Source: Clostridia bacterium
GTDB lineage: Bacteria; Bacillota; Clostridia; TANB77; CAG-508
DNA length: 64,000 bases
Direction of reading: 5' to 3'
NCBI GenBank assembly: GCA_029258515.1
Contig: JARHYK010000002.1
Coordinates: 167,216 to 231,215 of the forward strand
In this document: in pieces, positions 1-64,000 of the stretch
How the letters are laid out: each line of letters opens with the position of its first letter
How positions within the stretch are numbered: the first letter of the stretch is position 1
Program-made: the position numbers and the translations under genes
The notes under the pieces: generated by a model
What the model saw: the letters and a program-made list of their open reading frames with translations, nothing else
What the model was told of the DNA's origin: nothing
Databases searched by the model: none

Positions 1-1465
1 TATGATCTTTTATTCTTTTTTTGGCGTAATCAACCATTGTTCCATTTGTAATAATAAAAAGCCAATCACTACTTTGGGCAAGTAATAGTTCTCTTGCACA
101 TTGATTTAATGTTTCTTTTTGAATATCAGTAGCATTAGGATATAGTGTAGCTAATTCACACATTCTGTCACCTGCAACATGAAGATGTTTATGGACATAA
201 TCATTTGAAGGATTAAGCCAAACTTCACTGTAACCGTTAGCACCCCAACTTGAACGGCAAGGTGTTGAAACTTGTATTTCTGGATATTTGTCGATATATT
301 CTGATGGTGTAATTAGTTCAAAGTTACAATTATCATAATATATTTTTTTGAATAATATATATAACCAATAAGGACCTTCATACCACCAATGCCCATAAAG
401 TTCAGCATCATATGGACATAAAATGATAGGTGGTTTATCCATATAGTTAGAAATTTCATTAATTTGTTTAGTTCTACAATCTAGAAAATGTCCTGCTTGT
501 TTTTCTGCTGAATCTTTAGCCCATTGAACGTTATAATAATCCTTAAATTCAGTTTTTCCTGTAATTCTATAATATTTAATACCAGTATGAACTCTAACAC
601 CATTATGAGCAATATATGGTTTAATATAATCATAATCAGCTTCATAACCAATATCACGATAAAATTCACGATAATTGAAATCTCCAGGATAACCATTTAT
701 TGAACTCCATACTTGTCTAGAAGATTCTAAGTCACGTCCAAATGCTACAATTCCGGTAGGAGATACGATTGGTGCAAATGTACCATATATTGGAGTTGGA
801 TTTGCATATAAAATACCATGTGTTTCTGTTATTACATAGTCTATTCCAAACTCTTTTAAATATTTATCTGCTTCTGGAACATATCCACATTCAGGAAGCC
901 AAATACCACGTGGCTTTCTTCCAAAGTATTTTTCATATGTTTGAACACCAACAGCTATTTGAGCTTTTACTGTTTTTTCATTTACATATAATATTGGAAA
1001 ATATCCATGTGTTGCTCCACATGTAATTATTTCTAAAACTCCAATGTCTTGAAAATGTTTAAAGGCATTTATTAAATTACAGTTATATACATCTTTAAAT
1101 AAATGTAAATCATTAGAATATCTATCATGATAGTAATGAGATAATTCATTTAGTCTAGAATCATAAGCTGTTCTTTTAATTTCTTTTTTTGATAATTCAA
1201 TTAATTGTTTTAAATAATGAATATATTTTTTTTGTAATAGTTTATTATCTAACATTGAAAGAAGGGGAGGTGTCATAGACATAGTAATTCTAAAATTAAC
1301 ACCTTCATCAACTAATTTTTGGAAATTTGTAAGTAATGGTATATATGTTTCTGAAATTGCCTCATATAACCAAGACTCTTCTAAATAATCATCACTTTCT
1401 GGATGATGTATAAATGGTAGATGTGCATGTAATACAAAACTTACATATCCTTTTTTCTCTTGCAT
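1..1465 (-). CDS. glycoside hydrolase family 57 protein (glycogen/alpha-glucan branching-type); C-terminus runs off the window start
   Basis: The minus-strand frame is open from the ATG at 1465..1463 to position 1. The translation begins MQEKKGYVSFVLHAHLPFIHHPE, typical of the GH57 N-terminus. An AAGGAG RBS lies 8 nt upstream. Confidence 0.7.
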   Translation of the reverse strand, partial: MQEKKGYVSFVLHAHLPFIHHPESDDYLEESWLYEAISETYIPLLTNFQKLVDEGVNFRITMSMTPPLLSMLDNKLLQKKYIHYLKQLIELSKKEIKRTAYDSRLNELSHYYHDRYSNDLHLFKDVYNCNLINAFKHFQDIGVLEIITCGATHGYFPILYVNEKTVKAQIAVGVQTYEKYFGRKPRGIWLPECGYVPEADKYLKEFGIDYVITETHGILYANPTPIYGTFAPIVSPTGIVAFGRDLESSRQVWSSINGYPGDFNYREFYRDIGYEADYDYIKPYIAHNGVRVHTGIKYYRITGKTEFKDYYNVQWAKDSAEKQAGHFLDCRTKQINEISNYMDKPPIILCPYDAELYGHWWYEGPYWLYILFKKIYYDNCNFELITPSEYIDKYPEIQVSTPCRSSWGANGYSEVWLNPSNDYVHKHLHVAGDRMCELATLYPNATDIQKETLNQCARELLLAQSSDWLFIITNGTMVDYAKKRIKDH

Positions 1466-1532
1466 TTTTAACTCCTTTTTTAAAGAGGAGAATAGAAGTT
1501 ATATTTTCCTCTTTTTTATATTACGTATTTTA

Positions 1533-2261
1533 TTACATAGAAGATGGGTTTGATAAAATATCTTCTATTATTTCATTTTCATATATTTTTTGATAGATTT
1601 TATTAATGTCATTTGATGTTATTTTTTTACTATATTGTTTATTAGTTTTTATATTTTTAACTTCAATAGAATTAATATTATTAGTATCTAGTACTTTATT
1701 ATTAGGAGATTGAAGTTCATTAGATGTAGAAATATGTAAAAAATTAGAATTAATTGGTTTTGATGGATATTTTTGTATTTCTTGTTCACTAAAATTAGTA
1801 GTTGAGGTATATTCTAAAATAGGTTTTCTACCAAGTTCGATTCTATAATTGCAATTACTATCAGTTACATTTAAATACCAGCAATTAGCAAAATCATTAA
1901 TATCTACTTCAAAACTGTAATTCATAGTATCATTATGAACAATTAAGATAGGGCGAGTTTTATAAAAAAAGTCATATCCATATTGCTTTTTAAAGTTTTC
2001 TATATCTTTGTCAGAGATTTCCCAATAAACAAATAAAGTTGTTGGAGTTTGGGCGAGAAGCTTAATAATAGTTTGATTATATTTATATGGTAAATCATAA
2101 TATTCAACAACTTCTATTTTTTTCTTTTTTACAGTAGGACTTTTTTTAGTAGATAAAGTTTTAGATGTTTTTTTATTTTTTGTTATTTTAGTACTTATTA
2201 GTTTTTTTGATTTTATTTCCTCTTTTTTATTGTATTTTTGTTCTTTAGTTTTCTCTGACAT
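1533..2261 (-). CDS. DUF4912-like protein, commonly paired with GH57 glycogen genes
   Basis: 242 aa ORF with a GGAGG RBS. Lys-rich N-terminus followed by a conserved C-terminal domain (LFVYWEISDKDIENF). Sits directly upstream of the GH57 gene on the same strand. Confidence 0.55.
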   Translation of the reverse strand: MSEKTKEQKYNKKEEIKSKKLISTKITKNKKTSKTLSTKKSPTVKKKKIEVVEYYDLPYKYNQTIIKLLAQTPTTLFVYWEISDKDIENFKKQYGYDFFYKTRPILIVHNDTMNYSFEVDINDFANCWYLNVTDSNCNYRIELGRKPILEYTSTTNFSEQEIQKYPSKPINSNFLHISTSNELQSPNNKVLDTNNINSIEVKNIKTNKQYSKKITSNDINKIYQKIYENEIIEDILSNPSSM

Positions 2262-2800
2262 AATAATCCTCCTATGTATAATTTTTCTTAATATATCTTA
2301 TACTAAAAACTAAATTAATTCAAGTAATTTTAATAATAAATTTTTAAAAAATCTGAAAGGAAAATTATTAAAATGTAAATATATAGTAGAACAGTTAAAA
2401 ATAAGTTTTATAATAATGTTTTGATAGATTTAGATAATTTTTAAATATTATTTAAAATGAAATATTTATAGATGTATGATATGATAAAGATGGGATTTTT
2501 TCCACGTAAATGTGGAAAAAAAGATGTTGATATTTTAAAAATGAAAATATATAATTTATATAAAATAATTGTAATATATAGTATAGAAAGACAAAGGTAA
2601 ATACAAATGAATAAGGATTTTTTAGAAGTATATAAAAATAGGATTATAAATAATTTTAAATATGGGAAAATAGATAAAAAGATGTATAATAGTAGCAATA
2701 ATGAGCTATGCTAATTTTAGTGTGGTTTATTATTGGTATTTTTGATTTAATTGAACTTAATACATAAATAGTATAAATAAGAAATAGGAGAAATTTTAAG

Positions 2801-4354
2801 ATGGAAAAAATAAAAATAAAGAAAACAAATGGTATTACTTTAATTGCATTAGTAATTACAATAATAGTTTTATTAATCTTAGCAGGTGTAACAATAGCAA
2901 GTTTAAGTGGAGATAATGGAATACTTCAAAGAGCAAGTGAAGCAAAGAAAAAAACTAACAAAGAAGATGCAGAAGAATCAATAAAATTACTATTAACAGA
3001 AGTTCAAATGGAGAAAAATTTAGGAACAAAACCATTAAAAGATTTGTTAGAAGAAAAATTTGGACAAAGTAATGTAAAGCCAAATGGAGATGGATTTAAA
3101 GTAATAAAAGATGGTTATGAAGCAACAATTGATGCTAATGGTAATTTAGTAGGAGAAGTAGTAAAAGTAGGAACAGGGGGAGAAATACCAATACCACCAA
3201 CAACAGGTAAAACAGATGGGAGTTGGGATGCAACAAAAGGTGTAAATTCACCTAAATTAAAAGATAATATGAAATTAGTAACATACAGCAATGGAAATTG
3301 GGTAGAAGATACAACTAATTTAGCTTATAAATATGTTGCAGGAACAGGAAATGAAGACAATATTTCAAGTGAATGGGCAAATGCTGTTTTAGATGGAAAT
3401 TATTATGTATGGATACCGAGGTATGCGTATAAAATAGATAATAGTGTAACATATACAAGTCAAGCAGGTACAAGTCATAAAATAGATGTTAAATTTGTTG
3501 ACAATAGTGTAAAAGGAACAACAAGTGATGGGTATATAGTACATCCCGCATTTACATTTGGAACAGAAGAGCTAAGTGGAATATGGGTAGGAAAATATGA
3601 AACAAGTAGAAGTGATGCAACAGAAACTCAAGAAGGAACAGCTATAACAGTAAAAATACAACCAAATGTTAGAAGTTATAGAAATATAACTGTATCAACA
3701 ATGTTTGAAGCAGCTAAAAGTTTAAGTAAGCCAAATGTAGATGCTCATATGATGAAAAATACAGAATGGGGAGCAGTAGCATATTTGGCACAAAGTCCAT
3801 ATGGAAGAAATGGAACAGAAGTAAGTGTGAATCAATGTAGTGATTATATAACAGGAGCAGGAAAGACTAAAGGAATAAATAAAATTTATGAAAGTACAAC
3901 TTATTCACAAGCAGACATAGAACCAGAACAAAAATATGATGGAGCTATAGGTAAAATGTCAAGTACAACAGGAAATGTATATGGAGTATATGATATGTCG
4001 GGTGGAGCATTGGAGTATGTAATGGGGGTATATGGAACAGGAAATCCATTAAAACCATCAATTGGCAGTTCTTCAGGATTTGATATTAATAAATTCCCAG
4101 AAAGTAAGCATTATGATGTATATGAAAATAAAACAAATGATTATGGAAATTATGAAGGTGGTAAAGATGGTGATGCAACTAAGGAAATTCAAAATTGGAA
4201 TAATGATTTTGCTTACTTTGTGAATTCTGACCATCCGTTTTTCTTACGAGGAGGTAGATATAATAATTCTGGCAATTCAGGTTTGCTTTGCTTTACCTGG
4301 GGTAATGGTAATGCTTACGGTGATCTCGGTTTTCGTCTTTGCCTTGTGGTATAG
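2801..4354 (+). CDS. type IV prepilin-like N-terminus fused to an FGE-sulfatase/C-type-lectin-fold domain protein; candidate DGR target
   Basis: Short basic leader ending in G (MEKIKIKKTNG), then a hydrophobic helix ITLIALVITIIVLLILAGV. FGE-sulfatase domain motifs TEWGAVAY, GVYDMSGGALEYV and RGG...GFRLC are present. The C-terminal 35 codons are A-depleted and Asn/Ser/Gly/Tyr-rich. Confidence 0.75.
   Translation: MEKIKIKKTNGITLIALVITIIVLLILAGVTIASLSGDNGILQRASEAKKKTNKEDAEESIKLLLTEVQMEKNLGTKPLKDLLEEKFGQSNVKPNGDGFKVIKDGYEATIDANGNLVGEVVKVGTGGEIPIPPTTGKTDGSWDATKGVNSPKLKDNMKLVTYSNGNWVEDTTNLAYKYVAGTGNEDNISSEWANAVLDGNYYVWIPRYAYKIDNSVTYTSQAGTSHKIDVKFVDNSVKGTTSDGYIVHPAFTFGTEELSGIWVGKYETSRSDATETQEGTAITVKIQPNVRSYRNITVSTMFEAAKSLSKPNVDAHMMKNTEWGAVAYLAQSPYGRNGTEVSVNQCSDYITGAGKTKGINKIYESTTYSQADIEPEQKYDGAIGKMSSTTGNVYGVYDMSGGALEYVMGVYGTGNPLKPSIGSSSGFDINKFPESKHYDVYENKTNDYGNYEGGKDGDATKEIQNWNNDFAYFVNSDHPFFLRGGRYNNSGNSGLLCFTWGNGNAYGDLGFRLCLVV
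2828..4010 (+). repeat. dispersed repeat copy A (paralogous to 30761..31900; about 95% identical over the first ~780 nt, patchy thereafter)
   Basis: By-eye nucleotide alignment of the two pilin/FGE genes. Identity begins exactly at the codons for NGITLIAL. Confidence 0.8.
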
Positions 4355-4715
4355 AAATGTGAATTTTGTAATTTGTAATGTGCATAATTTAATAAAATGT
4401 TAAATCTCTTATATAGTAGATATTATTGTGATATAAAATTGCAAAGATACTATATAGGAGTTTTTTATGATTGACAAAAGTTGTTAGTAAAGTTGTAAGA
4501 AAATATGTAAGTGAGAGTTTTAAATATTATACGAAAGATAGATATTATCTAAAGATATTAAATGTGATAAGATATAATTAAATAGACAAGCTAAAAAAAG
4601 AAAAGAAGATTACAGAAATTATTAAGTGATAAGAATTTTAAAAAATAATGACAAAAGATTAAAATATACTTGAAAAATAAAAAAAAGTGTGTTAATATAT
4701 AAAAGAATTGTTGAT

Positions 4716-4790
4716 AGGGGTATAGTGTCAATGGTAGCACATCGGTCTCCAAAACCGCCTGTGAGGGTTCGAATCCTTCTACCCCTGCCA
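4716..4790 (+). tRNA. tRNA-Trp (anticodon CCA)
   Basis: A cloverleaf can be folded by hand. Acceptor stem AGGGGTA/TACCCCT, anticodon loop CTCCAAA, T-loop TTCGAAT and a 3' CCA. Confidence 0.85.
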
Positions 4791-4799
4791 TATATATTT

Positions 4800-4995
4800 G
4801 CAATGAAGAAGAAAAAATGTGGTTTGTTATTTTTTAGAGAGCAAGTGATGGTGAAATACTTGTAAATAATACACATGGGGAGCTTTGGAGCAATTTAAAA
4901 TTAAGGTGCCTAATTTTTTTAGGAAATAGGGTGGAAACGCGGAAATTAACTTTCGTCCCTAGCTTTTAGTAGCTAGGTGCGAAAGTTTTTTATAT
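4800..4995 (+). promoter_or_regulatory. T-box riboswitch leader of glyQS
   Basis: Conserved T-box sequence AATAGGGTGGAAACGCGG at about 4925-4942. It is followed by a terminator hairpin, TCGTCCCTAGC...GCTAGGTGCGAAAG plus a T-run, ending about 35 nt before the glyQS RBS. Confidence 0.6.
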
Positions 4996-5021
4996 ATTTA
5001 TATTTTAAGGAGGAATTGTTT

Positions 5022-6404
5022 ATGTTAAAATCAATGGATCAAATAGTAAATTTATGTAAAAGCAGAGGATATATTTATCCAGGTTCAGAAATTTATGGAG
5101 GATTAGCTAATTCATGGGATTATGGACCACTAGGAGTTGAATTAAAAAATAATATAAAGAGAGCTTGGAGAAAAAAATTCATACAAGAAAAACAAAATGT
5201 AGTAGGATTAGATGCAGCAATATTAATGAATCCAGAAACATGGGTAGCATCAGGACATGTTGGTGGATTTTCAGATCCTTTAATAGATTGTAAAGAATGT
5301 AAAACAAGACACAGAGCAGATAAATTAATAGAAGAATGGGCACATGAACACGGAAAAGATATGGTAGCAGATGGAATGTCAGATGAAGAATTAATAAATT
5401 TTATTAATGAAAATAAAATAGCTTGTCCAAACTGTGGTAAAACTAATTTTACAGATGTAAGAAAATTTAATTTAATGTATAAAACATATCAAGGAGTGAC
5501 AGAAGATACAACATCAGAAATCTTTTTAAGACCAGAAACAGCACAAGGAATATTTGTAAATTATAAAAATGTAATGAGAACAACTAGAAAAAAATTACCA
5601 GTAGGAATAGGGCAAATAGGAAAAGCGTTTAGAAATGAAATAACACCAGGAAACTTTATTTTCAGAACACGTGAATTTGAACAAATGGAATTAGAATTTT
5701 TCTGTAAGCCAGGAACAGATTTAGAATGGTATGAATATTGGAAAGAATTTTGTAAGAATTGGTTATTAAATTTAGGAATGAAAGAAGAAAATATTAGATT
5801 AAGAGAACATACTCAAGAAGAATTAGTATTTTATAGTAAAGGAACAACAGATATAGAATATAAATTTCCATTTGGTTGGGGTGAGTTATGGGGAATAGCA
5901 GATAGAACAGACTATGACTTAAAACAACACATGGAACATTCAAAACAAGATTTGACATATCAAGATATAGAAAATAAAGAAAAATATATACCATATGTAA
6001 TAGAACCATCAGTAGGAGCAGATAGAGTATTGTTAGCGTTTTTATGTAATAGTTATGAAGAAGAAGAAATTGACAAAGGAGATACAAGAACAGTATTACA
6101 TCTTCATCCAGCATTAGCACCATTTAAAGCAGCAGTATTACCATTGTCTAAGAAATTATCAGAAAAAGCGAATGAAGTATATGAAAAATTATCAAAAGAC
6201 TTTATGTGTGATTATGATGAAGCTGGAAGTATAGGAAAAAGATATAGAAGAGAAGATGAAATAGGAACACCATATTCAATAACAGTTGATTTTGATACAT
6301 TAGAGGATGATACAGTAACTATAAGAGACCGTGATACTATGGAACAAGTAAGAGTTAAAATACATGAATTAAATGACTGGTTAAGTGAAAAAATCAAGTT
6401 TTAA
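5022..6404 (+). CDS. glyQS: glycine--tRNA ligase (alpha2 type)
   Basis: Strong class II GlyRS homology ([21 protein letters not shown]...). GGAGG RBS 9 nt upstream of the ATG at 5022. Confidence 0.9.
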
Positions 6405-6411
6405 GTAAAAA

Positions 6412-6440
6412 AATAAAAGGCTTCGTATGAAGCCTTTTTA
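6412..6440. terminator. bidirectional rho-independent terminator
   Basis: Hairpin AAGGCTTCGTATGAAGCCTT flanked by A- and T-runs, between convergent glyQS and the thioesterase gene. Confidence 0.6.
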
Positions 6441-7163
6441 ATATAAACTAATTAAAGCGTGTAAAATATTTTCTTCTTTGTTATATATTGCAACAATATG
6501 TTTATTATCATATAAAGAGTATTTACAAATCAATTTATCACCTAGTTTTATTTCTTTTTTGTATTGTATTTCTACATTATTAAAAGGTCTATCATTGATA
6601 TATACATCATCAGGTAGAGCATTATATGCAATATCTAGATAATATAAATTATGCATATGGCCATTTATATCAATATCTCTTCTAGAAGTAGTGTAAACTA
6701 TTGACTTTGAAAAAGAATCAGGAACTTTAATTTTTTCTATTTTTTTATTTTGGAAAATATCAATATTTTCTGGTTTGAAGCTAGTAATAATATCATCATT
6801 TAATCTAACCATTTTTCTAGTGTTAATATTAATTAAAGCCCATTTAGATGTGGCAATGGCACAAAGTTTATTTTCTTCATCATAAATTTCAAAATCACGG
6901 TATGTAAAAATTTTAGTCATATCTTTACCCCAAGTCTTAATATGAAGTTTTTGACCATATTTAGGTCTAGCTAAGACTTTTAATTTCCAAGCAAGTAAAA
7001 TCCAAGCTAAATGAGTAGTAGGAATATCATTTATGCCATATCCTGCCACATCAGAGTGATATGCACCAATATTTTCTAACATTTCTAAAATAGCTCTATT
7101 TTTAATCATATCATATTTTCCAACATCTTTTACACCTAATTCAAAATCGTGTTCAAAAATCAT
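6438..7163 (-). CDS. acyl-ACP thioesterase family protein
   Basis: 241 aa with the two hot-dog fold halves typical of FatA/FatB-type acyl-ACP thioesterases (PF01643-like). Confidence 0.7.
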   Translation of the reverse strand: MIFEHDFELGVKDVGKYDMIKNRAILEMLENIGAYHSDVAGYGINDIPTTHLAWILLAWKLKVLARPKYGQKLHIKTWGKDMTKIFTYRDFEIYDEENKLCAIATSKWALININTRKMVRLNDDIITSFKPENIDIFQNKKIEKIKVPDSFSKSIVYTTSRRDIDINGHMHNLYYLDIAYNALPDDVYINDRPFNNVEIQYKKEIKLGDKLICKYSLYDNKHIVAIYNKEENILHALISLY

Positions 7164-7185
7164 AAAGAATCAATCCTTTCAAGTG

Positions 7186-8493
7186 TTATTTGTTTTTTCC
7201 TAATAGTCTAAACATATTTTTTTTGTATTCTTCTACACCAGGTTGATTAAATGGATTAACGCCTAAAATCATACCTGACATTGCACAAGCTTTTTCAAAG
7301 AAATATAAAAGTTCACCTAAATTTAATTCATCTAGTTTATTCATTTCTATAACTATATTTGGTACATTACCACTGACATGAGCTTCAATAGTACCTTGAA
7401 TTGCTTTTTTATTTACAAAGTCCATAGTTTTATTTGCTAGATAGTTTAAACCATCTAAATTATCATCATCTGGGTTGATAGTAATGTCACTGTTTGGACT
7501 TTTTATAGTAACAACAGTTTCAAAAATATCTCTTCTACCTTCTTGTATATATTGGCCCATAGAATGTAAGTCAGTTGTAAAATCTACACCAGCAGGGAAG
7601 ATACCTTTATTTTCTTTTCCTTCACTTTCTCCATAAAGTTGTTTCCACCATTCTGTTAGATAGTGCATTTTAGGTTCGTAATTAACTAAAATTTCAGTTG
7701 TTTTTTCTAATTTTGAATATAAAATATTACGGGCAACTGCATATTGATAACATTCGTTATATTTTAAATTAGGGTCGTCAAATCTATTTTCAGCGATTCT
7801 AGCTCCTTCCATTAATTTGTCAATATCAATGCCTGCTACAGCGATAGGAAGTAAACCAACAGCTGTTAAAACAGAATATCTACCCCCAATATTATCAGGA
7901 ACTATAAATTGTTCATATCCTTCATTTTGAGCTAAAGTTTTTAAAGCACCTTTTTCTTTATCAGTTGTTGCATATATTCTACTTCTAGCTTCATCAATTC
8001 CATATTTATTTTCTAATATTTCTCTAAATATTCTAAAAGCAATAGCAGGTTCTGTTGTTGTTCCGGATTTAGAAATTATATTTATTGAAAAATCTTTGTT
8101 TCCAATATATTCAATTAAATCATTTATATAGTTTGGGCTTAAGTTGTTTCCTACATATAGAATTTTAGGGTGTTTTCTTAATTTATTTGGCAACATGTTA
8201 TAAAAAGTGCTTGTTAAACTTTCTATAACTGCTCTAGCACCTAAATATGAACCGCCAATACCAATAACTACTAAAATATCAGATTCTTTTGATATTTTTT
8301 TTGCAGCCTTTTTGATTTTTTTAAATTCTTCTTTATCATAATTTGAAGGTAAGTGTAACCAACCTACAAAGTCAGCTAAGCTATCTGCTCTTTTATGTAA
8401 TTCAGTGTGTATTTTTTTAACATTTGATTTATACTCTTCAATTTCTTTTTGTGTAATTGGAGTATTTTTTAAGTTTATTTTGATATTTGACAT
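7186..8493 (-). CDS. pgi: glucose-6-phosphate isomerase
   Basis: PGI family homology throughout. The start was reset to MSNIKIN, which has a GGAGG RBS. The longer ORF-track start at 8553 has no RBS. Confidence 0.9.
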
Positions 8494-8610
8494 GTTTTTT
8501 CCTCCTCGTATATTATTATTTTTCTTATGATTTAAGATAATTTTATAATACATTAATTTGTTATATTTTTCAAGTAGTTTATAGTATTTTAATATTAAAA
8601 ATAAAAAGAA

Positions 8611-8650
8611 GATACGTACTATTGCAAATGAGCTATAGTACGTATCAACA
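8611..8650 (-). terminator. rho-independent terminator for the upstream cupin gene
   Basis: Perfect 12-bp inverted repeat GATACGTACTAT/ATAGTACGTATC with an 11-nt loop, followed by a T-run on the minus strand. Confidence 0.6.
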
Positions 8651-8653
8651 AAA

Positions 8654-9118
8654 CTAGAAATCTCTTTTACTTGAGATTTCTACACTCAAAATGTATAATT
8701 CTGAGTTGGAAGTATTTTCTATACAATGCGATTCTCCAGGTTTACAGATTGAATCAATTCCATTTGGGTAAAATAGAATTTCTGTAATATTTTTTGCTTG
8801 TCCACCTTTTTTACCATTTTTGTTTACATATTTAGTATGGGAATGTTCACCTATTAAACTATGTGGTTCAAGGCATAACCATGTAAATTTGTGCATGGTG
8901 TGCTTATAGTAAAAAGTTCCAAGCTTTTGTACTTTTACTTTTCCAAATCCAGTTATTGTTTTTAATTGCAATTCTTTCCATACTTTGGGGTTTGAGGTAT
9001 GTAAAATAGTGTATAACTCTTTCCATAAAGCATGATAAGGATCTTTTTTAGGAAAATTAAAAAGGTTTTGCCGAATTTTCTTTAATTTCCGTAAAGTTGT
9101 AATAGTAAAATCTTCCAT
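8654..9118 (-). CDS. cupin-fold hypothetical protein
   Basis: 154 aa with a GGAGG RBS. The His-rich motif HSLIGEHSH...H suggests a cupin metal site. Confidence 0.4.
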
Positions 9119-9231
9119 GTTTGTACCTCCTAAAAATTATTATAGTATACATAATAACACAATGAAGCGTATATTTCAAGGAAATCATAGAAAATTATAA
9201 TTATTTAATAAAATATCTAAGTACTTTTTAT

Positions 9232-10458
9232 TTATATTTTTATAATTTTATTAGTATAATCTAAATTTCCGAGACAATTATTATCATAGCCTAAAGTGTA
9301 TATATTAGTTGCTAAAATATCTTTATATAGCAAATCTTTTAAATAAGTATTAGTACACTTATCTTCGAATTTTTTAACAGAAGTAATAATAGGTAAATTA
9401 GGATTAGATTTAGAAATTTTGGAAAGTAAATTTTGACCATTAGAATTAAATCCTAAAACTCTAATATATGGAGAAATTTTTTTAGAAAATTCCATATTGT
9501 CTTTTGTGATATCTAGCAAAATATAAAGTAAAATTCTCTGAATTCTAGTTATAGTATATCTTTTGGATTTAATCATTTTTATTAATTCAGGAATTGTGCT
9601 ACATGTTAAAGAGGCTTTTTTTATTAAATTTTCTAAACCTTCATTTACATCTGGTAGATTAGCTATTTCAGCAAGAGACATATTTCGAAGTTTATATAAA
9701 ATTAGTTTATCAAATTTTGAAATATCAACTAAGCGATTGTCTTTTATATTTTCTTTTAAGATTGAATAGGAAGATTCAGGCATAACTTTAGAAAGAATAG
9801 CTAAATTGTTATTTTTTAAAGCGTATCTAATAGCACTTCCACTTGCAATATTTCCATGAATGCATTTATCACTATAATCTGAAGAACGTTTTATAGAATA
9901 TGGAATAATTGAGGAATGAAGTTTTTTTAAGGCTTTTATGTATTCTATTGCTAAAATATTATTTGGATTAGATAAAATATCTATATATTTTTTATCATTT
10001 CCTAAAAATGAAAGTAAAGCGGTTTCTCTAGCTTTAGGGTAAGATAAACCTTTATTTAATTCTATATTTAATATTTTTTTATACTTTTCTGGCTCATTGA
10101 CTAAAATTTCAGAGACTTTGTAAAAAAGGGGAATATTAGAATATTCAGCACCAAAAGATATAGTGTCAACGATATTTAAACTATCTAAGATTTTAATGCT
10201 ACCAAAGGCAAAGTTTTCTGCACTTGAAATTGAATAAATTAAAGGGAGTTCAATAACTAAGTCAATACCATTTAATAAGGCCATCTTAGTTCTACTCCAT
10301 TTATCTACTATGGCAGTTTCTCCTCGTTCAGTAAAATTGCCATTCATAACAGCAATTGTATATTTACTGTTAGTTATTTTTTTACTAAGTTCTAAGTGCT
10401 GTAGATGTCCATTATGAAAAGGATTATATTCTGCAACAATACCTAAAACTCTATCCAT
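9232..10458 (-). CDS. tmcAL: tRNA(Met) cytidine acetate ligase (YlbM/UPF0348 family nucleotidyltransferase)
   Basis: N-terminal motif GIVAEYNPFHNGH characteristic of the TmcAL/YlbM family. GGAGG RBS present. Confidence 0.75.
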   Translation of the reverse strand: MDRVLGIVAEYNPFHNGHLQHLELSKKITNSKYTIAVMNGNFTERGETAIVDKWSRTKMALLNGIDLVIELPLIYSISSAENFAFGSIKILDSLNIVDTISFGAEYSNIPLFYKVSEILVNEPEKYKKILNIELNKGLSYPKARETALLSFLGNDKKYIDILSNPNNILAIEYIKALKKLHSSIIPYSIKRSSDYSDKCIHGNIASGSAIRYALKNNNLAILSKVMPESSYSILKENIKDNRLVDISKFDKLILYKLRNMSLAEIANLPDVNEGLENLIKKASLTCSTIPELIKMIKSKRYTITRIQRILLYILLDITKDNMEFSKKISPYIRVLGFNSNGQNLLSKISKSNPNLPIITSVKKFEDKCTNTYLKDLLYKDILATNIYTLGYDNNCLGNLDYTNKIIKI

Positions 10459-10573
10459 AAAAATTACCTCCTAGATTAAATTTAAAATAAAATAAAAAAA
10501 CATTGTTTTATTCTATTTTTATGGTATAATTATATCACAAAAGAAAATAAAAAACAATAGAAAAGAGGAAAAT

Positions 10574-11008
10574 ATGGAAAAAGTAACAATATATACAGAT
10601 GGTGCATGTTCAGGAAATCCAGGCCCTGGAGGTTGGGGTGCAATTTTGATGTATGGCGAAAATAAAAAGGAAATATCAGGAGGAAAAAATGATACAACAA
10701 ATAATGTAATGGAACTAACTGCAGCTTTGGAAGCATTAAAATTATTAAAATATGCTTGTGAAGTGGAACTATATAGTGATAGTGCATATTTGGTTAATGG
10801 TTTTGATAAAGGGTGGATATATGGCTGGAAGAAAAATAATTGGAAAACTTCTAGTAAAGAACCAGTTAAAAATAAAGAAATATGGGAAGAAATATATGAT
10901 TTAACAAAATTTCATAAAGTAAAATTTATAAAAGTTAAAGGCCATAGTGATAATGAGTATAATAATAGATGTGATGAATTAGCAAGAAATGCTATAAAGA
11001 AATTATAA
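10574..11008 (+). CDS. rnhA: ribonuclease HI
   Basis: [16 protein letters not shown] motif and overall RNase H fold. Confidence 0.85.
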
Positions 11009-11028
11009 CAAAGGAGGAATGTGTAAAG

Positions 11029-11820
11029 ATGGAGACATTTGCACAATATATATTAAATGAAAAAGCCTTGGGGTCTAAAATGGAAATAGTATATTATTTA
11101 GCTAAAAAGGAGAAAATATTTTTTGATAAATCTGTTATATTTAAAACAGAACTTTTAAGAATGTTTTTAAATAATTTGGAGTTAGGATTAGATAAAAATA
11201 TATTGTTAACTGCAAATTTATTAGCAAGTTGTAAAAAAATAGAAGTATCTGATGATTTAGAAAAAATTAAAGCTTTTTCAAAAGTAGGAGCAGAATATTT
11301 ATATAGTATAGGATTTGATGAGAAATTTTGTAAAATATGTGAAGGGATAAATAGATATACAAAGCAAGAAAAGAGGGAAAAAGAGAGCGATGTTTTAGAA
11401 TTAATTGATCAATTTGGTGGAATGATATTAGATAGACCAGAAAGAATAGGAATGAAGCCAGATGAAGCTTTAGTTATATTAGAACATAGAAATTTAAAAG
11501 GTCAATTTAATAGATATTTACAATCGTTTATTGATTTTATAAATGAGATAGAACAAATAACTATAAAACAAGATAGGGAAAGAACACCTATTGAATTATT
11601 GTTAAAACTATATAAAGAAACAGCTAATGAGAAAAGATATATTACAGCTGTTATTTACGAATATGAGCAGTTGGTTGATGAAGCTTTTTGTAAGGCAAGA
11701 GAGGGAAAAAATTGTGAAATTAGAAAAAATATGCTAGAATTAGAAAAAGGAAATCCAAATAGGTCATTATTTAGTGAAGAAACAACACAAAAAATAATAG
11801 GAAAATTGATAGAGAAGTAG
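11029..11820 (+). CDS. hypothetical protein
   Basis: 263 aa ORF tightly spaced before the EndoQ-like gene. No family recognised. Confidence 0.4.
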   Translation: METFAQYILNEKALGSKMEIVYYLAKKEKIFFDKSVIFKTELLRMFLNNLELGLDKNILLTANLLASCKKIEVSDDLEKIKAFSKVGAEYLYSIGFDEKFCKICEGINRYTKQEKREKESDVLELIDQFGGMILDRPERIGMKPDEALVILEHRNLKGQFNRYLQSFIDFINEIEQITIKQDRERTPIELLLKLYKETANEKRYITAVIYEYEQLVDEAFCKAREGKNCEIRKNMLELEKGNPNRSLFSEETTQKIIGKLIEK

Positions 11821-11837
11821 AGAAGGAAGGTAGATAA

Positions 11838-13025
11838 ATGTACGAAATATTTGCAGATTTACATGTTCACATTGGGAGGTCAGAAAGTGGTAAACCAATT
11901 AAAATAACTGCCGCTAGATCTTTGAATTTTGCGAATATAGCAAAGGAATGTGAAGCTAGAAAAGGAATACAAGTTGTAGGAGTTATTGATTGTGCGTCAC
12001 CATATGTAATAGAAGATATCGAAAAATTTTTAAGTAATGGCGATGCTTATGAGCTAAAAGATGGTGGAATAATATATAAAGATAAGGTTTGTATATTATT
12101 GGGAAGTGAAGTAGAAACATCAGAAAAAGGAAGAAATGGAAAGAGTGGTAGTGCTCACAATATTTGTTTTTTTCCGTATTTGGAAGATATAAAAGGTTTT
12201 TCAAAAGAGATGAGTACACATATAAAAAACATAACATTAAGTACTCAAAGGTCAAATGTTTCTGGATATGAATTAATAGATATAGTAGAAAAATATAATG
12301 GTATTTTGATTCCAGCACATGTTTTTACACCACATAAGAGTTATTATGGAAATTGTGTAGATAGTTTAAAAGAAATTTTCAGGGAAAAATATGATAAAGT
12401 ATTTGCAATAGAATTAGGATTAAGTTCAGATACTATGTTAGCAGATATGATATCAGAATTGGAAAATAAGACATTTTTGACAAATTCTGATGCTCATTCT
12501 CTTCCTAAAATTGCAAGAGAATATACTAAGATGTTAGTAGAAGATATATCATTTAAAGAAGTTGTAAAAGCTTTAAAAAATGAAGATGGAAGAAGAATTA
12601 TTGCTAATTATGGGTTAGATCCAAAACTTGGAAAATATCATAGGACATATTGTGATAATTGTGAAAAAACTATAGAAACTAAAGAACCAGTTAATAAATG
12701 TCCTTATTGTGGAAGTGAAAAGGTTACTTTTGGTGTTTTTGATAGGATAGAATTAATAAAAGATAAAAAAGAAAGTAAAAGTCCTAAAGATAGACCACAA
12801 TATATTTATCAAGTACCACTTGGATTTATTCCAGGTGTAGGAGGAAAAACTATTGAAAAATTATTAGATACTTTTGAAACCGAAATGAATATTTTACATA
12901 AGCTTTCAAAAGATGATATTGAAGCTGTGGTTGGAGAAAAAATTGCAAATAAGATTGATGAAGCAAGAAGAGGTAAATCAAAAGTTCATTCTGGTGGTGG
13001 AGGAAACTACGGAAAAATAGAATAG
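11838..13025 (+). CDS. PHP-domain protein, endonuclease Q-like (TIGR00375 family)
   Basis: N-terminal ADLHVHIGRS metal-binding motif of PHP domains. C-terminal zinc finger CDNCEK...CPYCG as in EndoQ. Confidence 0.5.
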   Translation: MYEIFADLHVHIGRSESGKPIKITAARSLNFANIAKECEARKGIQVVGVIDCASPYVIEDIEKFLSNGDAYELKDGGIIYKDKVCILLGSEVETSEKGRNGKSGSAHNICFFPYLEDIKGFSKEMSTHIKNITLSTQRSNVSGYELIDIVEKYNGILIPAHVFTPHKSYYGNCVDSLKEIFREKYDKVFAIELGLSSDTMLADMISELENKTFLTNSDAHSLPKIAREYTKMLVEDISFKEVVKALKNEDGRRIIANYGLDPKLGKYHRTYCDNCEKTIETKEPVNKCPYCGSEKVTFGVFDRIELIKDKKESKSPKDRPQYIYQVPLGFIPGVGGKTIEKLLDTFETEMNILHKLSKDDIEAVVGEKIANKIDEARRGKSKVHSGGGGNYGKIE

Positions 13026-13138
13026 AAAGATTAAGAAAATTTTAAATAATAAATATTTTATTGTTTATAGTAATAAAAAACTTCTTATTGAATACACATT
13101 AGGTAGAATATATGTGTAAATAAGGAGTTTTTTGTTTT

Positions 13139-13777
13139 ATGAAAGAAGTCAAAAGAAATAGATATTTAGAGATACTAAAAGATTATGTGATAAATAATTA
13201 TAAGGAATATTTAATAATAGTTATATTTTTTATTTTAGGAATATTTTTAGGTGTATTCTTTGTTAATAATATTGATGAGGAAAAAAGAATAGAGATTCAT
13301 AATTATTTAAGTAGTTTTATAACTGATTTTAAAAATATTGAGAATTTAGATTTAATGGATATTTTAAAAATAAGTATTAAAGATAAAATTGGGCTAACAT
13401 TAGGAATATGGTTTTTTGCAACTACAATTATAGGAATACCAATAGTGTTTGGGATAGTTGCACATAGAGGGTTTTGCCTAGGATATACGATATCTTCTAT
13501 TATTTCACTTATGGGATTTAATAAAGGATTTTTGTTTATTATAATATCTTTGGTAGGGCAAAATATAATATTTATACCAATATTAATATCGTTGGCTGTA
13601 AGTGGTTTTAAATTTTATAAAGCTATTTTAAAAGATAAGAGAAGAGAAAATATTAAAGTAGAATTTATAAGACATACGGTGTTTTCTATAGTTATGTTTA
13701 TAATTTTATGTTTATCAGCAATAATTGAAACATTTATATCTACAAATTTAATAAAAAGTTTTATAACGCATTTTTAG
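13139..13777 (+). CDS. spoIIM: stage II sporulation protein M-like membrane protein
   Basis: 212 aa polytopic membrane protein with SpoIIM-type topology and size, upstream of xerD. Confidence 0.55.
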   Translation: MKEVKRNRYLEILKDYVINNYKEYLIIVIFFILGIFLGVFFVNNIDEEKRIEIHNYLSSFITDFKNIENLDLMDILKISIKDKIGLTLGIWFFATTIIGIPIVFGIVAHRGFCLGYTISSIISLMGFNKGFLFIIISLVGQNIIFIPILISLAVSGFKFYKAILKDKRRENIKVEFIRHTVFSIVMFIILCLSAIIETFISTNLIKSFITHF

Positions 13778-13907
13778 AAAGGTTAGAAAAAATAAAAGTT
13801 AAAAAAGTCAAGAAAAAGTCAAAAATCTATTTACAATTTTAAAATAGTTTGATATAACATATATAGTTTATGTAAATAAAATATGAAATGAAGAGGTAGG
13901 GGGAAAA

Positions 13908-14789
13908 ATGGAAAGACAAATTAAACTATTTTTAAAATTTATAGAGACAGAAAAGAAGTTATCTAGTAATACTTTACAATCATACCAAAGAGATTTAAAA
14001 CAATTTGAGGATTATATAAATGATAATAAGGTGCTTTATACTCATGTACATGAAAAACATATTAAAAATTACATTGAGGAATTAGAAAAGGAAGGAAAAA
14101 AACCATCTACAATATCAAGAAATATAGCATCAATCCGTTCATTTTATTTATTTTTAGTAAGAAAATCAAAAGTAAAAGAAGATCCAACTGCAAATATTCA
14201 ATCACCTAAGATTGAAAAAAGAGTACCAAGTGTTTTAACTTCAAAAGAAGTAGAATTATTATTAGAACAACCTAAAACAGAAGATTTAAAAGGAATAAGA
14301 GATAAGGCAATGTTAGAATTTGCTTATGCGACAGGAATGAGAGTAACAGAAATTATTTCATTAAATATAGAAGATGCACATATAGATGAAAGTTATGTAG
14401 TTTGTAAAAATGGAAATAAACAAAGAACTATACCTCTAGGAAAATTAGCTCAAAAGGCATTAAAAGAATATATTGAAAAGTCAAGAAATATATTAATTAA
14501 AAATGATAAAGAACAAGCTTTATTTGTTAATATAAATGGAAGAAGATTAACAAGACAAGGTTTCTGGAAGATTATTAAATATTATAAAGAACAAGCTCAT
14601 ATTGAAAAAGATATAACACCACATGTATTAAGACATTCATTTGCAACACATTTATTGAAAAATGGAGCAGATTTAAAATCAATTCAAGTTATGCTTGGAC
14701 ATTCTGATATATCATCAACACAAGTTTATATGCAATTTCAAGATGATGGAATAAAAGATATTTATAAAAAAGCGCATCCACGTGCTTAA
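13908..14789 (+). CDS. xerD: site-specific tyrosine recombinase XerD
   Basis: Phage-integrase-family catalytic region with the conserved R...HxxR...Y pattern (LRHSFATHLL, HSDISSTQVY). The N-terminal SAM-like domain is typical of XerC/D. Confidence 0.8.
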   Translation: MERQIKLFLKFIETEKKLSSNTLQSYQRDLKQFEDYINDNKVLYTHVHEKHIKNYIEELEKEGKKPSTISRNIASIRSFYLFLVRKSKVKEDPTANIQSPKIEKRVPSVLTSKEVELLLEQPKTEDLKGIRDKAMLEFAYATGMRVTEIISLNIEDAHIDESYVVCKNGNKQRTIPLGKLAQKALKEYIEKSRNILIKNDKEQALFVNINGRRLTRQGFWKIIKYYKEQAHIEKDITPHVLRHSFATHLLKNGADLKSIQVMLGHSDISSTQVYMQFQDDGIKDIYKKAHPRA

Positions 14790-14895
14790 GAAGTTTTTTA
14801 TAATGTAAATAAAAATATTAAAGAAAGATAATTTTAAATTAAATTATCTTTTTTAATAGTAGAAGGAATTTTATATTGAAAAAATAAAAAATACT

Positions 14896-14930
14896 TGACA
14901 AATTTTAAAAATATGTTATAATATTTATTG
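14896..14930 (+). promoter_or_regulatory. sigma-A type promoter for the infC-rpmI-rplT operon
   Basis: TTGACA, a 16-nt spacer, then TATAAT. Confidence 0.5.
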
Positions 14931-14935
14931 TTACA

Positions 14936-15060
14936 AGAAGAAGTAATCAAACTTCTCACCTTATCAGATAGAAAAAGGTTAGATGAATAAGAAATAATAG
15001 CTTTATGCTAATTGTTTTTTGATGAGTTGACTTGTAACAAAAGTCAATTTTTTTTGTATG
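14936..15060 (+). promoter_or_regulatory. L20-responsive leader/attenuator of the infC operon
   Basis: Leader containing the hairpin TTGACTTGTAACAAAAGTCAA followed by T8. Position is analogous to the B. subtilis infC L20 autoregulatory leader. Confidence 0.4.
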
Positions 15061-15073
15061 GAGGTGTTTTAAT

Positions 15074-15583
15074 ATAAAACAAGAATTACCAATCAATGGT
15101 CAAATTAGAGAAAAAGAAATTCAATTAATAGGAGTAAATGGTGAAAAATTGGGTGTTATGCCAATTGATAAAGCTATGGAAATAGCTCAGAATGATAAGC
15201 TTGACTTAGTTTTAGTTGCACCAAATAGTAAACCAGTTGTTTGTAAAATTATGAATTACGGAAAATACAAATTTGAACAAGCTAAAAAAGAAAAAGAAGC
15301 TAAGAAGAAACAAAAAGTATTGGAAGTAAAAGAATTAAGAGTTACTCCAAATATTGAAGAACATGACTTTGGATTTAAAACTAAAAATGCAAGAAAATTT
15401 TTAGAAGCTGGAAACAAAGTTAAAATTACACTTAGATTTAGGGGAAGAGAAGTAAACAATGTTAAAGCAGGAGAAGTTATTTTAAATAAATTTATAGAAG
15501 AACTTGAAGATATTGCAACAGTGGAGAAAAAACCTAAATTAGAAGGTAGAAATATGTTTATAATTTTAGCTAAAAAAGCATAA
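15074..15583 (+). CDS. infC: translation initiation factor IF-3 (non-AUG, AUA/AUU start)
   Basis: The in-frame translation upstream of the ORF-track ATG continues IF-3 homology (IKQELPINGQIREKEIQLIGVNGE). A GGAGGTG RBS lies 7 nt before the ATA at 15074. Confidence 0.85.
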   Translation: MKQELPINGQIREKEIQLIGVNGEKLGVMPIDKAMEIAQNDKLDLVLVAPNSKPVVCKIMNYGKYKFEQAKKEKEAKKKQKVLEVKELRVTPNIEEHDFGFKTKNARKFLEAGNKVKITLRFRGREVNNVKAGEVILNKFIEELEDIATVEKKPKLEGRNMFIILAKKA

Positions 15584-15613
15584 TAAATATAAATCGAAAG
15601 GGAGGAATTAAAA

Positions 15614-15817
15614 ATGGCAAAACTTAAAACAAATAAAGCTGCTAGTAAAAGATATAAATTAACAGCAACAGGAAAAGTTAAAAGAACAAAAGCAAATAGA
15701 AAGCATTTATTTGCAAATAAAACAAGAAGACAAAAAAAATCAGGAAGAGTACAAAATGCTTATGCTGATAAATCATGTGAGAAAAATATCAAAAAATTAT
15801 TACCATATGGTGGATAA
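15614..15817 (+). CDS. rpmI: 50S ribosomal protein L35
   Basis: 67 aa basic protein beginning MAKLKTNKAASKRYK. Confidence 0.85.
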   Translation: MAKLKTNKAASKRYKLTATGKVKRTKANRKHLFANKTRRQKKSGRVQNAYADKSCEKNIKKLLPYGG

Positions 15818-15867
15818 TTTGTAACAAAATTTAGAATTTAAAAGAATAATTAAGGAAGGTGAAAAAA

Positions 15868-16218
15868 ATGGCAAGAGTAAAAACAGCAAGAACAACAAGA
15901 GCAAGACATAAGAAAATATTAAAACAAGCTAAAGGATATTATGGTGCAAAACACTATAGATTTAGAAATGCTAATCAAGCAGTAATGAAGTCATTATCAT
16001 ATGCATATGTAGGAAGAAAGGATAGAAAAAGTAATTTTAGAAAATTATGGATAGCAAGAATAAATGCTGCAGCTAGAATGAATGGTACAACATATAGCAA
16101 AATGATAGCAGGACTTAAAAAAGCAAATGTAGAAATAAATAGAAAAATGCTTGCAGATTTAGCAGTTACAGATGCAAAAGCATTTAGTGAATTAGCTGAA
16201 ATATCAAAAAAAGCATAG
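15868..16218 (+). CDS. rplT: 50S ribosomal protein L20
   Basis: L20 homology beginning [25 protein letters not shown] present. Confidence 0.9.
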
Positions 16219-16235
16219 ATAATATAAGGAAAAAC

Positions 16236-16263
16236 GGATAGATATAAAATCTATCCGTTTTTT
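16236..16263. terminator. bidirectional rho-independent terminator
   Basis: Hairpin AACGGATAGATATAAAATCTATCCGTT followed by T-runs on both sides. Confidence 0.7.
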
Positions 16264-16264
16264 G

Positions 16265-16447
16265 TTACAACAGGTTATTTTTCTTAATAAATTCAAGAAT
16301 TTGTTGTTCGGTTTCAGGTAATACTTCCCGAACAAACTTGATATCGCCATCTGAAGTGATGAAGGCGATTTCTTCTCCATTGTCATCAAAGATAGGAGTG
16401 TAAGAAACTCCAGATTTGTAAGAAAATTTATCGCGTTTTTTTCCCAT
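16265..16447 (-). CDS. small hypothetical protein (60 aa)
   Basis: AAAGGA RBS 8 nt before the ATG. Ends at the bidirectional terminator. Confidence 0.4.
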   Translation of the reverse strand: MGKKRDKFSYKSGVSYTPIFDDNGEEIAFITSDGDIKFVREVLPETEQQILEFIKKNNLL

Positions 16448-16624
16448 ATGTTATTCCTTTCTGCAAATTTGCTGAAAAAAGAATATTACTACTCTTGTTA
16501 CACCATCTAGATGGCTAATTTACATAAATATTATAATATAAGCTTTAAAAAAAGTCAATAATTACTGGAAAAAAAACTTTATTTATGATAAAATGTTGAA
16601 AAATATTGAGATGAGGTAGAAAAT

Positions 16625-18004
16625 ATGCCAGTTGAAAAAAATAAAGAATATATAGTAGACATAGTAGATAATGGATTTGAAGGTGAAGGAATAGCTAAAA
16701 TTGATGGTTTTACAATATTTATTCCTAATGCACTTAAAGGTGAGAAAGTCAAAATTTTAATAGTTAAAGTTCTTTCTTCACATGCTTTTGGTAAAATAGT
16801 GGATATTATTGATAAATCAGAATATAGAGTAGAGGCAGATTGCAGCACATATAAAAGATGTGGTGGATGTTCTTTAAGACATGTAACATATGAAGAAACT
16901 TTAAAAATTAAACAAAATAAAGTTCAAAATTTAGTAAATAAAACATTAAAAGACAAGTTAGAAGTTGGAGAAACTTTAGGAATGGAAGAACCATATTATT
17001 ACAGAAATAAAGTGCAATTTCCAGTGGGAAAAGATAAAAATGGTATTCCTAAATTAGGTGTATTTGCAAATAGAACACATGAAATTATTCCAGTTGAAAA
17101 ATGTATGATTCAAAATCAAAAATCAGAAGAAATTGCTAAAAATATTTTTGATTTTCTGATAAAAGAGCATATAAGTATCTATGATGAGAAGGAAAGAAAA
17201 GGATTATTAAGACATATTGTTATAAAAGTTGGTGTAAAAACTAATCAGTACATGTGTATTATTGTTATAAATGGGAAAAAATTGTTAAATGATAGAAAAG
17301 AAGAAATAGAAAAAAAATTAGAAGAATTTTTGGTAAAGAATTTTCCAGAAATTAAAACTAGTATAATTAATTCAAATATGGAAAATACAAATGTAATATT
17401 AGGAAAAGAAAATAGTGTGATTTTTGGGGATGGATATATTAATGATAAATTAGGAGATTATTATTTTAAAATATCACCATTTTCGTTTTATCAAGTAAAT
17501 CCTATTCAAACAGAAAAGCTATATGATTTAGCTGTAAAAAGTGCGGATATAACAAAAGAAGATATTGTTTTTGATTTATATTCTGGAATAGGTACTATTT
17601 CAATTTTTATGGCTAAATATGCCAAAAAAGTATATGGAATCGAAATTGTAAAAGAAGCAGTAGAGATGGCAAAAGAAAATGCTAAAATAAATAATATAGA
17701 AAATACAGAATTTATAGCAGGGGATGTAGAAGAAAATTTAGATGAATTAATAAATGAGAAAAATATTATTCCAGATATATTAATGATAGATCCACCAAGA
17801 AAAGGGCTAGATAGACATTCAATAGGAAACATAAGAAAAATAAAAGCTAAAAAAGTAGTGTATATTAGTTGTAATCCAGCTACATTAGTTAGAGATTTGG
17901 CTTTATTAGAAGATATATATGAAATAAGAAGTATTAAACCAGTTGATATGTTTCCATTCACAAGTCACGTAGAATGTGTAGGAAGTTTGGAAATAAAAAG
18001 ATAA
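16625..18004 (+). CDS. rlmD: 23S rRNA (uracil-C5)-methyltransferase RlmD/RumA family (TRAM domain plus SAM methyltransferase)
   Basis: TRAM domain at the N-terminus. Fe-S cysteine cluster CGGCSLRH. C-terminal methyltransferase motifs DLYSGIG and DPPRKG. Confidence 0.8.
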   Translation: MPVEKNKEYIVDIVDNGFEGEGIAKIDGFTIFIPNALKGEKVKILIVKVLSSHAFGKIVDIIDKSEYRVEADCSTYKRCGGCSLRHVTYEETLKIKQNKVQNLVNKTLKDKLEVGETLGMEEPYYYRNKVQFPVGKDKNGIPKLGVFANRTHEIIPVEKCMIQNQKSEEIAKNIFDFLIKEHISIYDEKERKGLLRHIVIKVGVKTNQYMCIIVINGKKLLNDRKEEIEKKLEEFLVKNFPEIKTSIINSNMENTNVILGKENSVIFGDGYINDKLGDYYFKISPFSFYQVNPIQTEKLYDLAVKSADITKEDIVFDLYSGIGTISIFMAKYAKKVYGIEIVKEAVEMAKENAKINNIENTEFIAGDVEENLDELINEKNIIPDILMIDPPRKGLDRHSIGNIRKIKAKKVVYISCNPATLVRDLALLEDIYEIRSIKPVDMFPFTSHVECVGSLEIKR

Positions 18005-18046
18005 TATAGTTTTAATTTGGTAAGTATTACTGAGGAGTGGAGAAAA

Positions 18047-18943
18047 ATGGAAAAAGTAAAAATATTTAGCACAGATAATTATGTATTGAATTTACATGTT
18101 TTTGAAGTAGAAAATCCTAAAGGATATATTCAAATTATTCATGGAATGGAAGAACATCAAGAAAGATATGAAAGGCTTATATTAGAATTAAATAAACAAG
18201 GGTATATGGTTATATCTTCAAATATGAGAGGACATGGAGAAGATGCACCAACACTAGGTTATTTTAAAGAAAAACAAGGGTATTTTTATTTATTAGAAGA
18301 CCAAAAGAAGATTACTAAATATATTTGTGATCGTTATAATATTACAAAGGTGATTCTTATTGCACATTCTATGGGAACAATTATTACTAGAAATTTATTG
18401 CAAACAGAATCAGATAAATATGAAAAAGTTATTCTTATAGGATATCCTTGTCCTCAAAAATTTGCTGATATAGGTTTATGGTTAACAAATATAATAAAAT
18501 TAGTTAAAGGACCTAAATATTATTCTAAGTTTATAGAAAAAATGTCAGTAGGTCAATTTAATAGAAAAATAGGAAAAACGAAAACTAATGTTGATTGGAT
18601 TAGTTTTAATGAAGATAATGTAAAAAAATATCAGGAAGATAAATATTGTGGTCATGGATTTAAGGTTTCTGCATATAATGATTTATTTCATTTAGTGAAA
18701 AATATGAGTAAGTTTAAAGCATATAAGGATGTAAATGTGAATATGCCATTACTTCTTTTAAGGGGAGATAGTGATCCTTGTACTGGCTATGATAAAGGTA
18801 GTCAAAAAAGTATTGATGTTTTAAAGAATGCAGGATTTAAAAATATTAAAATGATTAAATATGATCATATGAGGCATGAAATATTAAATGAATGTAATTA
18901 CAAAGATGTTCATAATGATATTATTAATTTTTTAGAGAAGTAA
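18047..18943 (+). CDS. alpha/beta hydrolase (lysophospholipase / monoacylglycerol lipase-like)
   Basis: HGMEEH...HSMGT nucleophile elbow. The start was reset to the ATG that has a GAGGAG RBS. Confidence 0.7.
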   Translation: MEKVKIFSTDNYVLNLHVFEVENPKGYIQIIHGMEEHQERYERLILELNKQGYMVISSNMRGHGEDAPTLGYFKEKQGYFYLLEDQKKITKYICDRYNITKVILIAHSMGTIITRNLLQTESDKYEKVILIGYPCPQKFADIGLWLTNIIKLVKGPKYYSKFIEKMSVGQFNRKIGKTKTNVDWISFNEDNVKKYQEDKYCGHGFKVSAYNDLFHLVKNMSKFKAYKDVNVNMPLLLLRGDSDPCTGYDKGSQKSIDVLKNAGFKNIKMIKYDHMRHEILNECNYKDVHNDIINFLEK

Positions 18944-19069
18944 TTAATATAAAATTATTAAATATTAACAAAGATATTGCAAAAATAAGTAAAAAATGAT
19001 AAAGATATATATATAATAGAATTGATTAATAATTTTATTTTAAAAATATAAAGAGAAAGGATGATTAAT

Positions 19070-19858
19070 ATGAAACTAGAAGGAAAAACAGCTGTTATAA
19101 CAGGAGGCGCAATGGGAAATGGTTTGGGAATAGTAAAAGTATTTTTAAAATATGGAGCAAAAGTTGTAATTTTGGATTATGATGAAAAAGTAGGAGAAGT
19201 TGTAGAAGATTTCAAAGCTAAAAATTATGAAGTAGAAGGATATAAAGTAGATATTAGAGATATAAATAGACTAAATGAAATTGCAAAAGATGTAGAAGTA
19301 AAATTTGGAAAAGTAGATATTATTGTAAATAATGCAGGAATATGTGTTTTAGATAGCTTTGAAAATACAAGTGATGAACTACGTGATAGACATTTTGATA
19401 TAAATATAAAAGGAACATGGAATGTAACAAAAGCATTTTTACCATTAATGAAAAAAGGAGAGAAAGGAGCAATTGTTAATTTATCAAGTGTAACAGGAGT
19501 ATCTGTTGCAGATGCAGGGGAAGTAGCATATGCAACAACAAAAGCTGCAGTATATGGATTTACAAAAGGATTAGCAATGGAACTTGTAAAAGATAATATA
19601 AGAGTAAATGCAATTTTACCTGGATATATAATGACACCAATGGTAGAAAAAATGGCAGTACAATCAAATGAAGAAAATCCACAAAGTGTTGTGGATGGAA
19701 TTGCAGGAGCAATACCTATGAATAGATTAGGAAAAGTGGAAGAATTAGGAGAACTTGCAGCATTTTTAGCAAGTGATGAATCAAGTTATATAACAGGACA
19801 AGGAATAGTGATAGATGGAGCATCAACACTTCCAGAAACTTTGACAATGGGAGTTTAA
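19070..19858 (+). CDS. SDR family oxidoreductase
   Basis: TGGAMGNG Rossmann motif and the YxxxK catalytic motif. Confidence 0.8.
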   Translation: MKLEGKTAVITGGAMGNGLGIVKVFLKYGAKVVILDYDEKVGEVVEDFKAKNYEVEGYKVDIRDINRLNEIAKDVEVKFGKVDIIVNNAGICVLDSFENTSDELRDRHFDINIKGTWNVTKAFLPLMKKGEKGAIVNLSSVTGVSVADAGEVAYATTKAAVYGFTKGLAMELVKDNIRVNAILPGYIMTPMVEKMAVQSNEENPQSVVDGIAGAIPMNRLGKVEELGELAAFLASDESSYITGQGIVIDGASTLPETLTMGV

Positions 19859-20110
19859 AAAAGAATAAATTAAAGCAAATGTTAATGGCAATGTACTTAA
19901 ATAAATGTGTATGTTGAAGAAAGTTAAAAAAATATAAAGAGTAAAAGAAAGTTTAAGATGAAAAAACATATAGTATTAAGGCCTTTTTATTATTTTTTAG
20001 GAAGTAAATTATCTAGCTACTAAAAAAATTTAAATTTTTTGAATTTGTCACTTACTTGTCACATTAGGTAGAGTATAATCAAAGTATAAAATTGAAAGGA
20101 GAAAACATTT

Positions 20111-20782
20111 ATGGAAATTTTGAAAGTAGAAAATTTAAGTAAAACTTATGGAAAAGGCACAACAGAAGTAAAAGCATTGGATAATGTTTCGTTTAAAGTT
20201 GAAAAAGGAGAATTTGTTGCAATAGTAGGAGCTTCTGGAAGCGGAAAATCAACATTATTACATCTAATAGGTGGAGTAGATAGACCAACTTCAGGTAAGG
20301 TGATTATAGAAGGAAAAGATATATATAAGTATAACAATGATGAACTTGCAATATTTAGAAGAAGGCAAGTAGGACTTATATATCAGTTTTATAATTTAAT
20401 ACCAATATTAAATGTTGAAGAAAATATAACACTTCCTTTGGATTTAGATAATAGAAAAATTGATAATTCAAAATTAAATGAATTATTAAAAACATTAGGA
20501 TTAGAAACAAGAAGAAAGCATTTACCGAATGAATTATCAGGGGGACAACAACAAAGAACATCAATTGGTAGGGCGATGATAACATCTCCTGCGATTATAC
20601 TTGCAGATGAACCAACAGGAAATTTAGACTCAAAAGCAAGTGATGAAATTGTAAGTTTGTTAAAAAAGTCAAATAAGGACTATAAACAAACAATAGTAAT
20701 GATTACACACAATTTAGAAATTGCAAAAATGGCAGATAGAGTTATAACACTTGAAGATGGAAAAATTGTTAAGGAGGTATAA
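20111..20782 (+). CDS. ABC transporter ATP-binding protein (MacB/BceA-like)
   Basis: Walker A motif GASGSGKST, signature LSGGQQQR and Walker B motif ILADEPT. Confidence 0.85.
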   Translation: MEILKVENLSKTYGKGTTEVKALDNVSFKVEKGEFVAIVGASGSGKSTLLHLIGGVDRPTSGKVIIEGKDIYKYNNDELAIFRRRQVGLIYQFYNLIPILNVEENITLPLDLDNRKIDNSKLNELLKTLGLETRRKHLPNELSGGQQQRTSIGRAMITSPAIILADEPTGNLDSKASDEIVSLLKKSNKDYKQTIVMITHNLEIAKMADRVITLEDGKIVKEV

Positions 20783-20786
20783 AAAG

Positions 20787-23342
20787 GTGAACGTTCTTAA
20801 CAAATTATCAATAAAAAATTTAAAATTGAATAAAAAAAGATCTATTAGTACAATTGTAGGAATTATTTTATCAGTAGCATTAATTTGTGCTGTAGCAACA
20901 ATGTGTATAAGTCTTAAAGAAACACTAGTACAAAACACAATAGCTAGGTCAGGGTATTGGCATTTAAAACTAGAGAATGTCAGTAATGAAGATATTTTAA
21001 CATTGAAAAATAATAGAGATATAAAAGATATTTATGAAACAAGCGAAATAGGGTATAGTAAGTTAGCTGAAATCAAAAATGAAGATAAGCCATATTTAAA
21101 AGTATATTCAATGGATGAAAATGTATTTAACAACCTTAAATTTCACTTAGTAGAAGGAAGATTTCCTAAAAATGAAAATGAAATAATAATAAGTTCTCAT
21201 TTGAAAAGTAATGGAGAAGTGGATAAAAAAATAGGAGATAAAATTAAGTTAAATATAGGAAAGAGAATGACATTAGATAATTGTAAATTATATTCAAGCA
21301 ATTCATATATTAAAGATAATGAGAAAATAGATGATGCAAAAGAATTTGAATTTACAATTGTTGGAATAATAGAAAGACCAAATTATGATTTTGAAAAACA
21401 TGGAGAAGCAGCATATACAGCAATTACTACTAATATAGAAAAAGATAAAAATAATATTTATATATCACTAAAAAATCCTAAAGAATATAAAACATCAATA
21501 GCTCAAATATTGGGAATAAAAGATTATTCTGAAATAGAAAAAAATTTAACAAAATTAAAATATGAAAATTTTGAAGAAAATAGTGAATTATTAAGATGGG
21601 AAGTTTTATCAGTTAGTCAAACAAGTATGAATATGATTAATTCTGTTGTAGGAGTTGTAATTTTGATAATAATATTTACAAGTGTATTTTGTATAAGAAA
21701 TTCTTTTGCAATATCTACCACAGAAAAAGTGAAAATGTATGGTATGCTTGCAAGTGTAGGAACAACAAAAAAACAAATAAGAAAAAATGTAATATTTGAA
21801 GCTTTTGCTTTAGGATTAATAGGAATACCAGTAGGAATAGTAGCTGGAATATTTGCAGTATTTATATTAATAAAAATAATAAATGTTTTGGTTGGAAATT
21901 TTTTATTTTATGATGGAGCAGGAATGGTATTTAAGACTTCCATTTTTCCTATTGTTATATCAGTATTTTTAGGAATAATAACTATATATTTATCTGCAAT
22001 AGCGTCAGCTAAGAGAGCTAGTAAAGTAACACCAATAGAAAGTCTAAGAAGTTCTAATGAAATAAAAATACAAAGTAAAAAATTAAAAACACCTAAAATT
22101 ATTAAGAAAATATTTGGAATGGGTGGAGTAATAGCATATAAGAATTTAAAAAGAAGTAAGAAAAAATATAGAACAACGGTAATATCACTAGCAGTAAGTA
22201 TTTGTATATTCATAACAATGAATGCTTTTTTGACAAATATGTTTGGAATGACGGAAAGGTATTATAAAGATTATGAATATAATATAAGAATAATGTCTAG
22301 AGATACTATTTCAGAAGAAGAATATAGAGAAATATCAAAATTAGAAAATATTGAGGAAAAATTTACAATTTATAATATGCCACAAATTAGTTCAATAGAA
22401 ATAACAGATATGTCTAAAGTTAATGTAACAAAAAAAGATGATTCAATAAATGGTAAAAATGGGGTAAGTGATACTGCAGAAAAATATTATTTAAATGTTG
22501 TAGCGTTTGATAGTAAAACATTTGAAAAATATGCTAAAAAACTTGGTATGAATTTAGATAAGACAAAAAAACAAGGTATATTATATGATGTAGATATGGA
22601 ATTTGATGAAAATGGCAAAGAAAAAGAAATTAGAACATGTAAATATAACAAGGGTGATATAATCGAAGGAAAATTATATCATAATAAAAAAGATGTAAAT
22701 ATTAAAATTGCAGAAGTAACCAATAAAGCTCCTTATGGGTTTGAAAATAGTTATTCTAATTCAGGATATTTGTTTTTAAATGTTGATGATTTTAAAGAAT
22801 TTGATTTTGAAATAACTGGAATTTTAATTCAATCTAATAATGCAAGTCAGTTTGAAGAAGATTTTTTGAAAGGACATAAAAAGTTAACTTGTGACAATCG
22901 TGATAGAATGATGAAAGAAGAAAAATCGATGAATTTAGTAATATCTATCTTTTTATATGGATTTATCACAGTAATTACTTTAATAGGAGTAACAAATATA
23001 TTTAATACAATTACATCAAATATAGAATTAAGACAAAAAGAATTTGCTATGCTTAAAAGTATTGGAATGACTAAAAAAGAATTCAATAAAATGGTGAATT
23101 TAGAAACCATTTTTTATAGTATAAAATCTTTAATTTATGGAATTATTTTAGGACTATTAGGAACATTTGCATTGTATAAATCTTTTTCAGTAAAAATAGA
23201 TAGTGGAATGTATATACCAATAAAACCAATTATAATTTCAATAGTTGCGGTATTTATTTTAGTATTTATAATAATGAAATATTCTGTAAATAAGATTAAT
23301 AAACAAAATACTATAGAGACTATTAGAAAAGAAAATATATAG
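20787..23342 (+). CDS. ABC transporter permease with two FtsX domains (BceB-like)
   Basis: About 850 aa with a ten-TM FtsX-type architecture. A GTG start 9 nt after the AAGGAGG that overlaps the ATPase stop. Confidence 0.8.
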   Translation: MNVLNKLSIKNLKLNKKRSISTIVGIILSVALICAVATMCISLKETLVQNTIARSGYWHLKLENVSNEDILTLKNNRDIKDIYETSEIGYSKLAEIKNEDKPYLKVYSMDENVFNNLKFHLVEGRFPKNENEIIISSHLKSNGEVDKKIGDKIKLNIGKRMTLDNCKLYSSNSYIKDNEKIDDAKEFEFTIVGIIERPNYDFEKHGEAAYTAITTNIEKDKNNIYISLKNPKEYKTSIAQILGIKDYSEIEKNLTKLKYENFEENSELLRWEVLSVSQTSMNMINSVVGVVILIIIFTSVFCIRNSFAISTTEKVKMYGMLASVGTTKKQIRKNVIFEAFALGLIGIPVGIVAGIFAVFILIKIINVLVGNFLFYDGAGMVFKTSIFPIVISVFLGIITIYLSAIASAKRASKVTPIESLRSSNEIKIQSKKLKTPKIIKKIFGMGGVIAYKNLKRSKKKYRTTVISLAVSICIFITMNAFLTNMFGMTERYYKDYEYNIRIMSRDTISEEEYREISKLENIEEKFTIYNMPQISSIEITDMSKVNVTKKDDSINGKNGVSDTAEKYYLNVVAFDSKTFEKYAKKLGMNLDKTKKQGILYDVDMEFDENGKEKEIRTCKYNKGDIIEGKLYHNKKDVNIKIAEVTNKAPYGFENSYSNSGYLFLNVDDFKEFDFEITGILIQSNNASQFEEDFLKGHKKLTCDNRDRMMKEEKSMNLVISIFLYGFITVITLIGVTNIFNTITSNIELRQKEFAMLKSIGMTKKEFNKMVNLETIFYSIKSLIYGIILGLLGTFALYKSFSVKIDSGMYIPIKPIIISIVAVFILVFIIMKYSVNKINKQNTIETIRKENI

Positions 23343-23473
23343 TAAAAATAGAACACATCTATAAAATTTATTAATAGATGTGTTTTTTAAAATGTTAACT
23401 ATATTGGTATTGAGTAGTATTTTAAAAAATGCTATAATAATATATGATAGAAATTTGAAAGGAAAATTCAAAA

Positions 23474-24133
23474 ATGAAAATTTTATTAATTGAAGATGAT
23501 GTAACAATTTATAAAGGGCTTAAATATTTACTAGAACAAAATAAATTTGAATTAATATATATAAATAGAGGAAAAGAAATAGAAAAATATATAGTAGAAA
23601 GTGGCATTGATTTAATTATTTTAGATATAACACTTCCAGATTGTAATGGATTTGATTTGTATAAAAATGAAATTAAAAAGTTTGATATACCCACAATATT
23701 TTTAACTGCTAAGGATGAAGAAGATGATATTGTTAAAGGATTAGAACTGGGGGCAGAAGAATATATAACAAAACCTTTTTTAAATAAAGAATTATTAGCT
23801 AGAATTAATAAAATTATTAGAAGGCAAAAGAAAAATACTATTATAACTGTTAAAAATATAAAATTTGATATAGATAAAATGGTAGTATATAGAGAAAATG
23901 AGCTTTTAAATTTAACAAGTTTGGAAATAAAAATATTATATTTATTATTTAGTAATATAAATAAAGTTGTAACAAGAGATAGTATCATAGAAAAAATATG
24001 GGAATGGACAGGAAATGATGTAAATGATAACACAGTAACTGTATATCTTAAAAGAATTAGAAAAAAGTTACAAACTGATATTATATTAACAATAAAAGGA
24101 ATAGGATATAGGATTGATAAAGATGAAAAATAA
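23474..24133 (+). CDS. OmpR-family response regulator
   Basis: Receiver domain (LIEDD...DLIILDITLPD) plus a winged-helix C-terminus. Confidence 0.85.
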   Translation: MKILLIEDDVTIYKGLKYLLEQNKFELIYINRGKEIEKYIVESGIDLIILDITLPDCNGFDLYKNEIKKFDIPTIFLTAKDEEDDIVKGLELGAEEYITKPFLNKELLARINKIIRRQKKNTIITVKNIKFDIDKMVVYRENELLNLTSLEIKILYLLFSNINKVVTRDSIIEKIWEWTGNDVNDNTVTVYLKRIRKKLQTDIILTIKGIGYRIDKDEK

Positions 24134-25340
24134 AATAGAATTAAAAAAATATGTGTATATAAGTGTGTTAACAATAATAGTAACTAGTTTTGTATTTGTA
24201 GTGATGAGTTATTTTCAGTACAAGATATATACAAATAATTTTAACAAGAAAATAGAAATGATTACACAAAAAGTTTTAAATGAGTATCCTAATATTAATA
24301 AGAATGAATTAGTTAAGCTTTTGAATTCAACTAATTTAGAAGATATAAATCTATTTAGAGAATATGGAATAGATTTAGAAAAAGATTCTATAATTCTTGA
24401 AAATGATAGATATTCAAAAAAATTTTTAATATCTAATATATCTATAATACTAGTAGGATTTATACTAATCATTGCAAATTTTCTTATATATAATAAGAAA
24501 AAAGATGATGAAATAGAAGAAATTACAAGATATATAGAGGAAATAAATAAAAGAAATTATAAATTAAATATTGATGATAATACAGAAGATGAATTATCAA
24601 TATTAAAAAATGAATTATATAAGATAACAGTTATGTTAAAAGAACAAGCAGAAAATTCTAAAGAAGATAAAATAAAGTTAAAAGATTCTTTATCAGATAT
24701 ATCACACCAATTAAAAACCCCTTTAACATCAATTTTGATTATGTTAGATAATATTATAGATAATCCAGATATGCAAAAGGAAATCAAAGAAGATTTTATA
24801 AGAGACATAAAAAGAAAAATATTAAATATTAATTTTTTGGTACAAGCATTATTAAAATTATCAAAATTTGATACAAATACAATTATTTTTATAGATAAAA
24901 AAGTTCAAGTAAAAGAAATTTTAAAAAATGCAATTAACAATATTTCAGTATTAATTGATTTGAAAGATGTTAATATTGAAATGAGTGGAGATATGGAAAA
25001 ATCAATATATTGTGATTTTAAATGGCAAGTTGAAGCTATAACTAATATTTTAAAAAATGCTGTTGAATATTCTAATATTGGAGATAAGATTAATATTAAT
25101 TTCACTCATAATAAACTTTTTTCAGAAATAATAATAAAGGATAGTGGAAAGGGAATTAGTAGGGAAGACTTAAGTCATATTTTTGAAAGGTTTTATAAAG
25201 GTAAAAATTCTTCAAATGACAGTATAGGTATAGGTCTTGCTCTTGCAAAGGCTATAATAGAAAAAGACAATGGACAAGTTTTAGTTGAGTCAGAAATAAA
25301 TAAAGGTACAACGTTTATTATAAAATATTTTAATAATTAA
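24123..25340 (+). CDS. sensor histidine kinase
   Basis: Two N-terminal TM segments. H-box DISHQLKTPLTS. HATPase motifs GIGLALAK. Confidence 0.8.
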   Translation: MKNKIELKKYVYISVLTIIVTSFVFVVMSYFQYKIYTNNFNKKIEMITQKVLNEYPNINKNELVKLLNSTNLEDINLFREYGIDLEKDSIILENDRYSKKFLISNISIILVGFILIIANFLIYNKKKDDEIEEITRYIEEINKRNYKLNIDDNTEDELSILKNELYKITVMLKEQAENSKEDKIKLKDSLSDISHQLKTPLTSILIMLDNIIDNPDMQKEIKEDFIRDIKRKILNINFLVQALLKLSKFDTNTIIFIDKKVQVKEILKNAINNISVLIDLKDVNIEMSGDMEKSIYCDFKWQVEAITNILKNAVEYSNIGDKININFTHNKLFSEIIIKDSGKGISREDLSHIFERFYKGKNSSNDSIGIGLALAKAIIEKDNGQVLVESEINKGTTFIIKYFNN

Positions 25341-25436
25341 TTAGCAAAAATTTAGCTAAAAAATTTTAATGTTATTAAATAAAAATTATTGTTATATATT
25401 TTTTGGTATGCTATATAATTAGCATAGGGGTGGATT

Positions 25437-25895
25437 ATGAATAATTTAAAAATTTATTTAAAATCAATATTGATACCAGTTATATTAGGAGGCATTGTAG
25501 GTTTTGTTATATACAAGAATATAGGTTATGATAATTTAGTAAAGCCAAACTTTGCACCACCTGGTAATATATTTCCTATTATATGGACAATATTATATAT
25601 TTTAATGGGAACATCATATGGAATATTGGAAAGTAATCAATTAATAGATAAGAAAATAGATGTATTATATTATACACAATTAATAGTAAATATGTTATGG
25701 CCTGTATTTTTCTTTACTTTTGAATTGAGGCTAATTGCTTTTATAATAATAATTATACTTACTATATTAATAGTTGTTATGATAGTAGAATTTTACAAAA
25801 AAAATAAAATAGCAGGTTTATTACAAATACCTTATTTAATATGGGTAGTTTTTGCAGGATTTTTGAATATAGGTATATATTTGCTTAATAAATAA
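25437..25895 (+). CDS. tspO: TspO/MBR family tryptophan-rich sensory protein
   Basis: 152 aa five-TM protein with the conserved W/P-rich TspO motifs (PPGNIFPIIWTILY). Confidence 0.75.
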   Translation: MNNLKIYLKSILIPVILGGIVGFVIYKNIGYDNLVKPNFAPPGNIFPIIWTILYILMGTSYGILESNQLIDKKIDVLYYTQLIVNMLWPVFFFTFELRLIAFIIIIILTILIVVMIVEFYKKNKIAGLLQIPYLIWVVFAGFLNIGIYLLNK

Positions 25896-25904
25896 TTATA
25901 AAAA

Positions 25905-25942
25905 AGGATACTAATTTAAATTTTAAATTAGTATTCTTTTAT
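25905..25942. terminator. rho-independent terminator after tspO
   Basis: Inverted repeat GATACTAATTTAAA/TTTAAATTAGTATTC followed by a T-run. Confidence 0.5.
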
Positions 25943-26092
25943 TATATAAAATATAAAAGGAAGATAAGGGGAATTTTAAAAAAATCTCATAGAGAACAAA
26001 TAATTAGTTGTTCTTTATGAGATTAATTAAAGGCTGTTGCTATTAAATTTAATAGTAATTTTTTGAATGTTTTTATTTTTATTTGAGTTTTT

Positions 26093-26899
26093 TTAGAAAT
26101 ACTTGTCAAGTTCTTGAATAATTTTTGCAATGAGACAAAAAGATTTTAGATATGTAGGTACATTGATTACAATCCGTTTCTTGTTGTAGTTGATTTTAAA
26201 ATTAGCTGGAATCTTAGTAGATTTTAAGATTTGTGAAAGTGTTGTAGAAATCTTATTCAAATTGCTAATGTTTTCCAACAAAAATGATATTTTATATGTA
26301 TTTTCAACTAATTTAACAGAAAATACTTTTTTATAAGGGATTTGCTGATTGGCAATTTCTCGTACTTTTAGAGCTAATATTGACTCTTTTCTTGATATAT
26401 TACTTTGAGAAACACCTATTTTCTTTGCAATATCCTTTTGAGATAAGTTTCCTATTTTATAAAGCATTATAATTCTATCTTTTTCTTTTAGGCAGTTTAG
26501 AACAATACTAATTAACTCAATAAAATCTTCTTTAGCTAGTATTTTTTCGATAAAATTAGAATTAGGATCTTCAATGATGTTACTTAAAACAAATTCATCA
26601 CTATTTGTATTGGCTGTGATGGGCTCATCAATAGAAATATTTCTTGCATATTTGTTATTTTTCCGGCAGTACATAAAAAATTCGTTGTTTATGCATTTTG
26701 TGGCATATGTTGAAAAAGCAATTCTTTTTGATGCATTAAAAGTAATAGCAGCTTTTACTAATCCAAGTGTACCTATAGAAATAAATTCTTCATATTCTGA
26801 AGAATTTTTAGTTATGCCAAATTTATCTACTAGATAATAAACTAATTTCAGATTTTCTAAAACCAAATATTCTTTTTCATTGTTAAGCTTTGTATTCAT
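26093..26899 (-). CDS. sporulation-type (SigE/SigK-like) sigma-70 family factor with an unexplained ~75 aa C-terminal extension
   Basis: Region 2 (ISIGTLGLVKAAITFNASKRIAFSTYATKCINNEFFMYCRKNNKY) and region 4 (LSQKDIAKKIGVSQSNISRKESI) align with SigE/SigK. About 75 additional residues follow the HTH. The start was set to the ATG of MNTK. The ORF-track TTG start at 26968 would add a hydrophobic, pro-sequence-like segment. Confidence 0.7.
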   Translation of the reverse strand: MNTKLNNEKEYLVLENLKLVYYLVDKFGITKNSSEYEEFISIGTLGLVKAAITFNASKRIAFSTYATKCINNEFFMYCRKNNKYARNISIDEPITANTNSDEFVLSNIIEDPNSNFIEKILAKEDFIELISIVLNCLKEKDRIIMLYKIGNLSQKDIAKKIGVSQSNISRKESILALKVREIANQQIPYKKVFSVKLVENTYKISFLLENISNLNKISTTLSQILKSTKIPANFKINYNKKRIVINVPTYLKSFCLIAKIIQELDKYF

Positions 26900-27214
26900 A
26901 GTAGTAAGTCCTTTCTTTAATAATGTTGATAAAAACAAAAATAAAAATTTAATACCTCCTTTTTGCAATATTAGACAAATTGTCTATATAAGTAGTTTAC
27001 CATAAATTTCCATAAAATGCAAAAATGTTATTTTTTTTTATTTTGTAATAATAATCTAGGAAATAATTTTTTTGTTAGTAATCTTATATTATATTAATTT
27101 TATTTATTATATCGTTTATTATTATTTTTATATATCAAAACTATTGACAAAAGAATAAAAAAAATATATATTTGTACTAGCACAGATAGTACAAATAAAA
27201 ATAGGAGGTAAGTT

Positions 27215-28114
27215 ATGATAGAAATTAGAGGTTTGACAAAGTCATATGGCAAGAAAAAAGTATTAGATAAGTTAAATTGTAACATTAAAACAGGTTCGAT
27301 ATATGGCTTAATAGGTGCAAATGGTGCAGGAAAATCAACATTACTAAGAATTATTAATGATATTTTTAAAAAAGATGAAGGAAATATCTTAATAGATGGA
27401 AAAGAGGTAGAACATAATCAAGAATTAAAGCAAAAGTTAGTTTTTGTACCAGATGATTTATATTTTTTTCCTTCATATACACTAAAAGATATGGCAAAAT
27501 TTTATCAAGGCATGTATAAAAAATTTGATATGAAATACTTAGAAGAATTAGCTGGAATTTTAAAATTAAACTTAAATGAGAAAATTCAAAATTTTTCAAA
27601 AGGAATGAAAAGACAATGTAGTTTAATATGTGCAATTGCAACAAATGCTGATTATATGTTTTTTGATGAAACATTTGATGGTTTGGATCCAGTAGTAAGA
27701 AATTTAATGAAAAGAATTTTAGCAAAACAAATGGAAAGTAAAGATACTACAATAATTATGACAAGCCATAATTTACGAGAATTAGAGGATATATGTGATA
27801 ATTTAGGACTTTTATATAAAGGTGGTATTTTATTTGAAAGTGAAGTAGATGATTTAAAAACAAATATTTTTAAAGTACAAATTTCATTAAGAGAAGATTT
27901 TTCGGAAAAGGATTTTGAAAAATTAAATATTCTAAATTTCAAAAAAACAGGAAGTGTTGCAACAATGATAGTAAAAGGAGAAAAAGAAGAATATGAAGAG
28001 TATTTGAAAAATAAAAATCCACTAATATTAGACTTTTTAACATTAACACTAGAAGAAATATTTATTTATGAAATGGAGGTATTAGGTTATGAATTTAATG
28101 AAGTTATTCAATAA
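27215..28114 (+). CDS. ABC transporter ATP-binding protein
   Basis: Walker A motif GANGAGKST, signature FSKGMKRQ and Walker B motif FFDETFDGLD. GGAGG RBS present. Confidence 0.85.
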   Translation: MIEIRGLTKSYGKKKVLDKLNCNIKTGSIYGLIGANGAGKSTLLRIINDIFKKDEGNILIDGKEVEHNQELKQKLVFVPDDLYFFPSYTLKDMAKFYQGMYKKFDMKYLEELAGILKLNLNEKIQNFSKGMKRQCSLICAIATNADYMFFDETFDGLDPVVRNLMKRILAKQMESKDTTIIMTSHNLRELEDICDNLGLLYKGGILFESEVDDLKTNIFKVQISLREDFSEKDFEKLNILNFKKTGSVATMIVKGEKEEYEEYLKNKNPLILDFLTLTLEEIFIYEMEVLGYEFNEVIQ

Positions 28115-30011
28115 AAATTACTTGAAGCAAAACTTGAAAAAATCTAGAACAGGACTAGGAATTACAATATTGATAGTTCCACTTTTAACAGTATTAGTTA
28201 TGATAAATAATAGTTCTGGATTTCGATCATCTGTAATTATTTCTAATATTATAAGTATGCTAGGAATGTTTACAATACCAATTGCAATATCAAAAATGTT
28301 ATTTGGATATGTTTTTAAAAGGAAAAGTGTAGATTTTATAGGCTCAATGCCATTGAGTAGAAAAACAATATTTGTAACTAATTTAATTGGTGGAATTTTA
28401 GTAATAGTATTTATTCAATTACTAACTAGTATATCAATTGGAATCACATCACTATTTTTAGATAATATTATAATAAATATGAAAATGTTAATAGACTTTT
28501 TTGTTTTAGGGGTTATATCATATACATTTGTATATACAGCAACAAATATAGGAATGGCTATTTCTGGGAATTTATTGACACAAATTGCAGTAACTATGCT
28601 AATATTATTTTTAATACCATTTACCATAGATGCAGTTAATGGTTTTGATTTTTATAATCAAGTAGAATTTGTAAAAGAAGATGGTCAAAATATAGAAATT
28701 GGACTAAAAGATTATCAAAATTATACAATGCCATATAATTTTGTAAGAAACTTTTTTATAAATGAGAGTTTGGCATATACTACAAGTAGTATAGTTAGAA
28801 TGTTGATTTTAATAGCTATATATTCAGTTATAGGAATTATATTATTCCAAAAAAGAAAAATGGAAAACACAGAAGAGGCATTTTCAAATGTTTATGTTCA
28901 TTTATTGGTAAAAGGATTAACATTGATACCAATAGTAGCAATAGTAACATTAACTAATATGTCAGTTAATGGGCTATCATTAGTAATAGCTATTATGTTT
29001 ATATATTATTATATCTATGATATGATAACAAAAAGAAAAGTTAAGTTAAGAATAGAAATAGTAGCATTTATTTTAACAACAGTTGTACTATTTGGAACAT
29101 TTAATTTTACAAAAAGCATGAATAATAAAAAAATAAAAATATATACAAAAGAAGATATTAAAAGTATAGGAATTATCGAAAATAGTATTTATTACAGTAG
29201 TTATGAGAATAATATAAAAGATTTAGAAGAAATAAATTATCAATTTGAAAATCAAGATATTATTGATGAATTTTATAAAGGAATGAAAAATTTTTCATAT
29301 ATTTCGCCTGTTGAACTATATGGGAAAATAAAATTAAAAAATGGAAAAGAAGTATTTTCAAAATTCCCAATGAATATTGAAAATTTTGAAAAAATACAAA
29401 AAATGATTAAAGAAGATAAAAAATATTTAGAAGCAAAGAAAAGAGATTTAGAAATAAAAAATAACAATGAGTATATAATGGTTTTAAATAATAGTAAAAT
29501 AAATGGAGAAGATAAAGAAAAATTGGTTAAGCTAATAAATAAGGTGGTAAGTAAACAAAATAGTTTAATAGAACATAGTATGATAAGTGGAAATTCAATA
29601 GATTGTTATTATTATGAAAATCATGATTTAAAGAAAATAAAAATACCTTTAAGTTTAGATGATGAATTAAAAAGTTTTGCAATGAATCTAACAAACAAAC
29701 TAACTAAAGAAAAGTTAAAAAACATTAATTTAGATGAAAAAGGATTATATACATCATGTACTATTAAAGAGTTAGAAACAGAACCGAAAGATGATTATGT
29801 AAGAAGAAGAAGCAAAGAAATGATTGAATTTGTAAAAAATGCAGGAGAAAATGTTGATATAACTAGACCAATATATTCAATAAGCTTATATTTTAGCAAA
29901 GTGATAGATGGAACTATAACTTTTTATACTAATGATATAAAAGAAGTAGATAGATTAATAGATTCAGGAAAAGATATAATAAATATACCAGATACATATT
30001 TAAAATATTAA
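28089..30011 (+). CDS. ABC-2-type permease with a large (~300 aa) C-terminal soluble domain
   Basis: About six predicted TM helices in the first 330 aa, then a hydrophilic Lys/Glu/Asn-rich domain. Translationally coupled to the ATPase (overlap). Confidence 0.55.
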   Translation: MNLMKLFNKNYLKQNLKKSRTGLGITILIVPLLTVLVMINNSSGFRSSVIISNIISMLGMFTIPIAISKMLFGYVFKRKSVDFIGSMPLSRKTIFVTNLIGGILVIVFIQLLTSISIGITSLFLDNIIINMKMLIDFFVLGVISYTFVYTATNIGMAISGNLLTQIAVTMLILFLIPFTIDAVNGFDFYNQVEFVKEDGQNIEIGLKDYQNYTMPYNFVRNFFINESLAYTTSSIVRMLILIAIYSVIGIILFQKRKMENTEEAFSNVYVHLLVKGLTLIPIVAIVTLTNMSVNGLSLVIAIMFIYYYIYDMITKRKVKLRIEIVAFILTTVVLFGTFNFTKSMNNKKIKIYTKEDIKSIGIIENSIYYSSYENNIKDLEEINYQFENQDIIDEFYKGMKNFSYISPVELYGKIKLKNGKEVFSKFPMNIENFEKIQKMIKEDKKYLEAKKRDLEIKNNNEYIMVLNNSKINGEDKEKLVKLINKVVSKQNSLIEHSMISGNSIDCYYYENHDLKKIKIPLSLDDELKSFAMNLTNKLTKEKLKNINLDEKGLYTSCTIKELETEPKDDYVRRRSKEMIEFVKNAGENVDITRPIYSISLYFSKVIDGTITFYTNDIKEVDRLIDSGKDIINIPDTYLKY

Positions 30012-30026
30012 AAAGGAGTTGATAGT

Positions 30027-30377
30027 ATGATTATTTTAGACTATAAAAGTAGAACTCCAATTTATAAACAAATAATAGAACAAATTGAAAAGTATGTAGC
30101 AGTAGGAATATTAAAGCCAGATGAACAAATACCAGCAGTTAGGGAACTTGCAACTAGTTTAGGGATTAATCCAAACACTGTAAAAAAAGCATATACAGAA
30201 TTAGAAAGAAAGGGAGTTACTAAAACATTATCTACAAAAGGAACATTTATTTCTAATAATACTGAAAAGGTTGTAGAACAAAAAATTGAAGAAAAAATAA
30301 AAAAGATAAAAGATTTAGTGGAAGAAATAGAGCAGTTAGGAATAAAGAAAGAAGAAATAATTAAAAAAATTAGCTGA
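30027..30377 (+). CDS. GntR-family (YtrA-like) transcriptional regulator
   Basis: 116 aa winged HTH (IPAVRELATSLGINPNTVKKAYTELERKG), short form without an effector domain. Confidence 0.75.
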   Translation: MIILDYKSRTPIYKQIIEQIEKYVAVGILKPDEQIPAVRELATSLGINPNTVKKAYTELERKGVTKTLSTKGTFISNNTEKVVEQKIEEKIKKIKDLVEEIEQLGIKKEEIIKKIS

Positions 30378-30733
30378 ACATAAAAAGATGATATATATTT
30401 TATATTGAATCAAAAAACAAGGTCGATTAGTTTAGGAATAAATGTTGTATTGAACAATGTTTATTCCTTTTAATTTGAAAAAATTATTAAATTTTCAATT
30501 TTAAGAATTGGATTACGTACAAAAGATTGCTTTTGTATTAAAAGTTAAAAATCAAATTTTAATTAATTTACACAAGAGAACTATTGAAAATTAAAAGTTA
30601 TAAATATGGATATAAGTGCACATAATGTTGATGGAAATCTGAAAAATAAAAAATTAGTTAAAATTGTTGTGTTAAAGTTAAAAATATTGTAAAATACGTT
30701 TATAAGGATAGAAAGCTAAGGAGGAATTTTAAA

Positions 30734-32233
30734 GTGAAAAAATCTAAAGAAAGAAACACAAATGGTATTACTTTAATTGCATTAGTAATTACAATAATAG
30801 TTTTATTAATCTTAGCAGGTGTAACAATAGCAAGTTTAAGTGGAGAAAATGGGATACTTCAAAAAGCAAGTGAAGCAAAGGAAAAAACTAATAAAGAAGA
30901 TGCAGAAGAATCAATAAAATTACTAGTAACAGAAGTTCAAATGGAGAAAAATCTAGGAACAAAACCATTAAAAGATTTGTTAGAAGAAAAATTTGGACAA
31001 AGTAATGTAAAGCCAAATGGAGATGGATTTAAAGTAATAAAAGATGGTTATGAAGCAACAATTGATGCTAATGGCAATTTAGTAGGAGAAGTGGAAAAAG
31101 TAGGAACAGGGGGAGAAATACCAACAACTGGTAAAACAGATGGAAGTTGGGATGAAACAAAAGGTGTAAATGTACCTAAACTAAAAGATAATATGAAATT
31201 AGTAATATATAGTAATGGAAATTGGGTAGAAGATACAACAAATTCAGCTTATAAATATGTTGCAGGAACAGGGAATGAAGATAATAATTCAAGTGAATGG
31301 GCAAATGCTGTTTTAGATGGAAATTATTATGTATGGATACCAAGGTATGCGTATAAAATAGATAATAGTGTAACATATACAAGTCAGGCAGGTACGAGTC
31401 ATAAAATAGATGTTAAATTTGTTGACACTAGTGTAAAAGGAACAACAAGTGATGGGTATATAGTACATCCCGCATTTACATTTGGAACAGAAGAGCTAAG
31501 TGGAATATGGGTAGGAAAATACGAAACGTCAGGTGATATTGCAAAACCAACAATAAAACCTGATCAAGTAGCATTAACAGATATTAATGTTGCAACGATG
31601 TTTGGAACAGCTAAAAAATTAAGTAAAATAAATATAGATGCTCATATGATGAAAAATACAGAATGGGGAGCAGTAGCATATTTGACACAAAGTTCATATG
31701 GGAGAAATGGAACAGAAGTAAGTGTGAATCAGTGTAGTAATTATATAACAGGTGCAGGGAGAGGAATTGGTAATCCAATAGATAATCCAATTTATAATGG
31801 AATATATTCAAATCCAGAACTTAATCAAAAATATAATGGAGCAATAGGACGATTATCAAGTACAACAGGAAATGTATATGGGGTATATGATATGTCTGGA
31901 GGAACAGTTGAATATGTGATGGGAGTATATGGGACAGATAAAAATAATATAAGTTTTAGGTATTCTGGTTTTGATATCAATTCTTTTCCAAAAGAAGAAA
32001 AATATTATGATTTGTATACTAAAACAAGTACAGATATAACTAATATTGGTGATAGTTTGTTTGAAACATCTGGTTGGAATAATGATAATAAATCTTTTTT
32101 TAATCTCGACTTTCCTTTTTCTAGACGTGGTGGTCGTTATAATTCTTCTAGTGATGCCGGTATTTTTTATCATAATCCTTACAATGGTGCCAATGATAGT
32201 TCGTACGGTTTTCGAGTGTGTCTTTCAGTATGA
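30734..32233 (+). CDS. type IV prepilin-like N-terminus fused to an FGE-sulfatase/C-type-lectin-fold domain protein (paralog of 2801..4354); candidate DGR target
   Basis: GTG start with an AAGGAGG RBS. Leader MKKSKERNTNG followed by ITLIALVITIIVLLILAGV. The FGE motifs are conserved. The divergent C-terminal 36 codons are A-depleted and Asn/Ser/Tyr/Asp/Gly-rich. Confidence 0.75.
   Translation: MKKSKERNTNGITLIALVITIIVLLILAGVTIASLSGENGILQKASEAKEKTNKEDAEESIKLLVTEVQMEKNLGTKPLKDLLEEKFGQSNVKPNGDGFKVIKDGYEATIDANGNLVGEVEKVGTGGEIPTTGKTDGSWDETKGVNVPKLKDNMKLVIYSNGNWVEDTTNSAYKYVAGTGNEDNNSSEWANAVLDGNYYVWIPRYAYKIDNSVTYTSQAGTSHKIDVKFVDTSVKGTTSDGYIVHPAFTFGTEELSGIWVGKYETSGDIAKPTIKPDQVALTDINVATMFGTAKKLSKINIDAHMMKNTEWGAVAYLTQSSYGRNGTEVSVNQCSNYITGAGRGIGNPIDNPIYNGIYSNPELNQKYNGAIGRLSSTTGNVYGVYDMSGGTVEYVMGVYGTDKNNISFRYSGFDINSFPKEEKYYDLYTKTSTDITNIGDSLFETSGWNNDNKSFFNLDFPFSRRGGRYNSSSDAGIFYHNPYNGANDSSYGFRVCLSV
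30761..31900 (+). repeat. dispersed repeat copy B (paralogous to 2828..4010)
   Basis: By-eye alignment with copy A. Contains a 6-codon indel (PIPPTT vs PTT) and scattered substitutions. Confidence 0.8.
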
Positions 32234-32800
32234 AAAAATGAACATATAATATAACTTGTCAAGTTCAATGTGCCAAATTATTATTTATATATTAAAAGTG
32301 ATGTGATTGTGTTAATTATGTCACTTTTTTCATTTTTTAAACGAAATTAGGCTTAATTCATAATATTATATTGAAAAAAATTATCTAGGAATTGTGATGG
32401 GAAATAAAAAAATGGAGAATAAATATTAAAGTAAGATTTTAGCTAGATTTTTATACCAGAGATATAAAAATAGGAAAAAGTTTGAAGAAAAAAGAAATTT
32501 AAATATGTAATAGCTAATGAAAAGATAATAATCATGGTTTATGGATGAAAATATAAAATTTAGATAAAAAGTTGATAAATTATAATATATAATATATAAT
32601 CAAATAAAATAAAGATACATATGAAATATGCTCTTAATTATAAAACTAAAATATTTGTATCAATTACTAATAAAAAGATTTTTAAGTCTTTTTATATAAC
32701 TATTAGTAAAGATAAAGAAGGTGGTTAGTTTAAATAATTTATAGTTGCATAATGAAAAAGACTAGATAAAGAAAAAGATAAGTGAAAGGAAATGGTAAAA

Positions 32801-33766
32801 ATGGAGATTAATGAAAATGTGAAAGTAGCATGTGTAGGTGCTGGAGTAATTGGCTATAGTTTTGCGTTAGGATTTGCTTTAAAAGTTAGAGAGGTATATC
32901 TATATGATATAACAGAAGATGTTTTAAAATTGGCAAAAGAACGTGTTCATGAAAGTATGAAATTGTTAATAAAAAATAAAGTATTAGATGAGGAAGAAGC
33001 AAAAAATGTAGAAGAAAAAATACATTATACAACATCTATGGAAGAAGCGGTAAAAGATGCAGTATTTATTCAAGAATCTGGACCAGAACATTATGACGTA
33101 AAACATAAAATAGTGGAAGAAATGGAAAAATATGCAAGAGAAGATGCAATAATTGCAAGTTCAACATCAGGGTTATTAATTACAGAAATTGCTAAATTTG
33201 CTAAACATAAAGAACGTTTTGTAGGAGGTCATCCATATAATCCACCACACTTAATTCCATTAATAGAAATTACAAAAGGAGAAGAAACAACAGAAGAAAA
33301 TGTTAAGCTAGCAAAAGAATTTTATGAATTTGTTGGAAAAGAACCAGTAGTATTACAAAAAGAAGCATTAGGATTTATTTGTAATAGATTGCAAATGGCA
33401 TTATATAGAGAGGTTTGTGCACTTGTAATGGATGGAGTTTGTTCGGTAGAAGATGCAGATAAAGCAGTAACTTTTGGACCAGGACTTCGTTGGGGAATTA
33501 TGGGACCATCATTAATTTTTCAATTAGGAGGCGGAAAAGTCGGAGTAGATGGATTAATGAAACACTTAGAAAGTTCAATAAGCTTGTGGTTAGAAGATAT
33601 GGCAGATTTTAAAAAATTCCCAGAAGAATGGGCAAGTGTTGCAAGAAAAGGTGTAGAAGAAGAGTTAAAAAATAGAAAACCAGAAATTGGAAATGATGAA
33701 AAAAGTTTGGAAGAATATAGAGATAATATGCTAGTTGAATTATTAAAACTGCATAAAAAATTATAA
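32801..33766 (+). CDS. 3-hydroxyacyl-CoA dehydrogenase family protein (L-carnitine/L-gulonate dehydrogenase-like)
   Basis: NAD-binding motif VGAGVIGYSFA. 3HCDH C-terminal domain. The start was chosen at the second ATG for RBS spacing. Confidence 0.7.
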   Translation: MEINENVKVACVGAGVIGYSFALGFALKVREVYLYDITEDVLKLAKERVHESMKLLIKNKVLDEEEAKNVEEKIHYTTSMEEAVKDAVFIQESGPEHYDVKHKIVEEMEKYAREDAIIASSTSGLLITEIAKFAKHKERFVGGHPYNPPHLIPLIEITKGEETTEENVKLAKEFYEFVGKEPVVLQKEALGFICNRLQMALYREVCALVMDGVCSVEDADKAVTFGPGLRWGIMGPSLIFQLGGGKVGVDGLMKHLESSISLWLEDMADFKKFPEEWASVARKGVEEELKNRKPEIGNDEKSLEEYRDNMLVELLKLHKKL

Positions 33767-33902
33767 AACTATAAAGTATTAACAAAATAAGCTTTTACCA
33801 TTTTTTAATAGTAAAAGCTTTATTTTTATTTAAAAAAAGTATTGTGAAAGTACTGTGAAATGTATTGAGAAATGATTATATATATGATATAAATAAAATA
33901 TA

Positions 33903-34286
33903 ATGAAGGGAAAAAGTGATATAGTGGAAGATATGAAAATTGAAAATATATTAAAAGAATTGTCAAAATCAAATTTTAGAAGTAAATTTCATTTAAAGGT
34001 AGAGGATAAAAAATATATTGAAAAAAAGGGAATAGATACAATAAGAAAACATGCATATGATTTGATAACTAAAAGATTAGCACCTAAAGATTTAAAAAAT
34101 GATGGTAGACAAACACCAATGAAAGGACATCCTGTTTTTATTGCACAACATGCAACAGCAACTTGTTGTAGAGGATGCTTATATCAATGGCATAAAATAC
34201 CACAAGGAATGGAATTAGATAAAAAACAAATAGATTATGTAGTAAATGTTATAATGGCATGGATAAACAAAGAATATAATAGTTAA
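33903..34286 (+). CDS. DUF4186 family protein
   Basis: Conserved [15 protein letters not shown] cysteine motif. Confidence 0.5.
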
Positions 34287-34309
34287 TTTATAGAAAGGAC
34301 AAGAAGAAA

Positions 34310-34873
34310 ATGAAATTAAGAGAAAGTATAAAAGAATATAATCCATATAATGAGCAGGAAGAAAAAGATAAAAAGTTAATGTTAAATTTTATAGATAAAT
34401 TTGATGATGTGTTAACAAGAAATAATAATTTAGGACATTTTACAGCGTCAGTTTGGGCAGTTAATAAAGAAAGAACAAAGGTATTGATGATATATCATAA
34501 TATATATAAATCATGGTCTTGGATAGGAGGACATGCTGATGGAGAAGAAGACTTATTAAGTGTTGCAATTAAAGAATTAAAAGAAGAAACAGGAATAAAA
34601 AATCCTAAGATTTTAGATGATAATATTTTTGCACTTGATGCTATTTGTGTAAATGGTCATATAAAAAATGGAGAATATGTGTCATCACATTTACATTTAG
34701 ATTTGGCATATCTTGTAGAAGTAAGTGAAAATGAAATTTTAAAGATAAAAGAAGATGAAAATAGTGGAGTTAAATGGATTAATATAGAAGATGTAGAAAA
34801 AGTTTCTAATGAAAAATGGATGGTAGAAAATGTATATAAAAAAATGATAGATAAATTAAAAAAATTATATTAA
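34310..34873 (+). CDS. NUDIX hydrolase
   Basis: Nudix box [24 protein letters not shown]. Confidence 0.8.
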
Positions 34874-34887
34874 GGAGTAGTGATAAA

Positions 34888-36450
34888 ATGAAAAAAGTTT
34901 ATTTTAATGGTAAAATATTGACGTTAGAATATAAGCTATATGAAGAAAGTGTAATGATAGAAGATGGAAAAATTACATATGTAGGAGATTTTGAAAATAT
35001 AAAAAATCAAGATGCTGAATTTATTGACTTACAAGGAAAAACATTAATGCCATCATTCATAGATCCACATAGTCATATATCTCCTTTTGCTTCAACATTA
35101 TTAATAGCAGATTTATCAGGAGTAAAATCATATGAAGAAATTGTTGAAAAACTAGAAGAATATAAGAAGAATAATAATTTTGATGATGGAAAATGGTTAA
35201 TTGGTTTTGGGTATGACCATAATGACTTAAAAGAAAAAGAACATCCGACAAAAGAAATCTTAGATAAGGTAAGTACAACTATACCAATTATGCTTACTCA
35301 TAAATCAGGACATATGGGGGTTGTTAATTCAAAAGGAATAGATGTCTTAGATTTAAAAAATAGACTTAAAAATATAGAAGGTGGTAGTTATGGGAAAACT
35401 TCTACTGGAGAACTTACAGGATATTTGGAAGAAGGAGCTTTTATTGGAGTATTAGAGAAAGTAAATTCTTTTTCAATAGTAGATTTAGAAAATGCTTTAA
35501 AGAAGGCAGAAGATATTTATTTGAGTTATGGTATAACAACAGTACAAGATGGTTTAACTAAGAAAAATGATTTCTATTTATTAAAAAAATTAGCAGAAGA
35601 AAATAAACTAAGATTAGACATAGTAAGTTATATTGATATAAAAGATAATAGCGATATTTTAAAAGAAAATAAAAAATATTTAAAATATAGTAATAGGCTT
35701 AGAATAGGTGGATATAAATTAATATTAGATGGAAGTCCACAAGGAAAAACAGCTTGGCTTTCAAAACCATATGAGAATGAAGAAAGTTATTTAGGCTATC
35801 CAGCATATAAGGATGAAGAAGTAGAAAATTATGTTAAACAAGCAGTTGGTGAAAAAATGCAGTTATTAACTCATTGTAATGGAGATGCTGCAAGTGAACA
35901 ATTAATAAAAAGTTATGAAAAATTGGACCAAAAAGATTTTTATAGGCCAGTTATGATACATGCACAAACAGTAAGAAAAGATCAGATTGAAAGAATGAAA
36001 AGAATATCAATGATACCATCATTTTTTATAGCACATATATATCATTGGGGAGATATTCATATTAAAAATTTAGGAAAAAGAGCTCAAGATATAAGTCCTG
36101 TAAAATGGGCAATAGAAGAAAATATGAATTATACTTTTCATCAAGATACACCAGTATTATTACCAAATATGTGGGAAACTATATGGTGTGCTTGTAAAAG
36201 ACAAACTAAAAATGGAGTGATTTTAGGAAATCAACAAATAAGTGTATTAGATGCTATAAAAGGAGTAACTAAGATGGCTGCATATCAATATTTTGAAGAA
36301 AATCAAAAAGGAACAATAGCAGTAGGTAAAAAAGCTGATTTTATAATAATAAAAGAAAATCCATTGGAAATTGATATTGATAAAATAAAAGATATAGAGA
36401 TAATGGAAACTATAAAAGAAGGAAAAGTATTATATAAAAAAGAAAGATAA
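34888..36450 (+). CDS. amidohydrolase family (amidohydrolase_3) metal-dependent hydrolase
   Basis: The DPHSH metal-binding motif near the N-terminus. 520 aa. Good RBS. Confidence 0.75.
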   Translation: MKKVYFNGKILTLEYKLYEESVMIEDGKITYVGDFENIKNQDAEFIDLQGKTLMPSFIDPHSHISPFASTLLIADLSGVKSYEEIVEKLEEYKKNNNFDDGKWLIGFGYDHNDLKEKEHPTKEILDKVSTTIPIMLTHKSGHMGVVNSKGIDVLDLKNRLKNIEGGSYGKTSTGELTGYLEEGAFIGVLEKVNSFSIVDLENALKKAEDIYLSYGITTVQDGLTKKNDFYLLKKLAEENKLRLDIVSYIDIKDNSDILKENKKYLKYSNRLRIGGYKLILDGSPQGKTAWLSKPYENEESYLGYPAYKDEEVENYVKQAVGEKMQLLTHCNGDAASEQLIKSYEKLDQKDFYRPVMIHAQTVRKDQIERMKRISMIPSFFIAHIYHWGDIHIKNLGKRAQDISPVKWAIEENMNYTFHQDTPVLLPNMWETIWCACKRQTKNGVILGNQQISVLDAIKGVTKMAAYQYFEENQKGTIAVGKKADFIIIKENPLEIDIDKIKDIEIMETIKEGKVLYKKER

Positions 36451-36619
36451 ACGAAGTTTTTATTTGCTATATTTGTGATATTTATATTATTTTTCTTAAT
36501 GTGCGATACGAAAAATAAAGTAAATAAGCTATAATTATATAAGTATATATTATGCCGGAGGGGATCTTCTGGCATAATATTATTTGATATTTTATAATGG
36601 AAGAAGAGGTGTAAAAAAG

Positions 36620-36880
36620 ATGGGAAATTTAGCATATTTTGGATTAGGAATATTATTAGGACTAGGAATTTCAATATATTTTATTGTAAGCAGAGAAGAA
36701 AGAATTGAAAAGAAAATAGCAATGAATCAAAAAATGTATTCGACAGAAAAATTGGATAAGACAATGGAAATAGTTGTTGAAAAAATTAGTAAGGATATAA
36801 AAAGATTAAGAAGAGAATTAACAGAGGAAGAAAAAAATCAAATTATTATAGAGAGCTATAAAGAAAAATTTTTGATATAA
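36620..36880 (+). CDS. small membrane protein, YtxH-like
   Basis: N-terminal glycine-zipper TM helix (FGLGILLGLGISIYF) followed by a charged coiled coil. Confidence 0.4.
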   Translation: MGNLAYFGLGILLGLGISIYFIVSREERIEKKIAMNQKMYSTEKLDKTMEIVVEKISKDIKRLRRELTEEEKNQIIIESYKEKFLI

Positions 36881-37231
36881 TTATTTAATTGTATTAAAAA
36901 TTTTAGAAATAAAAGTAAAGTGATATGTACTGATAATTAATGATTAGATAAAAGAATGCAAAAAAATAGACTTATCTATTGATAAGTCTATGGTGTTATT
37001 GAAGTAGTTATCTACAACTTTTTTTGAATCTCATAACGATTGGTATAAAAAAATCAATTATTCATTAATTGTCTTTATTTTAACATAAAATTTATAAACT
37101 TTTAAGTTTTTTAGATGATGGTTAGATTATTGATAAAAACATAAATTTATGATATCATATATTTGTGCAAATAGTTATTTATATAATTGTTTAAGTTTCA
37201 ATAATTAAATAAATGGAGATGATGCATTATT

Positions 37232-37765
37232 ATGAGAAAGAAAACTATAAGTAAAACTTATATGAGAGGTGTTACAGATTGGGAATTTATTTCAATAAAA
37301 AGAAAAGAGGAGAATTTTCATATTTGCATAAAAAAGATAAATGAAGTTGATAAACCATTCATTCTAGATAGATATGGAAAAGAAACTGCATTTATTGATA
37401 ATGGATACTATATTGTTGAATTTACACCATTAAATGAGCTTTATAACGCAAGAGCGTTTCTTGATAAAAATTTAGATATTATAGGATATTACTTTGACAT
37501 AAGTCTTGAAAATGGTGTAGAAGATTGTATACCGTATTATGATGATTTGTATTTAGATGTTATTTATGACGGAAAACCTAAATTTGTTATAGAAATTGAA
37601 GATAAAGATGAGTTAGAGGAGGCACTAAATAGTGGAAAGATAACACAAGAACAATATGATTTGGCAAATAAAAAATGTTCGGATTTAGTCGAAGAAATTG
37701 TCAGTAATAGAAATATATTTATTAATATGAATATAAAAGATTTAATTCATAAGTATTTCAAATAA
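37232..37765 (+). CDS. DUF402 family protein (Ntdp/FomD-like nucleoside di/triphosphatase fold)
   Basis: Acidic motif cluster YYFDISLENGVEDCIPYYDDLYLDVIYDG...EIEDKDELEEAL, typical of DUF402. Good RBS. Confidence 0.55.
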   Translation: MRKKTISKTYMRGVTDWEFISIKRKEENFHICIKKINEVDKPFILDRYGKETAFIDNGYYIVEFTPLNELYNARAFLDKNLDIIGYYFDISLENGVEDCIPYYDDLYLDVIYDGKPKFVIEIEDKDELEEALNSGKITQEQYDLANKKCSDLVEEIVSNRNIFINMNIKDLIHKYFK

Positions 37766-37909
37766 AATAATACTTATATAATTAAAACTTGAAACTTTAA
37801 AAAGTTGCATAATACACAAGATTATGTTATAGTAGTAGATAATCCAGGCTTAAACCTGATTTATGTAAGCAAAAGTAAAATGTTTGTAATTAAAAAGGAG
37901 AGTTTTACT

Positions 37910-38803
37910 ATGGAAAACAACAGTAACAGTCAGGATAACTACAATGCATTAGTAAATCGGAGTGGTATAACAAAACACATTAGAGAAATTATGGACTTAA
38001 GAGAACTGTATGTTCTTTTATCCTATGAATGTAATGGGAATTGTGAATACTGCATAGAAAGAAATGCTCATCAAAAATCAATGATAACGGATGAAAATTT
38101 TAATAAAGCATTAGATTTTGCAAGAGAAAATGACTTGCATATAATTTTTTTGCATGGTGGAGAACCAACTATTCATCCTAATGTTGTTGAGTATGCAAAG
38201 CAAGCGAAAGAAGCAGGGTTTTTGGTAAAAATGTTTACAAATGGAATTGCTATTGAGACCATTAAAAAACTGGATGGTATACTTGATGAGATTATCTTTT
38301 CATACAGAGGAGACTATTCTTTGCATGATCAAAGCAAATGGAAATCTTCTTTGTCATTGCAAATTCTTGTAGCAGAGTCTGACTTTCCTACGCTAGAATC
38401 ATTGAGAAAGTTCATTCTCGAAAAAAAGAAAACAGGTATGAAAATAAGACTGCATACATTGAACCCAGTTAATCAGTATTCATATGATAATCAGTATGTT
38501 TCGTATCTAGAGGACATGTTCATGCAAACACCAGACAATCAGATTTATTGTGTTAACAATAAGGCGATGCTGTCGTTTGAAGGAGTTGGAATAAGATTAA
38601 CTAATAAATCATTAAATCCTATGCATCTTAAATATAGTATGAGTCCAGATGGTGAAATCAGAAAAAATTTTAAAAGATATTTTGAAGAAATTGTCAAAAA
38701 CGATGCAATGGAAGAACTATTACAAAGGTCTAACGATAAACTTATGAGAATAAGGACAGATACTACGCCTATTTCTTTGGAAGAAGTAAAGAATTTTTTT
38801 TAG
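37910..38803 (+). CDS. radical SAM protein (no SPASM or B12 domain)
   Basis: CX3CX2C motif CNGNCEYC near the N-terminus and GGEPT SAM-binding motif. The start was reset to the ATG with an AAAAAGGAGAG RBS. The ORF-track TTG start at 37805 lacks an RBS. Confidence 0.7.
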   Translation: MENNSNSQDNYNALVNRSGITKHIREIMDLRELYVLLSYECNGNCEYCIERNAHQKSMITDENFNKALDFARENDLHIIFLHGGEPTIHPNVVEYAKQAKEAGFLVKMFTNGIAIETIKKLDGILDEIIFSYRGDYSLHDQSKWKSSLSLQILVAESDFPTLESLRKFILEKKKTGMKIRLHTLNPVNQYSYDNQYVSYLEDMFMQTPDNQIYCVNNKAMLSFEGVGIRLTNKSLNPMHLKYSMSPDGEIRKNFKRYFEEIVKNDAMEELLQRSNDKLMRIRTDTTPISLEEVKNFF

Positions 38804-39160
38804 CAATTTACTTAAAAAGATTAAAGTATTATTCTAATCTTAGCTAGTGGCAAATTTTAAATGCTGCTAGCTTTTTTAATAAAAATAATTGTACAATTAA
38901 ATTACAATTTTAAATATTATAAAAATAAATAAAAATCTATTGACTATACTATTAAGGCTTTAATTATAGAAGTTCGAGCAGATTAGTTGTTGAAGAGGTT
39001 GATACTATTAAATAATTATACTGCTACTTTATTAAAAATTATCTTTTCTCATAGGATGATTTTAATGTATTGTTTTTAGGCAAAAAAAAAAAATCAAGCA
39101 GATTTTTTTCTGGTTGATTTTAGTATAATTCTATTTGATTAGTTCGAATAGAAATGTTTA

Positions 39161-39249
39161 TGGTGCAGATGGCCGGAATCGAACCGGCACGAGGTTTAAC
39201 CCTCGCAGGATTTTAAGTCCTGTGCGTCTACCTGTTCCGCCACATCTGC
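39161..39249 (-). tRNA. tRNA-Leu (anticodon TAA), long variable arm
   Basis: The reverse complement folds as a class II tRNA. Acceptor stem GCAGATG/CATCTGC, anticodon loop CTTAAAA, T-loop TTCGATT and CCA end. Confidence 0.85.
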
Positions 39250-39459
39250 ATATATTAAAAACAGGTTTGCCTTAACGACAATTAGTATTATAATATTTAA
39301 AATAAGATTTGTCAATGATATTTTGAAAAAAAGTTTAAAAAATTTAAAAAAATTTATTTCAATAATAAAAATTGTAGAATTGATGCAAAATATAAGAAAA
39401 ATAATTGATTTTATGTTTGATTTATAGTAAAATGTAAACATTGAAAGGGGGCATGTATA

Positions 39460-41037
39460 ATGGGAGAAACATTTTATGTAACAACACCGATATATTATCC
39501 AAGTGGAAAATTCCATATAGGAACAGCATATACAACAGTATTAGCTGATAGTTTAAAAAGATTAAATAAATTAAAGGGAAAAGATTGTTTTATGCTAACA
39601 GGAACAGATGAACACGGACAAAAAATACAAGAAGTGGCTCAAAAAAATAATTTAACTCCTAAAGAATATGTAGATAAAATGGCTGAAATGGCACAAGATT
39701 TATGGAAAACAATGAATATAGATTATGATTATTTTATTAGGACAACTGAAGAAAGACATGAAAAAGTAATACAAGAAATATTTGAAAAACTTTTAAAACA
39801 AGGTGATATTTATAAAGGAACATATGAAGGAATGTATTGTGTACCATGTGAGACATATTTTACAGAAACTCAGTTAGTAGATGGTAAATGTCCAGATTGT
39901 GGTAGAGAAGTTAGAAAAATGCAAGAAGAATCATATTTCTTTAATATGAAAAAATATACAGATAGATTGTTAAAATATTATGATGAACATCCGGATTTTA
40001 TAAAACCTGAGTATAGAAAAACAGAAATGATAAATAATTTCATAAAGCCAGGATTGGAAGATTTATGTATAACAAGAACAACATTTGATTGGGGAATAAA
40101 AGTACCATCAGATCCTAAACATGTAGTATATGTGTGGTTAGATGCCTTATTTAATTATTTGACTGCATTAGGATATATGTCAGAAGATGATTCTTTATAT
40201 CAAAAATTTTGGCCAGCAAATGTTCAGATAGTAGGAAAAGATATAGCAAGATTTCATTTAATATATTGGCCAATATTTTTAATGGCATTAGATTTACCAT
40301 TGCCAAAAACAATATTTGTTCATAACTGGATAATGATGAAAGATGGTAAAATGTCAAAATCAAAAGGAAATGTAATTTATCCAGAAACTTTAATTGAGAG
40401 ATATGGACTAGATGCAACAAGATATTTTCTATTAAGAGAAATGCCACTTGCACAAGATGGAATATTTTCACCAGAAGAATTTGTAGAAAGATATAATTAT
40501 GATTTATGTAATGATTTAAGTAATCTATTAAATAGAACAGTTTCAATGGTAAACAGATATTTTGAAGGGCAAGTTCCGGGGAAAACAAAAAATGTAAATG
40601 ATGTTGATGAACAATTAGAAAAAGAGACAATAGAACATATAAATAAATTTAATGAATTAATAGATAATTTCGAAATAGCAGAAAGTTTAAAAGAAATATG
40701 GAAAGTTGTATCAAGAACAAATAAATATATAGATGAAACATCTCCATGGAAATTGGCAAAAGAAGAGGAAAAAGAAAAGCTAGAATCAAGTATGTATCAT
40801 TTGATAGAAAATTTAAGAAAAATAGCAATATTAATAAAACCATTTATGAATGATACAGCAGATAATATATTAAGACAAATTGGAATACAAGATGAAAATT
40901 TAAAAACATATGACAGTTTATTAAATTATCAAGAATTACAAAATGTTAAAGTAATTGAAAAAGGTGAACCTATTTTTATGAGATTAAATTCAGAAGAAGA
41001 AATAAACTATATAAAAGAAATTATGAAAAATAAATAA
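39460..41037 (+). CDS. metG: methionine--tRNA ligase (short form lacking the C-terminal tRNA-binding domain)
   Basis: PIYYPSGKFHIGTAYT (HIGH region), KMSKS, and zinc knuckles CVPCE...CPDCG. Confidence 0.9.
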   Translation: MGETFYVTTPIYYPSGKFHIGTAYTTVLADSLKRLNKLKGKDCFMLTGTDEHGQKIQEVAQKNNLTPKEYVDKMAEMAQDLWKTMNIDYDYFIRTTEERHEKVIQEIFEKLLKQGDIYKGTYEGMYCVPCETYFTETQLVDGKCPDCGREVRKMQEESYFFNMKKYTDRLLKYYDEHPDFIKPEYRKTEMINNFIKPGLEDLCITRTTFDWGIKVPSDPKHVVYVWLDALFNYLTALGYMSEDDSLYQKFWPANVQIVGKDIARFHLIYWPIFLMALDLPLPKTIFVHNWIMMKDGKMSKSKGNVIYPETLIERYGLDATRYFLLREMPLAQDGIFSPEEFVERYNYDLCNDLSNLLNRTVSMVNRYFEGQVPGKTKNVNDVDEQLEKETIEHINKFNELIDNFEIAESLKEIWKVVSRTNKYIDETSPWKLAKEEEKEKLESSMYHLIENLRKIAILIKPFMNDTADNILRQIGIQDENLKTYDSLLNYQELQNVKVIEKGEPIFMRLNSEEEINYIKEIMKNK

Positions 41038-41183
41038 AATGTACAAAAGAACTTCAATAAATGTATTGGGGTTCTTTTTATTCTAAAAAGAAGAAAAATC
41101 TTAAAAAGTGCTATTAAAAATTTTGAAAATGGTGTATAATATAGAAGTAAAATGTAGAAAAATGTAGGAGGAAGATAAGAAAA

Positions 41184-42110
41184 ATGGGTAAGTATCAAAA
41201 TTTTTATGCCATAGAAACTTTGAATGATGTTGAAAAAAGAAATAAAAAAAATAAAATATTAATAATATTTTTGTTGCTTGTTATTTTTAGTATTTTGTTA
41301 TTTTTAATAGTAAATGTAAATAGCAATATTAAAAAGTTAAAGCAAGCTAAGGAATATGAAAAACAAGTATTAGAGTTTAAGGAAAAATATGAAAAAGAAG
41401 AATTAAGAAAAAAACAAGAAGAAGAACAAAAAAAACAAGCTAGATTACCTAGAATAACAGAACAGGGAAAAGAAAATTTCAGAACGATTTTTCATTCTGA
41501 TAAAAAACGAGCATTTTTAACATTTGATGATGGACCATCTACTGTAACACATAAAATATTAGATACATTGGATGAAAAAGGAGTAAAAGCAACATTTTTC
41601 ATATTGGGAGTAAATGCTGAGAAAAACAAAGAATTAGTAAATCAAATGTATGAAAAAGGGCACTATATTGCAAATCATGGTTATTCACATGTGTATTCAT
41701 CAATATATTCAAGCCCACAAGCAGTTTTAGATGAGTATAATAAAACAAATGATATAATAAAAGAAGCTATTAAACAACCAGAATTTAATTCATATTTATT
41801 TAGATTTCCAGGTGGATTTTATGGTGGAAAATATGCAAATATTAAAAAAGAAGCAAATGAAATGTTAAAGCAAAATGATATTTCTAATATTGATTGGAAT
41901 TGTTTAACTGGTGATTCTGAAACAAGTAGTCCTACGCCAGAATATGTTATAAAAAGATTAAAAGAAACGTCTAAAGGAAAAAATAGTTTAGTAGTATTGA
42001 TGCATGATGCACAAGCTAAAAAAGTTACAGCAGAGATGCTACCACAAATTATAGATTATCTAAGTAGTGAAGGATATGAATTTAAGACATTTTATGATAT
42101 ATTTATATGA
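41184..42110 (+). CDS. polysaccharide deacetylase (NodB-homology) with an N-terminal TM anchor and coiled coil
   Basis: NodB motifs FLTFDDGP and ANHGYSH. Confidence 0.75.
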   Translation: MGKYQNFYAIETLNDVEKRNKKNKILIIFLLLVIFSILLFLIVNVNSNIKKLKQAKEYEKQVLEFKEKYEKEELRKKQEEEQKKQARLPRITEQGKENFRTIFHSDKKRAFLTFDDGPSTVTHKILDTLDEKGVKATFFILGVNAEKNKELVNQMYEKGHYIANHGYSHVYSSIYSSPQAVLDEYNKTNDIIKEAIKQPEFNSYLFRFPGGFYGGKYANIKKEANEMLKQNDISNIDWNCLTGDSETSSPTPEYVIKRLKETSKGKNSLVVLMHDAQAKKVTAEMLPQIIDYLSSEGYEFKTFYDIFI

Positions 42111-44467
42111 GTTATAAAATAAAATGTTTTGATTTTTGTAATTTATTTTCAATAAAGAAAGGAGCAATAAAATTGCCTAGAAAGAAGAAGACAAATTTTG
42201 AACCAGAGATAGAAGAAAACTTAAAATACATAGGATTAGATTTAGAAAAGTTACCTCAAAATATTATTGATTTTGAACCATTAAAATTTAGGCCTACAAA
42301 AACATATGACGAGAAAAAATATATACAATATAGATTTGTATCTATTCAGGATATTCAAATATTAATTTCACCAACAAATAGGTTAGAAGAATTAGAAGAA
42401 AAATATAAAAAAGCAAGACCGTTAGTAGATTATATGGATAACAAAAAAGAAGATAATTTGTTGAGATTTACAGTGTTTTTGAATATGATCAAACAAATGG
42501 ATATTGCTGAAATAGAAAAAGTAGAAGAAGAACAAAAAAAACTTGCTCAAAAACTTCCTTTTAATGTTAAATATGAAGGTAATTATTTATGGCAAATTTA
42601 TTATTCAGAGATAAGTGATAAATATTTTATGCTTGTTCCTATGGAAGAAACAAATTATTCAGCGTTTTTCTATTTATTAAAGAAGAAAATTGAAAATAAT
42701 AAAAATGATAAGATATTTGTACCTGTTTGTAATATTGGATATTCAAGAGAATTTTTTACAAAGACAGAATATAAAGATATAGAAGATTATTTATGGTTAT
42801 TTACTAAAAATTGGACATCTATTTATGAGGTGTATGATGAAAATAATAAACTTTCAGTTAATATAGTTGGAGAAACTGCAATTTATAATAATATAAAAAG
42901 TAAATATAAAATAAATATAAATAATCAAAAAGAAGCAAATCATTTTTATAAACTTTTAAAGGCATTATTTATTTTGCAAACAGAATTACCAAATTATTAT
43001 AAGTTTGATACAAATGTAGATGAGAAGGGTAATTTGCAATTTTATTTTAGAGATACACAAATTGAATATTCTAAAATGGCATCATTTATTAAAGAAGAAT
43101 TTTCTCAAGGAGAGATTTTAGAAATAGACATCTTAAAGAAAATAGAAAATGCTGATAAGAGATTAGAAGAATTAAAGCAAATAGCCTCTATGCAAGAAAT
43201 TGAATATAGAGATAAAGAAAAGCAAATATCAACTTTTTTAGAGTGTAAGAAAACATTTTTTGGGAAAGTTAAGTATTATTTTAAAATTAGTAAAAAAAAT
43301 AAAAAGAAGAAAAATCAAGAAGAGTTTGAAGAAAAAACAGTACAAGAGGATAGTTGTGAATTTTATAATGAAGAGAATGTACCTAAAGCTTTGAATTCAA
43401 AAAATCACACAATAGAAGAGCTAATAGAAAAATATAAAAATATTGATAATCAAGAGAATTTGTTAAAAAACATGGTTATGGATATAAATGCAATTAAATT
43501 AAAAAATAAAAATATGGCTAAAAAGATTGAAAATGCAACACTTTTTATAGAAGAAATTGATAATCATAAAAGAAGTATTTTTGAATTTTGGAAATATAGT
43601 AATAAAGATGCTATTAGTGTATTACCAGAAGGAGAAGAAGAAGAAATAGGAGTTGTTAAGAAAAAAATCGAAAAAGCTTTTGATTTTGAAGAAGATTTTG
43701 AAAAGTTTGGAATAAAATTAGATAATTTGCAAAGAGAAAAATTATCAATAGATGAAACAGATAGTATATATATTGCAACAACTAATATGTTAGATCTTTT
43801 GAATAAAATTCTTCTAAATGAAGTTGGACCTAAAGATGTTGAAAATGAATTAAAAAATTTAAAAAAAGAGTTGAAAGAAAAACAAGTGATTGAAACAGAT
43901 GAAGAATTTGATATCTTTGGAAGTTTAATTGAAGATAGTAGGAAGATAAAGAAAATAGGAAATAAGATACATAGAGAAATATCAAAAGACAAGTTTGATA
44001 TTCTTGAAATTACAAAAATGACTAGACAAATAGGGTTTAAGCTATCTTTGGAACAAGTTATTAAAAATATTAAAAATTCATTGGATAAGGTAAAATCTCC
44101 AGATGATTTAACTATCTATAAAGCAATTGTAGATGATAAGTTAGATGAAAATAAGATTAATGTTTTTGATATTAATTCTGAAAATGAAATGAAAAAAGCG
44201 TGCAAAAAAGAAGGAAATATGATTAATTTATATAAGATTAATTTAAAACGAGGTGAAAATATTTTAGGTTTTACAAATATAATTTATTATGATAATCAAA
44301 ATGATACTTTGCCTGCTGGAATGGATTTATCTACAAATGTTATAGTAGATATTTCAAAAATTGATTTGAATATTAAAAAGAAGAAAACTTTCCAAATTGC
44401 ATGTTTAGAAGATGAAAAAGATGAATTTTCTGATGTGATAGTTAAAAAAGTAACTGTTTATGAATAA
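42107..44467 (+). CDS. large hypothetical protein (786 aa, Lys/Glu-rich, coiled-coil-like), translationally coupled to the deacetylase
   Basis: ATGA start/stop overlap with the upstream gene. No signal peptide. No recognisable domain. Confidence 0.5.
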   Translation: MSYKIKCFDFCNLFSIKKGAIKLPRKKKTNFEPEIEENLKYIGLDLEKLPQNIIDFEPLKFRPTKTYDEKKYIQYRFVSIQDIQILISPTNRLEELEEKYKKARPLVDYMDNKKEDNLLRFTVFLNMIKQMDIAEIEKVEEEQKKLAQKLPFNVKYEGNYLWQIYYSEISDKYFMLVPMEETNYSAFFYLLKKKIENNKNDKIFVPVCNIGYSREFFTKTEYKDIEDYLWLFTKNWTSIYEVYDENNKLSVNIVGETAIYNNIKSKYKININNQKEANHFYKLLKALFILQTELPNYYKFDTNVDEKGNLQFYFRDTQIEYSKMASFIKEEFSQGEILEIDILKKIENADKRLEELKQIASMQEIEYRDKEKQISTFLECKKTFFGKVKYYFKISKKNKKKKNQEEFEEKTVQEDSCEFYNEENVPKALNSKNHTIEELIEKYKNIDNQENLLKNMVMDINAIKLKNKNMAKKIENATLFIEEIDNHKRSIFEFWKYSNKDAISVLPEGEEEEIGVVKKKIEKAFDFEEDFEKFGIKLDNLQREKLSIDETDSIYIATTNMLDLLNKILLNEVGPKDVENELKNLKKELKEKQVIETDEEFDIFGSLIEDSRKIKKIGNKIHREISKDKFDILEITKMTRQIGFKLSLEQVIKNIKNSLDKVKSPDDLTIYKAIVDDKLDENKINVFDINSENEMKKACKKEGNMINLYKINLKRGENILGFTNIIYYDNQNDTLPAGMDLSTNVIVDISKIDLNIKKKKTFQIACLEDEKDEFSDVIVKKVTVYE

Positions 44468-44984
44468 AAATATATTAATATCAAAAATAATACCAACTAA
44501 ATTTTAGTGTGGTATTATTTTTGATATTTCAATTGTACTTTATATAAATTTTAAAAAGCAGCTATTTGTAATAGCTGAAAAAAATTTTTGGTTTTTTGAT
44601 AAATGTAATCCTTGTGTTAAAATAAGATAAGGAATACCACAAGGAAGAATATGGCATAATTCTCTTGGAAGATAGTAATTCATGAGCTTTGGTCCAATTG
44701 CTAAAACTACAAGTTGTTCACAAATTGTGTCATCTTTGGTCTACAACAATTTTCATTTGCTGTTGCGAATGTTAAGAAAAGAAGTTCCTTTTTAAAATTT
44801 AGTTTCTAGTAATTCTTTTTACTTTAACATAATTGCTAGAAGTACATATTGCATTTATATTAAGTATAATATGATTTATATAATATACAAATTTTAGTAA
44901 TATAAATGTTATATAAGTCAGTAATTAGAAAAATATATTTTGATAAATTTAGTATAGTATATTATAATTATATATGTAATAAAA

Positions 44985-45012
44985 AATCCCTATGCAGTAG
45001 GGATTTTTATTG
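44985..45012. terminator. rho-independent terminator (serves ssrA on the minus strand)
   Basis: Hairpin AAAAATCCCTATGCAGTAGGGATTTTT. Confidence 0.6.
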
Positions 45013-45051
45013 TTTAAAATAAATTTAGTTTTTGTATAATAATATAATTTT

Positions 45052-45411
45052 TGGTGGAGATGAGGAGAGTCGAACTCCTGTCCATAACACATTCCATATA
45101 AATTTCTACAAGTTTAGTTTATTATTTATCCTTTTTTTTATATCTTCAACAAACAGAATATATAAAACGAAAGCTCTTTTAAATACCTACTATATTAAGA
45201 GCAAATATAGTTTTGTTTCCTACATAAATGACACTTTAGCCTAAAGCGTAGGGACTTATAGGTAAAGCGTAGCTACAACTTAGGCAGCTAGTGCAAATTC
45301 TCTATTATTATCTGCATTTATATTTAAATTTCCCGTTTTTTAAAGTGGCCAACGAGAATCCACTACTTGCTATTTATACTTCTTGTGTAATGTCGAAACC
45401 ATTACATCCCC
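45052..45411 (-). ncRNA. ssrA: tmRNA (SsrA)
   Basis: 5' GGGGATGTAATGGTTTCGAC pairs with the 3' tRNA-like end GGACAGGAGTTCGACTCTCCTCATCTCCACCA. An internal tag reading frame GCA GAT AAT AAT AGA GAA TTT GCA CTA GCT GCC TAA (ADNNREFALAA) lies at 45315..45280. Confidence 0.8.
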
Positions 45412-45539
45412 AAGTACAAATATATTATACAATATATTTAAAATGTGGTCAACAAAAAACATAAAATTACTTGTAAAATTAATGTTTATGGTGTAAAATA
45501 CAAATATATTGTAAATAATAAAATAGGAGGAAAATATAA

Positions 45540-46604
45540 ATGAGATTTGTAACAGATGATGAATCAAAAAAACAATATAAACAATTTTTAGAAGAAAATA
45601 AAAGATGTAATTTTCAACAATCATTAGAATGGGCAGAAGTTAAAAAACCTAATTGGATACCAGAAGTAATTTTAGCAGAAGATACAGATAAGAAAATAAT
45701 AGGTTCACTGTGTGTATGGATACGTAAAATACCAATTTTTGGAAATATAATGTATGCGCCAAGAGGTCCAGTTTGTGATGTACATGATGAAGAGGTTTTG
45801 AAACAATTAACAGATGGAGCAAAAGAATTAGCTAAAAAATATAATGCTATTGTTTTAAGAGTTGAACCAGATGTAGAAAGTGATGATGAAGAATTTCGAA
45901 AAATAGTAAGTAAATTAGGGTATCATATAAAAGATGATGCAAAAGATTTTATGGATGAAATTCAACCAAGATATGTATTTAGATTAGACATAAAAGATAA
46001 AACAGAGGAAGAAGTAATGGCAGGTTTTCACCAAAAATGGAGATATAATATAAGACTAGCAGGAAGAAAGGGTGTAGTTGTAAAAGAAGGAACAAGAGAA
46101 GATTTGAAAGATTTTCATAAAATAATGATGGAAACAGGTTCAAGAGATGGATTTATTATTCGTCCTCTAGAATATTTTGAAAAAATGTATGATAATTTAG
46201 CACCAAATCATATGAAGCTATTAATGGCATATTATGAGGATAAACCAATATCAGGCGTAATACCAATATTTTATGGTAATAAAACATGGTATTTATATGG
46301 AGCAAGTAGCAATGAACATAGAAATTTGATGCCAAACTATTTGTTACAATGGGAAATGATAAAAATGGCAATTGCAAGAAAAGATGATATATATGATTTT
46401 AGGGGAGTATCTGGAGTAGTTGATGAAACACATCCACAATATGGATTATATAGATTTAAAAAAGGATTTGGAGGAAAGTTTACAGAGTTTTTAGGAGAAA
46501 TATATATTCCATATAAGCCTTTAAAATATAAATTATATAAATTTTCAGAAAAGTTATTTAGAAATTTAAGACAATTAAAAATGAAACTAACAAATAAAAA
46601 ATAG
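45540..46604 (+). CDS. FemAB-family peptidoglycan aminoacyltransferase
   Basis: 354 aa with overall FemX/FemAB-family resemblance (two GNAT-like halves). Confidence 0.7.
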   Translation: MRFVTDDESKKQYKQFLEENKRCNFQQSLEWAEVKKPNWIPEVILAEDTDKKIIGSLCVWIRKIPIFGNIMYAPRGPVCDVHDEEVLKQLTDGAKELAKKYNAIVLRVEPDVESDDEEFRKIVSKLGYHIKDDAKDFMDEIQPRYVFRLDIKDKTEEEVMAGFHQKWRYNIRLAGRKGVVVKEGTREDLKDFHKIMMETGSRDGFIIRPLEYFEKMYDNLAPNHMKLLMAYYEDKPISGVIPIFYGNKTWYLYGASSNEHRNLMPNYLLQWEMIKMAIARKDDIYDFRGVSGVVDETHPQYGLYRFKKGFGGKFTEFLGEIYIPYKPLKYKLYKFSEKLFRNLRQLKMKLTNKK

Positions 46605-46616
46605 AAAGGTAAATAA

Positions 46617-47735
46617 ATGAGTAAACTTGTAATTGAAAAAAAAGATTTGCAACATAATATAAAAAAAATAAAAGAACATGCTAAAGTCAATGGAGAAAAT
46701 GATAGTGGAGAAGATGTAAAAATCATAGCAGTAATAAAAGCAAATGCGTATGGATTAGATATGAAGCAATATGTGCAATTTTTAATTGATAATGGTATAA
46801 GCTTTTTTGCGGTTTCAACAGTAGAAGAAGCAGTTAAATTTAGAAAATTAGGGTTCAAAGAAAAACTTTTAATGCTTTCTTCAACTTCAGTAAAAGAAGA
46901 TGTTGAAAAATTAGTAGAAAATAATGTTATATTATCAGTTGGATCAAAAGAAGCAATGACTATTGCAAGTGAGATAGCAAAAGCAAACAATAAGAAGTTA
47001 AAAGTACACTTAAAAATAGATACAGGTTTTGGTAGATATGGTTTTATGTATTATAACCGAGAAGAAATAGTAGAAAGTATTAAGAATAATGACAATTTAG
47101 AAATAGATGGTACATTTACGCATTTTTCAAATGCTTTTTATGATGATAAATATACTAAAATGCAATTTGATAGGTTTATTGATTGTATAGAAGTTTTAAA
47201 AATGAATGATATAAACCCAGGAATGTTACATGTATGTAATTCATCAGCTTTTATTAAGTTTCCAGAGATGCATTTAAATGCAGTTAGAGTAGGTTCAGCT
47301 TTTTTAGGAAGATTATCATTTCAAAATAATTTAGGATTGAAAAAGATAGCAAAATTAGAATCTAAAGTAGTAGAAGTAAAGGAAATAAAAAAAGGTGAGT
47401 ATATAGGATATTCAAATGGGTATAAAACAAAAAAGAAAATTAAAATTGCAGTTATACCTTGTGGATATATAGAAGGGTTTAATTTAAAAACTGGTAGAGA
47501 TTTATTTAGAACAGTTGATAAAATAAGAAATCTAGTAACAGAAATTAAAAATTTATTTAAAAAACAAAGAATCTATGTAGAAATAAAAGGAAAAAATTGT
47601 GAGGTTTTAGGAAGAATTGGAACTTATCATGTTATTGCAGATATTACAAATAAAGATATAGAGATTGGGGATAAAGTAGAACTTTCAATAAATCCAACAT
47701 TAGTAGATAGTATAGTAGAAAGAAAATATATTTAG
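46617..47735 (+). CDS. alr: alanine racemase
   Basis: PLP-binding motif VIKANAYG. Length and C-terminal beta domain are typical. Confidence 0.85.
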   Translation: MSKLVIEKKDLQHNIKKIKEHAKVNGENDSGEDVKIIAVIKANAYGLDMKQYVQFLIDNGISFFAVSTVEEAVKFRKLGFKEKLLMLSSTSVKEDVEKLVENNVILSVGSKEAMTIASEIAKANNKKLKVHLKIDTGFGRYGFMYYNREEIVESIKNNDNLEIDGTFTHFSNAFYDDKYTKMQFDRFIDCIEVLKMNDINPGMLHVCNSSAFIKFPEMHLNAVRVGSAFLGRLSFQNNLGLKKIAKLESKVVEVKEIKKGEYIGYSNGYKTKKKIKIAVIPCGYIEGFNLKTGRDLFRTVDKIRNLVTEIKNLFKKQRIYVEIKGKNCEVLGRIGTYHVIADITNKDIEIGDKVELSINPTLVDSIVERKYI

Positions 47736-47744
47736 AAAGGGCTG

Positions 47745-48812
47745 ATGAATGTGAAGGAAGAAAAGAAAAAAGATGAGAAAATATCATACAAAAAAGGTTT
47801 TTTTCAAAAAGCAAAATTATCAATATTTAATATTGAAAAATATCCAGAATTGGCAGTAGAAGGTGTACCTAGAGCTATTACGTATTTAGTAAAACTTGTT
47901 GCAATATTAGTATTAGTACTTTGTATTTCAATGATAGTTACAACAAGTAAAAATATAAAAGAAGGGGTAAACTATTTAGAAAAAGAATTTCCTAATTTTT
48001 CATACAAAGATGGAATATTAAATGTTGAAACAGATAAAGAAATAAAAACAGAAAATGATGATTATTTAGGAAAAGTAATTATTGATACTAAAACAGATAA
48101 TGAAGAAATCAAAAATCAGTATATAAATGAGATAACAGAACATGGATTTGGATTATTAATATTAAAAGACAAAATGATTTTAAAAAATACTGCAATTATG
48201 GGAACAACAACTTTTGAATTTAAAGAATTAATGGGTCAAATGGGAATAACAGAATTTGTTAAACAAGATTTAATCAATTATGCAAATAGTTCTTTGGTTT
48301 ATAGTATATATTTTAGTTTATTTATTGTAATATTTATTTATGGCTTTATGATTTCATTTATAACTACATTGTTAAATGTATTATTAATAAGCTTATTTGG
48401 GAATCTTGCAGGAATGATATCAAAAGTAAAGATGCGTTATGCAGCGATATTTAATATGTCAATATATGCAATTACTTTATCAACATTATTAAACATCATA
48501 TATATATTTGTAAATATCTTTACTGATTTTCAAATTCAATATTTTGATGTTATGTATATAGCAGTTGCAACAATATATTTGTTTGCTGCAATATTTATAA
48601 TTAAAGATGATTTAATAAAAAAACAAGTTGAATTGATGAAAATAGCAAAAGTACAAGATGAAGTTAGAAAAGAATTACAAGAAAAGAAAAATAATGAAGA
48701 AAAAAAAGACGAAAAAAAGGAAGAAGAAAAGAAAAGTTCAAAAGAAAATGAAAATGCTGAAGATGAAAAAGATAATAATATAGGTGAGCAACCAGAAGGT
48801 GGAAAAGCATAG
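47745..48812 (+). CDS. membrane protein (DUF1189-like) with an acidic Lys/Glu-rich tail
   Basis: Predicted TM helices in the N-terminal and central parts. Tail KKDEKKEEEKK. Confidence 0.45.
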   Translation: MNVKEEKKKDEKISYKKGFFQKAKLSIFNIEKYPELAVEGVPRAITYLVKLVAILVLVLCISMIVTTSKNIKEGVNYLEKEFPNFSYKDGILNVETDKEIKTENDDYLGKVIIDTKTDNEEIKNQYINEITEHGFGLLILKDKMILKNTAIMGTTTFEFKELMGQMGITEFVKQDLINYANSSLVYSIYFSLFIVIFIYGFMISFITTLLNVLLISLFGNLAGMISKVKMRYAAIFNMSIYAITLSTLLNIIYIFVNIFTDFQIQYFDVMYIAVATIYLFAAIFIIKDDLIKKQVELMKIAKVQDEVRKELQEKKNNEEKKDEKKEEEKKSSKENENAEDEKDNNIGEQPEGGKA

Positions 48813-48848
48813 GAAGGAGGCTACTGATTAGATAATCAGTAAAAATAG

Positions 48849-50639
48849 ATGAAGGATAATAAAAAAGATAATAAAAAATCTTTAATTGGAATAATAATTT
48901 TATTAATTATACTTTTATGTTCAATAATTGGAACAGCTATTATGTTAAAACAAAAAAATAATAGTGAGGAAAAGAAAGATTTAGCATATACAGAATTGAT
49001 TAAAGAAATAGCAGAAGGAAAAATTGAAAAGATAGAGATGACAGTAGGTAGTACATCTGTCAAAGTTAAAGAAAAAGATGTAGAAAAAGAAAAATCAGCA
49101 ATAGTACCTAATATTGAAGCTTTTATGGGATTAGTACAACAAAAAGTAGCAGAAGGAAATAATATAGAGTTAATACAAAAGCCAGTAAATCCATTACTTA
49201 AAATATCATCAGTATTATTTACACTTTTTCCAACACTTGTAATGATTGGATTGTTTGTTATGATATTTAAAATGCAAGGGTTAGGAGATAAAGGAAAAGT
49301 ATATGAAGAAACAGAAAGAAAGACAAAAGTAAGATTTGATGATGTTGCAGGATTAGATGAAGAAAAAGAAGAATTGATAGAAATAGTTGATTTTCTAAAA
49401 AGACCAGAAAAATTCACTAAAATGGGTGCTAAAATTCCCAAAGGAGTTTTGTTATATGGAAAACCAGGAACAGGAAAAACTTTAATTGCTAAAGCAATAG
49501 CTGGAGAAGCAAATGTTCCATTTATCTCAATAAGTGGTTCTGAATTTATAGAAATGTTTGCAGGATTAGGAGCGTCTAGAGTAAGAAAATTATTTGATAG
49601 AGCTAGAAAAGTAGCTCCTTGTATAGTTTTCATTGATGAAATTGATGCAATAGGTTCAAGAAGATCATCAAATAATGGAGCTGAAAGTGAAAATAACCAG
49701 ACATTAAATCAATTATTAGTTGAAATGGATGGTTTTAGCTCAGAAGAAACTATAATAGTATTGGCTGCGACAAATAGACCAGAAATGTTAGATAGTGCGT
49801 TATTAAGGCCAGGAAGATTTGATAGGCAAATAACTATTCCGGCACCAGATATAAAAGGAAGATTAGAAATATTAAAAATACATGCAAAAGATAAAAAAAT
49901 AGCAGATGATGTAAATTTAGAAAGTATTGCAGAGGATACAGCAGGATTTACAGGTGCAGAACTTGCAAATATTTTAAATGAAGGTGCAATTATTGCTACA
50001 ATAAATAAACATGATGAAATAGAAAATGGAGATATAGAAGAAGCGGTAAAGAAAGTAACTGTTGGATTAGAGAAAAAAGCAAGAGTTATTTCAGATAAAG
50101 ATAAAAAATTAACTGCTTATCATGAAGCAGGACATGCAGTAGTAAGTAGATATCTTCCAACACAAGCAAATATCAAAGAGGTTTCAATTATACCTAGAGG
50201 AGTAGCTGGTGGTTATACAATGTATAAATCAGATGAGGATAAATACTATATCTCAAAAACAGAAATGCAAGAAAAATTAATTGCTTTATTAGGTGGTAGA
50301 GCAGCAGAAAAATTAGTGTTAGATGATATATCGACAGGAGCTAGTAATGATATTGAAGTTGCAACTAAAATTGCAAGGGATATGGTTACTAAATATGGTA
50401 TGAGTGATGAATTAGGACCTATTGATTTTCAAGGTAAAGAGCCATATGAAATTCAACTATTTGGTGAAAATATTGGAGATAAAATTGGTCAAGAAGTTAA
50501 AAATATTATTGATATAGCATATATGGATGCACAAAGGTTATTAATGGAACATAGAGATAAATTAGATGCAATAGCTAATACTTTGCTAGAAAAAGAAAAG
50601 ATAAATGAAGTGGAATTCAATCAAATATTTGAAAGATAA
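48849..50639 (+). CDS. ftsH: ATP-dependent zinc metalloprotease FtsH
   Basis: AAA motif GKPGTGKTLIAKA, second region of homology, and the zinc-binding motif HEAGHAV. Confidence 0.9.
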   Translation: MKDNKKDNKKSLIGIIILLIILLCSIIGTAIMLKQKNNSEEKKDLAYTELIKEIAEGKIEKIEMTVGSTSVKVKEKDVEKEKSAIVPNIEAFMGLVQQKVAEGNNIELIQKPVNPLLKISSVLFTLFPTLVMIGLFVMIFKMQGLGDKGKVYEETERKTKVRFDDVAGLDEEKEELIEIVDFLKRPEKFTKMGAKIPKGVLLYGKPGTGKTLIAKAIAGEANVPFISISGSEFIEMFAGLGASRVRKLFDRARKVAPCIVFIDEIDAIGSRRSSNNGAESENNQTLNQLLVEMDGFSSEETIIVLAATNRPEMLDSALLRPGRFDRQITIPAPDIKGRLEILKIHAKDKKIADDVNLESIAEDTAGFTGAELANILNEGAIIATINKHDEIENGDIEEAVKKVTVGLEKKARVISDKDKKLTAYHEAGHAVVSRYLPTQANIKEVSIIPRGVAGGYTMYKSDEDKYYISKTEMQEKLIALLGGRAAEKLVLDDISTGASNDIEVATKIARDMVTKYGMSDELGPIDFQGKEPYEIQLFGENIGDKIGQEVKNIIDIAYMDAQRLLMEHRDKLDAIANTLLEKEKINEVEFNQIFER

Positions 50640-50687
50640 ATGTTAAAAGTCAAATAGTAAAATAAATAGTAGATAGGGGTATATATT

Positions 50688-51266
50688 ATGAATAAGGATA
50701 TAATGATTATAGTAGAAGGACCACAAGGAGTTGGAAAAACAACTGTAACAAATTATTTAAGAGAACATATTGCAGCTGCTGATTTATATAGATTATCTGG
50801 AATAAAAGATAGAACAGAAAGAGGAAAAGAGAAAATAAAATTAAAATATGATAAGTTATTGGATTATATGGAAAATTGTTCAGATATCAATATGATATTT
50901 GATAGGACATTTTTTTCAAATGAAGTATATTCAAGATTAGGATTTCAAAAATATGATTTTAAAGATGTTTATGATGATTTATTAAAAAGATTGGATAATA
51001 TAGAAAATGTAAAAAATTATGATATATATTTTATGGTATTATATTTAGAAGATGAAAAACTATATCATTCAAGAATAAAAAGAGGTAAACATCAATACCA
51101 AAAATTCGAAGCAGAAAGTAGTATAAATCAACAAAGAGAATATTTGAAAATGGCAGATGAAGTAGAACAAAATACTAAAAACATTAAAGTTATTAGATTT
51201 GCAAATGATACTGAAGAAATATTTGAGGAAAATATTAAAAAGTATTTTGGAAAGTATTTTAAATAA
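50688..51266 (+). CDS. P-loop NTPase / nucleoside-kinase-like hypothetical
   Basis: Walker A motif GPQGVGKTT at the N-terminus. 192 aa. Confidence 0.5.
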   Translation: MNKDIMIIVEGPQGVGKTTVTNYLREHIAAADLYRLSGIKDRTERGKEKIKLKYDKLLDYMENCSDINMIFDRTFFSNEVYSRLGFQKYDFKDVYDDLLKRLDNIENVKNYDIYFMVLYLEDEKLYHSRIKRGKHQYQKFEAESSINQQREYLKMADEVEQNTKNIKVIRFANDTEEIFEENIKKYFGKYFK

Positions 51267-51272
51267 AATAAA

Positions 51273-51306
51273 AAAAGACTTAATTACTAAAAAATTAGGT
51301 CTTTTT
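51273..51306. terminator. bidirectional terminator
   Basis: Hairpin AGACTTAATT...AATTAGGTCT with flanking A- and T-runs. Confidence 0.5.
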
Positions 51307-51335
51307 ATTTTTAATTTATTAGGCACTTTTATTTT

Positions 51336-52199
51336 TTATACTGGTTCTACATGTACAAATGTTTTATAGACTTTTTCTAAACCATCTACATTTCGTTCTA
51401 AGCTGTCTGCTAGTTTGTGACTTTCAAATGTTGTTAAGTTTCCATTTACTAGAATTGTTATGAAAATCATATATTTTGCTCCAACAGGAGAAGAAGTTAA
51501 ATTTTCTACTTTTATAATTTTAGGATAAGCTTTTGCTAAATCTAATATAAGGTCTTTGGTTTTTTCATCAACTGATATATCCATTAGGACATTGTAACTT
51601 TCCATAAAAATTGTAATTCCTGTATAACATATCCAAATTGATATTCCAATTCCTACTATGCTATCAAACCAATAAATATTTAATTGAGTAAGCAAAATAG
51701 AAATAAGGGTAAAGGTTGTTACAATACAGTCATTTTTGTGATCTTTTAAGTTTGCGTATAACAAAATGTTTTTATTTTTTTTATATGCTCTTTTGGTGTA
51801 TATGTATAATAATAATTTAGTTATTATTGTGATAATACATATAATAATTAAAAGATAGGAAAACTTTAATTTACTTCCAGTAATTAAAGTAATTACTGAA
51901 TCATATAGTGATTTTGCAGCTACTAGAATCATAGAAATTCCAATAAACATAGAAAATATATATTCTGCTTTTCCGTGTCCAAAGTTGTGATCAGCATCTT
52001 GTGGGACACTGGCAATTTTGTTTCCTATAAATGTCATAAGTGAAGCAAAAATGTCTCCTGCGCTATTTATACTATCTGCTATCATAGATTGACTTTTGCT
52101 TGCAAAACCAACAATTGCTTTGATAATTAGTAAGATGACATTTCCTATTATTCCATAAATTCCAGCTTTTTTAGTAATTGAATATTTTTCGTTTTCCAT
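51336..52199 (-). CDS. cation diffusion facilitator family transporter
   Basis: CDF signature in TM2 and six TM helices (SMIADSINSAGD...HNFGHGKAE). Confidence 0.8.
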   Translation of the reverse strand: MENEKYSITKKAGIYGIIGNVILLIIKAIVGFASKSQSMIADSINSAGDIFASLMTFIGNKIASVPQDADHNFGHGKAEYIFSMFIGISMILVAAKSLYDSVITLITGSKLKFSYLLIIICIITIITKLLLYIYTKRAYKKNKNILLYANLKDHKNDCIVTTFTLISILLTQLNIYWFDSIVGIGISIWICYTGITIFMESYNVLMDISVDEKTKDLILDLAKAYPKIIKVENLTSSPVGAKYMIFITILVNGNLTTFESHKLADSLERNVDGLEKVYKTFVHVEPV

Positions 52200-52281
52200 A
52201 AATTATTTTCCTTTCTTTTATTTTATGACTAATAATATAATTATAGCACAAAAAATAATAAAAACAATTAAATTTTAATAA

Positions 52282-52318
52282 AAAATAACTAGACCTTGTT
52301 TTGATAGGTCTAGTTATT
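52282..52318. terminator. rho-independent terminator
   Basis: Hairpin AACTAGACCTTGTTTTGATAGGTCTAGTT. Confidence 0.55.
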
Positions 52319-52334
52319 GACTATTTTTATTAAT

Positions 52335-52937
52335 TTAAGTTTCAATTTGATAAAAATAGTCTTTTTTGCAAGTACATTTTGCTTCTACCATAAAATTAGG
52401 AATGTTGGTGCTGCATTGGAAGAAAAATTGTTTACCAAATTTTTTCCAAATAATAGTTTCAACTGGTTGATCCCAATTGGGTTTGTGCATCCAGATACCA
52501 TCTTTTGTCCTACATATAAAATGCCAAGTTGAACATATATTATAGTTTTTTAAAATTTCTATAGCTTGTTTACCTAGATTTAATTTGTTTACAGAAGCAT
52601 AACAAATTCCGATATAACTATATCCATCATTTTCTTTTATATCATCAAAGAAAATTTTTTTAGTTTTTTGTTCAAGTGCTTTACTGTCCAATAATAAGCA
52701 ATATTCTAGAAGATTAAAATTAGTTTGCGATAGTATTATAGGACCATGGTCAAATTGAATGTTATGTATCATTCCTGGAGTGTAGATAGAATGAAATTCA
52801 TCTTGGTAGGTAAGATGTCTTGCAAAAGCATAGCAATTGATATTTGGAGTTGCTATTAACTCAGAAATATCTGAGCTTTGAGAATTTTTAATTAATTGAA
52901 CAAGATACTGTTCATGTAGCCGTGTTCTTTCAAACAT
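52335..52937 (-). CDS. hypothetical protein, possible Cys-His-Asp hydrolase fold
   Basis: 200 aa ORF. The Cys in NCYAFA and the downstream H/D residues are only suggestive. Confidence 0.35.
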   Translation of the reverse strand: MFERTRLHEQYLVQLIKNSQSSDISELIATPNINCYAFARHLTYQDEFHSIYTPGMIHNIQFDHGPIILSQTNFNLLEYCLLLDSKALEQKTKKIFFDDIKENDGYSYIGICYASVNKLNLGKQAIEILKNYNICSTWHFICRTKDGIWMHKPNWDQPVETIIWKKFGKQFFFQCSTNIPNFMVEAKCTCKKDYFYQIET

Positions 52938-53046
52938 AGATTAATCCTCCTCAAATATTTAGTTATAAGCATTATACTATAAAAAATAAATTATGTAAAT
53001 GTTCTTTTGAAAAATAACAAAGCACCCTAAATGGATGCTTTGTTAA

Positions 53047-53952
53047 TTAATTTTCTTTTTTATTTTTAGCAACTTCACTCATTGTACCTAAACTAGCTAA
53101 AGTTTGTGTTGCTTCAAATGGAATAAATACTTTGTTTGCATCACCTTTAGCAACTTCTTTTAAAGCTTCTAAAGATTTTAATTGAACTAATTTATCGTTA
53201 GGATCAGCTTTTTTCATTGCGTCATAAACCATTTGAATTTCTTTAGCTTTTGCATCTGCAACTTCTTTAATAGCTTGGGCTTCACCGGCAGCTCTTCTGA
53301 TTTGAGCTTCTCTATCTGCTTCAGCTTCTAAGATAGCAGCTTGTTTTTTACCTTCTGCAATAGTAATTGCAGCTTGTCTTTGAGCTTCTGATTCTAGGAT
53401 TAAAGCTCTTTTATTTCTTTCTGCATTCATTTCTTTTTCCATTGCATCACGGATATCTGCAGGTGGAGTAATGTCTTTAATTTCAACTCTATCAACTTTA
53501 CATCCCCATCTATCTGTTGCTTCATCTAAAACAACTCTTAATCTTGTATTTATTCCGTCTCTTGAACTAAATGTTTCATCTAAGTCCATTTTTCCTATGA
53601 TATCACGAATTGTTGTAATTGCTAAATATTCAATACCTTTTTTTAAATTTTGAATTTCATATACAGCTTTTGCAGGATCTGTTATTTGGTAGAATACAAC
53701 TGTATCTATTGTTATTGTTACATTGTCTTTAGTTATAACTCCTTGAGGTGGAACATCCATTGTTTGTTGTTTTAAACTAACAACACTTCTTACATGATCA
53801 AAAAATGGAATTATTACTGTAAGACCAGCATCTGCAACTTTATAGAATTTACCTAACCTTTCAATAATATATACCTCAGCTTGTTTTACGATTTTAATAG
53901 AACTTAATGCTATTGCTACTATAATAGCTAATAATACTAAAAAAAACCACAT
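53047..53952 (-). CDS. SPFH/band-7 (stomatin/slipin-like) protein
   Basis: N-terminal TM segment, SPFH domain, and a C-terminal Ala/Glu-rich coiled coil. Confidence 0.8.
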   Translation of the reverse strand: MWFFLVLLAIIVAIALSSIKIVKQAEVYIIERLGKFYKVADAGLTVIIPFFDHVRSVVSLKQQTMDVPPQGVITKDNVTITIDTVVFYQITDPAKAVYEIQNLKKGIEYLAITTIRDIIGKMDLDETFSSRDGINTRLRVVLDEATDRWGCKVDRVEIKDITPPADIRDAMEKEMNAERNKRALILESEAQRQAAITIAEGKKQAAILEAEADREAQIRRAAGEAQAIKEVADAKAKEIQMVYDAMKKADPNDKLVQLKSLEALKEVAKGDANKVFIPFEATQTLASLGTMSEVAKNKKEN

Positions 53953-54028
53953 AATTTTAACCTCCTTATAAGTAAAAATATTTTTACTTTTATTTTATAT
54001 AATATAAAAAAATTTAAAACTTAATTAA

Positions 54029-54472
54029 TTATTTTTGTGTAGCTTTGACTGATATTGGTTTAATAATTGTTTTTACTCCTTCAATTTTAATTATTTCTAC
54101 TTCTGAACCAATAGGAATTATTTCATTTGTTTCACAAAGTGCTGTCCACATTTCTCCATTTACTTTAATTTGTCCTGTTCCTTTTAAGTTATCAATTTCT
54201 TGAACAACAATAGCATCTTTTCCAATTAAAGAAGAAAAATTTGTTGTTATTGTTTTATGATTCATGAATTTATTAATTAAAGGTTTTGTACTTAAAATTA
54301 GAATAGTAGATGTTACTAAAAATATACTCATTTGTATAATTATATTTGAAGTAAAGAAACTAACAAACATTGTAATTAAACTTGCAATTCCAAACCAAAA
54401 AAGTAAAAATCCAACAGTGAATATTTCACCTACAAAGAAAATACCTGCTGCAATTAACCAATATTGCCACAT
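54029..54472 (-). CDS. NfeD-family membrane protein (partner of the SPFH protein)
   Basis: Three TM helices plus a C-terminal OB-fold beta domain. Sits directly upstream of the SPFH gene on the same strand. Confidence 0.7.
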   Translation of the reverse strand: MWQYWLIAAGIFFVGEIFTVGFLLFWFGIASLITMFVSFFTSNIIIQMSIFLVTSTILILSTKPLINKFMNHKTITTNFSSLIGKDAIVVQEIDNLKGTGQIKVNGEMWTALCETNEIIPIGSEVEIIKIEGVKTIIKPISVKATQK

Positions 54473-54608
54473 AAAAATACCTCCTTTATTAATCTATATA
54501 ATATATTATACTATATTTTATGAAAAAAATAAAGGTTTTAGGGAAAAAATGTTAAGTTATATTAAAAATATGTTATAGTAGTCTAAAATTAAAATGGGGG
54601 CAAAAAAT

Positions 54609-54770
54609 ATGAGTAGACAAAATCGTCGTCATAAGAATTATCCAATTAGTGCAAATTTTGATTCTAATTTATGTGTAAGTAAGAAACGGATAAAAGATCA
54701 ACCAACTCAAAAGGTGGAGGCTAGGAGTAAAGGCAGAAATAATCTTATTGCTAGAAGAAAGAGAATATAA
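54609..54770 (+). CDS. small basic protein (53 aa), not in the ORF track
   Basis: ATG preceded by a GGGGG RBS. An open frame through MSRQNRRHKNYPISANFDSNLCVSKKRIKDQPTQKVEARSKGRNNLIARRKRI. Immediately followed by the terminator hairpin ATCCAGCTATTTTGTTAGCTGGAT plus a T-run. Confidence 0.4.
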   Translation: MSRQNRRHKNYPISANFDSNLCVSKKRIKDQPTQKVEARSKGRNNLIARRKRI

Positions 54771-54778
54771 AAATTGAT

Positions 54779-54806
54779 ATCCAGCTATTTTGTTAGCTGG
54801 ATTTTT
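54779..54806 (+). terminator. rho-independent terminator
   Basis: Perfect 8-bp stem with an 8-nt loop followed by TTTTTATTT. Confidence 0.6.
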
Positions 54807-54832
54807 ATTTCTATGTTAAAGTGAAAAAATTA

Positions 54833-54861
54833 TTGACTATGTTCGTAAAAATTGATAAAAT
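54833..54861 (+). promoter_or_regulatory. putative sigma-A promoter of the glycosyltransferase operon
   Basis: TTGACT, a 17-nt spacer, then TAAAAT, 35 nt upstream of the first GT gene. Confidence 0.4.
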
Positions 54862-54894
54862 GAGGCTATAATTTAGAAAAAAGGAAGAAAAAAT

Positions 54895-55977
54895 ATGAAA
54901 AAAATATTATTAGCCACATATTCTTTAGATATTGGTGGAATAGAAAAAGCATTTATTTCTTTAGTGAATAGTTTAAAAGAAGAATATGATATAACAATTG
55001 TATTAGAAAAAAAACAAGGGATATTTCTAAATGAAATAGATAAAAAAATTAATGTAATTGAATATAGCCCAGCAAGTGATAAGAATGTACTTGTTAGAAA
55101 ATTAAAAAATATTTGTAAAAGAATTAAATTTATACTTAAATATAAAAATAGATTTGATTTTTCGGCAAGTTTTGCAACATATTCAAAGTCGTGTTCATTT
55201 GTAGCAAGGATTGCATCAAAAAATTGTTGTTTGTGGGGACATGCTGATTATTTAACTTTATTTGATGGTGAGGAAGAAAAAGTAAAGGGATTTTTTGAAG
55301 ATGTTAAGTATGATAAATTTAAAAATATTGTTTTTGTTTCTAATGAAGGTAAAAATAGTTTTTTGCAAGTTTTTCCTAAAATGAATGAAAAAGTTAGTGT
55401 TTGTAATAATTTGATAGAGTATAAGAAAATCAAAGAAAAAGCAAATGAAAAAATAGAAATGAATAAAAATAAATGTGTTACATTTTTGAATGTAGGTAGA
55501 CATGATGAAAGGCAAAAGAAATTAACAAGACTAATTGAAGCAGCAAGTATGTTAAAAAAAGATGGATATGATTTTGAAATTTTACTTGTGGGAGATGGAA
55601 AAGATAGTAGCTTATATAAAGAAAAAGTAAAACAATTGAATTTAGAAAAAAATATTATATTTTTGGGTAAAAAACAAAATCCATATCCATATTTTAAAAT
55701 GGCAGATTGTATAATTTTAACTTCAGATTATGAAGGATATCCAGTTGTATTTTTGGAAAGTTTTATTTTGGAAAGACCAATTATAACAACTAAAGTTTCA
55801 GATTATAAAGAAGTTCAAGAAAAATATGGTTTAGTAACTGAAAAAACAGTTGACGATATATATGCTAAAATGAAAGAATTTATTGAAAAAGGATTTGAAA
55901 TTAAAGGAAAATTTGATGGAGAAGAATATAATAGAAAAATTATTACGAAGATTAAAGATTTAATTGAAAGGAAATAA
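54895..55977 (+). CDS. glycosyltransferase family 4 (GT-B)
   Basis: GT1/GT4 fold. Conserved E...E region near the C-terminus (YEGYPVVFLESFILERP). Confidence 0.75.
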   Translation: MKKILLATYSLDIGGIEKAFISLVNSLKEEYDITIVLEKKQGIFLNEIDKKINVIEYSPASDKNVLVRKLKNICKRIKFILKYKNRFDFSASFATYSKSCSFVARIASKNCCLWGHADYLTLFDGEEEKVKGFFEDVKYDKFKNIVFVSNEGKNSFLQVFPKMNEKVSVCNNLIEYKKIKEKANEKIEMNKNKCVTFLNVGRHDERQKKLTRLIEAASMLKKDGYDFEILLVGDGKDSSLYKEKVKQLNLEKNIIFLGKKQNPYPYFKMADCIILTSDYEGYPVVFLESFILERPIITTKVSDYKEVQEKYGLVTEKTVDDIYAKMKEFIEKGFEIKGKFDGEEYNRKIITKIKDLIERK

Positions 55978-55981
55978 AACT

Positions 55982-56932
55982 ATGGAAATATTAAGTGTTA
56001 TTATTCCGGTATATAATGCAGAAAAAGAAATTAAAAAATGTTTAGATTCTGTTATTAAACAAAGTGGTTTGGAAAATGTGGAGATAATTGTAATTAATGA
56101 TGGATCTTGTGATAAATCAGAAGAAGTAATATTTAAATATATAGAAGAACATAAAAATTGCAACATAAAATATTACGCCAAAGAAAATGAAGGAATTGCA
56201 AAAACTAGAAATTTTGGGATTCAAAAGGCAACAGGTAAATATATAATGTTTATAGATGCAGATGATTATATAAAAAAGGATACTTTTCAAAAATTAAGTA
56301 AATATTTAGAAGAGGATATTGATTTAATAAAATTTAAATTACAAAGAGTGGATGAAAATGGAAATGTATTGGAAAAGGTAGATGGTCCTGTGTTTGAAAA
56401 AATATCAGGAGAAGAGGCTTTTAATAGGTTATATTATACAGATTTATTACTTGACTCACCTTGTTTATACATTATTAAAAAAGAAATATTTACAAATAAT
56501 AATTTTTTATTTCAAAGAACATATCATGAGGATTTTGGATTAATTCCTCTTGTTATTTTAGCTAGTGACAAAGTAGTTTCAACACCATATTATTTTTATC
56601 AATATGTACAAGTACCAAATAGTATAACTAGAAATGAGAGTTATGAAAAAACTATTAAAAAGATGCAAGATGTTTTAGCTCATTATGATAATATGATAAA
56701 TGTTATAGAAAAAATGGATATAACAAAAGAAACAAAAGAAAATATTAAGATATATTATACAAATGCTATAATATTGAAATTGAATGAACTAGAAAAAAAA
56801 GAGCAGAAGTTTTTTATTAAAGAAATTAGAAAAAGAAAGATGGAAAAAAATATAAAAGTAAGAAACTTAAAGCAGTTAATAAAAAGAATAATTTTAAAAA
56901 TAGATATTAAATTATATTTGAAAATGAGGTGA
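55982..56932 (+). CDS. glycosyltransferase family 2
   Basis: LSVIIPVYNAEK...INDGSCD and DADD motifs. Confidence 0.75.
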   Translation: MEILSVIIPVYNAEKEIKKCLDSVIKQSGLENVEIIVINDGSCDKSEEVIFKYIEEHKNCNIKYYAKENEGIAKTRNFGIQKATGKYIMFIDADDYIKKDTFQKLSKYLEEDIDLIKFKLQRVDENGNVLEKVDGPVFEKISGEEAFNRLYYTDLLLDSPCLYIIKKEIFTNNNFLFQRTYHEDFGLIPLVILASDKVVSTPYYFYQYVQVPNSITRNESYEKTIKKMQDVLAHYDNMINVIEKMDITKETKENIKIYYTNAIILKLNELEKKEQKFFIKEIRKRKMEKNIKVRNLKQLIKRIILKIDIKLYLKMR

Positions 56933-56937
56933 GAAGT

Positions 56938-57897
56938 ATGCCAAAAGTAAGTGTTATTGTTCCAGTATATAATGTGGAAAAATATATAGAAAAATGTTTA
57001 GATACATTAGTAAATCAAACTTTAGAAGATATAGAAATAATAATTGTAAATGATGGATCAAAGGATAATTCTAAAAAAATAATAGAAAAATATATTGAGA
57101 AATATCCTAGAAAAATAAAGTATTTAGATAAAGAAAATGGAGGATTGTCAGATGCTAGAAATTATGGAATGCCATATGCAAAAGGTGAATATATTGCATT
57201 TTTAGATTCAGATGACTATGTGGAATTAGATATGTATGAAAAAATGTATGAATTGGCTAAAAAAGAAGATTCAGATATGGTAGAATGTGATTTTTATTGG
57301 GAATATGAAGATAAAATTAGAGAAGATATTGGTGCTATATATAGTAATAAAAAGGAAATGTTAGAAAAAATAAGAGTTGTTGCTTGGAATAAATTAATAA
57401 AAAGAGAAATTATTGAAAAATCAAAAATAGAATTTCCTAAAGGGTATAGATATGAGGATGTTGAATTTACTTATAAATTAATTCCATATTTAGATAAGTT
57501 TTCTTTTTTAAAAAAATCATGTGTTCATTATATACAAAGAGCTAATTCAATATCAAATGTACAAAATGAAAGAACAAAAGAAATATTAGATGTGTTAGAC
57601 AATGTACTAGAGTATTATAAAGAAAATGGACTATATGAAGAATATAAAATGGAACTTGAATATATATATACTAGATATTTACTTTGTAGTTCGCTTCTAC
57701 GAATGGTAAAAATTGAAAATAAGGATTCTAGAAAAAAAATATTAAAAGAAACATGGAATAATCTAAATACTAAATTCCCTAACTGGAAGAAAAATGAAAT
57801 ATTAATAAATAATAATTGCAAAAAAAATATATATATGAGAACTGTAAACAAAGTTACATATAGAATTTATTGTGGAATATTTAGGAGAATAAAATGA
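56938..57897 (+). CDS. glycosyltransferase family 2
   Basis: VSVIVPVYNVEK...VNDGSKD and DSDD motifs. The start overlaps the upstream gene's end. Confidence 0.75.
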   Translation: MPKVSVIVPVYNVEKYIEKCLDTLVNQTLEDIEIIIVNDGSKDNSKKIIEKYIEKYPRKIKYLDKENGGLSDARNYGMPYAKGEYIAFLDSDDYVELDMYEKMYELAKKEDSDMVECDFYWEYEDKIREDIGAIYSNKKEMLEKIRVVAWNKLIKREIIEKSKIEFPKGYRYEDVEFTYKLIPYLDKFSFLKKSCVHYIQRANSISNVQNERTKEILDVLDNVLEYYKENGLYEEYKMELEYIYTRYLLCSSLLRMVKIENKDSRKKILKETWNNLNTKFPNWKKNEILINNNCKKNIYMRTVNKVTYRIYCGIFRRIK

Positions 57898-59303
57898 AAA
57901 AAATAAATGCAGAAAAAATATTAAGCTTGTTTATTATACTTTGTCCAATATTGGATAGTTTGAGTTTTATTTTTAGAAATAGTTTAAGTGTTAATTTTTC
58001 ACCATCAACTATTGTAAGAACATTAATACCAATAGTGTTACTTATATATTTATTTTTTAAAAATGATAAAAAATTCAAAAAAAATATATTACTTATAGGG
58101 GGAACATATTTAATATATGGAATTATACATTTGATTTTATTTCAAAGTGCTGTAACAAAATCAAGTTATAGTAATATAGTTCATGAGGCACAATATATAG
58201 TAAATTATACATTTATGATAATAAATTTAATAAATTTCCTTTATATATTTGCTAAACAAAAAGATTGTTTTGAAAAATTATCAAAAAGTATTTTGATATC
58301 AAATATGATCTATATAGTATTAATATATATTTCTATATTTACTAAAACATCTTCAAGTACATATATTGAGGGGATGGGGTATAAAGGATGGTTTGAATCT
58401 GGAAATAGTTTAGGAACTATATTGATACTATCGCTATTTATTATAATTTTATATATAAAAGATCAAAAAAATATAAAAATAGTTATTCCTTTTATTGTAT
58501 TTGAGGGTATATTTTTAACAATGTTACTAGGAACAAGAGTAGGGTTAATAGGGTTTATATTTGTTTTAGTAGTATTTTTCTTAGTAGAATTAATATATAG
58601 TTTCTTGAAAAATAAGAAAAGTTTTAAGAAGATTTTTGTAGCGTCAATAGTAACAGTATCAACCGTAATATTAGTTATAATGGCAATTGGTTCTACAACT
58701 ATTCAAAGAAGAAAACATTTACATGATATTGAAAAGAATATATTTGATGAGAATAAAAACGAGCAGGCACATATCACAGGTAGTTTGATGGAAATAAAAG
58801 AGAAAATTGATAGTGGGGTTTTAGAAGAAGGATATATGAATAAGCCACAGCAAAAATCAATTTTGGAGTTATATAATATTGCAAATAGAGTTAATACAAG
58901 AAATAATGATCAAAGAATGCAACAGTTAATATATAATATGTTACTTGTCAAAAATCAAAATAATTTTGGATATATATTGTTTGGAAATGGCTATGTAGCT
59001 AATTTTAGGGAACTAGTGTTAGAAATGGAGATACCAGCATTTATATTTAACTTTGGAATTTATGGATTTATATTATATTTTATGCCATTTTTATTGATTT
59101 GGTTTTATGGATTATATATTGGAATTAAAAATATAAAGAAGATAGATAGTAAATATGTTATCTTAGAAATTGCATGTGGTTTTGTATTTTTATTATCATT
59201 TTTTGCGGGATATACTTTTTTTAATTCTTCTAGTATGATAATAATAGTTACAATAAATACAATGCTTGTCAATAAAATTTACTTGTTAAAAAAAGGAGAA
59301 TAG
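57894..59303 (+). CDS. O-antigen ligase/polymerase (Wzy-like) family membrane protein
   Basis: 469 aa with at least ten predicted TM helices and a large periplasmic-type loop. Embedded in the GT operon. Confidence 0.55.
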   Translation: MKKINAEKILSLFIILCPILDSLSFIFRNSLSVNFSPSTIVRTLIPIVLLIYLFFKNDKKFKKNILLIGGTYLIYGIIHLILFQSAVTKSSYSNIVHEAQYIVNYTFMIINLINFLYIFAKQKDCFEKLSKSILISNMIYIVLIYISIFTKTSSSTYIEGMGYKGWFESGNSLGTILILSLFIIILYIKDQKNIKIVIPFIVFEGIFLTMLLGTRVGLIGFIFVLVVFFLVELIYSFLKNKKSFKKIFVASIVTVSTVILVIMAIGSTTIQRRKHLHDIEKNIFDENKNEQAHITGSLMEIKEKIDSGVLEEGYMNKPQQKSILELYNIANRVNTRNNDQRMQQLIYNMLLVKNQNNFGYILFGNGYVANFRELVLEMEIPAFIFNFGIYGFILYFMPFLLIWFYGLYIGIKNIKKIDSKYVILEIACGFVFLLSFFAGYTFFNSSSMIIIVTINTMLVNKIYLLKKGE

Positions 59304-59306
59304 TGA

Positions 59307-60425
59307 ATGAAAAAGGTTTTATTTGGTATAACGAGTTTGACTTTAGGGGGAGCTGAAAGGGTCTTAGTTGATATTGCAAATAGTTTATGTGAAAAATATG
59401 ATATAACAATTTTTACAATATATGCTAATGGAGAATTGGAAAAACAGTTAAATAAAAAAATAAAGTTAAAAACTATATATTCTGTATCTTATAAGAAATT
59501 ATCTAAGATTAAACAAAAAATATTAGCACCACTAAAAATATTATTATTTAAAAATATGATTTATAAGAAGAAAATAAAAGGTGATTATGATGTTGAGATT
59601 GCTTTCTTGGAAGGACCAATTACTCGCTTATTTAGTGTAAAAAATACTAAAGCAAAAAAAATAGTTTGGATTCATAATGATATATCAAATGTTTTTGGGA
59701 GTGGTATTAAGTCAAAAGTAAAAAAAGTAATTGATAAAAGAATTTATGGAAAATATAATGAATTAATTTTTGTTAGTAAAGATAACTTGAAAAAGTTTAA
59801 TATGTTTTATCCTAAATTGAGTAATATAAAAAAGAGGGTTATATATAATTATTTAGACAAAGATAGTATTTTAAAAAAAGCAAATGAAGAAATTGATTTT
59901 AAATTTGAAAATGATGTTTTGAATTTTGTAACTGTTGCAAGGTTAGTAAAACAAAAAGGTATTGATAGAATAATTAGAGTTCATAAAAGACTTTTAGAAG
60001 AAGATTTATTACATAATTTTTATGTAATAGGTGATGGACCAGAAAAAGATGGTTTGGAAGCTATGGTAAAAAAATATAAAATTGCTAATACTTTTTACTT
60101 ACTAGGTAAAAAAGAAAATCCTTATCCATATATTAAAAATGCAGATTGTTTTTGCTTACTTTCTAATTATGAAGGGTATGGAATGGTTTTGGAAGAAGCT
60201 AAAATATTAAATAAGTATATTTTAATTACTGATACTGCTGCAAGAGAAGCGGTAGAAGATTACGAAAGCAAGCAAATAACAGAAAATTCAGAAGAAGGTA
60301 TTTATGATGGAATAAAAAATGTGATAAAACAGAAAAATGTCGAAAAATGTCTTGAAAAAAGAAAAAAATTAGAATACAATAATAAGGAACTATTAGATGA
60401 TGTTATTAAACTAATAGAAGAGTAA
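59307..60425 (+). CDS. glycosyltransferase family 4
   Basis: GT-B fold with EGYGMVLEEA motif. Confidence 0.75.
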   Translation: MKKVLFGITSLTLGGAERVLVDIANSLCEKYDITIFTIYANGELEKQLNKKIKLKTIYSVSYKKLSKIKQKILAPLKILLFKNMIYKKKIKGDYDVEIAFLEGPITRLFSVKNTKAKKIVWIHNDISNVFGSGIKSKVKKVIDKRIYGKYNELIFVSKDNLKKFNMFYPKLSNIKKRVIYNYLDKDSILKKANEEIDFKFENDVLNFVTVARLVKQKGIDRIIRVHKRLLEEDLLHNFYVIGDGPEKDGLEAMVKKYKIANTFYLLGKKENPYPYIKNADCFCLLSNYEGYGMVLEEAKILNKYILITDTAAREAVEDYESKQITENSEEGIYDGIKNVIKQKNVEKCLEKRKKLEYNNKELLDDVIKLIEE

Positions 60426-60434
60426 GGTGAGAAG

Positions 60435-61322
60435 ATGAAAATATCAGTACTAACTCCAACATATAACAGAGGAGAATTATTAAAAAGATTATATAACAGT
60501 TTGATTAAAAACTTAAAATACCAAGTAGATATTCAATGGCTTATTATGGACGATGGTTCTACTGACGATACAAAAAGAATTGTAAAAGATTTTATAGAAG
60601 AAAATAAGATTGATATAGTTTACTTAGAACAAGAAAATCAAGGCAAAATGATAGCAATTAATAATTTAGTAAAATATGCAACAGGTGATGTTATAGTAGA
60701 TTGTGATTCAGATGATTATTTCACAACAGATGCTTTTGAAATTATTAAAAATGAATATGAAAAATTGGAAGATGAAAATGTTTATGGAATATGTTTTTTA
60801 AAATATGATCAAGATGGAAAAAATATGGGGGATGAATTTAAAAAGATGCAAACGACAATGTTTGATTTATATTTTAAAGAAGGAGAGACAGGAGAAAAAG
60901 CTATAGCATTTAAGGCTGATGTAAGAAAAAAATATATGCATAAATTGGAAAAAAATGAAAGATTCATAACAGAAGCTAGAATGTATCATAAAATGGATGA
61001 AAAATATAAATTGATTTGTGTAAATAAGCCAATTATGATATGTGAATATCAAAAGCAAGGTTATACAAAAAATATTAGAAACCAATTTTTAAATAATCCT
61101 TATGGTTATTATGAATATTTTAAAGAGATTTTAGAAAAAGATTTTAAGGGAGTTAGCTTTTCAAAAAGAATGTATGTAATAAAGCAATATATATTATTTT
61201 CATACTTAACTAAAAAAATTAAAATTAAAGAAATTAAAAATTTCGAAAATAAATTGTTGTTTTTGATTTTATTTATACCAGGAATAATAAAAAGTTGTTT
61301 ATATAATAAAAAGTGTAGATAA
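60435..61322 (+). CDS. glycosyltransferase family 2
   Basis: ISVLTPTYNRGE...MDDGSTDDT and DSDD motifs. Confidence 0.7.
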   Translation: MKISVLTPTYNRGELLKRLYNSLIKNLKYQVDIQWLIMDDGSTDDTKRIVKDFIEENKIDIVYLEQENQGKMIAINNLVKYATGDVIVDCDSDDYFTTDAFEIIKNEYEKLEDENVYGICFLKYDQDGKNMGDEFKKMQTTMFDLYFKEGETGEKAIAFKADVRKKYMHKLEKNERFITEARMYHKMDEKYKLICVNKPIMICEYQKQGYTKNIRNQFLNNPYGYYEYFKEILEKDFKGVSFSKRMYVIKQYILFSYLTKKIKIKEIKNFENKLLFLILFIPGIIKSCLYNKKCR

Positions 61323-61355
61323 AAAAATTGAATAACAGTAATAAGAAACGAAGGA

Positions 61356-62075
61356 ATGATATGGATGTATAAATTAGATAAAAAAACTTATGATACATAT
61401 AAAGAATTTTTCTTTTTTGGAATTGATGATAATGGCAAAAGACAGTTTATGGATGCTCTTTTATATTTTACTTATTACAAAGAAATATTTAATAAGTCTA
61501 TATTGGATGAAGATAAAAAACTAGAAGAAGGAATTAAAGAAAGATTAATAAAAAAAGCAGCTATAATATATTTACAATATTATAAATTTATTGAAATGAA
61601 TAATAGTGTAGAAAAAAATCGTAATTATTTTAAAGAAAAAAAAGTACAAATAAATGAAATGGCAGAAATGCAAATTAGAGAAATTTTAAATAGAAAAGTC
61701 CAAAATGGAGAAATTAAAATAAAAAAAGATGAGATTACTTTTTCAAGAGATTATATGAAAAAGTATTTACATTATCCAGAATTTTCAATACCTCAAGATC
61801 CACAAGAATATATTATAAGAAATTGGACTGAGGAAGTTTATGATATTTTGAAGTATTTAGAAGAAGCTGAAAAAAATAATCCTAAAGGATATTATGATAT
61901 TTGGCTAAGAACGAGAATAAAAAGATTAGAGAAAAATCAATATAAAAATCAAGATGAAATATTAAAATTAAAACAATTGGCTAAAAAAGTTAGAAAGAGA
62001 AGATTAGAAGAGAAAAATCAAGAACCAAAGGATAATATTCTTGTTAAGAGTTTAGATGAACAATTAGAATTTTAA
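61356..62075 (+). CDS. hypothetical cytoplasmic protein at the end of the GT operon
   Basis: 239 aa, Lys/Glu-rich. No family recognised. Confidence 0.4.
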   Translation: MIWMYKLDKKTYDTYKEFFFFGIDDNGKRQFMDALLYFTYYKEIFNKSILDEDKKLEEGIKERLIKKAAIIYLQYYKFIEMNNSVEKNRNYFKEKKVQINEMAEMQIREILNRKVQNGEIKIKKDEITFSRDYMKKYLHYPEFSIPQDPQEYIIRNWTEEVYDILKYLEEAEKNNPKGYYDIWLRTRIKRLEKNQYKNQDEILKLKQLAKKVRKRRLEEKNQEPKDNILVKSLDEQLEF

Positions 62076-62217
62076 AGATTTATTTAATGTAGTAAGCATA
62101 TTATATGTTTACTATATTTTTTTTATTTAATATAAATATTGTAATTATGTCAAAAAAATGATATATTAGTGGAAAAGAAAGAATAAAATATACTATATTA
62201 AAAATAGAGGTGTAGAT

Positions 62218-63144
62218 ATGCAAATTAAGGATCTAATAGAAAAATCAAATTTAAGTATTCCTAAAGAACAAATTATATATGATGAACCTATGAAAAAACA
62301 TACTAGCTTTAAAATTGGTGGAGAAGCAGAGGTATTTATAAAAGCAAAAAGTGAATTGGAATTGAAGTCTTTATTAGAATTTGTAAATAAAAATAAAATT
62401 CCTAGTTATATTGTAGGAAATGGAAGTAATTTATTAGTGCAAGATGAAGGAATTGAAGGAATTGTAATTAAAATAGATATTCAAAAGTTAGAAATTCAAA
62501 AAAAAGAAAATGGTGATATATTTGTAAAAGTGGGTGCAGGTAATAAATTGGGAAAATTAGCATTTGAACTTGCTAATGATAATGTTTCAGGACTAGAAGA
62601 ATTAGCAGGAATACCAGGAAGCATTGGTGGAGCAATAAGGATGAATGCTGGTGCTCATGGGAAAGAAATGAAAGATATTGTTCAAGAGGCAAGAATAATA
62701 GATAGAGAAGGCAAAAGTAGAGTTTTAAAAAATGAAGAATTAAAGTTTGAATATAGAAATAGTATTTTTTCTAAGAAAGACTATATTGTAACAGAGGTTA
62801 CTTTAAAATTACAAGAAGGAAAAAGAGAAGAAATATTAAAAAAAATAAAAGAATATGCCGATATAAGAAGAGAAAAGCAACCATTGGAATATCCTAGTGC
62901 AGGAAGTACTTTTAAAAGAGGAGATACATATATAACAGCAAAATTAATTGATGAATGTGGATTAAAAGGATATAAAATAGGTGGAGCAGAAGTATCTAAA
63001 AAACATGCAGGTTTTATTGTGAACAAAGGAAATGCAACAGAAAATGATATATTGAAATTAGTAGAGCATGTTAAAAAAGAAGTATTTAGAAAATTTGGAG
63101 AAGATATTGAATTAGAAATTGAAATATTGGGAGGAAAAAAATGA
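62218..63144 (+). CDS. murB: UDP-N-acetylenolpyruvoylglucosamine reductase
   Basis: FAD-binding domain motifs (GGEAEVF, VGNGSNLL) and a MurB C-terminal domain. Confidence 0.85.
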   Translation: MQIKDLIEKSNLSIPKEQIIYDEPMKKHTSFKIGGEAEVFIKAKSELELKSLLEFVNKNKIPSYIVGNGSNLLVQDEGIEGIVIKIDIQKLEIQKKENGDIFVKVGAGNKLGKLAFELANDNVSGLEELAGIPGSIGGAIRMNAGAHGKEMKDIVQEARIIDREGKSRVLKNEELKFEYRNSIFSKKDYIVTEVTLKLQEGKREEILKKIKEYADIRREKQPLEYPSAGSTFKRGDTYITAKLIDECGLKGYKIGGAEVSKKHAGFIVNKGNATENDILKLVEHVKKEVFRKFGEDIELEIEILGGKK

Positions 63145-64000
63145 AAGGATTTTTAAAATGGTTTAATAACAATTCAAAAATGAAAAGATGGATGTTTTTA
63201 ATATTATTAGGTATAATACTTACATGTTTTGGAATAGCTGAAGTGTTAGTTTTAGAAGATATGTCATTTCAAAAAGTAGGAGTAATAATTTTAATATTTG
63301 TAGTGGGATTTGTATTAGCTGTAACAGGTCTTGTAGGCTTAAATAAAAGAACTTTAGAAGTATTAGTTGAATCAACAGATGGAAGAATGCAAAATAGAAA
63401 AAATGTAAATGTTAAATCATTAATATTTGATAAAAAAGTATATGATAGAGGACCTAATATTGTTGTAATAGGTGGAGGAACAGGATTAAATACAGTTCTT
63501 TCAGGATTAAAAAAATATACTAATAATTTAACTGCAATAGTTACAATATCTGATTATGGAGAGAAAAAAAGTAGTTTGAAACAAGAATTGGGATTATTAC
63601 CATTAAATGATGTAAAAGATAGTATAATTGCATTGTCTAATGATGAAAATGAGATGAGTAGCTTATTAAATTATGAATTTGATGAAGGAAAATTAAAAGG
63701 TTTATCATTTGCTGATATATATTTTTCAGCTATGAAAAATGTAAATAAAGATTTTGCTGCATCAGTAATGAAAAGTGATGAAATTTTAAATATGACAGGA
63801 AAGGTGTTACCTGTAACATTAGATGAAATGAATATTACAGCTGAACTTGAAAATGGGTATGTAATAACAGAAAAATCAAGAATTCCAGAAGTAGTGTATG
63901 ATAAAGTAACTAAAATAAATAGAATATATTTAAATCCATCAAATTGTAGACCAGCACCAGGAGTAATTGATGAAATTAAAAATGCAGACTGTATAATAAT
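63141..64000 (+). CDS. YvcK/CofD-like gluconeogenesis-factor family protein with an extra N-terminal TM anchor (3' end beyond the window)
   Basis: Motif IVVIGGGTGLNTVLSGLK. The preceding two hydrophobic helices are not typical of YvcK. Overlaps the murB stop. Confidence 0.6.
   Translation, partial: MKGFLKWFNNNSKMKRWMFLILLGIILTCFGIAEVLVLEDMSFQKVGVIILIFVVGFVLAVTGLVGLNKRTLEVLVESTDGRMQNRKNVNVKSLIFDKKVYDRGPNIVVIGGGTGLNTVLSGLKKYTNNLTAIVTISDYGEKKSSLKQELGLLPLNDVKDSIIALSNDENEMSSLLNYEFDEGKLKGLSFADIYFSAMKNVNKDFAASVMKSDEILNMTGKVLPVTLDEMNITAELENGYVITEKSRIPEVVYDKVTKINRIYLNPSNCRPAPGVIDEIKNADCII

Follow-up and report, generated by a model that had tools for sequence, protein, structure and literature searches.

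The gene g1 (2801..4354 on the + strand, like all features of g1 and g2 given below; ATG start) probably encodes a modular type IV pilin carrying a DGR-type lectin-fold module, that is, a putative pilus adhesin whose binding end is fixed in the window, by which we mean the whole 64 kb stretch of DNA analyzed. Homology indicates that this 517-aa reading frame is no chance ORF, because the full-length query matched 7894 proteins at E ≤ 1e-3 in a word-indexed search, none of them carrying a name. A Shine-Dalgarno-like AGGAG (2786..2790) was found by inspection 10 nt 5′ of the ATG, and a G+C of 25% is that of the 64 kb window. g1 is a solitary gene: its 5′ neighbors, on the opposite strand, encode a GH57 branching enzyme and a DUF4912 protein, and on its 3′ side lie a tRNA-Trp gene (4716-4790) and then the glycyl-tRNA synthetase gene. 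An exact-protein look-up aimed at an orthologue from another strain returned no record for g1. Look-ups with the flanking genes led to Logan contigs of SRR14857245, one of which ends ~50 nt into g1, where the repeat formed by g1 and its paralogue g2 probably broke the assembly; a second ends within the glycyl-tRNA synthetase gene. The look-up at the far end of the window gave housekeeping genes only. We also considered a phage origin of g1 and g2 and rejected it, because both sit among housekeeping genes and the sole PHROG match is to a function-unknown family (E 6e-7).

The family to which g1 belongs is large. An exhaustive search with residues 140-517 gave 3622 clusters at 50% identity; E ≤ 1e-30 was reached by 779, and the 3622 include giant proteins with up to nine matched stretches. 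Scanning one genome per species, we confirmed at least 597 stretches. The 80 loci that we kept for comparison (designated by L numbers) are all from uncultured MAGs, nearly all of them labeled Clostridia, Clostridium, or Bacilli, and many bear gut-derived isolate names. Several family copies per genome are often present, with up to four or five in tandem. Our family alignment comprises 62 sequences.

The N-terminus of g1 is very probably a type IV pilin class III signal followed by alpha1N, in a lineage-specific variant that lacks Glu5. The first-pass annotation had quoted a prepilin leader, MEKIKIKKTNG, and a hydrophobic stretch, ITLIALVITIIVLLILAGVTIA, and we found both in g1 exactly as given. 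The leader (residues 1-11; 2801..2833) is short and basic and ends in a Gly, the predicted prepilin-peptidase site G|I, which is present in 59 of the 62 relatives; the same junction occurs in the pilin of a pilus operon described below (L076). After this terminal Gly come ~20 hydrophobic residues, as in class III signals. The alpha1N hydrophobic helix with a conserved SGxNGIL turn (residues 12-42; 2834..2926) is delimited by conservation in the alignment and by the AlphaFold2 (AF2) model, which has a helix at residues 12-36, interrupted at 37-40. A small globular pilin-like module is predicted at residues 43-122 (2927..3166), where the long helix continues (41-73) and is followed by a short helix and then four beta-strands. 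Conservation peaks at residues 11-42, with a mean majority-residue frequency of 0.90, the highest of the protein; all other segments range from 0.40 to 0.85 (0.40 for the leader, 0.41 for the globular part of the pilin module, and 0.80-0.85 for the best motifs of the lectin fold). Such conservation is more in keeping with an assembly interface than with a signal peptide destined for removal.

Profile searches were less clear. The check with PF07963 proposed for the prepilin N-terminus did not succeed on g1 itself (11.4 bits, where the cut-off is 21.2), NCBIfam and Pfam scans of g1 gave nothing significant, and Foldseek with only the N-terminal 135 residues returned no pilin and no significant match. 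Among the relatives, 42 of 62 match PF07963 at E ≤ 0.1, the best at 5.4e-4. The absence of the usual Glu at mature position +5, which had been noted at the outset, is real: Ala takes its place in g1, in g2, and in 59 of the 62 aligned relatives.

The same N-terminus heads pilins encoded in pilus operons. In L076, a g1 homologue lies directly 3′ of a complete type IV pilus operon. We annotated there a pilM/N fusion and pilO (from operon position and phmmer; the PilN Pfam match, at E 0.0075 only, is below the cut-off), a 140-aa pilin beginning MRKQNGITLISLVITIIVLLILAGVSIAMLTGENGILTQA (L076:3267-3689; PF07963 21.4 bits, above the cut-off), a prepilin peptidase (A24_N_bact 5e-30), two minor pilin-like genes (from operon position), pilB (T2SSE 5e-102), pilT (T2SSE 1.4e-45), and pilC (T2SSF 2e-23). 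The 140-aa pilin, whose gene lies between pilM/N/O and the genes for the prepilin peptidase, pilB, pilT, and pilC, shares the N-terminus of g1 (NGITLISLVITIIVLLILAGVSIAMLTGENGILTQA), so that the sequence GITLI[A/S]LVITIIVLLILAGV also heads a pilin within a pilM/N/O-pilD-pilB-pilT-pilC operon of related uncultured gut Clostridia. In L037, the 10 kb around a g1 homologue include a pilD homologue, pilM/N and pilO, and the gene of a pilin that begins with the same N-terminus; L014 has a pilM/N homologue, and L021 encodes an A24-type peptidase. Across the related loci, the N-terminal motif is present in 76 ORFs. Those inspected read GITLI[A/S]LV in loci labeled Clostridia or Clostridium and GFTLIELL in loci labeled Bacilli, with the same lectin-fold module on both; family members from Bacilli MAGs thus keep the Glu in its canonical setting, and the L033 protein, with a canonical QGFTLIELL, scores 29.8 bits with PF07963, above the cut-off.

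Were the N-terminus to act merely as a signal anchor, or as a Sec signal removed by signal peptidase I, g1 would be a surface lectin, tethered to the membrane or released, with no place in a pilus. The location of g1 outside a pilus operon, the lack of Glu5 together with the sub-threshold PF07963 score, and a conceivable signal peptidase I site (T-I-A|S) after the helix would agree with this. It nonetheless appears quite improbable to us, since the G|ITLIAL junction and the helix are near-invariant in proteins that are otherwise ~45% identical, an identical segment is found on operon-encoded pilin-sized proteins beside PilD, PilB, and PilC, and Bacilli MAG members carry the textbook GFTLIELL. 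Moreover, at 22 residues the hydrophobic run is longer than usual for substrates of signal peptidase I. Apart from the T-I-A|S site, several observations tell against the pilin assignment that we prefer: g1 falls below both Pfam thresholds; Ala stands in place of Glu5; Foldseek with the N-terminal module alone retrieved no pilin; both copies sit among housekeeping genes, with none of PilB, PilC, PilD, PilM, PilN, PilO, PilT, or a small pilin found within the 64 kb window when it was searched with E. coli and same-lineage queries; and many copies per genome are unusual for minor pilins.

The pilin-sized proteins encoded in operons of the g1 lineage have Ser or Ala at the position of Glu5. On these comparisons, Ala at +5 is a lineage-wide trait, common to the operon-encoded pilin-sized proteins, and not peculiar to g1. 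The salt bridge between Glu5 and the N-terminus is thought to drive subunit docking, and Clostridia MAGs with Ala or Ser in place of Glu5, operon pilins included, are suited to testing the part that this residue has been proposed to play in filament assembly. The capping subunit of the tip complex lacks Glu5 (reviewed in PMC10191384), as do tip minor pilins of the GspK and PilX-PilK types; in the lineage of g1, however, operon-encoded pilin-sized proteins also lack it, and its absence is therefore no marker of tip position here.

The remainder of the protein, joined by a low-confidence linker (residues 123-150, GTGGEIPIPPTTGKTDGS...; 3167..3250; pLDDT below 50 at residues 125-133), is an FGE-type C-type-lectin-fold (CLec) module (residues ~151-517; 3251..4351) with the family motifs EWANA, VWIPRYAYKI, HPAF, HMMKNTEWGAVAY, and STTGNVYGVYDMSGG. 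The lectin-domain motifs quoted by the first-pass annotation are likewise in place: NTEWGAVAY (320-328), GVYDMSGGALEYVMG (395-409), and RGG...GFRLC (484-513). The AF2 model, computed from the alignment, has a mean pLDDT of 81 and a pTM of 0.71; means over ten-residue blocks are mostly 84-97 over residues 140-350 and low beyond about residue 445. It consists of two modules with the linker between them, as in modular pilins. The sole significant family in a Foldseek search against the PDB was TaqVP, the variable protein of a Thermus aquaticus DGR (5vf4; three chains, E 4.1e-7 to 5.2e-7), which was also the top sequence-profile match (E 0.0026); a phmmer search of PDB sequences with g1 was negative. 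The structure model thus bears out the proposed CLec fold. The profile named for it, PF03781, did not match g1 at E ≤ 1, and matched 48 of the 62 relatives at E ≤ 0.1 (best 2.4e-5). The architecture first proposed, a pilin N-terminus with an FGE-type lectin fold, therefore stands on context and structure, while the HMM test suggested for it fails on g1.

We also asked whether g1 could be a membrane-anchored enzyme of the FGE family, formylglycine-generating or sulfoxide-synthase-like. No invariant or nearly invariant Cys was found across the 62 sequences, and the catalytic cysteine pair of the enzymes is absent; the stretch that houses these cysteines in FGE corresponds to the C-terminal segment that is least conserved in the g1 family. 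For both reasons an enzymatic role of the C-terminal module is unlikely, and we regard such an enzyme as extremely improbable.

The match to a DGR variable protein is mirrored in the loci of the relatives. We compared each of 83 loci with itself, looking for repeats mismatched at the adenines of one copy, and detected pairs of variable region (VR) and template repeat (TR) with adenine-biased mismatches in 5 of ~80 related loci (L012, L018, L020, L033, and L071). Each VR lies exactly at the 3′ end of the homologue, with the second copy 150-300 nt downstream. All mismatches fall at TR adenines in L018 (17/17), L033 (15/15), and L071 (26/26), and most do in L012 (25/31) and L020 (27/32); nearly all VR/TR mismatches are within AAY codons. 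Full-length reverse transcriptase (RT) and Avd homologues were found near the homologue in L071, L033, L020, and L055, three of which also have a VR/TR pair. In L071, a 365-aa RT (with YMDD and IGNYTSQ; Pfam RVT_1, 1e-16) and an Avd (bAvd, 6.5e-21) adjoin the TR. An Avd and an RT fragment are present at the locus edge in L005, and L015 has RT fragments only, which suggests that its element has decayed. All five variable proteins with VR/TR pairs carry the pilin N-terminus. The VR/TR pairs together with the RT/Avd loci identify, at the level of sequence, DGR-diversified modular type IV pilins within the g1 family. We also tried the L018 TR as a template for the copies in the same MAG (L023 and L026) and discarded it, as merely ~65% of mismatches fell at adenines. 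The first-pass annotation had recognized a lectin-fold module correctly; it had missed that this module belongs to the DGR variable-protein type, with homologues that are DGR targets.

The paralogue g2 (30734..32233; 499 aa) is 74% identical to g1 at the amino acid level and is flanked by an ABC transporter/GntR pair on one side and a 3-hydroxyacyl-CoA dehydrogenase gene on the other. The two proteins are almost the same throughout the pilin module and the beginning of the lectin module, beyond which they have diverged. For most of the first ~280 codons, nucleotide identity is 93-98%; it is 54-90% in the remainder. Synonymous differences among codons for identical residues number 20 of 251 in the first part and 31 of 132 in the remainder. 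Because synonymous divergence is higher in the 3′ half, the pattern suggests that the genes are mosaics in which the pilin half has undergone recombination or conversion, and not solely that the binding half has evolved fast at the protein level.

The segment of g1 that matches the DGR variable region of the relatives is residues 479-517 (PFFLRGGRYNNSGNSGLLCFTWGNGNAYGDLGFRLCLVV; 4235..4351), as seen in the alignment with the VR/TR of L018, L020, L033, and L071; it has low pLDDT. Both g1 and g2 align with the VRs of these four loci over the C-terminal CLec scaffold PFF.RGG.Y....G....GFR. The window contains no template repeat of the 3′ end of either gene, and the adenine-bias screen of the window came out empty. 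Likewise, no RT or Avd homologue was found in the 64 kb by phmmer with the L071 proteins, nor any ORF with a YxDD motif. Most simply, g1 and g2 would be two fixed copies, possibly descended from DGR targets.

An alternative would have both genes as active trans targets of a DGR beyond the window, with their C-terminal ~40 residues hypermutated in the population. Remote target genes of DGRs are documented (Wu et al. 2018, PMC5758913), homologues of g1 are DGR targets by sequence, and GC-rich, VR-like 3′ ends occur in many relatives that have no local TR. g1 and g2 also retain much of the VR scaffold, and several of the AAY codons in relatives' TRs correspond to Asn in these proteins. We consider this unlikely, however, given that the window has no TR-like repeat, RT, or Avd and that the 3′ ends of g1 and g2 share only 54-56% of their nucleotides, so that one TR cannot template both. 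The G+C of their last 150 nt (0.39 in g1 and 0.34 in g2) is well below the 0.49-0.60 of VRs for which a TR was detected; values of about 0.31-0.36 are seen at the 3′ ends of several homologues that showed no local TR. In addition, SGLL in g1 deviates from the AGVF of the scaffold, and an RT beside a homologue can decay, as L015 illustrates.

Under the reading that we favor, in which g1 is a modular pilin with a fixed binding end, the preprotein would enter the membrane through its 22-residue hydrophobic helix, and a prepilin peptidase of the PilD type, whose gene would lie elsewhere in the genome, would cut after Gly11 (G11|I12). After extraction from the membrane, the subunit would assemble through the near-invariant alpha1N (12-42) as interface, with a PilB/PilC/PilM-N-O machine adding it to a type IV pilus made of a small pilin with the same alpha1N. 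The ~380-residue module would hang by the flexible linker from the small pilin module. By analogy with PilB and PilC of Streptococcus sanguinis, a bulky module on a linker leads us to expect that g1 sits at the tip of the filament or is a rare subunit displayed sparsely along the fiber, and the interpretation as a tip or pseudopilus adhesin, already put forward for this gene, is a reasonable one. The FGE-type CLec without conserved Cys is the non-enzymatic ligand-binding scaffold of DGR variable proteins, its C-terminal ~40 residues forming the surface at which the ligand would be bound. In the relatives, a DGR (TR, RT, and Avd) rewrites exactly this segment; here, two copies with nearly the same pilin module and different binding ends would provide two fixed alternative adhesin specificities. 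The family suggests a way in which these bacteria may adjust their attachment to glycans, host surfaces, or partner cells, and its natural pairs of DGR-linked and DGR-free members would allow the fate of a hypervariable adhesin to be studied once the retroelement is lost.

Our searches of the literature found no description of a type IV pilin grafted with a DGR-type lectin fold and with relatives under adenine mutagenesis; no account of a DGR diversifying a type IV pilin came up, nor any relevant paper on the N-terminal motif of g1 or on a type IV pilin with an FGE-sulfatase domain. We take IPR005532 to be the SUMF/FGE domain; IPR012902 is the prepilin N_methyl signature. The combination IPR012902-IPR005532 is listed with 8 proteins among 264 modular-pilin architectures, none of them studied (Raynaud et al. 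2021, Dataset S1, PMC8179133). The earlier view that this is not a described pilin class thus holds only in part: the architecture has been catalogued, with its 8 proteins left uncharacterized. Proteins such as g1 would escape a catalogue compiled from domains, since they fall below threshold with the Pfam models behind it. In the survey of DGRs by Wu et al. (2018, PMC5758913), FGE-type CLec targets (the 'category b' FGE-sulfatase) account for 19% of DGRs, and pilins are unmentioned; a 2024 survey has a 'GspG-type pilin' domain among rare VR-holding proteins.

Among known DGR variable proteins, TvpA is a lipoprotein and TaqVP is not known to have a pilin module. Compared with TaqVP (5vf4), to which it is just 22% identical, and with TvpA (2y3c), g1 has an added type IV pilin module and linker, and there is no DGR within 64 kb. 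The closest parallel on the pilus side is provided by the modular pilins PilB (vWA) and PilC (lectin) of S. sanguinis, for which a location at the pilus tip has been proposed (Raynaud et al. 2021, PMC8179133; Shahin et al. 2023, PMC9934059). Like g1, they come from a monoderm and join a bulky binding module to a small pilin module through a short linker. g1 differs from them in that its graft is an FGE-type, DGR-type CLec, in having Ala for Glu at +5, and in that the genes of its family are scattered, multi-copy, and outside the pil operon.

The same logic as in L018, L020, L033, and L071 is seen in the DGR-diversified type V tip adhesins of gut Bacteroides, where a pilus-borne C-type-lectin fold has its surface rewritten by a DGR (bioRxiv 10.1101/2024.11.15.621889). 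The pili themselves are unrelated: type V pili, of Bacteroidota, are built from lipoprotein precursors by strand exchange, whereas g1 belongs with type IV pili (prepilin peptidase, alpha1N helix, and PilB ATPase) of Clostridia and Bacilli. A broader proposal, that uncultured low-GC gut Clostridia and Bacilli build type IV pili whose bulky subunits bear a DGR-type lectin-fold binding surface, rewritten by mutagenic retrohoming in some genomes and kept as several fixed, recombining cassettes in others, strikes us as rather unlikely; in its boldest form, g1 and g2 would be trans targets and the pilus would work without the Glu5 salt bridge. If true, it would supply the type IV-pilus counterpart of the Bacteroides type V tip adhesins. 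g1 itself unites two known kinds of protein, the modular type IV pilin and the DGR-type lectin-fold variable protein.

The window carries a second copy of the modular pilin-like gene g1, here called g2 (window 30734-32233, + strand), which begins with a GTG start and encodes a protein of 499 aa with 74% amino acid identity to g1. Nucleotide identity between the two is 93-98% across most of the first ~280 codons and 54-90% in the remainder, where synonymous divergence is also higher. This uneven, mosaic pattern suggests recombination or gene conversion between the copies. A Logan contig assembled from another sample (L086; SRR14857245_8280), whose strain is identical or very close to this one, ends ~50 nt into g1, and this break point coincides roughly with the onset of g1/g2 near-identity. 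The paralogue repeat is therefore a probable cause of breaks in short-read assemblies, and MAGs may contain too few members of the family. Elsewhere in the window we found genes for tRNA-Trp(cca) (4716-4790, + strand, ~360 nt downstream of g1), tRNA-Leu(taa) (39161-39249, - strand) and tmRNA (45052-45411, - strand; tag ADNNREFALAA). A 786-aa ORF lies downstream of a polysaccharide deacetylase gene (42107-44467, + strand), and no Pfam match at E<=1e-3 was found for it.

Glu5 is also absent from pilin-sized proteins encoded inside type IV pilus operons of two Clostridia MAG loci (L076:3267-3689 and L037:10368-10985), which have Ser or Ala at +5; it is kept in the Bacilli MAG homologues that were inspected. 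Since these operon-encoded proteins lack Glu5, the lineage may assemble pili without the salt bridge between Glu5 and the N-terminus.

The same pilin N-terminus opens every gene of tandem arrays of 2-5 genes at four related loci (four genes in L026, five in L036, and the arrays of L054 and L016), and the lectin-fold module is present in some, not all, of these genes. At a further locus, L081, the gene that follows the homologue (11650-12759) shows no more than a faint precomputed match to Glug. The relatives extend to giant proteins of 1889-4516 aa (P0129-P0133), in which this lectin-fold domain is matched by as many as 9 stretches; the N-terminus of one of them (P0130, 4340 aa) is also pilin-like, KGLSLLVLIITIIIMIVLA.

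At L015, only short fragments of the reverse transcriptase of a diversity-generating retroelement (DGR) are found (2990-3381), just 3' of a homologue (776-2440), in what looks like a decayed DGR beside its former target. In the DGR-linked homologue of L012, the variable region (3869-4030) and its TR differ by a 1-nt indel that puts the variable region out of frame; the gene is either a pseudogene or wrongly assembled at this point.

Finally, residues 213-330 of g1 (window 2801-4351) weakly match phrog_2889, a phage protein family of unknown function (E 6e-7); by this similarity, phage proteins too contain a related N-terminal part of the lectin fold.

Follow-up and report, generated by a model that had tools for sequence, protein, structure and literature searches.

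The window analysed here, a 64,000-nucleotide stretch from a Clostridia bacterium (GCA_029258515.1, JARHYK010000002.1:167216-231215), is ~25% GC, and its genes are housekeeping genes apart from gene 1 and a paralog, gene 2. Gene 1 raises the question of how its 3' end came to be written in codons so poor in adenine, and in particular whether a DGR wrote it and serves it still. A DGR makes RNA from a template repeat and copies it back into cDNA with an error-prone RT whose misreading is confined to adenines; this cDNA takes the place of the variable region in the target gene. No other system of targeted protein hypermutation is known from prokaryotes, and the proteins that DGRs act on point to the surfaces on which microbial adaptation is fastest. 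A sequence-only reading of the window had proposed that the last 36 codons of gene 1 are such a variable region, and here we follow up that proposal (features in Table 1).

Table 1. Coordinates of the features discussed, counted from the first letter of the window
Feature	Position	Strand	Description
Gene 1	2801..4354	+	ORF, 517 aa; used for homolog search
Hydrophobic N-terminal segment of gene 1, TNGITLIALVITIIVLLILAGVTIAS	2825..2902	+	Resembles a class III (prepilin-type) signal plus alpha-1 helix
C-type-lectin/FGE-like C-terminal domain of gene 1	3518..4351 (aa 240-517)	+	
Variable-region equivalent of gene 1, last 50 codons (NDFAYFVNSDHPFFLRGGRYNNSGNSGLLCFTWGNGNAYGDLGFRLCLVV)	4202..4351	+	A-free scaffold codons; NNY at the AAY sites of a relative's template repeat
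Segment of the sequence-only reading, RGG...GFRLCLVV plus stop	4247..4354	+	3' two-thirds of the variable-region equivalent
Gene 2	30734..32233	+	499 aa; mosaic paralog of gene 1
Variable-region equivalent of gene 2	32081..32230	+	Same codon signature as gene 1, other sequence

The product of gene 1 joins a prepilin-like N-terminus to a C-terminal domain resembling C-type lectins and FGE, and is probably a pilus-associated surface protein. Its hydrophobic N-terminal segment is almost unchanging across the family alignment and carries Ala, not Glu, at position +5 (TNG followed by ITLIALV), with a long helix predicted over residues 13-36. PDB pilins were matched by the gene 1 profile at E = 0.05-0.3 only, neither gene 1 nor gene 2 gave a match above the Pfam threshold or a significant one in NCBIfam, and no pilus assembly genes were identified within the 64-kb window. 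A full-length AF2 model had a pLDDT of ~30 over the C-terminal 130 residues and was unusable there; a model of the C-terminal domain by itself, built with 115 sequences, was adequate (pLDDT 72, lower in the tail).

The homolog search scored 8,000 candidates, 7,894 of them at E ≤ 1e-3, and the family of gene 1 thus has at least 7,894 members. They come from MAGs labelled uncultured Clostridia, Bacilli, Tenericutes and Clostridium sp. that were recovered from the guts of humans, rabbits, mice and chickens, and one genome often has several paralogs. A group of these proteins (P0003-P0024) is 51-54% identical to gene 1 across 99-100% of its length; the closest protein other than its paralog is 54% identical, and the 90%-identity cluster of gene 1 has a single member. 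When 44 family members were aligned, 33 showed a weak FGE-sulfatase match and 31 a weak N_methyl match, and the conserved columns include GITLIALVITIIVLLILA, VWIPRY, HMxKNxEWGAVAYL, GNVYGxYDMSGG and RGG...FR. A phage origin of the domain was looked for by tblastn against 50,697 phage records, which returned no match.

The depletion of A at the end of an otherwise A-rich gene, from which the earlier proposal started, is real, holds up against the coding background of the window and proved stronger than the earlier reading had it. The segment 4247-4354 consists of 19.4% A, 38% T, 27.8% G and 14.8% C, compared with 42% A over the entire gene 1 and 43.5% A (sd 5.9) over 14,101 in-frame 108-nt windows from 40 ORFs; A was as low in 0.07% of these 108-nt windows, every one of them in the gene 1 or gene 2 tail. 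Composition of this kind could in part be had without any DGR, from the residue content of a lectin fold combined with a local constraint on codons (structure at the mRNA 3' end, the kinetics of translation, or gene conversion by a paralog richer in GC), and amino-acid content alone does take the expected A in the tail from ~43% down to ~30%. We therefore rely on a codon-conditioned test, in which the residues were kept, synonymous codons were drawn from the window's own usage, and A was counted. The last 35 codons of gene 1 contained 20 A versus 31.6 ± 2.3 expected (z = -5.1), and the last 50 codons gave z = -5.55, while the remaining 35-codon blocks of gene 1 and gene 2 stayed within z = -2.6 to +2.4. 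A deficit of about five standard deviations thus persists once the amino acids are given, and it is limited to the stretch that is homologous to verified variable regions (below), which argues against composition and local constraint.

The codons that produce the deficit are those that the sequence-only reading had singled out, namely A-free codons for Gly, Arg and Leu. Over the final 50 codons of gene 1, Gly is written once as GGA, six times as GGT and once as GGC (background, 61% GGA), Arg as CGA, AGA and CGT (background, 81% AGA), and Leu as TTA, TTG, three CTT and CTC (background, 65% TTA); the A-containing AGA, GGA and CGA, one each, sit at the 5' edge of the segment, in RGGR. Four-fold third positions carry A at 4 of 24 sites in the tail vs 135 of 182 over the remainder of gene 1 (Fisher p = 7e-8), NNY codons make up 39 of the 50 tail codons vs 37% elsewhere (p = 3e-8), and NNC codons 18% vs 2% over that remainder. 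The best change point for the A deficit falls 50-65 codons before the stop, at ~4157-4202, and the extent of 36 codons given earlier was too short: the variable-region equivalent covers ~50 codons, 4202-4351. Downstream of the stop we found no hairpin, terminator-like site or IMH that was conserved or stable, and the lack of a terminator-like site or a strong hairpin speaks against the explanation without a DGR.

We next consider whether such a signature is generic to the domain. Raw A content does not discriminate, since A-poor tails are common in the family (mean 23% vs 40% in gene bodies, n=89), as an explanation from fold composition would have it. In a family survey, 66 tails went through this test, each with its own locus supplying the codon usage, and z ranged from -8.9 to +1.1 (median -2.2), with 36% of tails below -3. 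The four scorable verified variable regions in this survey lay at z = -4.2 to -6.0, and gene 1 and gene 2 at -5.2 and -5.5, within the verified range; many paralogs from equally AT-rich genomes lay near z = 0. Many paralogs of the same fold are near zero, and the signature is therefore not generic to the domain: it behaves as a mark of variable regions rather than of the fold, and the depletion in gene 1 goes beyond that of many other FGE-type tails from AT-rich genomes. Many orphan tails score as strongly as the verified variable regions.

The location of the segment, C-terminal in a C-type-lectin/FGE-type fold, had been recognised from its RGG...GFR stretch as the place where DGR targets vary, and relatives that are ~52% identical to gene 1 (at L001, L002, L011, L032, L045 and L083) carry a template/variable-region pair exactly there, in most cases with bAvd and an RT beside it. 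In one of these loci (L001), the gene for P0015 (52% identical to gene 1 over its full length) is followed by a template repeat, bAvd and RVT_1. The template repeat (11697-11846, 150 nt) pairs with a variable region formed by the last 150 nt of the gene (11399-11548), and 22 of the 24 mismatches between the two are at template A; this is a textbook template repeat/variable region pair. A second locus (L002) is laid out in the same way around P0122, which is likewise 52% identical to gene 1 and 93% identical to P0015, and the differences between these two proteins fall mostly in the tail, with one internal patch outside the variable region. Further cis template/variable-region pairs were found at L011, L032, L045, L083 and L084.

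The peptide of the L001 template repeat aligns to 4202-4351 of gene 1 (52% identity) and to 32081-32230 of gene 2 without gaps. At the 15 AAY codons of this template, gene 1 has NNY at 13 and gene 2 at 14; the two genes agree at 4 of these 15 sites vs 19 of the 35 other sites. The GF-R-x-C-L scaffold is written GGT TTT CGT ... TGY CTT in all these sequences. An explanation from composition and codon constraint does not account for variable sites that fall where a verified template has AAY and that are filled with NNY codons, and we consider it very improbable, even with the template repeat for gene 1 not found in the window or flanks. The L001 template is nonetheless not gene 1's own, as just 24 of 59 mismatches between the two are at template A. 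The absence of an IMH-like GC box or hairpin, reported earlier, agrees with our search. The missing GC-rich box is in itself no argument against a DGR, as the verified low-GC relatives also lack a GC-rich IMH: there, the homology between template and variable region simply stops after CTTGCA. Past the stop, gene 1 has only a 7-nt AATGTGA in common with L001 and L032.

We propose that 4202-4351 would be the variable region of a DGR target gene, whose lectin/FGE-type C-terminal domain would display the variable residues as a putative ligand-binding site. Since the RT misreads only adenines, residues that are to stay constant need A-free template codons, and they would accordingly appear as GGT/GGC, CGT and CTT/CTC/TTG in place of GGA, AGA and TTA; the variable residues would start as AAY codons in the template and turn into NNY. 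Every element of this account, from the lectin/FGE C-terminus and AAY templates to Avd plus RT and remote targets, is already known DGR biology. We infer a template repeat that wrote 4202-4351 from the homology, the fold and the codon signature observed here, and we hold it highly probable that the tail is DGR-shaped in this sense, that is, written by a DGR that is active now or was recently lost.

The cognate DGR was then sought in the window and its flanks. A position-by-position scan of the window for a template-compatible site for the gene 1 tail gave A-rich, low-identity chance matches only, self-BLAST with an adenine-mismatch filter returned no template repeat, a translated search for tail copies recovered just the gene 1 and gene 2 tails, and tblastn with the L001 RT and Avd gave no window hit at E ≤ 1e-3, although in other loci it picked up RTs of just 24-26% identity. 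These searches bear out the earlier statement that the window holds neither an RT nor a template repeat. Its companion statement, that no second GGTTTTCG is present, was mistaken: one lies at 32207-32214, in the gene 2 tail, which is a paralogous tail and not a template repeat. Logan contigs from SRR14857245 (L086-L089), the one further assembly of this organism and 100% identical to the window, reach 8.5 kb upstream and 9 kb downstream, and in these flanks of 8-9 kb on each side there was again no template repeat, Avd or RT, Pfam gene lists included; the contigs stop 30 nt into the repeat common to gene 1 and gene 2 and so add no further copy of the tail. A degenerate template pattern had 0 matches in genome, metagenome and viral collections, which also lack the variable region itself, and this null is therefore close to void; moreover, GGTTTTCG was held fixed in the pattern and made it too strict, the L001 template reading GGATTTCG instead. 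Four proteins considered as candidate RTs (P0204, P0233, P0243 and P0237) were rejected, as they belong to other MAGs. The footprint of a DGR variable region thus stands in its homology, position and codon signature, while its cognate template, Avd and RT were not found in the window or the 8-9 kb on either side.

Such a result is what one would meet if gene 1 were a fossil, descended from a DGR target whose cassette has since been lost, with a tail that is now fixed but keeps the old codon imprint. The closest verified relatives have the cassette directly downstream, whereas gene 1 is followed by a 360-nt AT-rich spacer and then by tRNA-Trp and glyQS, and most family loci likewise lack a cis DGR (among 80 genome loci, a cis cassette was found at L011, L032 and L045, plus an Avd in L004). 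The family z-scores grade continuously to 0, as decay after loss would give. At RGGR, gene 1 reads CGA, GGA and AGA vs CGT, GGT and CGT in gene 2, which is still A-free there, and the A-containing codons of gene 1 could be early decay of the imprint. Against this, gene 1 and gene 2 score as high as verified active variable regions, and the mutation bias of a ~25% GC genome should wear away GGT, CGT, CTT and NNC, the last of which remain enriched in the tail (percentages above). We regard recent loss of the cassette as the main alternative to a DGR still in service, a substantial possibility that falls short of an even chance.

Comparison of the two tails bears on this question and on the history of the pair. 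Gene 2 shows the same deficit as gene 1 (last 35 codons, 21 A observed vs 32.9 expected, z = -5.35; last 50 codons, z = -5.84), and 43 of its 50 tail codons are NNY. The two proteins are 78% identical, with the first ~270 residues (~1 kb) near-identical and the C-terminal half diverged; the 31-mers common to both genes end at 3787, and islands of identity are scattered among the diverged 3' halves. This mosaic would be expected if paralogous cassettes swapped segments, as in pilin antigenic variation, instead of retrohoming, and the internal patch at which P0015 and P0122 differ outside the variable region points the same way. Exchange of segments leaves the A-free scaffold codons and the NNY codons unexplained, however, and the window contains no silent partial tail copies, so that we find it very improbable as the source of the tails; recombination may well be acting on the gene body alongside a DGR.

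Returning to a DGR origin, we find that the two tails cannot have been written from the same repeat. They differ at 46 of 105 positions, all three codon positions being affected, 17 of the differences are at third positions, and the last 18 nt differ as well; a single template for both was rejected on these grounds, and it would also need many AAA-type codons. The differences at third positions and at the 3' ends mean that one template cannot serve both tails, and two templates, or at least one relic tail, are required. The need for two separate templates counts in favour of a lost cassette.

Evidence for DGRs acting at a distance comes from related MAGs, and speaks against a fossil. The tails of L048 and L053, from different contigs of one MAG and with no RT within 10 kb, differ between RGG and the stop almost entirely at codon positions 1-2, and from their sequences look as if they had been written from one AAY-rich template. 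The L054 tail matches the L011 template of another MAG, with 27 of 36 mismatches at template A. L013 was considered as a remote target of the L011 template, which is from the same MAG, but only 24 of 37 mismatches are at template A, and we do not count it among the candidates. Remote DGR targets are acknowledged in the literature, and surveys based on cis cassettes miss them (PMC8144416). Remote targeting within the gene 1 family is plausible, and our best guess is that gene 1 would be reached from a distance, in trans, by a DGR at some other place in the genome. We put the case that gene 1 is currently served by a DGR at close to evenly balanced, if anything a little below; the stronger version, in which both genes are still being rewritten from a distance, each from its own template and with the DGR or DGRs tens of kb or more away, is tentative and rather unlikely. 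The locus is properly filed as a 'DGR-type variable region, cognate DGR not located', and not as a demonstrated DGR.

The approach taken here makes a DGR target recognisable without its template or RT, from homology to verified variable regions together with a codon-level A deficit. With the codon z-score, verified variable regions could be told apart from non-variable paralogs, and many orphan tails stood out. The score could thus be used to screen for targets that are remote or were orphaned recently; the family of gut proteins to which gene 1 belongs is very large and mostly without a nearby cassette. Should gene 1 and gene 2 indeed prove to be remote targets that are still live, they would represent the usual case in a very large family of prepilin-anchored lectin adhesins (7,894 proteins or more) from gut Clostridia and Bacilli. 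About one third of this family would bear the imprint while having no RT inside 10 kb. Surveys that look for cis cassettes would then have largely missed trans-acting DGRs on type-IV-pilus-like adhesins of Gram-positive gut bacteria, and such targets would be findable by codon statistics alone, without a template repeat.

Among known systems, the nearest are L001 (ERZ24773341 BRZ_GB NODE_491) and L002, from MAGs of uncultured gut Clostridia. Their target proteins have, like gene 1, a prepilin-like N-terminus and a lectin/FGE-like domain, and in all three the variable region is the last ~50 codons, aligned without gaps and ending in GFR(V/L)CL written with the A-free codons CGT, TGY and CTT; unlike gene 1, they have a template repeat 150 nt 3' of the stop, followed by bAvd and RVT_1. 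TaqVP, a DGR variable protein of Thermus aquaticus (PDB 5VF4), is 17% identical to gene 1 in a match that rests on the moderate-confidence domain model described above, and it is a thermophile protein with no pilin-like N-terminus. TvpA (2Y3C) and Mtd (1YU0), the classic variable proteins of DGRs, have weak similarity to gene 1 and other N-terminal domains, and their biology differs, the one being a Treponema lipoprotein and the other a phage tail-fibre tip. The likeness to FGE/SUMF (PF03781), for which gene 1 is below the Pfam threshold, implies no enzymatic role. Pilin-type domains have been listed among the rare DGR targets (PMC11661182). Gene 1 brings in a family of targets whose anchor is prepilin-like and whose hosts are low-GC gut bacteria about which little is known. 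Type V pilus adhesins of Bacteroides are reported to be diversified by DGRs (bioRxiv 10.1101/2024.11.15.621889); they belong to another phylum and another pilus system than gene 1, which is type IV/prepilin-like, and they are likened to it by concept alone, as gut bacteria in which the adhesive part of a pilus-associated protein is varied by a DGR.

Gene 1 combines an A-rich body with a 5' part that it shares with its paralog, gene 2. In the body (window 2801-4150), A exceeded the expectation from window codon usage (z = +5.3), and 74% of four-fold third positions outside the tail (the last ~50 codons) were A, which makes the composition switch at the tail even sharper. Shared 31-mers between the two genes reach 3787, beyond which their 3' halves are diverged, with identity islands in between; the pair are mosaic paralogs, a structure suggestive of recent events of gene conversion or of domain shuffling. 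In the Logan assembly, built from short reads of the same sample, there is a break exactly 30 nt inside each copy.

Features in the window and in related loci
Feature	Location	Description
Shared 5' part, gene 1 and gene 2	window 2801-3787 and 30734-31700	near-identical DNA, ~1 kb
Spacer after gene 1	window from 4355	360 nt, AT-rich, non-coding
tRNA-Trp	window 4716-4790	downstream of the gene 1 spacer; glyQS next
MutS_I ORF	L083 2699-3076	
MutS_I ORF	L084 9127-9570	
MutS_I ORF	L085 9206-9628	
MutS_I ORF	L090 5233-5676	
In-frame stops	L005 11485 and 11527	
In-frame stops	L023 11240 and 11315	

Among relatives of gene 1, we found two family paralogs from one MAG (MGG24433) on separate contigs, L048, whose tail ends at 10969, and L053, whose tail ends at 10963, neither with an RT inside 10 kb. 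In the stretch from RGG to the stop codon, nearly all differences between the two tails fall at codon positions 1-2 (for example TAT/CAT, AGC/AAC, GGT/GAT), and to judge by this pattern the paralogs look like two remote targets of a single AAY-rich template. The tail of L054 (ends 11911), from a rabbit-gut MAG, matches the template repeat of L011 (12116-12272), from a different MAG, with 27 of the 36 mismatches at template adenines. Other family members carry in-frame stops or frame breaks within the tail region, one of them from a circular 1.57-Mb MAG (OZ007016.1); such members (L005 and L023) may be decaying targets.

Several related DGR cassettes also encode a small MutS_I-domain ORF (125-147 aa) just upstream of bAvd and RT, which may be the 'MutS-like' accessory gene of DGR surveys. 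For one of these loci, L085, no template repeat/variable region pair was found within 10 kb either side.

The DNA downstream of gene 1 (window 4355-4790) showed no template-repeat remnant, no stable hairpin and no terminator-like site. Directly 3' of the stop, the verified targets L001 (11554-11570), L002 and L032 (4343-4356) have TAATGTGATATCTG in common; the post-stop sequence of gene 1 (window 4352-4363) is TAGAAATGTGAAT, and the overlap is AATGTGA only, a match too short for interpretation. A different 3' element, GTCTTGCCCNGCGNNTAGCACTT, is common to L011, L013 and L054, a sub-lineage that has a GC-rich, IMH-like end, whereas the sub-lineage nearest the window genes is without one. Finally, relatives carry the template repeat, bAvd and RT at the site where gene 1 is instead followed by the AT-rich spacer, tRNA-Trp and glyQS.

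Follow-up and report, generated by a model that had tools for sequence, protein, structure and literature searches.

Judged by its sequence, the gene at positions 26093..26899 (minus strand) of the window, i.e. the whole 64,000-nucleotide stretch of DNA analyzed here, is a real alternative sigma factor gene related to those of SigE and SigK. Comparison with its homologs assigns the product to an undescribed sigma family which, as far as sampled, is restricted to low-GC uncultured gut Clostridia, where it probably serves as a stand-alone accessory alternative sigma factor. The hallmark of this family is a C-terminal domain (CTD) placed behind the sigma-4 domain.

The ORF is intact, without frameshift, both from its ATG (26093..26899, minus strand; 268 aa; stop codon at 26093-26095) and from an in-frame TTG located further upstream (26093..26968, minus strand). 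The latter had been considered in a first-pass annotation of this DNA, since it would add a hydrophobic, pro-sigma-like peptide. However, the gene call deposited in the NCBI record corresponds exactly to the 268-aa product from the ATG, and the N-termini of the sigma homologs line up at this codon. The in-frame runs upstream of the homolog starts vary from 1 to 59 codons, i.e. the extension is not conserved, and a ribosome-binding site (GAAAGGA; 26909..26915, minus strand) is found 9 nt before the ATG, its GAAAGGAG block being nearly invariant in 24 aligned loci. Since these observations agree, the ATG and not the TTG at 26968 is identified as the start codon, and the proposed peptide is translated 5′ UTR: the segment 26900..26968 (minus strand) is noncoding and overlies a conserved noncoding leader. 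Consistent with the ATG start, the CTD begins at residue 180-189 in 95 of 157 family representatives.

The domain layout (all coordinates on the minus strand) was deduced from profile alignments and AF2 modeling. The sigma-2 domain (26651..26887; residues ~5-83) contains regions 2.1-2.4 very similar to those of SigE/SigK, matches PDB entries 8b3z and 8vjl, and is modeled as helices spanning residues 7-80 (pLDDT 75-90). It is followed by a flexible linker (26543..26650; residues 84-119; pLDDT <50), whose length is as in SigE/SigK, with almost no difference from the SigE profile. The sigma-4 domain (26345..26542; residues ~120-185; pLDDT 84-90) carries an HTH with two atypical residues, and the remainder of the protein (26096..26344; residues 186-268, 83 aa) forms the CTD, predicted to fold as β-β-α-β-β-α (pLDDT 81). 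The extension past the region-4 HTH, estimated earlier at ~75 residues, thus comprises ~83 residues and is a conserved domain in all close homologs. The truncation of the N-terminus was also confirmed: the alignment begins at SigE profile position 51, and both the pro-sequence and the GGSEALPP segment are absent.

Membership in the sigma-70 superfamily is well supported by profile searches (TIGR02937, 79.7 bits compared to a cut-off of 42.9; Pfam Sigma70_r2, 41 bits, cut-off 24), while Sigma70_r4 scored 22.8 bits, just under its cut-off of 24.1. The best NCBIfam models were those of SigE (124.8 bits) and SigK (117 bits), but none of the equivalog cut-offs was reached: 339 for NF006158 (124.8) and 348.6 for TIGR02835 (117) in the case of SigE, and 252 for NF004471 (117) and 298.65 for TIGR02846 (106.9) in the case of SigK, where the alignment starts at profile position 39-40. 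The earlier statement that regions 2 and 4 match SigE/SigK closely therefore holds for the relatedness itself but overstates its degree, the scores being about one third of the cut-offs (339, 252).

A profile of the CTD, seeded with the window protein, retrieved 159 protein clusters at E≤0.001, in 123 of which the domain starts at residue 150-260. It occurs in at least 157 clusters (50% identity) and nearly always lies right after sigma-4. The window CTD matches this profile and directly follows sigma-4, as in the other family members. Six close homologs were identified, with CTD identities of 36-46%; the closest homolog of the sigma factor is 57% identical. All 26 species-level genome loci with family members derive from MAGs of uncultured Clostridia with a GC content of 24-30%. 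HMM searches and structure prediction for the C-terminal extension, as proposed in the first-pass annotation, gave no SigI_C-like Pfam match and a weak resemblance to the DCoH fold: no Pfam match was obtained with the 74-aa tail at E≤1, and NCBIfam and PDB sequence searches yielded none for the CTD. In a Foldseek comparison of the CTD model, the best TM-scores (0.65-0.79) were those to chains of the pterin-4a-carbinolamine dehydratase/DCoH type; all E-values were >0.001.

The family occurs in two forms. Since 60 of 123 full-length representatives end ≤25 residues past the CTD, the short form is a common state; another 59 carry tails (long forms), in which an acidic linker of low complexity is followed by one basic winged-helix-like domain or by two (KGLI..RG.Y.VNK). 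These tails are basic (+5.3, pI 9.8), and the winged-helix matches are weak. The window copy is a short form with no remnant tail coding downstream. The net charge of the CTD is not conserved (sd 3.6), and the value for the window copy (+10) is an outlier, the most extreme of 116 members. The idea that CTD charge offsets an absent tail was rejected, there being no difference in charge between the two forms (p = 0.22).

Comparison of the family loci revealed that the promoter, leader and 3′ hairpin are conserved together with the sigma gene across otherwise unrelated neighborhoods. The predicted sigma-A-type promoter of the window gene (TTGCAT-17-TAAACT with an upstream TG; 26994..27022, minus strand) aligns with the family sequence TTGCAA/TTGAAA-17-TGnTAAAAT, although it matches the consensus more poorly than its homologs do and falls under the threshold of a simple scan. 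A 5′ hairpin/palindrome, TAGACAAtTTGTCTA (26972..26986, minus strand), is located at the predicted transcript start. RNAalifold detected it as a 4-pair helix with compensatory changes across loci, and minimum-energy folding of the window leader likewise yields this hairpin. Further downstream, an orphan Shine-Dalgarno sequence, AAAGGAGG, together with the leader core GGTATTAAAT (26947..26962, minus strand), represents a degenerate form of the family motif GGTATTTTAA. This motif has 38 matches in 480 kb of family loci compared to 4 in 1045 kb of background loci, and in the alignment of the leaders the position of the block is conserved. The perfect AAAGGAGG without a usable start, to which the first-pass annotation drew attention, is indeed present at a conserved leader position (26955-26962, minus strand; no start codon 4-12 nt downstream), but its frequency in the window is not above chance, as 3 occurrences were observed and 2.4 are expected. 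It appears to be part of the conserved leader.

At the 3′ end, a hairpin, TTACTATTAAATTTAATAGCAA (26037..26058, minus strand), was recognized by eye against 25 loci as homologous to the family terminator hairpin CATTGCTATTAnnnTTAATAGCAATG; no T-run follows it. A larger hairpin with a T-run, read from the sequence at 25979..26021, where the sigma gene and TspO converge, is probably a shared terminator, missed by a simple scan because its stem is AT-rich. Other explanations of the leader were discarded. An upstream ORF following the orphan Shine-Dalgarno sequence is unsupported: ATT is the sole candidate start at a suitable distance, and the encoded peptides, short and rich in Phe, vary in length and frame and by eye are not conserved. 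A structured leader RNA or riboswitch was rejected: neither the window leader nor the L005 locus has an Rfam match, the leader folding z-scores range from +0.4 to -1.3, and RNAalifold found at most the 4-pair hairpin. Finally, the spacings do not fit (by eye) an autoregulatory SigE/K/F/G-type promoter within the leader.

In most family loci, the leader motif GGTATTTTAA is complementary to a sequence, TTAAAATACC, that overlaps the stop codon of the same gene; the pairing partners in canonical loci (L001, L017 type) are GGUAUUUUAA and UUAAAAUACC. Within the 10-bp core, 98% of the cells are paired and two pairs are compensatory. At the eight internal pairs every change keeps the pairing (compensatory or G·U), and the three unpaired cells are all at the two terminal pairs. 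The predicted leader-stop duplexes have energies between -16 and -26 kcal/mol, and in 10 of 14 loci the gene's own stop region outranks all the others as a partner. The corresponding duplex of the window copy (-10.4 kcal/mol, z = -0.3, rank 32 of 58) is not significant, so that this copy lacks the leader-stop pairing that marks the mRNA cassette of the family. The complementarity could also have reflected a whole-gene inverton with flanking inverted repeats; this was rejected, as the gene has the ON orientation in 24 of 24 loci with upstream sequence. When metagenome contigs were searched for the predicted inverted junction, 13 matches were obtained, none related to the sigma family; this is a weak negative, since the sources of the family members are ENA and Logan, not JGI. 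RNA pairing is favored over an inverton because the single changes are G·U-only.

SigE and SigK are the mother-cell sporulation factors of Firmicutes; sigE belongs to the operon spoIIGA-sigE-sigG, and the SigE pro-sequence is removed by SpoIIGA. It would be most surprising if the window gene were a divergent true sigE or sigK, with a pro-protein that begins at the TTG (26968). SigE and SigK are indeed its top-scoring named families, the TTG extension is hydrophobic and the organism has sporulation genes (e.g. SpoIIM at 13139..13777 in the window), but the scores are far too low (125 compared to 339 for SigE, 117 compared to 252 for SigK), the processing-site region is absent (alignment from SigE profile position 51) and the extension is an unconserved sequence over a conserved noncoding leader. 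In addition, neither spoIIGA nor sigG adjoins the gene, whose neighbors encode TspO and an ABC ATPase, the conserved promoter resembles those read by sigma-A, and the family is multi-copy and partly mobile. Sporulation genes were found in other family-bearing genomes, i.e. a gpr gene in L013 and, in L020, an apparent sigG a few kb from a family member; this SigG was identified by eye, with Sigma70_r2 as its only Pfam match. Since the scores are below the SigE/SigK cut-offs and the spoIIGA/sigG context is missing, the gene is not a sporulation ortholog, as "sporulation-type" had implied. The same annotation correctly described the gene as divergent from its neighbors (the ABC ATPase gene starts at 27215, across an intergenic region of 315 bp), and on this basis suggested that it might be the dedicated regulator of the ABC-permease-GntR operon and of a pilin-like gene. 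A short-form locus, L024, likewise has a divergent ABC-2-type transporter, and proteins with pilin-like N-termini are encoded within a few genes of the sigma gene in L001/L002 and L009. Such a role is nevertheless very unlikely. Orthologous ABC-permease-GntR operons (permeases 57% and 48% identical) occur without a sigma gene in L101-L106, of which L101 otherwise retains the gene order of the window through 3HCDH and DUF4186, and the cluster is absent from 28 other sigma loci, whose unrelated neighbors include a mobilizable element and tandem arrays. Inspection of the region upstream of 27215 revealed a near-consensus sigma-A promoter (TTGACA-17-TATATT) followed by a GntR-type inverted repeat; the ABC operon therefore looks self-regulated. 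No relationship was detected between the permeases of L024 and the window, and L024 has no GntR gene. The pilin-like genes are scattered (two in the window, one 24 kb off), and nothing distinctive is common to the promoter regions upstream of the two paralogs. One of them, at 30734..32233, had been described as a pilin/FGE gene, which was not confirmed: it gave no FGE/sulfatase Pfam match and only a sub-threshold N_methyl match. The C-terminal extension is, in essence, a subfamily-wide feature with no link to neighboring genes, though the subfamily was previously undescribed.

The variable neighborhoods, across which the segment from promoter to terminator is conserved as a unit, could also point to a cassette that moves with integrative or mobilizable elements and activates their genes, the window copy being an orphan left behind or inserted alone. 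In L006, L007 and L010 the sigma gene has a tyrosine integrase plus XRE repressor on one side and a Mob_Pre relaxase on the other, L027-L029 contain 2-3 copies in tandem (each L027 copy with its own promoter and leader), and the closest sigma homolog is only 57% identical compared to 86-94% for the GlyRS of relatives. This explanation is considered unlikely, as the sigma gene has ordinary chromosomal neighbors in the window (TspO, a two-component system and ABC transporters) and no flanking integrase, relaxase or repeats, several loci are placed between core genes (e.g. MiaB and MutS), and searches of phage genomes and viral contigs yielded no family member in full length. A different concern is the state of the window copy itself, which might be a weakened or decaying relic of a long-form member, with an intact ORF but with the tail domain and mRNA pairing lost and sigma function ineffective. 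Its leader core has drifted (GGTATTAAAT compared to GGTATTTTAA) and its stop-region partner is degenerate. In the recognition helix of sigma-4, N occurs where the family has Y (68/82, 83%), and K where it has L/I/V/M (74/82, 90%; K in 1/82). Moreover, the CTD charge of +10 is extreme, the 3′ hairpin is kept without its T-run, and the short forms of L009, L003 and L010 can be recognized as long forms cut off by a premature stop, past which remnants of the tail coding persist. Since the pairing is lost and the sigma-4 residues are unusual, the window copy appears to be a diverged member, and these two residues, together with the sub-threshold Pfam r4 score, indicate that it may be weakened or non-functional. 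Outright decay is still somewhat improbable: the 268-aa ORF has no frameshift, the sigma-4 domain and CTD are predicted with pLDDT values of 84-90 and 81, respectively, short forms are common (60/123), and the RBS and promoter elements remain recognizable.

The preferred reading thus remains that of a stand-alone accessory sigma factor, in which a SigE/SigK-derived core (sigma-2, linker and sigma-4, minus ~50 N-terminal profile positions) would use its sigma-2 and sigma-4 domains to bind core RNA polymerase and would read SigE/K-like promoters. The CTD, which would sit upstream of the -35 element, near the β-flap and the α C-terminal domains, may act in cis as a regulatory or assembly module. 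This role is suggested by its position, its weak DCoH-like fold resemblance and the lack of a conserved anti-sigma partner gene: none was seen among the annotated neighbors. The sigma gene would be transcribed from its own sigma-A-type promoter, and in most members the conserved leader would pair with the stop-codon region of the same mRNA. A broader interpretation, put forward tentatively and with more doubt than confidence, is that of a new sigma-70 class in which a minimal SigE/K core, a DCoH-like domain and often a winged helix combine sigma factor and regulator in one chain without an anti-sigma factor, and whose mRNAs are closed by leader-stop pairing. If so, this closure would link the termination of translation to re-initiation or to the fate of the mRNA, and a sporulation-sigma-derived lineage would have lost its pro-sequence and acquired a C-terminal module of its own, often with a tethered winged helix. 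The family suggests a different way to control a sigma factor, or to extend promoter reading, in abundant uncultured gut bacteria. As regards annotation, the start is the ATG, the names SigE and SigK should be avoided for this protein, and no link to the adjacent transporter should be drawn.

The closest known relatives, SigE and SigK, share with the window protein the sigma-2 sequence (IGT.GL.KA..TF......F.TYA..CI.NE) and the short linker, and are nearly colinear with it over ~180 residues. They differ in having the pro-sequence and the GGSEALPP/region-1.2 segment and in lacking the extra 83-aa CTD, while the new family, in turn, has no spoIIGA-sigE-sigG context, is multi-copy, and combines a promoter of apparent sigma-A type with a variable genomic context. 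Phage SigE/K/F-like factors (e.g. that of Bacillus phage vB_BmeM-Goe8) show 33-39% identity to the core over residues ~10-185, but the matches end at about residue 190, and the CTD is covered by 0 of 43 phage records and 0 of 4 viral contigs. A phage origin was rejected on this account, no full-length match being found in phage genomes or viral contigs and the viral structure matches being weak. The predicted CTD has the same order of secondary structures as the DCoH-like (also YbjN-like) fold; the resemblance is one of fold only, with 10-16% identity and no sequence similarity. DCoH-like folds are oligomerization modules.

SigI of Bacillus and Clostridium thermocellum (SigI_C with RsgI) is likewise a Firmicute alternative sigma factor with a domain past sigma-4; in the window, however, the 74-aa tail has no corresponding Pfam match, and no RsgI-like gene is present among the annotated neighbors. 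Fused regulatory domains are well documented mainly for ECF sigma factors. In ECF41 and ECF42 the extension is SnoaL-like or TPR, and its presence together with a missing anti-sigma factor suggests control in cis. The regulatory C-terminal extensions of these groups are described in the ECF re-classification (PMC7826278). The new family resembles them in its minimal sigma-2/sigma-4 body, a conserved domain fused past sigma-4 and no adjacent anti-sigma gene, but it has a SigE/SigK-like core, as reflected by its best named NCBIfam families, and a small β-β-α-β-β-α extension whose predicted fold is neither SnoaL-like nor TPR. Unlike ECF41/42, many of its members add a tethered winged-helix-like domain.

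The mRNA architecture has parallels of its own. The orphan GGAGG in the family leader, with no start codon, is a putative counterpart of the STAB-SD element (Agaisse & Lereclus 1996, cited in PMC7509114), an SD-like 5′-UTR sequence which increases mRNA stability without serving initiation, and AAAGGAGG may act as a STAB-SD-like stabilizer; in the window copy this orphan alone remains, the pairing having been lost. The hbs mRNA of B. subtilis forms a 14-bp 5′/3′-UTR interaction (PMC5737220). Similarly, the 10-bp core of the family leader (within a 16-22-bp region) shows complementarity to the 3′ end of its own mRNA, with the difference that the 3′ partner overlaps the stop codon itself. Leader-stop complementarity supported by covariation is a compact and testable case of bacterial 5′-3′ mRNA communication.

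The sigma gene of the window lies on the minus strand, with an open reading frame running from a TTG at 26968 or an ATG at 26899 down to 26093. Pfam comparison of its product gave a match to Sigma70_r2 (41 bits, cut-off 24) and a sub-threshold match to Sigma70_r4 (22.8 versus 24.1), and the protein passed the general sigma-70 model of NCBIfam (79.7 versus 42.9). The top NCBIfam models were SigE (124.8 bits, cut-off 339) and SigK (117 bits, cut-off 252); the SigE profile alignment starts at position 51 and is colinear for approximately 180 residues. These scores and the alignment start indicate a SigE/SigK-like core with neither pro-sequence nor GGSEALPP-type segment, followed by about 83 residues past sigma-4. 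The first-pass annotation had described this architecture correctly, but a "close" match to SigE/SigK overstates scores so far from the cut-offs. A sporulation orthologue of SigE or SigK was rejected, as the scores are far under the cut-offs and the N-terminus is missing. Neither spoIIGA nor sigG was found near the gene. Two family-wide features, a sigma-A-like promoter conserved upstream and the presence of multiple copies, also speak against such an orthologue. The protein probably works as an alternative sigma factor.

Genes of sporulation are present in this lineage. The window encodes SpoIIM (13139-13777, plus strand; 116 versus an equivalog cut-off of 100) and a PdaB/PdaA-like polysaccharide deacetylase (41184-42110, plus strand; under its cut-off), so some or all of the sporulation programme is present in the organism. 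Among the loci carrying family members in other genomes, L013 contains the germination protease Gpr, and L020 a gene judged SigG-like by eye (Pfam match to Sigma70_r2 only) approximately 5 kb from the sigma family member. The lineage sporulates or did so recently. Since it keeps its own sporulation genes, the sigma family, which is multi-copy and forms tandem arrays in three loci (L027-L029), is additional to the sporulation machinery.

Five lines of evidence point to ATG 26899 as the start codon. The NCBI record holds the exact 268-aa product, and the N-termini of six homologues line up at MxxKLSxEKE. In 26 genome loci the in-frame run upstream of the start varies from 1 to 59 codons and contains no conserved peptide. 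Of 157 family representatives, 95 have the start of the C-terminal domain at residue 180-189 (116 at 170-199), which fits the ATG and not the TTG, since the latter would move the domain start by 23 residues. Finally, 24 aligned loci share a nearly invariant GAAAGGAG at 8-15 nt upstream of the start. The hydrophobic, pro-sigma-like peptide previously read from the TTG is thus a T-rich 5' UTR translated in frame.

With E<=1 as the limit, the last 74 residues of the protein had no counterpart in Pfam. Among 5.8 billion proteins, a word-indexed search identified only six full-length relatives (41-57% identity), four of which are longer (374-410 aa), and a scan of species-representative genomes revealed 26 loci covering residues 1-267, all from MAGs of uncultured Clostridia or "Clostridium sp." (human, rabbit and chicken guts; 24-30% GC). 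A tail-only profile compared with 1.84 billion cluster representatives detected 159 clusters at E<=0.001, of which 91 also reached E<=1e-10. The domain begins at residue 150-260, after a complete sigma N-terminus, in 123 of the 159; most of the remainder carry it at or near residue 1 and are fragment-like. The C-terminal extension is therefore the hallmark of a sigma family, and a sigma-70-family protein with this domain had not been described before. Short forms, ending no more than 25 residues after the domain as the window protein does, account for 60 of the 123 clusters. Long forms (59 of the 123) add an acidic linker of low complexity (median 54 aa), in which E, K, S and T abound, and a basic domain of approximately 55 aa that is present once or twice (KGLI..RG.Y.VNK; mean charge +5.3, pI 9.8), with only weak matches to winged-helix families such as AbiEi_4 and Penicillinase_R. 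Three apparent short forms (L009 229-1260, L003 7454-8840 and L010 ~11185) are truncated long forms, with remnant winged-helix tail coding (RGKYVVNK, KGLITCVAR) past a premature stop or frameshift; these truncations could be real decay or MAG assembly errors.

A PDB sequence search with the tail profile gave no meaningful match. AlphaFold2 modelled the whole protein with pLDDT 74 and the tail alone with pLDDT 81, predicting a beta-beta-alpha-beta-beta-alpha fold. Foldseek comparison of this model with the PDB returned nothing at E<=0.001; the lowest E-values were obtained for YbjN-family proteins (2.7e-3, TM 0.47), and the best superpositions for pterin-4a-carbinolamine dehydratase/DCoH-type chains (TM 0.65-0.79), with ACT domains and RNA polymerase Rpo11/L ranking next. 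A comparison with viral structures added nothing further. The predicted fold may be called DCoH-like, in the sense of a resemblance only.

Gene clustering of the window and 29 family loci detected no conserved neighbour of the sigma gene, whose contexts include MiaB-sigma-MutS and Zip-sigma-PcrA. In three loci it is part of an integrative mobilisable element (L006 and L007, 5430-12555; L010, 5450-11185) with the order tyrosine integrase, XRE repressor, DUF6076 protein, 84-aa ORF, sigma and Mob_Pre relaxase. Tandem arrays of two or three paralogues are present at L027 10001-13451, at L028 9974-12781 and in L029. In L027, promoter, 5' hairpin, leader and terminator are repeated with every copy, the first of which is cut short by a premature stop. 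A 786-aa protein encoded in the window (42107-44467, plus strand), without an NCBIfam match, also occurs a few kb from two of these arrays (L028 16474-18849; L029 15333-17834).

The proposal that the sigma factor is the dedicated regulator of the divergent ABC/GntR/pilin-like genes found no support. The closest relatives of the 640-aa window permease (57% and 48% identity) are encoded in an ABC-permease-GntR operon of the same three genes, upstream of which there is no sigma gene, and one of these loci (L101) otherwise shares the downstream gene order of the window, through 3HCDH and DUF4186. The window operon has its own near-consensus promoter (TTGACA-17-TATATT; 27144-27172, plus strand), directly followed by an inverted repeat, TTTGTACTA-n7-TAGTACAAA (27171-27195, plus strand). 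A promoter with an adjoining inverted repeat is a typical autorepression layout for an operon's own GntR, and this repeat is probably the operator of the 116-aa GntR/YtrA-like repressor. A divergent ABC-2 transporter is also found at one other short-form locus (L024), but the permease there is not related to that of the window, and a GntR gene is missing. A pilin-like N-terminus, near-identical (GITLIALVITIIVLLILAGVTIASLSG(D/E)NGIL) and with alanine rather than the usual glutamate at position +5, is shared by two paralogous secreted-looking proteins of the window (2801-4354 and 30734-32233, plus strand); such proteins occur near sigma in only 3 of 29 other loci. Those of L001 (1408-2244) and L009 (4347-4916) have the same start and diverge after approximately 20 residues. 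The C-terminal parts matched no known family, and the "FGE" label given to the 30734 protein was not upheld (no FGE or sulfatase Pfam match; N-terminal N_methyl match sub-threshold).

On its other side, the sigma gene is adjoined by a BceAB-like ABC transporter (ATPase and 861-aa FtsX-type permease), a response regulator and a histidine kinase (20111-25340, plus strand). The same four genes (44-78% identity, other order) are found about 3 kb from sigma in L019 (14138-19456). The convergent TspO (25437-25895) and sigma genes are separated by a long hairpin (25979-26021), AT-rich and with T-runs on each strand, which a simple terminator scan overlooked and which is probably a bidirectional terminator.

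The proteins are only 40-55% identical, yet 24 loci share nucleotide-level conservation over approximately 130 nt before the start codon. This regulatory cassette opens with a sigma-A-type promoter (TTGCAA/TTGAAA, 17 nt, TGnTAAAAT; TTGCAT-17-TAAACT in the window) and, at the predicted +1, a small hairpin with covariation. Next comes A/GGAGG, on which an almost invariant GGTATTTTAA follows without a gap, then a T-rich stretch that varies, and finally AACCAATATCAGTACAGAAAGGAG ahead of the start codon. The orphan Shine-Dalgarno sequence noticed earlier, AAAGGAGG (26955-26962, minus strand), is the A/GGAGG-GGTATTTTAA block; as a count, it is at chance level in the window (3 copies, 2.4 expected). 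Rfam contains no family matching the leaders, which are otherwise unstructured.

The best by-product of the analysis concerns this leader. In most loci the gene's own stop codon is overlapped by TTAAAATACC, the reverse complement of GGTATTTTAA, and a conserved terminator hairpin follows. The pairing, between leader positions -34 to -65 from the sigma start and the stop codon, was found in L001, L004-L008, L010-L013, L016, L017, L021-L023, L025 and L027; the motif has 38 copies in 480 kb of family loci versus 4 in 1045 kb of other loci. Complementarity reaches 16-22 nt (duplex energies -16 to -26 kcal/mol; z-scores down to -4.8). When all ORF stop regions were compared as partners, the gene's own ranked first in 10 of 14 loci and second in the remaining four. 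In the 10-bp core 98% of cells are paired: every change at the eight internal pairs keeps pairing (compensatory or G.U), and the three unpaired cells all fall at the two terminal pairs. Compensatory double changes occur at two pairs (G-C to A-U in L017; A-U to C-G in L025), and the observed values were reached by only 6 of 500 shuffles. In L025, a short form with unrelated C-terminal coding sequence, the site still overlaps the stop codon. This pattern points to selection for base pairing within the sense transcript rather than to inverted repeats in the DNA or paired sites for a protein, and looks like a family-wide conserved 5'UTR-to-stop-codon mRNA interaction. A scan for inversion junctions gave no sigma-related match, a weak negative since the scanned collection may hold few family loci.

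The window copy has lost this pairing: the duplex of its leader core (GGTATTAAAT) and stop region (CTAAAAAAAC) is no better than shuffles (z = -0.3; rank 32 of 58), and the homologous 3' hairpin (26037-26058) is kept without a T-run. At two sites of its sigma-4 recognition helix the window protein departs from the family, with N instead of Y (the residue in 68 of 82 members) and K instead of L, I, V or M (74 of 82); its C-terminal-domain charge (+10) is the family extreme (mean -1.6). The main rival reading, a decaying relic, draws on the lost pairing, the two substitutions and the extreme charge, but the ORF is intact and its AlphaFold2 model confidently folded. Because these stand alongside the diverged features, a functional but diverged member is the main reading.

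The C-terminal domain, which would lie at the upstream face of sigma-4, may be a cis-acting regulatory or assembly module, and in long forms the tethered basic winged-helix domain would add a further nucleic-acid contact. Such a module would be analogous to the extensions of ECF41/42 sigma factors. The leader-stop pairing, whose role is putative, has its closest parallels in the hbs mRNA of B. subtilis, where 5' and 3' UTRs interact over 14 bp (PMC5737220), and in the STAB-SD element (Agaisse & Lereclus 1996, cited in PMC7509114).

Follow-up and report, generated by a model that had tools for sequence, protein, structure and literature searches.

A probable DGR-written variable region in a pilin-like lectin gene of a Clostridia bacterium, remote from or orphaned by its template

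Introduction

TaqVP, the diversity-generating-retroelement (DGR) variable protein of Thermus aquaticus (PDB 5VF4), is prophage-encoded according to its published description and carries a C-terminal variable region (VR) on a C-type-lectin fold. The Treponema denticola DGR (TvpA) is among those that reach remote targets: a single reverse transcriptase (RT) and template (TR) serve several scattered paralogous surface proteins of the CLec/FGE type, with up to 7 non-adjacent targets, some of them more than 100 kb away (PMC5758913). Contig-based DGR surveys miss such targets by design (PMC8144416). The rare domains reported to bear VRs include a 'G-type pilin' in one survey (PMC11661182), of which we found no characterised example in the literature. 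A further parallel comes from modular type IV pilins such as PilB of Streptococcus sanguinis, which has a pilin module with a grafted adhesion module (PMC8179133).

Here we describe a VR in a Clostridia bacterium. The window, to which all positions refer, is a 64,000-nt stretch of assembly GCA_029258515.1 (contig JARHYK010000002.1, positions 167,216-231,215). It holds gene 2, whose product combines an N-terminal hydrophobic pilin-like helix with a C-terminal C-type-lectin (TaqVP-like) domain, and its paralog, gene 1. The features discussed below are as follows (A3, frequency of A at third codon positions).

Gene 2, 30734-32233, + strand: 499-aa ORF with a GTG start and a GGAGGA ribosome-binding site ahead of it
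N-terminal hydrophobic helix of gene 2, 30761-30841, + strand: residues about 10-36, GITLIALVITIIVLLILAG..., type IV pilin-like / class III signal-like
Pre-VR segment of gene 2, 31931-32080, + strand: partial third-position-A depletion; paralogs already about 50-60% identical
VR2, probable full extent, 32081-32227, + strand: borders carried over from the verified VR/TR pair of locus L001
Gene 1, 2801-4354, + strand: 517-aa paralog (P0002), protein 74% identical to that of gene 2
VR1, 4202-4348, + strand: homologous variable region of gene 1, A3 in 6/50 codons vs 249/447 in the body (p = 1.2e-9)
Near-identical block, 30775-31545 (gene 2) vs 2842-3560 (gene 1), + strand: identity profile about 94-100%

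A complete cassette from the same family is present in L001, a locus of an uncultured gut Clostridia MAG (ENA BRZ_GB NODE_491), in the order target (P0012), TR, bAvd and RT (RVT_1). Like gene 2, its target has a pilin-like N-terminus, a WNND...RGG...GFRVCL tail, CGT GGT GGT codons and an A3-poor 3' end; unlike the window genes, it has a TR 298 nt downstream with Avd and RT behind it, and near-identical strains differ in its VR. TaqVP shares the lectin fold and the C-terminal position of the VR with gene 2 at 15-16% identity and a TM-score of 0.36-0.47; the alignment with its solved chains (380-385 residues) is limited to the C-terminal domain of gene 2. The remote-target DGRs have the arrangement that VR2 would need if it is live; the VRs there depart from the TR solely by A-to-N changes, whereas the two VRs of the window are mutually incompatible. 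To the modular pilins the likeness is confined to architecture, with a pilin-type helix at the N-terminus and a large globular binding module after it; in contrast to them, the proteins of the window do not pass the pilin models of N_methyl and NCBIfam, have no Glu5 and have no pilus genes nearby.

Results

Fold and domain assignment of the gene 2 protein

The AlphaFold2 model of the gene 2 protein reached a mean pLDDT of 89.9, and helices are predicted at residues 10-36 and 41-73. The best Foldseek matches of the model were the TaqVP chains of 5VF4 (E = 1.7e-9, probability 1.0), and the same entry was the sole significant sequence match of the family profile in the PDB (E = 3.4e-5). FGE-like proteins followed at E = 0.4-0.9 in the profile search, and the FGE-like domains of OvsA and EgtB at E = 0.02-0.05 in Foldseek. 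Neither window protein matched Pfam PF03781 (FGE-sulfatase) even at E <= 10, and this domain is precomputed for 3 of the best 120 homologs. The FGE likeness of the window proteins is one of fold only.

The pilin resemblance likewise stays below threshold. For the type IV prepilin N-terminal methylation domain (PF07963, TIGR02532), the N_methyl model scored 11-12 bits (E = 0.16-0.25; gene 2: 12.1 bits, E = 0.16) against a cut-off of 21.2 bits, NCBIfam pilin models gave no match for the window proteins, and PDB sequence matches to archaeal flagellin and geopilin were weak. The N-terminal motif reads NG|ITLIALV, with Ala at position +5 instead of the Glu of the G|F/I-T-L-I-E motif, and Pfam scans of the ORFs revealed no pilus assembly genes in the window. 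The labels "pilin" and "FGE" that an earlier, sequence-only reading of this DNA had attached to the gene thus denote resemblances below the Pfam and NCBIfam thresholds.

An A-avoiding codon signature at the 3' end of gene 2

The VR had been proposed at 32123-32233, that is, the final 36 codons of gene 2 and the stop codon. This span covers the 3' three-quarters of VR2 plus the stop, but the A-poor tract starts some 42 nt further 5', near 32081, and so does the homologous VR of relatives; homology to the L001 VR extends from the second N of WNND to C-L-A. The A content of 32123-32233 is 21.6% compared with 42.3% for the window, which places it at the 0.7th percentile of all 111-nt windows, and the sole other + strand gene with an equally A-low part is the paralog, in its tail (4238-4348, 18% A). 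The AT skew changes from about +0.25 to -0.31 at 32050-32200.

At the codon level, the proposed A-avoiding footprint proved to be real. Between 32081 and 32230, A occupies the third position in 5/50 codons, as opposed to 224/429 in the gene body (Fisher p = 2.7e-9), and in the stretch from RGG to GFR 23/24 of the intervening codons have T or C as their third base, compared with 39% in the body (binomial p = 5.9e-9). Arginine is encoded by CGT or CGA in VR2, whereas the body uses AGA/AGG in 5/6 cases. Glycine is encoded by GGT in 5/5 cases within 32123-32233 vs 10/46 in the body (p = 0.0013); of the six GGT glycine codons previously counted there, all are indeed GGT, but the sixth lies outside that span, at 32072-32074. 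Likewise, the description "almost A-free" applies to the ten scaffold codons quoted in its support, which contain one A, but the region as a whole is A-depleted rather than A-free. The GC content of the tract remains low (0.30-0.36), and the shift is one from A to T or C at third positions. Since this depletion is synonymous, amino-acid composition cannot account for the codon bias. An A3 of 0.10 together with 23/24 NNY codons is as sharp as in the TR-verified VRs of relatives (L001 0.14, L029 0.08, L062 0.06), with no sign of a drift toward the 0.5 of the genome.

A partial A3 depletion also affects the pre-VR segments, in gene 2 with 14/50 codons vs 216/399 in the body (p = 5e-4) and in the equivalent of gene 1 with 18/50 vs 237/417 (p = 0.0065). 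Against this same body count of 216/399, VR2 has 5/50. We looked for such a partial depletion in L001 and did not see it. Beyond VR2 lies a 3-hydroxyacyl-CoA dehydrogenase gene and no DGR cassette. As to a downstream target-recognition element (IMH plus hairpin), a weak AACTT-GTC-AAGTT hairpin occurs 24 nt past the gene 2 stop, and neither window gene is followed by a strong hairpin; strong hairpins with GAAA/GAGA loops are located 3' of the stop in four related loci (L022, L028, L041, L084) and are absent from the verified L001.

Relatives with verified variable regions

The gene 2 protein belongs to a family of at least 7994 homologs; the 90% clusters of the two window proteins (P0001 and P0002) contain one member each. 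P0012, the target in L001, is 54% identical to the gene 2 protein over its full length. Its VR (11399-11548) and TR (11697-11846) are 84% identical, and 24/26 of their mismatches are at TR adenines. The family has additional TR/VR pairs in L029 (0 non-A vs 12 A mismatches) and L062 (4 non-A vs 20 A), and L083 and L084 each combine a family VR with a TR-like repeat, as judged by eye and BLAST. In the clade nearest gene 2 (P0003-P0012 and P0121), the protein bodies are 93-99.6% identical and the last 50 residues just 56-90%; the variable positions align with the N/S/D/Y/H codons of gene 2. The presence of a DGR-type VR at the 3' end of gene 2 is supported by homology to the L001 target with its VR at the same position, by the codon signature and by the TaqVP-like fold. 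A phage origin of the family was rejected, as IMG/VR gave only 5 distant loci.

Among 86 family genes of relatives, 54 have A3-depleted tails, and a TR within 10 kb was found for 3 of these. The remaining 32 show no significant depletion (p < 0.001), several of them clearly (for example L036, L051 and L068), which indicates that the signature is not imposed by the protein sequence. L002, which encodes one of the homologs closest to gene 2, contains a truncated, degenerate TR and neither Avd nor RT, with DnaJ at the place that these occupy in L001; its VR has an A3 of 0.14 and has kept the signature despite the decayed TR, so that the signature cannot tell a live VR from an orphan. L022 and L028 come from separate contigs of a single MAG, and neither has an RT within 10 kb; between their VRs there are 19/15/5 differences at codon positions 1/2/3, as one AAY template predicts.

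Search for TR, RT and Avd

In the window, no ORF of more than 150 aa contained a YxDD motif, tblastn gave no match to the RT or Avd of L001, and Pfam scans of 40 ORFs found housekeeping genes only and no RVT_1 or bAvd. An adenine-tolerant ungapped scan for a TR on both strands of the window yielded A-rich tracts only, with at best >= 15 non-A mismatches in 93 nt; blastn (word size 7) likewise brought up A-rich tracts only, and no segment matched the degenerate IUPAC pattern at <= 3 mismatches. When a TR remnant of the L002 type was sought beside the genes by gapped adenine-tolerant alignment, VR2 aligned with 4572-4699, a spacer with 58% A; as 7/500 local shuffles reached its score and 12 comparisons were made, the match is not significant and the candidate was dropped.

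Logan contigs of SRR14857245, which were reached via neighbouring proteins, add 9 kb to the left of the window and contain no RT, Avd or TR there, which brings the sequence examined around VR2 to about 73 kb in total. One of these contigs crosses VR2 unbroken and with 100% identity, with no sign of strong within-sample heterogeneity, although it probably derives from the same data as the source assembly. A degenerate pattern for the VR2 TR found nothing in genome, viral and metagenome collections, and an exact 29-mer from the conserved block had no match in metagenomes; since VR2 itself is absent from the scanned collections, the source genome is not among them. No fetched locus contained a matching TR. 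When the RT of L001 was used as query, the best 120 homologs included none on the 246,528-bp source contig, and the three NCBI-only matches belong to rabbit-gut MAGs. The TR and RT search that had been suggested for this gene, run over about 73 kb and over collections without the source genome, thus found neither.

Gene 1 and the relationship of VR1 to VR2

Gene 1 carries the matching footprint that had been ascribed to it (VR1 in the list above) and is followed by tRNA-Trp and a prolyl-tRNA-synthetase-like gene, with no cassette. The assertion that the paralogs are about 95% identical at their 5' ends agrees with the identity profile of the near-identical block. High identity begins about 20 nt ahead of the start codon, spans about 700 nt and then drops sharply, and the sequences upstream of the two genes are unrelated. 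As far as the alignment tells, the block is a recent duplication or gene conversion confined to the 5' half of the coding sequence. Both copies interrupt the independent Logan assembly of SRR14857245, which is from the same strain and probably the same data as the source. From 4042/31939 onward, over the entire last 300 nt, identity is about 50-60%, and two internal patches of gene 1 (3622-3680 and 3862-3920) are at least as divergent as the VR. The VRs have diverged, as had been observed, but they are not the sole site of maximal divergence.

VR1 and VR2 differ at 65/150 positions (24/18/23 by codon position), and A is involved in just 7/23 of the third-position differences. A template common to both would require 81 adenines in 150 nt, which bears out the earlier conclusion that the two cannot derive from one AAY-type template. 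VR1 as template of VR2, or the reverse, is excluded by the same 65/150 differences, many of them without an A. Two incompatible VRs would need two templates, a circumstance that counts against a DGR reading. Differences at 23/50 third positions with an A3 of about 0.1 in both VRs fit an A-poor template of its own for each VR, and not much decay after they were written; neutral drift in an A3-rich genome would not yield this value in both. That the VRs are "independently diversified", in the sense of a process ongoing in this genome, found no backing in the form of a TR, RT or Avd in the window, the 9 kb to its left or the scanned collections.

Discussion

The gene 2 tip probably belongs to a known system, either as a remote target or as an orphan. 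Homology, codon signature and fold make it probable that VR2 was written by a DGR by descent, and, given such an origin, whether a DGR elsewhere in the genome is still rewriting it in trans comes close to an even call. We propose the following hypothetical scheme, in which (i) a TR rich in AAY codons would be transcribed; (ii) the DGR reverse transcriptase with Avd would copy it, misreading adenines; and (iii) the mutagenised cDNA would replace the VR by mutagenic retrohoming. Any A in the template is mutable and scaffold codons consequently avoid it, which leads to CGT, GGT, TTT, TGT and CTT at the conserved R-G-G...G-F-R-V-C-L positions and NNY at the variable ones, although elsewhere this genome favours codons ending in A. 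The gene 2 protein would be a membrane-anchored or pilin-like surface protein whose C-type-lectin tip bears the VR as a ligand-binding surface, and the VR of gene 1 would be derived from a different template. We infer that the cognate TR and RT of VR2 are more than 30 kb away, as in remote targets, or lost. Action in trans is plausible for this family by analogy with L022/L028 and with the remote targets of the literature.

The loss of TR and RT forms the strongest alternative. An ancestral DGR would have written VR2, or the 3' cassette would have come by recombination from a DGR-bearing paralog, and with the matching TR/RT gone only ordinary mutation and recombination would now act on it. We regard this as a substantial possibility, though below even chances. 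It is consistent with the 64 kb and the adjoining 9 kb having no TR, RT or Avd, with the state of L002, a close relative with a degenerate truncated TR and DnaJ in place of Avd/RT, with a single TR being unable to serve VR1 and VR2, with the VR2 contig being unbroken and identical in a second assembly, and with the scarcity of nearby TRs (3) among the 54/86 A3-depleted family genes. However, A3 and NNY usage in VR2 are as sharp as in verified VRs and show no trace of relaxation toward 0.5, L022/L028 indicate that copies distant from an RT can share a template, remote DGR targets are well documented (PMC5758913), and the roughly 73 kb searched are a minority of the genome.

VR2 may also have nothing to do with a DGR, being instead a fast-evolving lectin loop whose codon oddity reflects amino-acid composition or a 3' segment of foreign or recombinant origin, which we consider very unlikely. 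The paralog divergence over the last ~300 nt and two internal patches, the partial A3 depletion reaching about 50 codons upstream of the VR, and the lack of a Pfam match and of a TR/RT in the searches would agree with it. The depletion, however, is synonymous and coincides with the VR of verified homologs, 32/86 family members are without it at p < 0.001, and GC stays at 0.30-0.36 while third positions go from A to T/C. To our knowledge, such a third-position pattern is not produced by the codon usage of any ordinary donor. Moreover, RGG is encoded by CGT GGT GGT, the identical choice in both the VR and the TR of L001.

Equally improbable as a full explanation is an exchange of 3' modules between paralogs by recombination or gene conversion via the 5' block, in which variation would consist of shuffled, ready-made, DGR-derived tips instead of retrohoming. 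It would explain the mosaic identity (94-100% over ~700 nt, then an abrupt drop), the unrelated upstream regions and the assembly breaks at the shared block, but not the codon signature; in addition, the window has no silent partial 3' copies and no flanking recombinase or inverted repeats, its sole integrase (13908-14789) being Xer-like. A phase-variation inverton was discarded, as only AT-rich imperfect inverted repeats were found up- or downstream.

Returning to an origin of VR2 in a DGR, a two-layer system is conceivable but unlikely: a DGR, perhaps with more than one TR or on a mobile element, would write tips, and the near-identical 5' blocks would let these be exchanged or fixed among paralogs, so that orphan VRs would form a standing library and not dead relics. 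This reading starts from a picture in which gut Firmicutes with reduced genomes maintain large paralog families of pilin-like lectins with DGR-written tips, mostly far from an RT (54/86 genes with the signature, 3 with a local TR), and in which the two paralogs of this genome bear tips written from two different templates.

The A3/NNY signature picked out VR2 without a TR, which suggests a route to candidate VRs that lack one. It is present in all three TR-verified VRs and missing in about a third of the family, in a small set, and it marks DGR origin, not current activity. Should VR2 be an orphan, it is an ordinary relic. If it is live, a template at a distance of more than 30 kb serves to diversify one or more pilin-like surface lectins of this organism, and, because contig-based surveys miss remote targets, the number of DGR targets in gut Firmicutes would be underestimated.

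Composition and codon usage of the gene 2 tail

The tract considered here lies at the 3' end of the second of two paralogous genes.

Features of the window
30734-32233, + strand: gene 2 ORF, 499 aa, GTG start eight bases past GGAGGA
2801-4354, + strand: gene 1 ORF, 517 aa, paralog of gene 2
4716-4790, + strand: tRNA-Trp, directly downstream of gene 1
39161-39249, - strand: tRNA-Leu(taa)
45052-45411, - strand: tmRNA, tag ADNNREFALAA

The anomalous composition that the sequence-only reading had placed at 32123-32233, the final 36 codons plus stop of gene 2, is real: A amounts to 21.6% there versus 42.3% window-wide (0.7th percentile of all 111-nt windows), and the sign of the AT skew is reversed at 32050-32200. 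The A-poor tract begins about 42 nt earlier than proposed, however, and the description 'almost A-free' applies to the scaffold codons rather than to the region at large. Third-position A (A3) occurs in 5 of 50 codons at 32081-32230 versus 224 of 429 in the gene body (p = 2.7e-9). Every Gly codon of the tail is indeed GGT, although there are five and not six (in the body, 10 of 46 are GGT); Arg is encoded by CGT/CGA, compared with AGA/AGG for 5 of 6 in the body, and 23 of the 24 codons from RGG to GFR end in T or C, versus 39% expected (p = 5.9e-9). The same footprint, as proposed, is found in gene 1 (A3 6/50 in the tail versus 249/447 in the body, p = 1.2e-9), whose tail is the sole other + strand coding region in the window that is equally A-poor. 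A3 is also partly reduced over about 50 codons upstream of the predicted variable regions (VRs), at 31931-32080 (0.28 versus 0.54 in the gene 2 body) and 4052-4201 (0.36 versus 0.57 in the gene 1 body); this tract coincides with the end of the approximately 95% paralog identity and is not seen in the verified homolog L001.

Protein family and fold

The gene 2 protein begins with a basic stretch followed by a long hydrophobic helix (NG-ITLIALVITIIVLLILAG) and ends in ...WNNDNKSFFNLDFPFSRRGGRYNSSSDAGIFYHNPYNGANDSSYGFRVCLSV; the gene 1 protein ends in ...WNNDFAYFVNSDHPFFLRGGRYNNSGNSGLLCFTWGNGNAYGDLGFRLCLVV. Neither has a significant match in Pfam or NCBIfam. The earlier labels 'pilin' and 'FGE' failed as family assignments and describe resemblances, with N_methyl scoring E ~0.2, PF03781 giving no match at all to either protein and FGE-like domains matching weakly (E = 0.02-0.9). 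Gut metagenomes supply most of the family's homologs, which number at least 7994; PF03781 is present in 3 of the best 120. An AlphaFold2 model built from an 83-sequence alignment (mean pLDDT 89.9) had a sole significant Foldseek match in the PDB (E = 1.7e-9), namely TaqVP, the variable protein of the Thermus aquaticus diversity-generating retroelement (DGR; 5VF4), which the family profile also found among PDB sequences (E = 3.4e-5). The fold is established as CLec/TaqVP-like, and the tip of the protein resembles DGR targets of the TaqVP/TvpA kind. No characterised pilin-like DGR target was found in the literature; one survey counts a pilin-type domain as one of the rare domains that bear VRs (PMC11661182).

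DGR cassettes among relatives

The relative's locus L001 contains, in order, the gene for P0012 (54% identical to the gene 2 protein), a 150-nt second copy of that gene's 3' end, and genes for bAvd and an RVT_1 protein. The repeat copies are 84% identical, with 24 of the 26 in-VR mismatches at adenines of the downstream copy; judged by its sequence, this cassette is a textbook DGR. Its VR extends from the second N of WNND to C-L-A, the counterpart of which in gene 2 is 32081-32227 (VR2). Additional family pairs of VR and template repeat (TR) occur at L029 and L062, while L083 and L084 each carry one family VR with a TR-like repeat. In the clade nearest gene 2, bodies are 93-99.6% identical and the final 50 residues 56-90%, so that, in these alignments, the clade diversifies exactly in those 50 residues. 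In three related cassettes, a short ORF of 125-147 aa directly upstream of bAvd-RT encodes a MutS_I domain (L083:5127-5570, L084:2699-3076 and L085:5206-5628); missing from L001, this ORF may be a lineage-specific accessory gene.

TR-verified VRs have A3 values of 0.06-0.14, and A3-depleted tails are significant in 54 of 86 family genes of relatives, leaving 32 without. In the proposed mechanism, variable codons would derive from AAY, and conserved residues would have to use A-free codons because any A in the template would be mutable. We consider a DGR origin of VR2 likely.

Comparison of the paralogous VRs

The expected 5' identity of the paralogs was recovered (94-100% over 2842-3560 / 30775-31545), but maximal divergence is not confined to the VR: from 4042/31939 on, identity is about 50-60% across the whole final 300 nt, and two internal patches diverge equally. 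VR1 (4202-4348, gene 1) and VR2 differ at 65 of 150 positions (24/18/23 at codon positions 1/2/3). Only 7 of the 23 third-position differences involve A, so a single AAY-type template cannot explain both, as the sequence-only reading had argued. The two VRs are unlike at nearly half of third positions, yet A3 is near 0.1 in both; in a genome so rich in A3, drift would not leave such a pattern, which points to VRs that were written from two different A-poor templates and have decayed little since. The near-identical 5' block starts about 20 nt ahead of both start codons, with unrelated DNA upstream, and contigs L087, L088 and L089 of the Logan assembly of SRR14857245, a run of the same strain reached through exact-protein look-ups of neighbours, break at this block in both copies, a pattern suggestive of gene conversion that affected the 5' coding half alone.

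Search for TR, RT and Avd

Window genes are housekeeping genes; no ORF above 150 aa in the window carries YxDD, and tblastn with the L001 reverse transcriptase (RT) and Avd gave no match there. Without a Pfam match at E <= 1e-5 are a 786-aa ORF (42107-44467, +) and two adjoining ORFs of 263 and 395 aa (11029-13025, +). An adenine-tolerant scan of both window strands returned at best A-rich tracts with at least 15 non-A mismatches in 93 nt. One marginal, gapped, adenine-tolerant match to VR2, at 4572-4699 in the spacer (58% A) that separates gene 1 from tRNA-Trp, was rejected as chance (score 57.5 versus 42.9 +/- 5.9 for local shuffles, 7/500 of which reach it). A degenerate TR pattern had no match in three public collections; nor did VR2 itself, so the source genome lies outside them. 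The source contig (246,528 bp) carries none of the top 120 homologs of the L001 RT. The Logan contigs pass through VR2 at 100% identity and carry neither RT nor Avd in the 9 kb left of the window. The TR/RT check proposed earlier, run on this accessible sequence (64-kb window plus 9 kb), yielded no TR, RT or Avd. Because TR and RT, the defining partners, are absent from it, active-target status of VR2 is not established; the DGR features displayed by VR2 are homology, fold and codon signature only.

Present state of VR2

Given a DGR origin, the chance that VR2 is still written in trans is a little below even. Remote DGR targets are well documented (PMC5758913), and the remote-target arrangement of Treponema would apply to gene 2 if VR2 is live. 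That VR2 is instead an orphan with no matching cassette is a tentative alternative. One of the closest homologs, P0003 at L002, keeps its VR (A3 0.14), whereas the TR is a truncated, indel-ridden 5' half and DnaJ occupies the place of the missing Avd and RT; the tract (L002:11551-11930) has the look of a decaying DGR cassette, and the codon signature therefore outlives the cassette. Against orphaning, L022 and L028, from one MAG but separate contigs and lacking an RT within 10 kb, have VR differences of 19/15/5 at codon positions 1/2/3, as would be expected for two copies written in trans from one AAY template. Codon positions 1-2 account for nearly all VR differences among L022, L028 and L041, none of which has an RT within 10 kb, and one TR probably serves these loci in trans. 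Directly past its stop codon (+1 to +30), each of the three has a perfect 12-bp hairpin with a GAGA/GAAA loop; that of L084 is shorter (6 bp, GAAA loop). A non-DGR explanation of VR2 is improbable; the protein sequence does not impose the A3 depletion, since the shift is synonymous.

Beyond VR2 itself, these results are of value mainly for what they show across the family, namely many paralogs that bear the signature at a distance from any RT.
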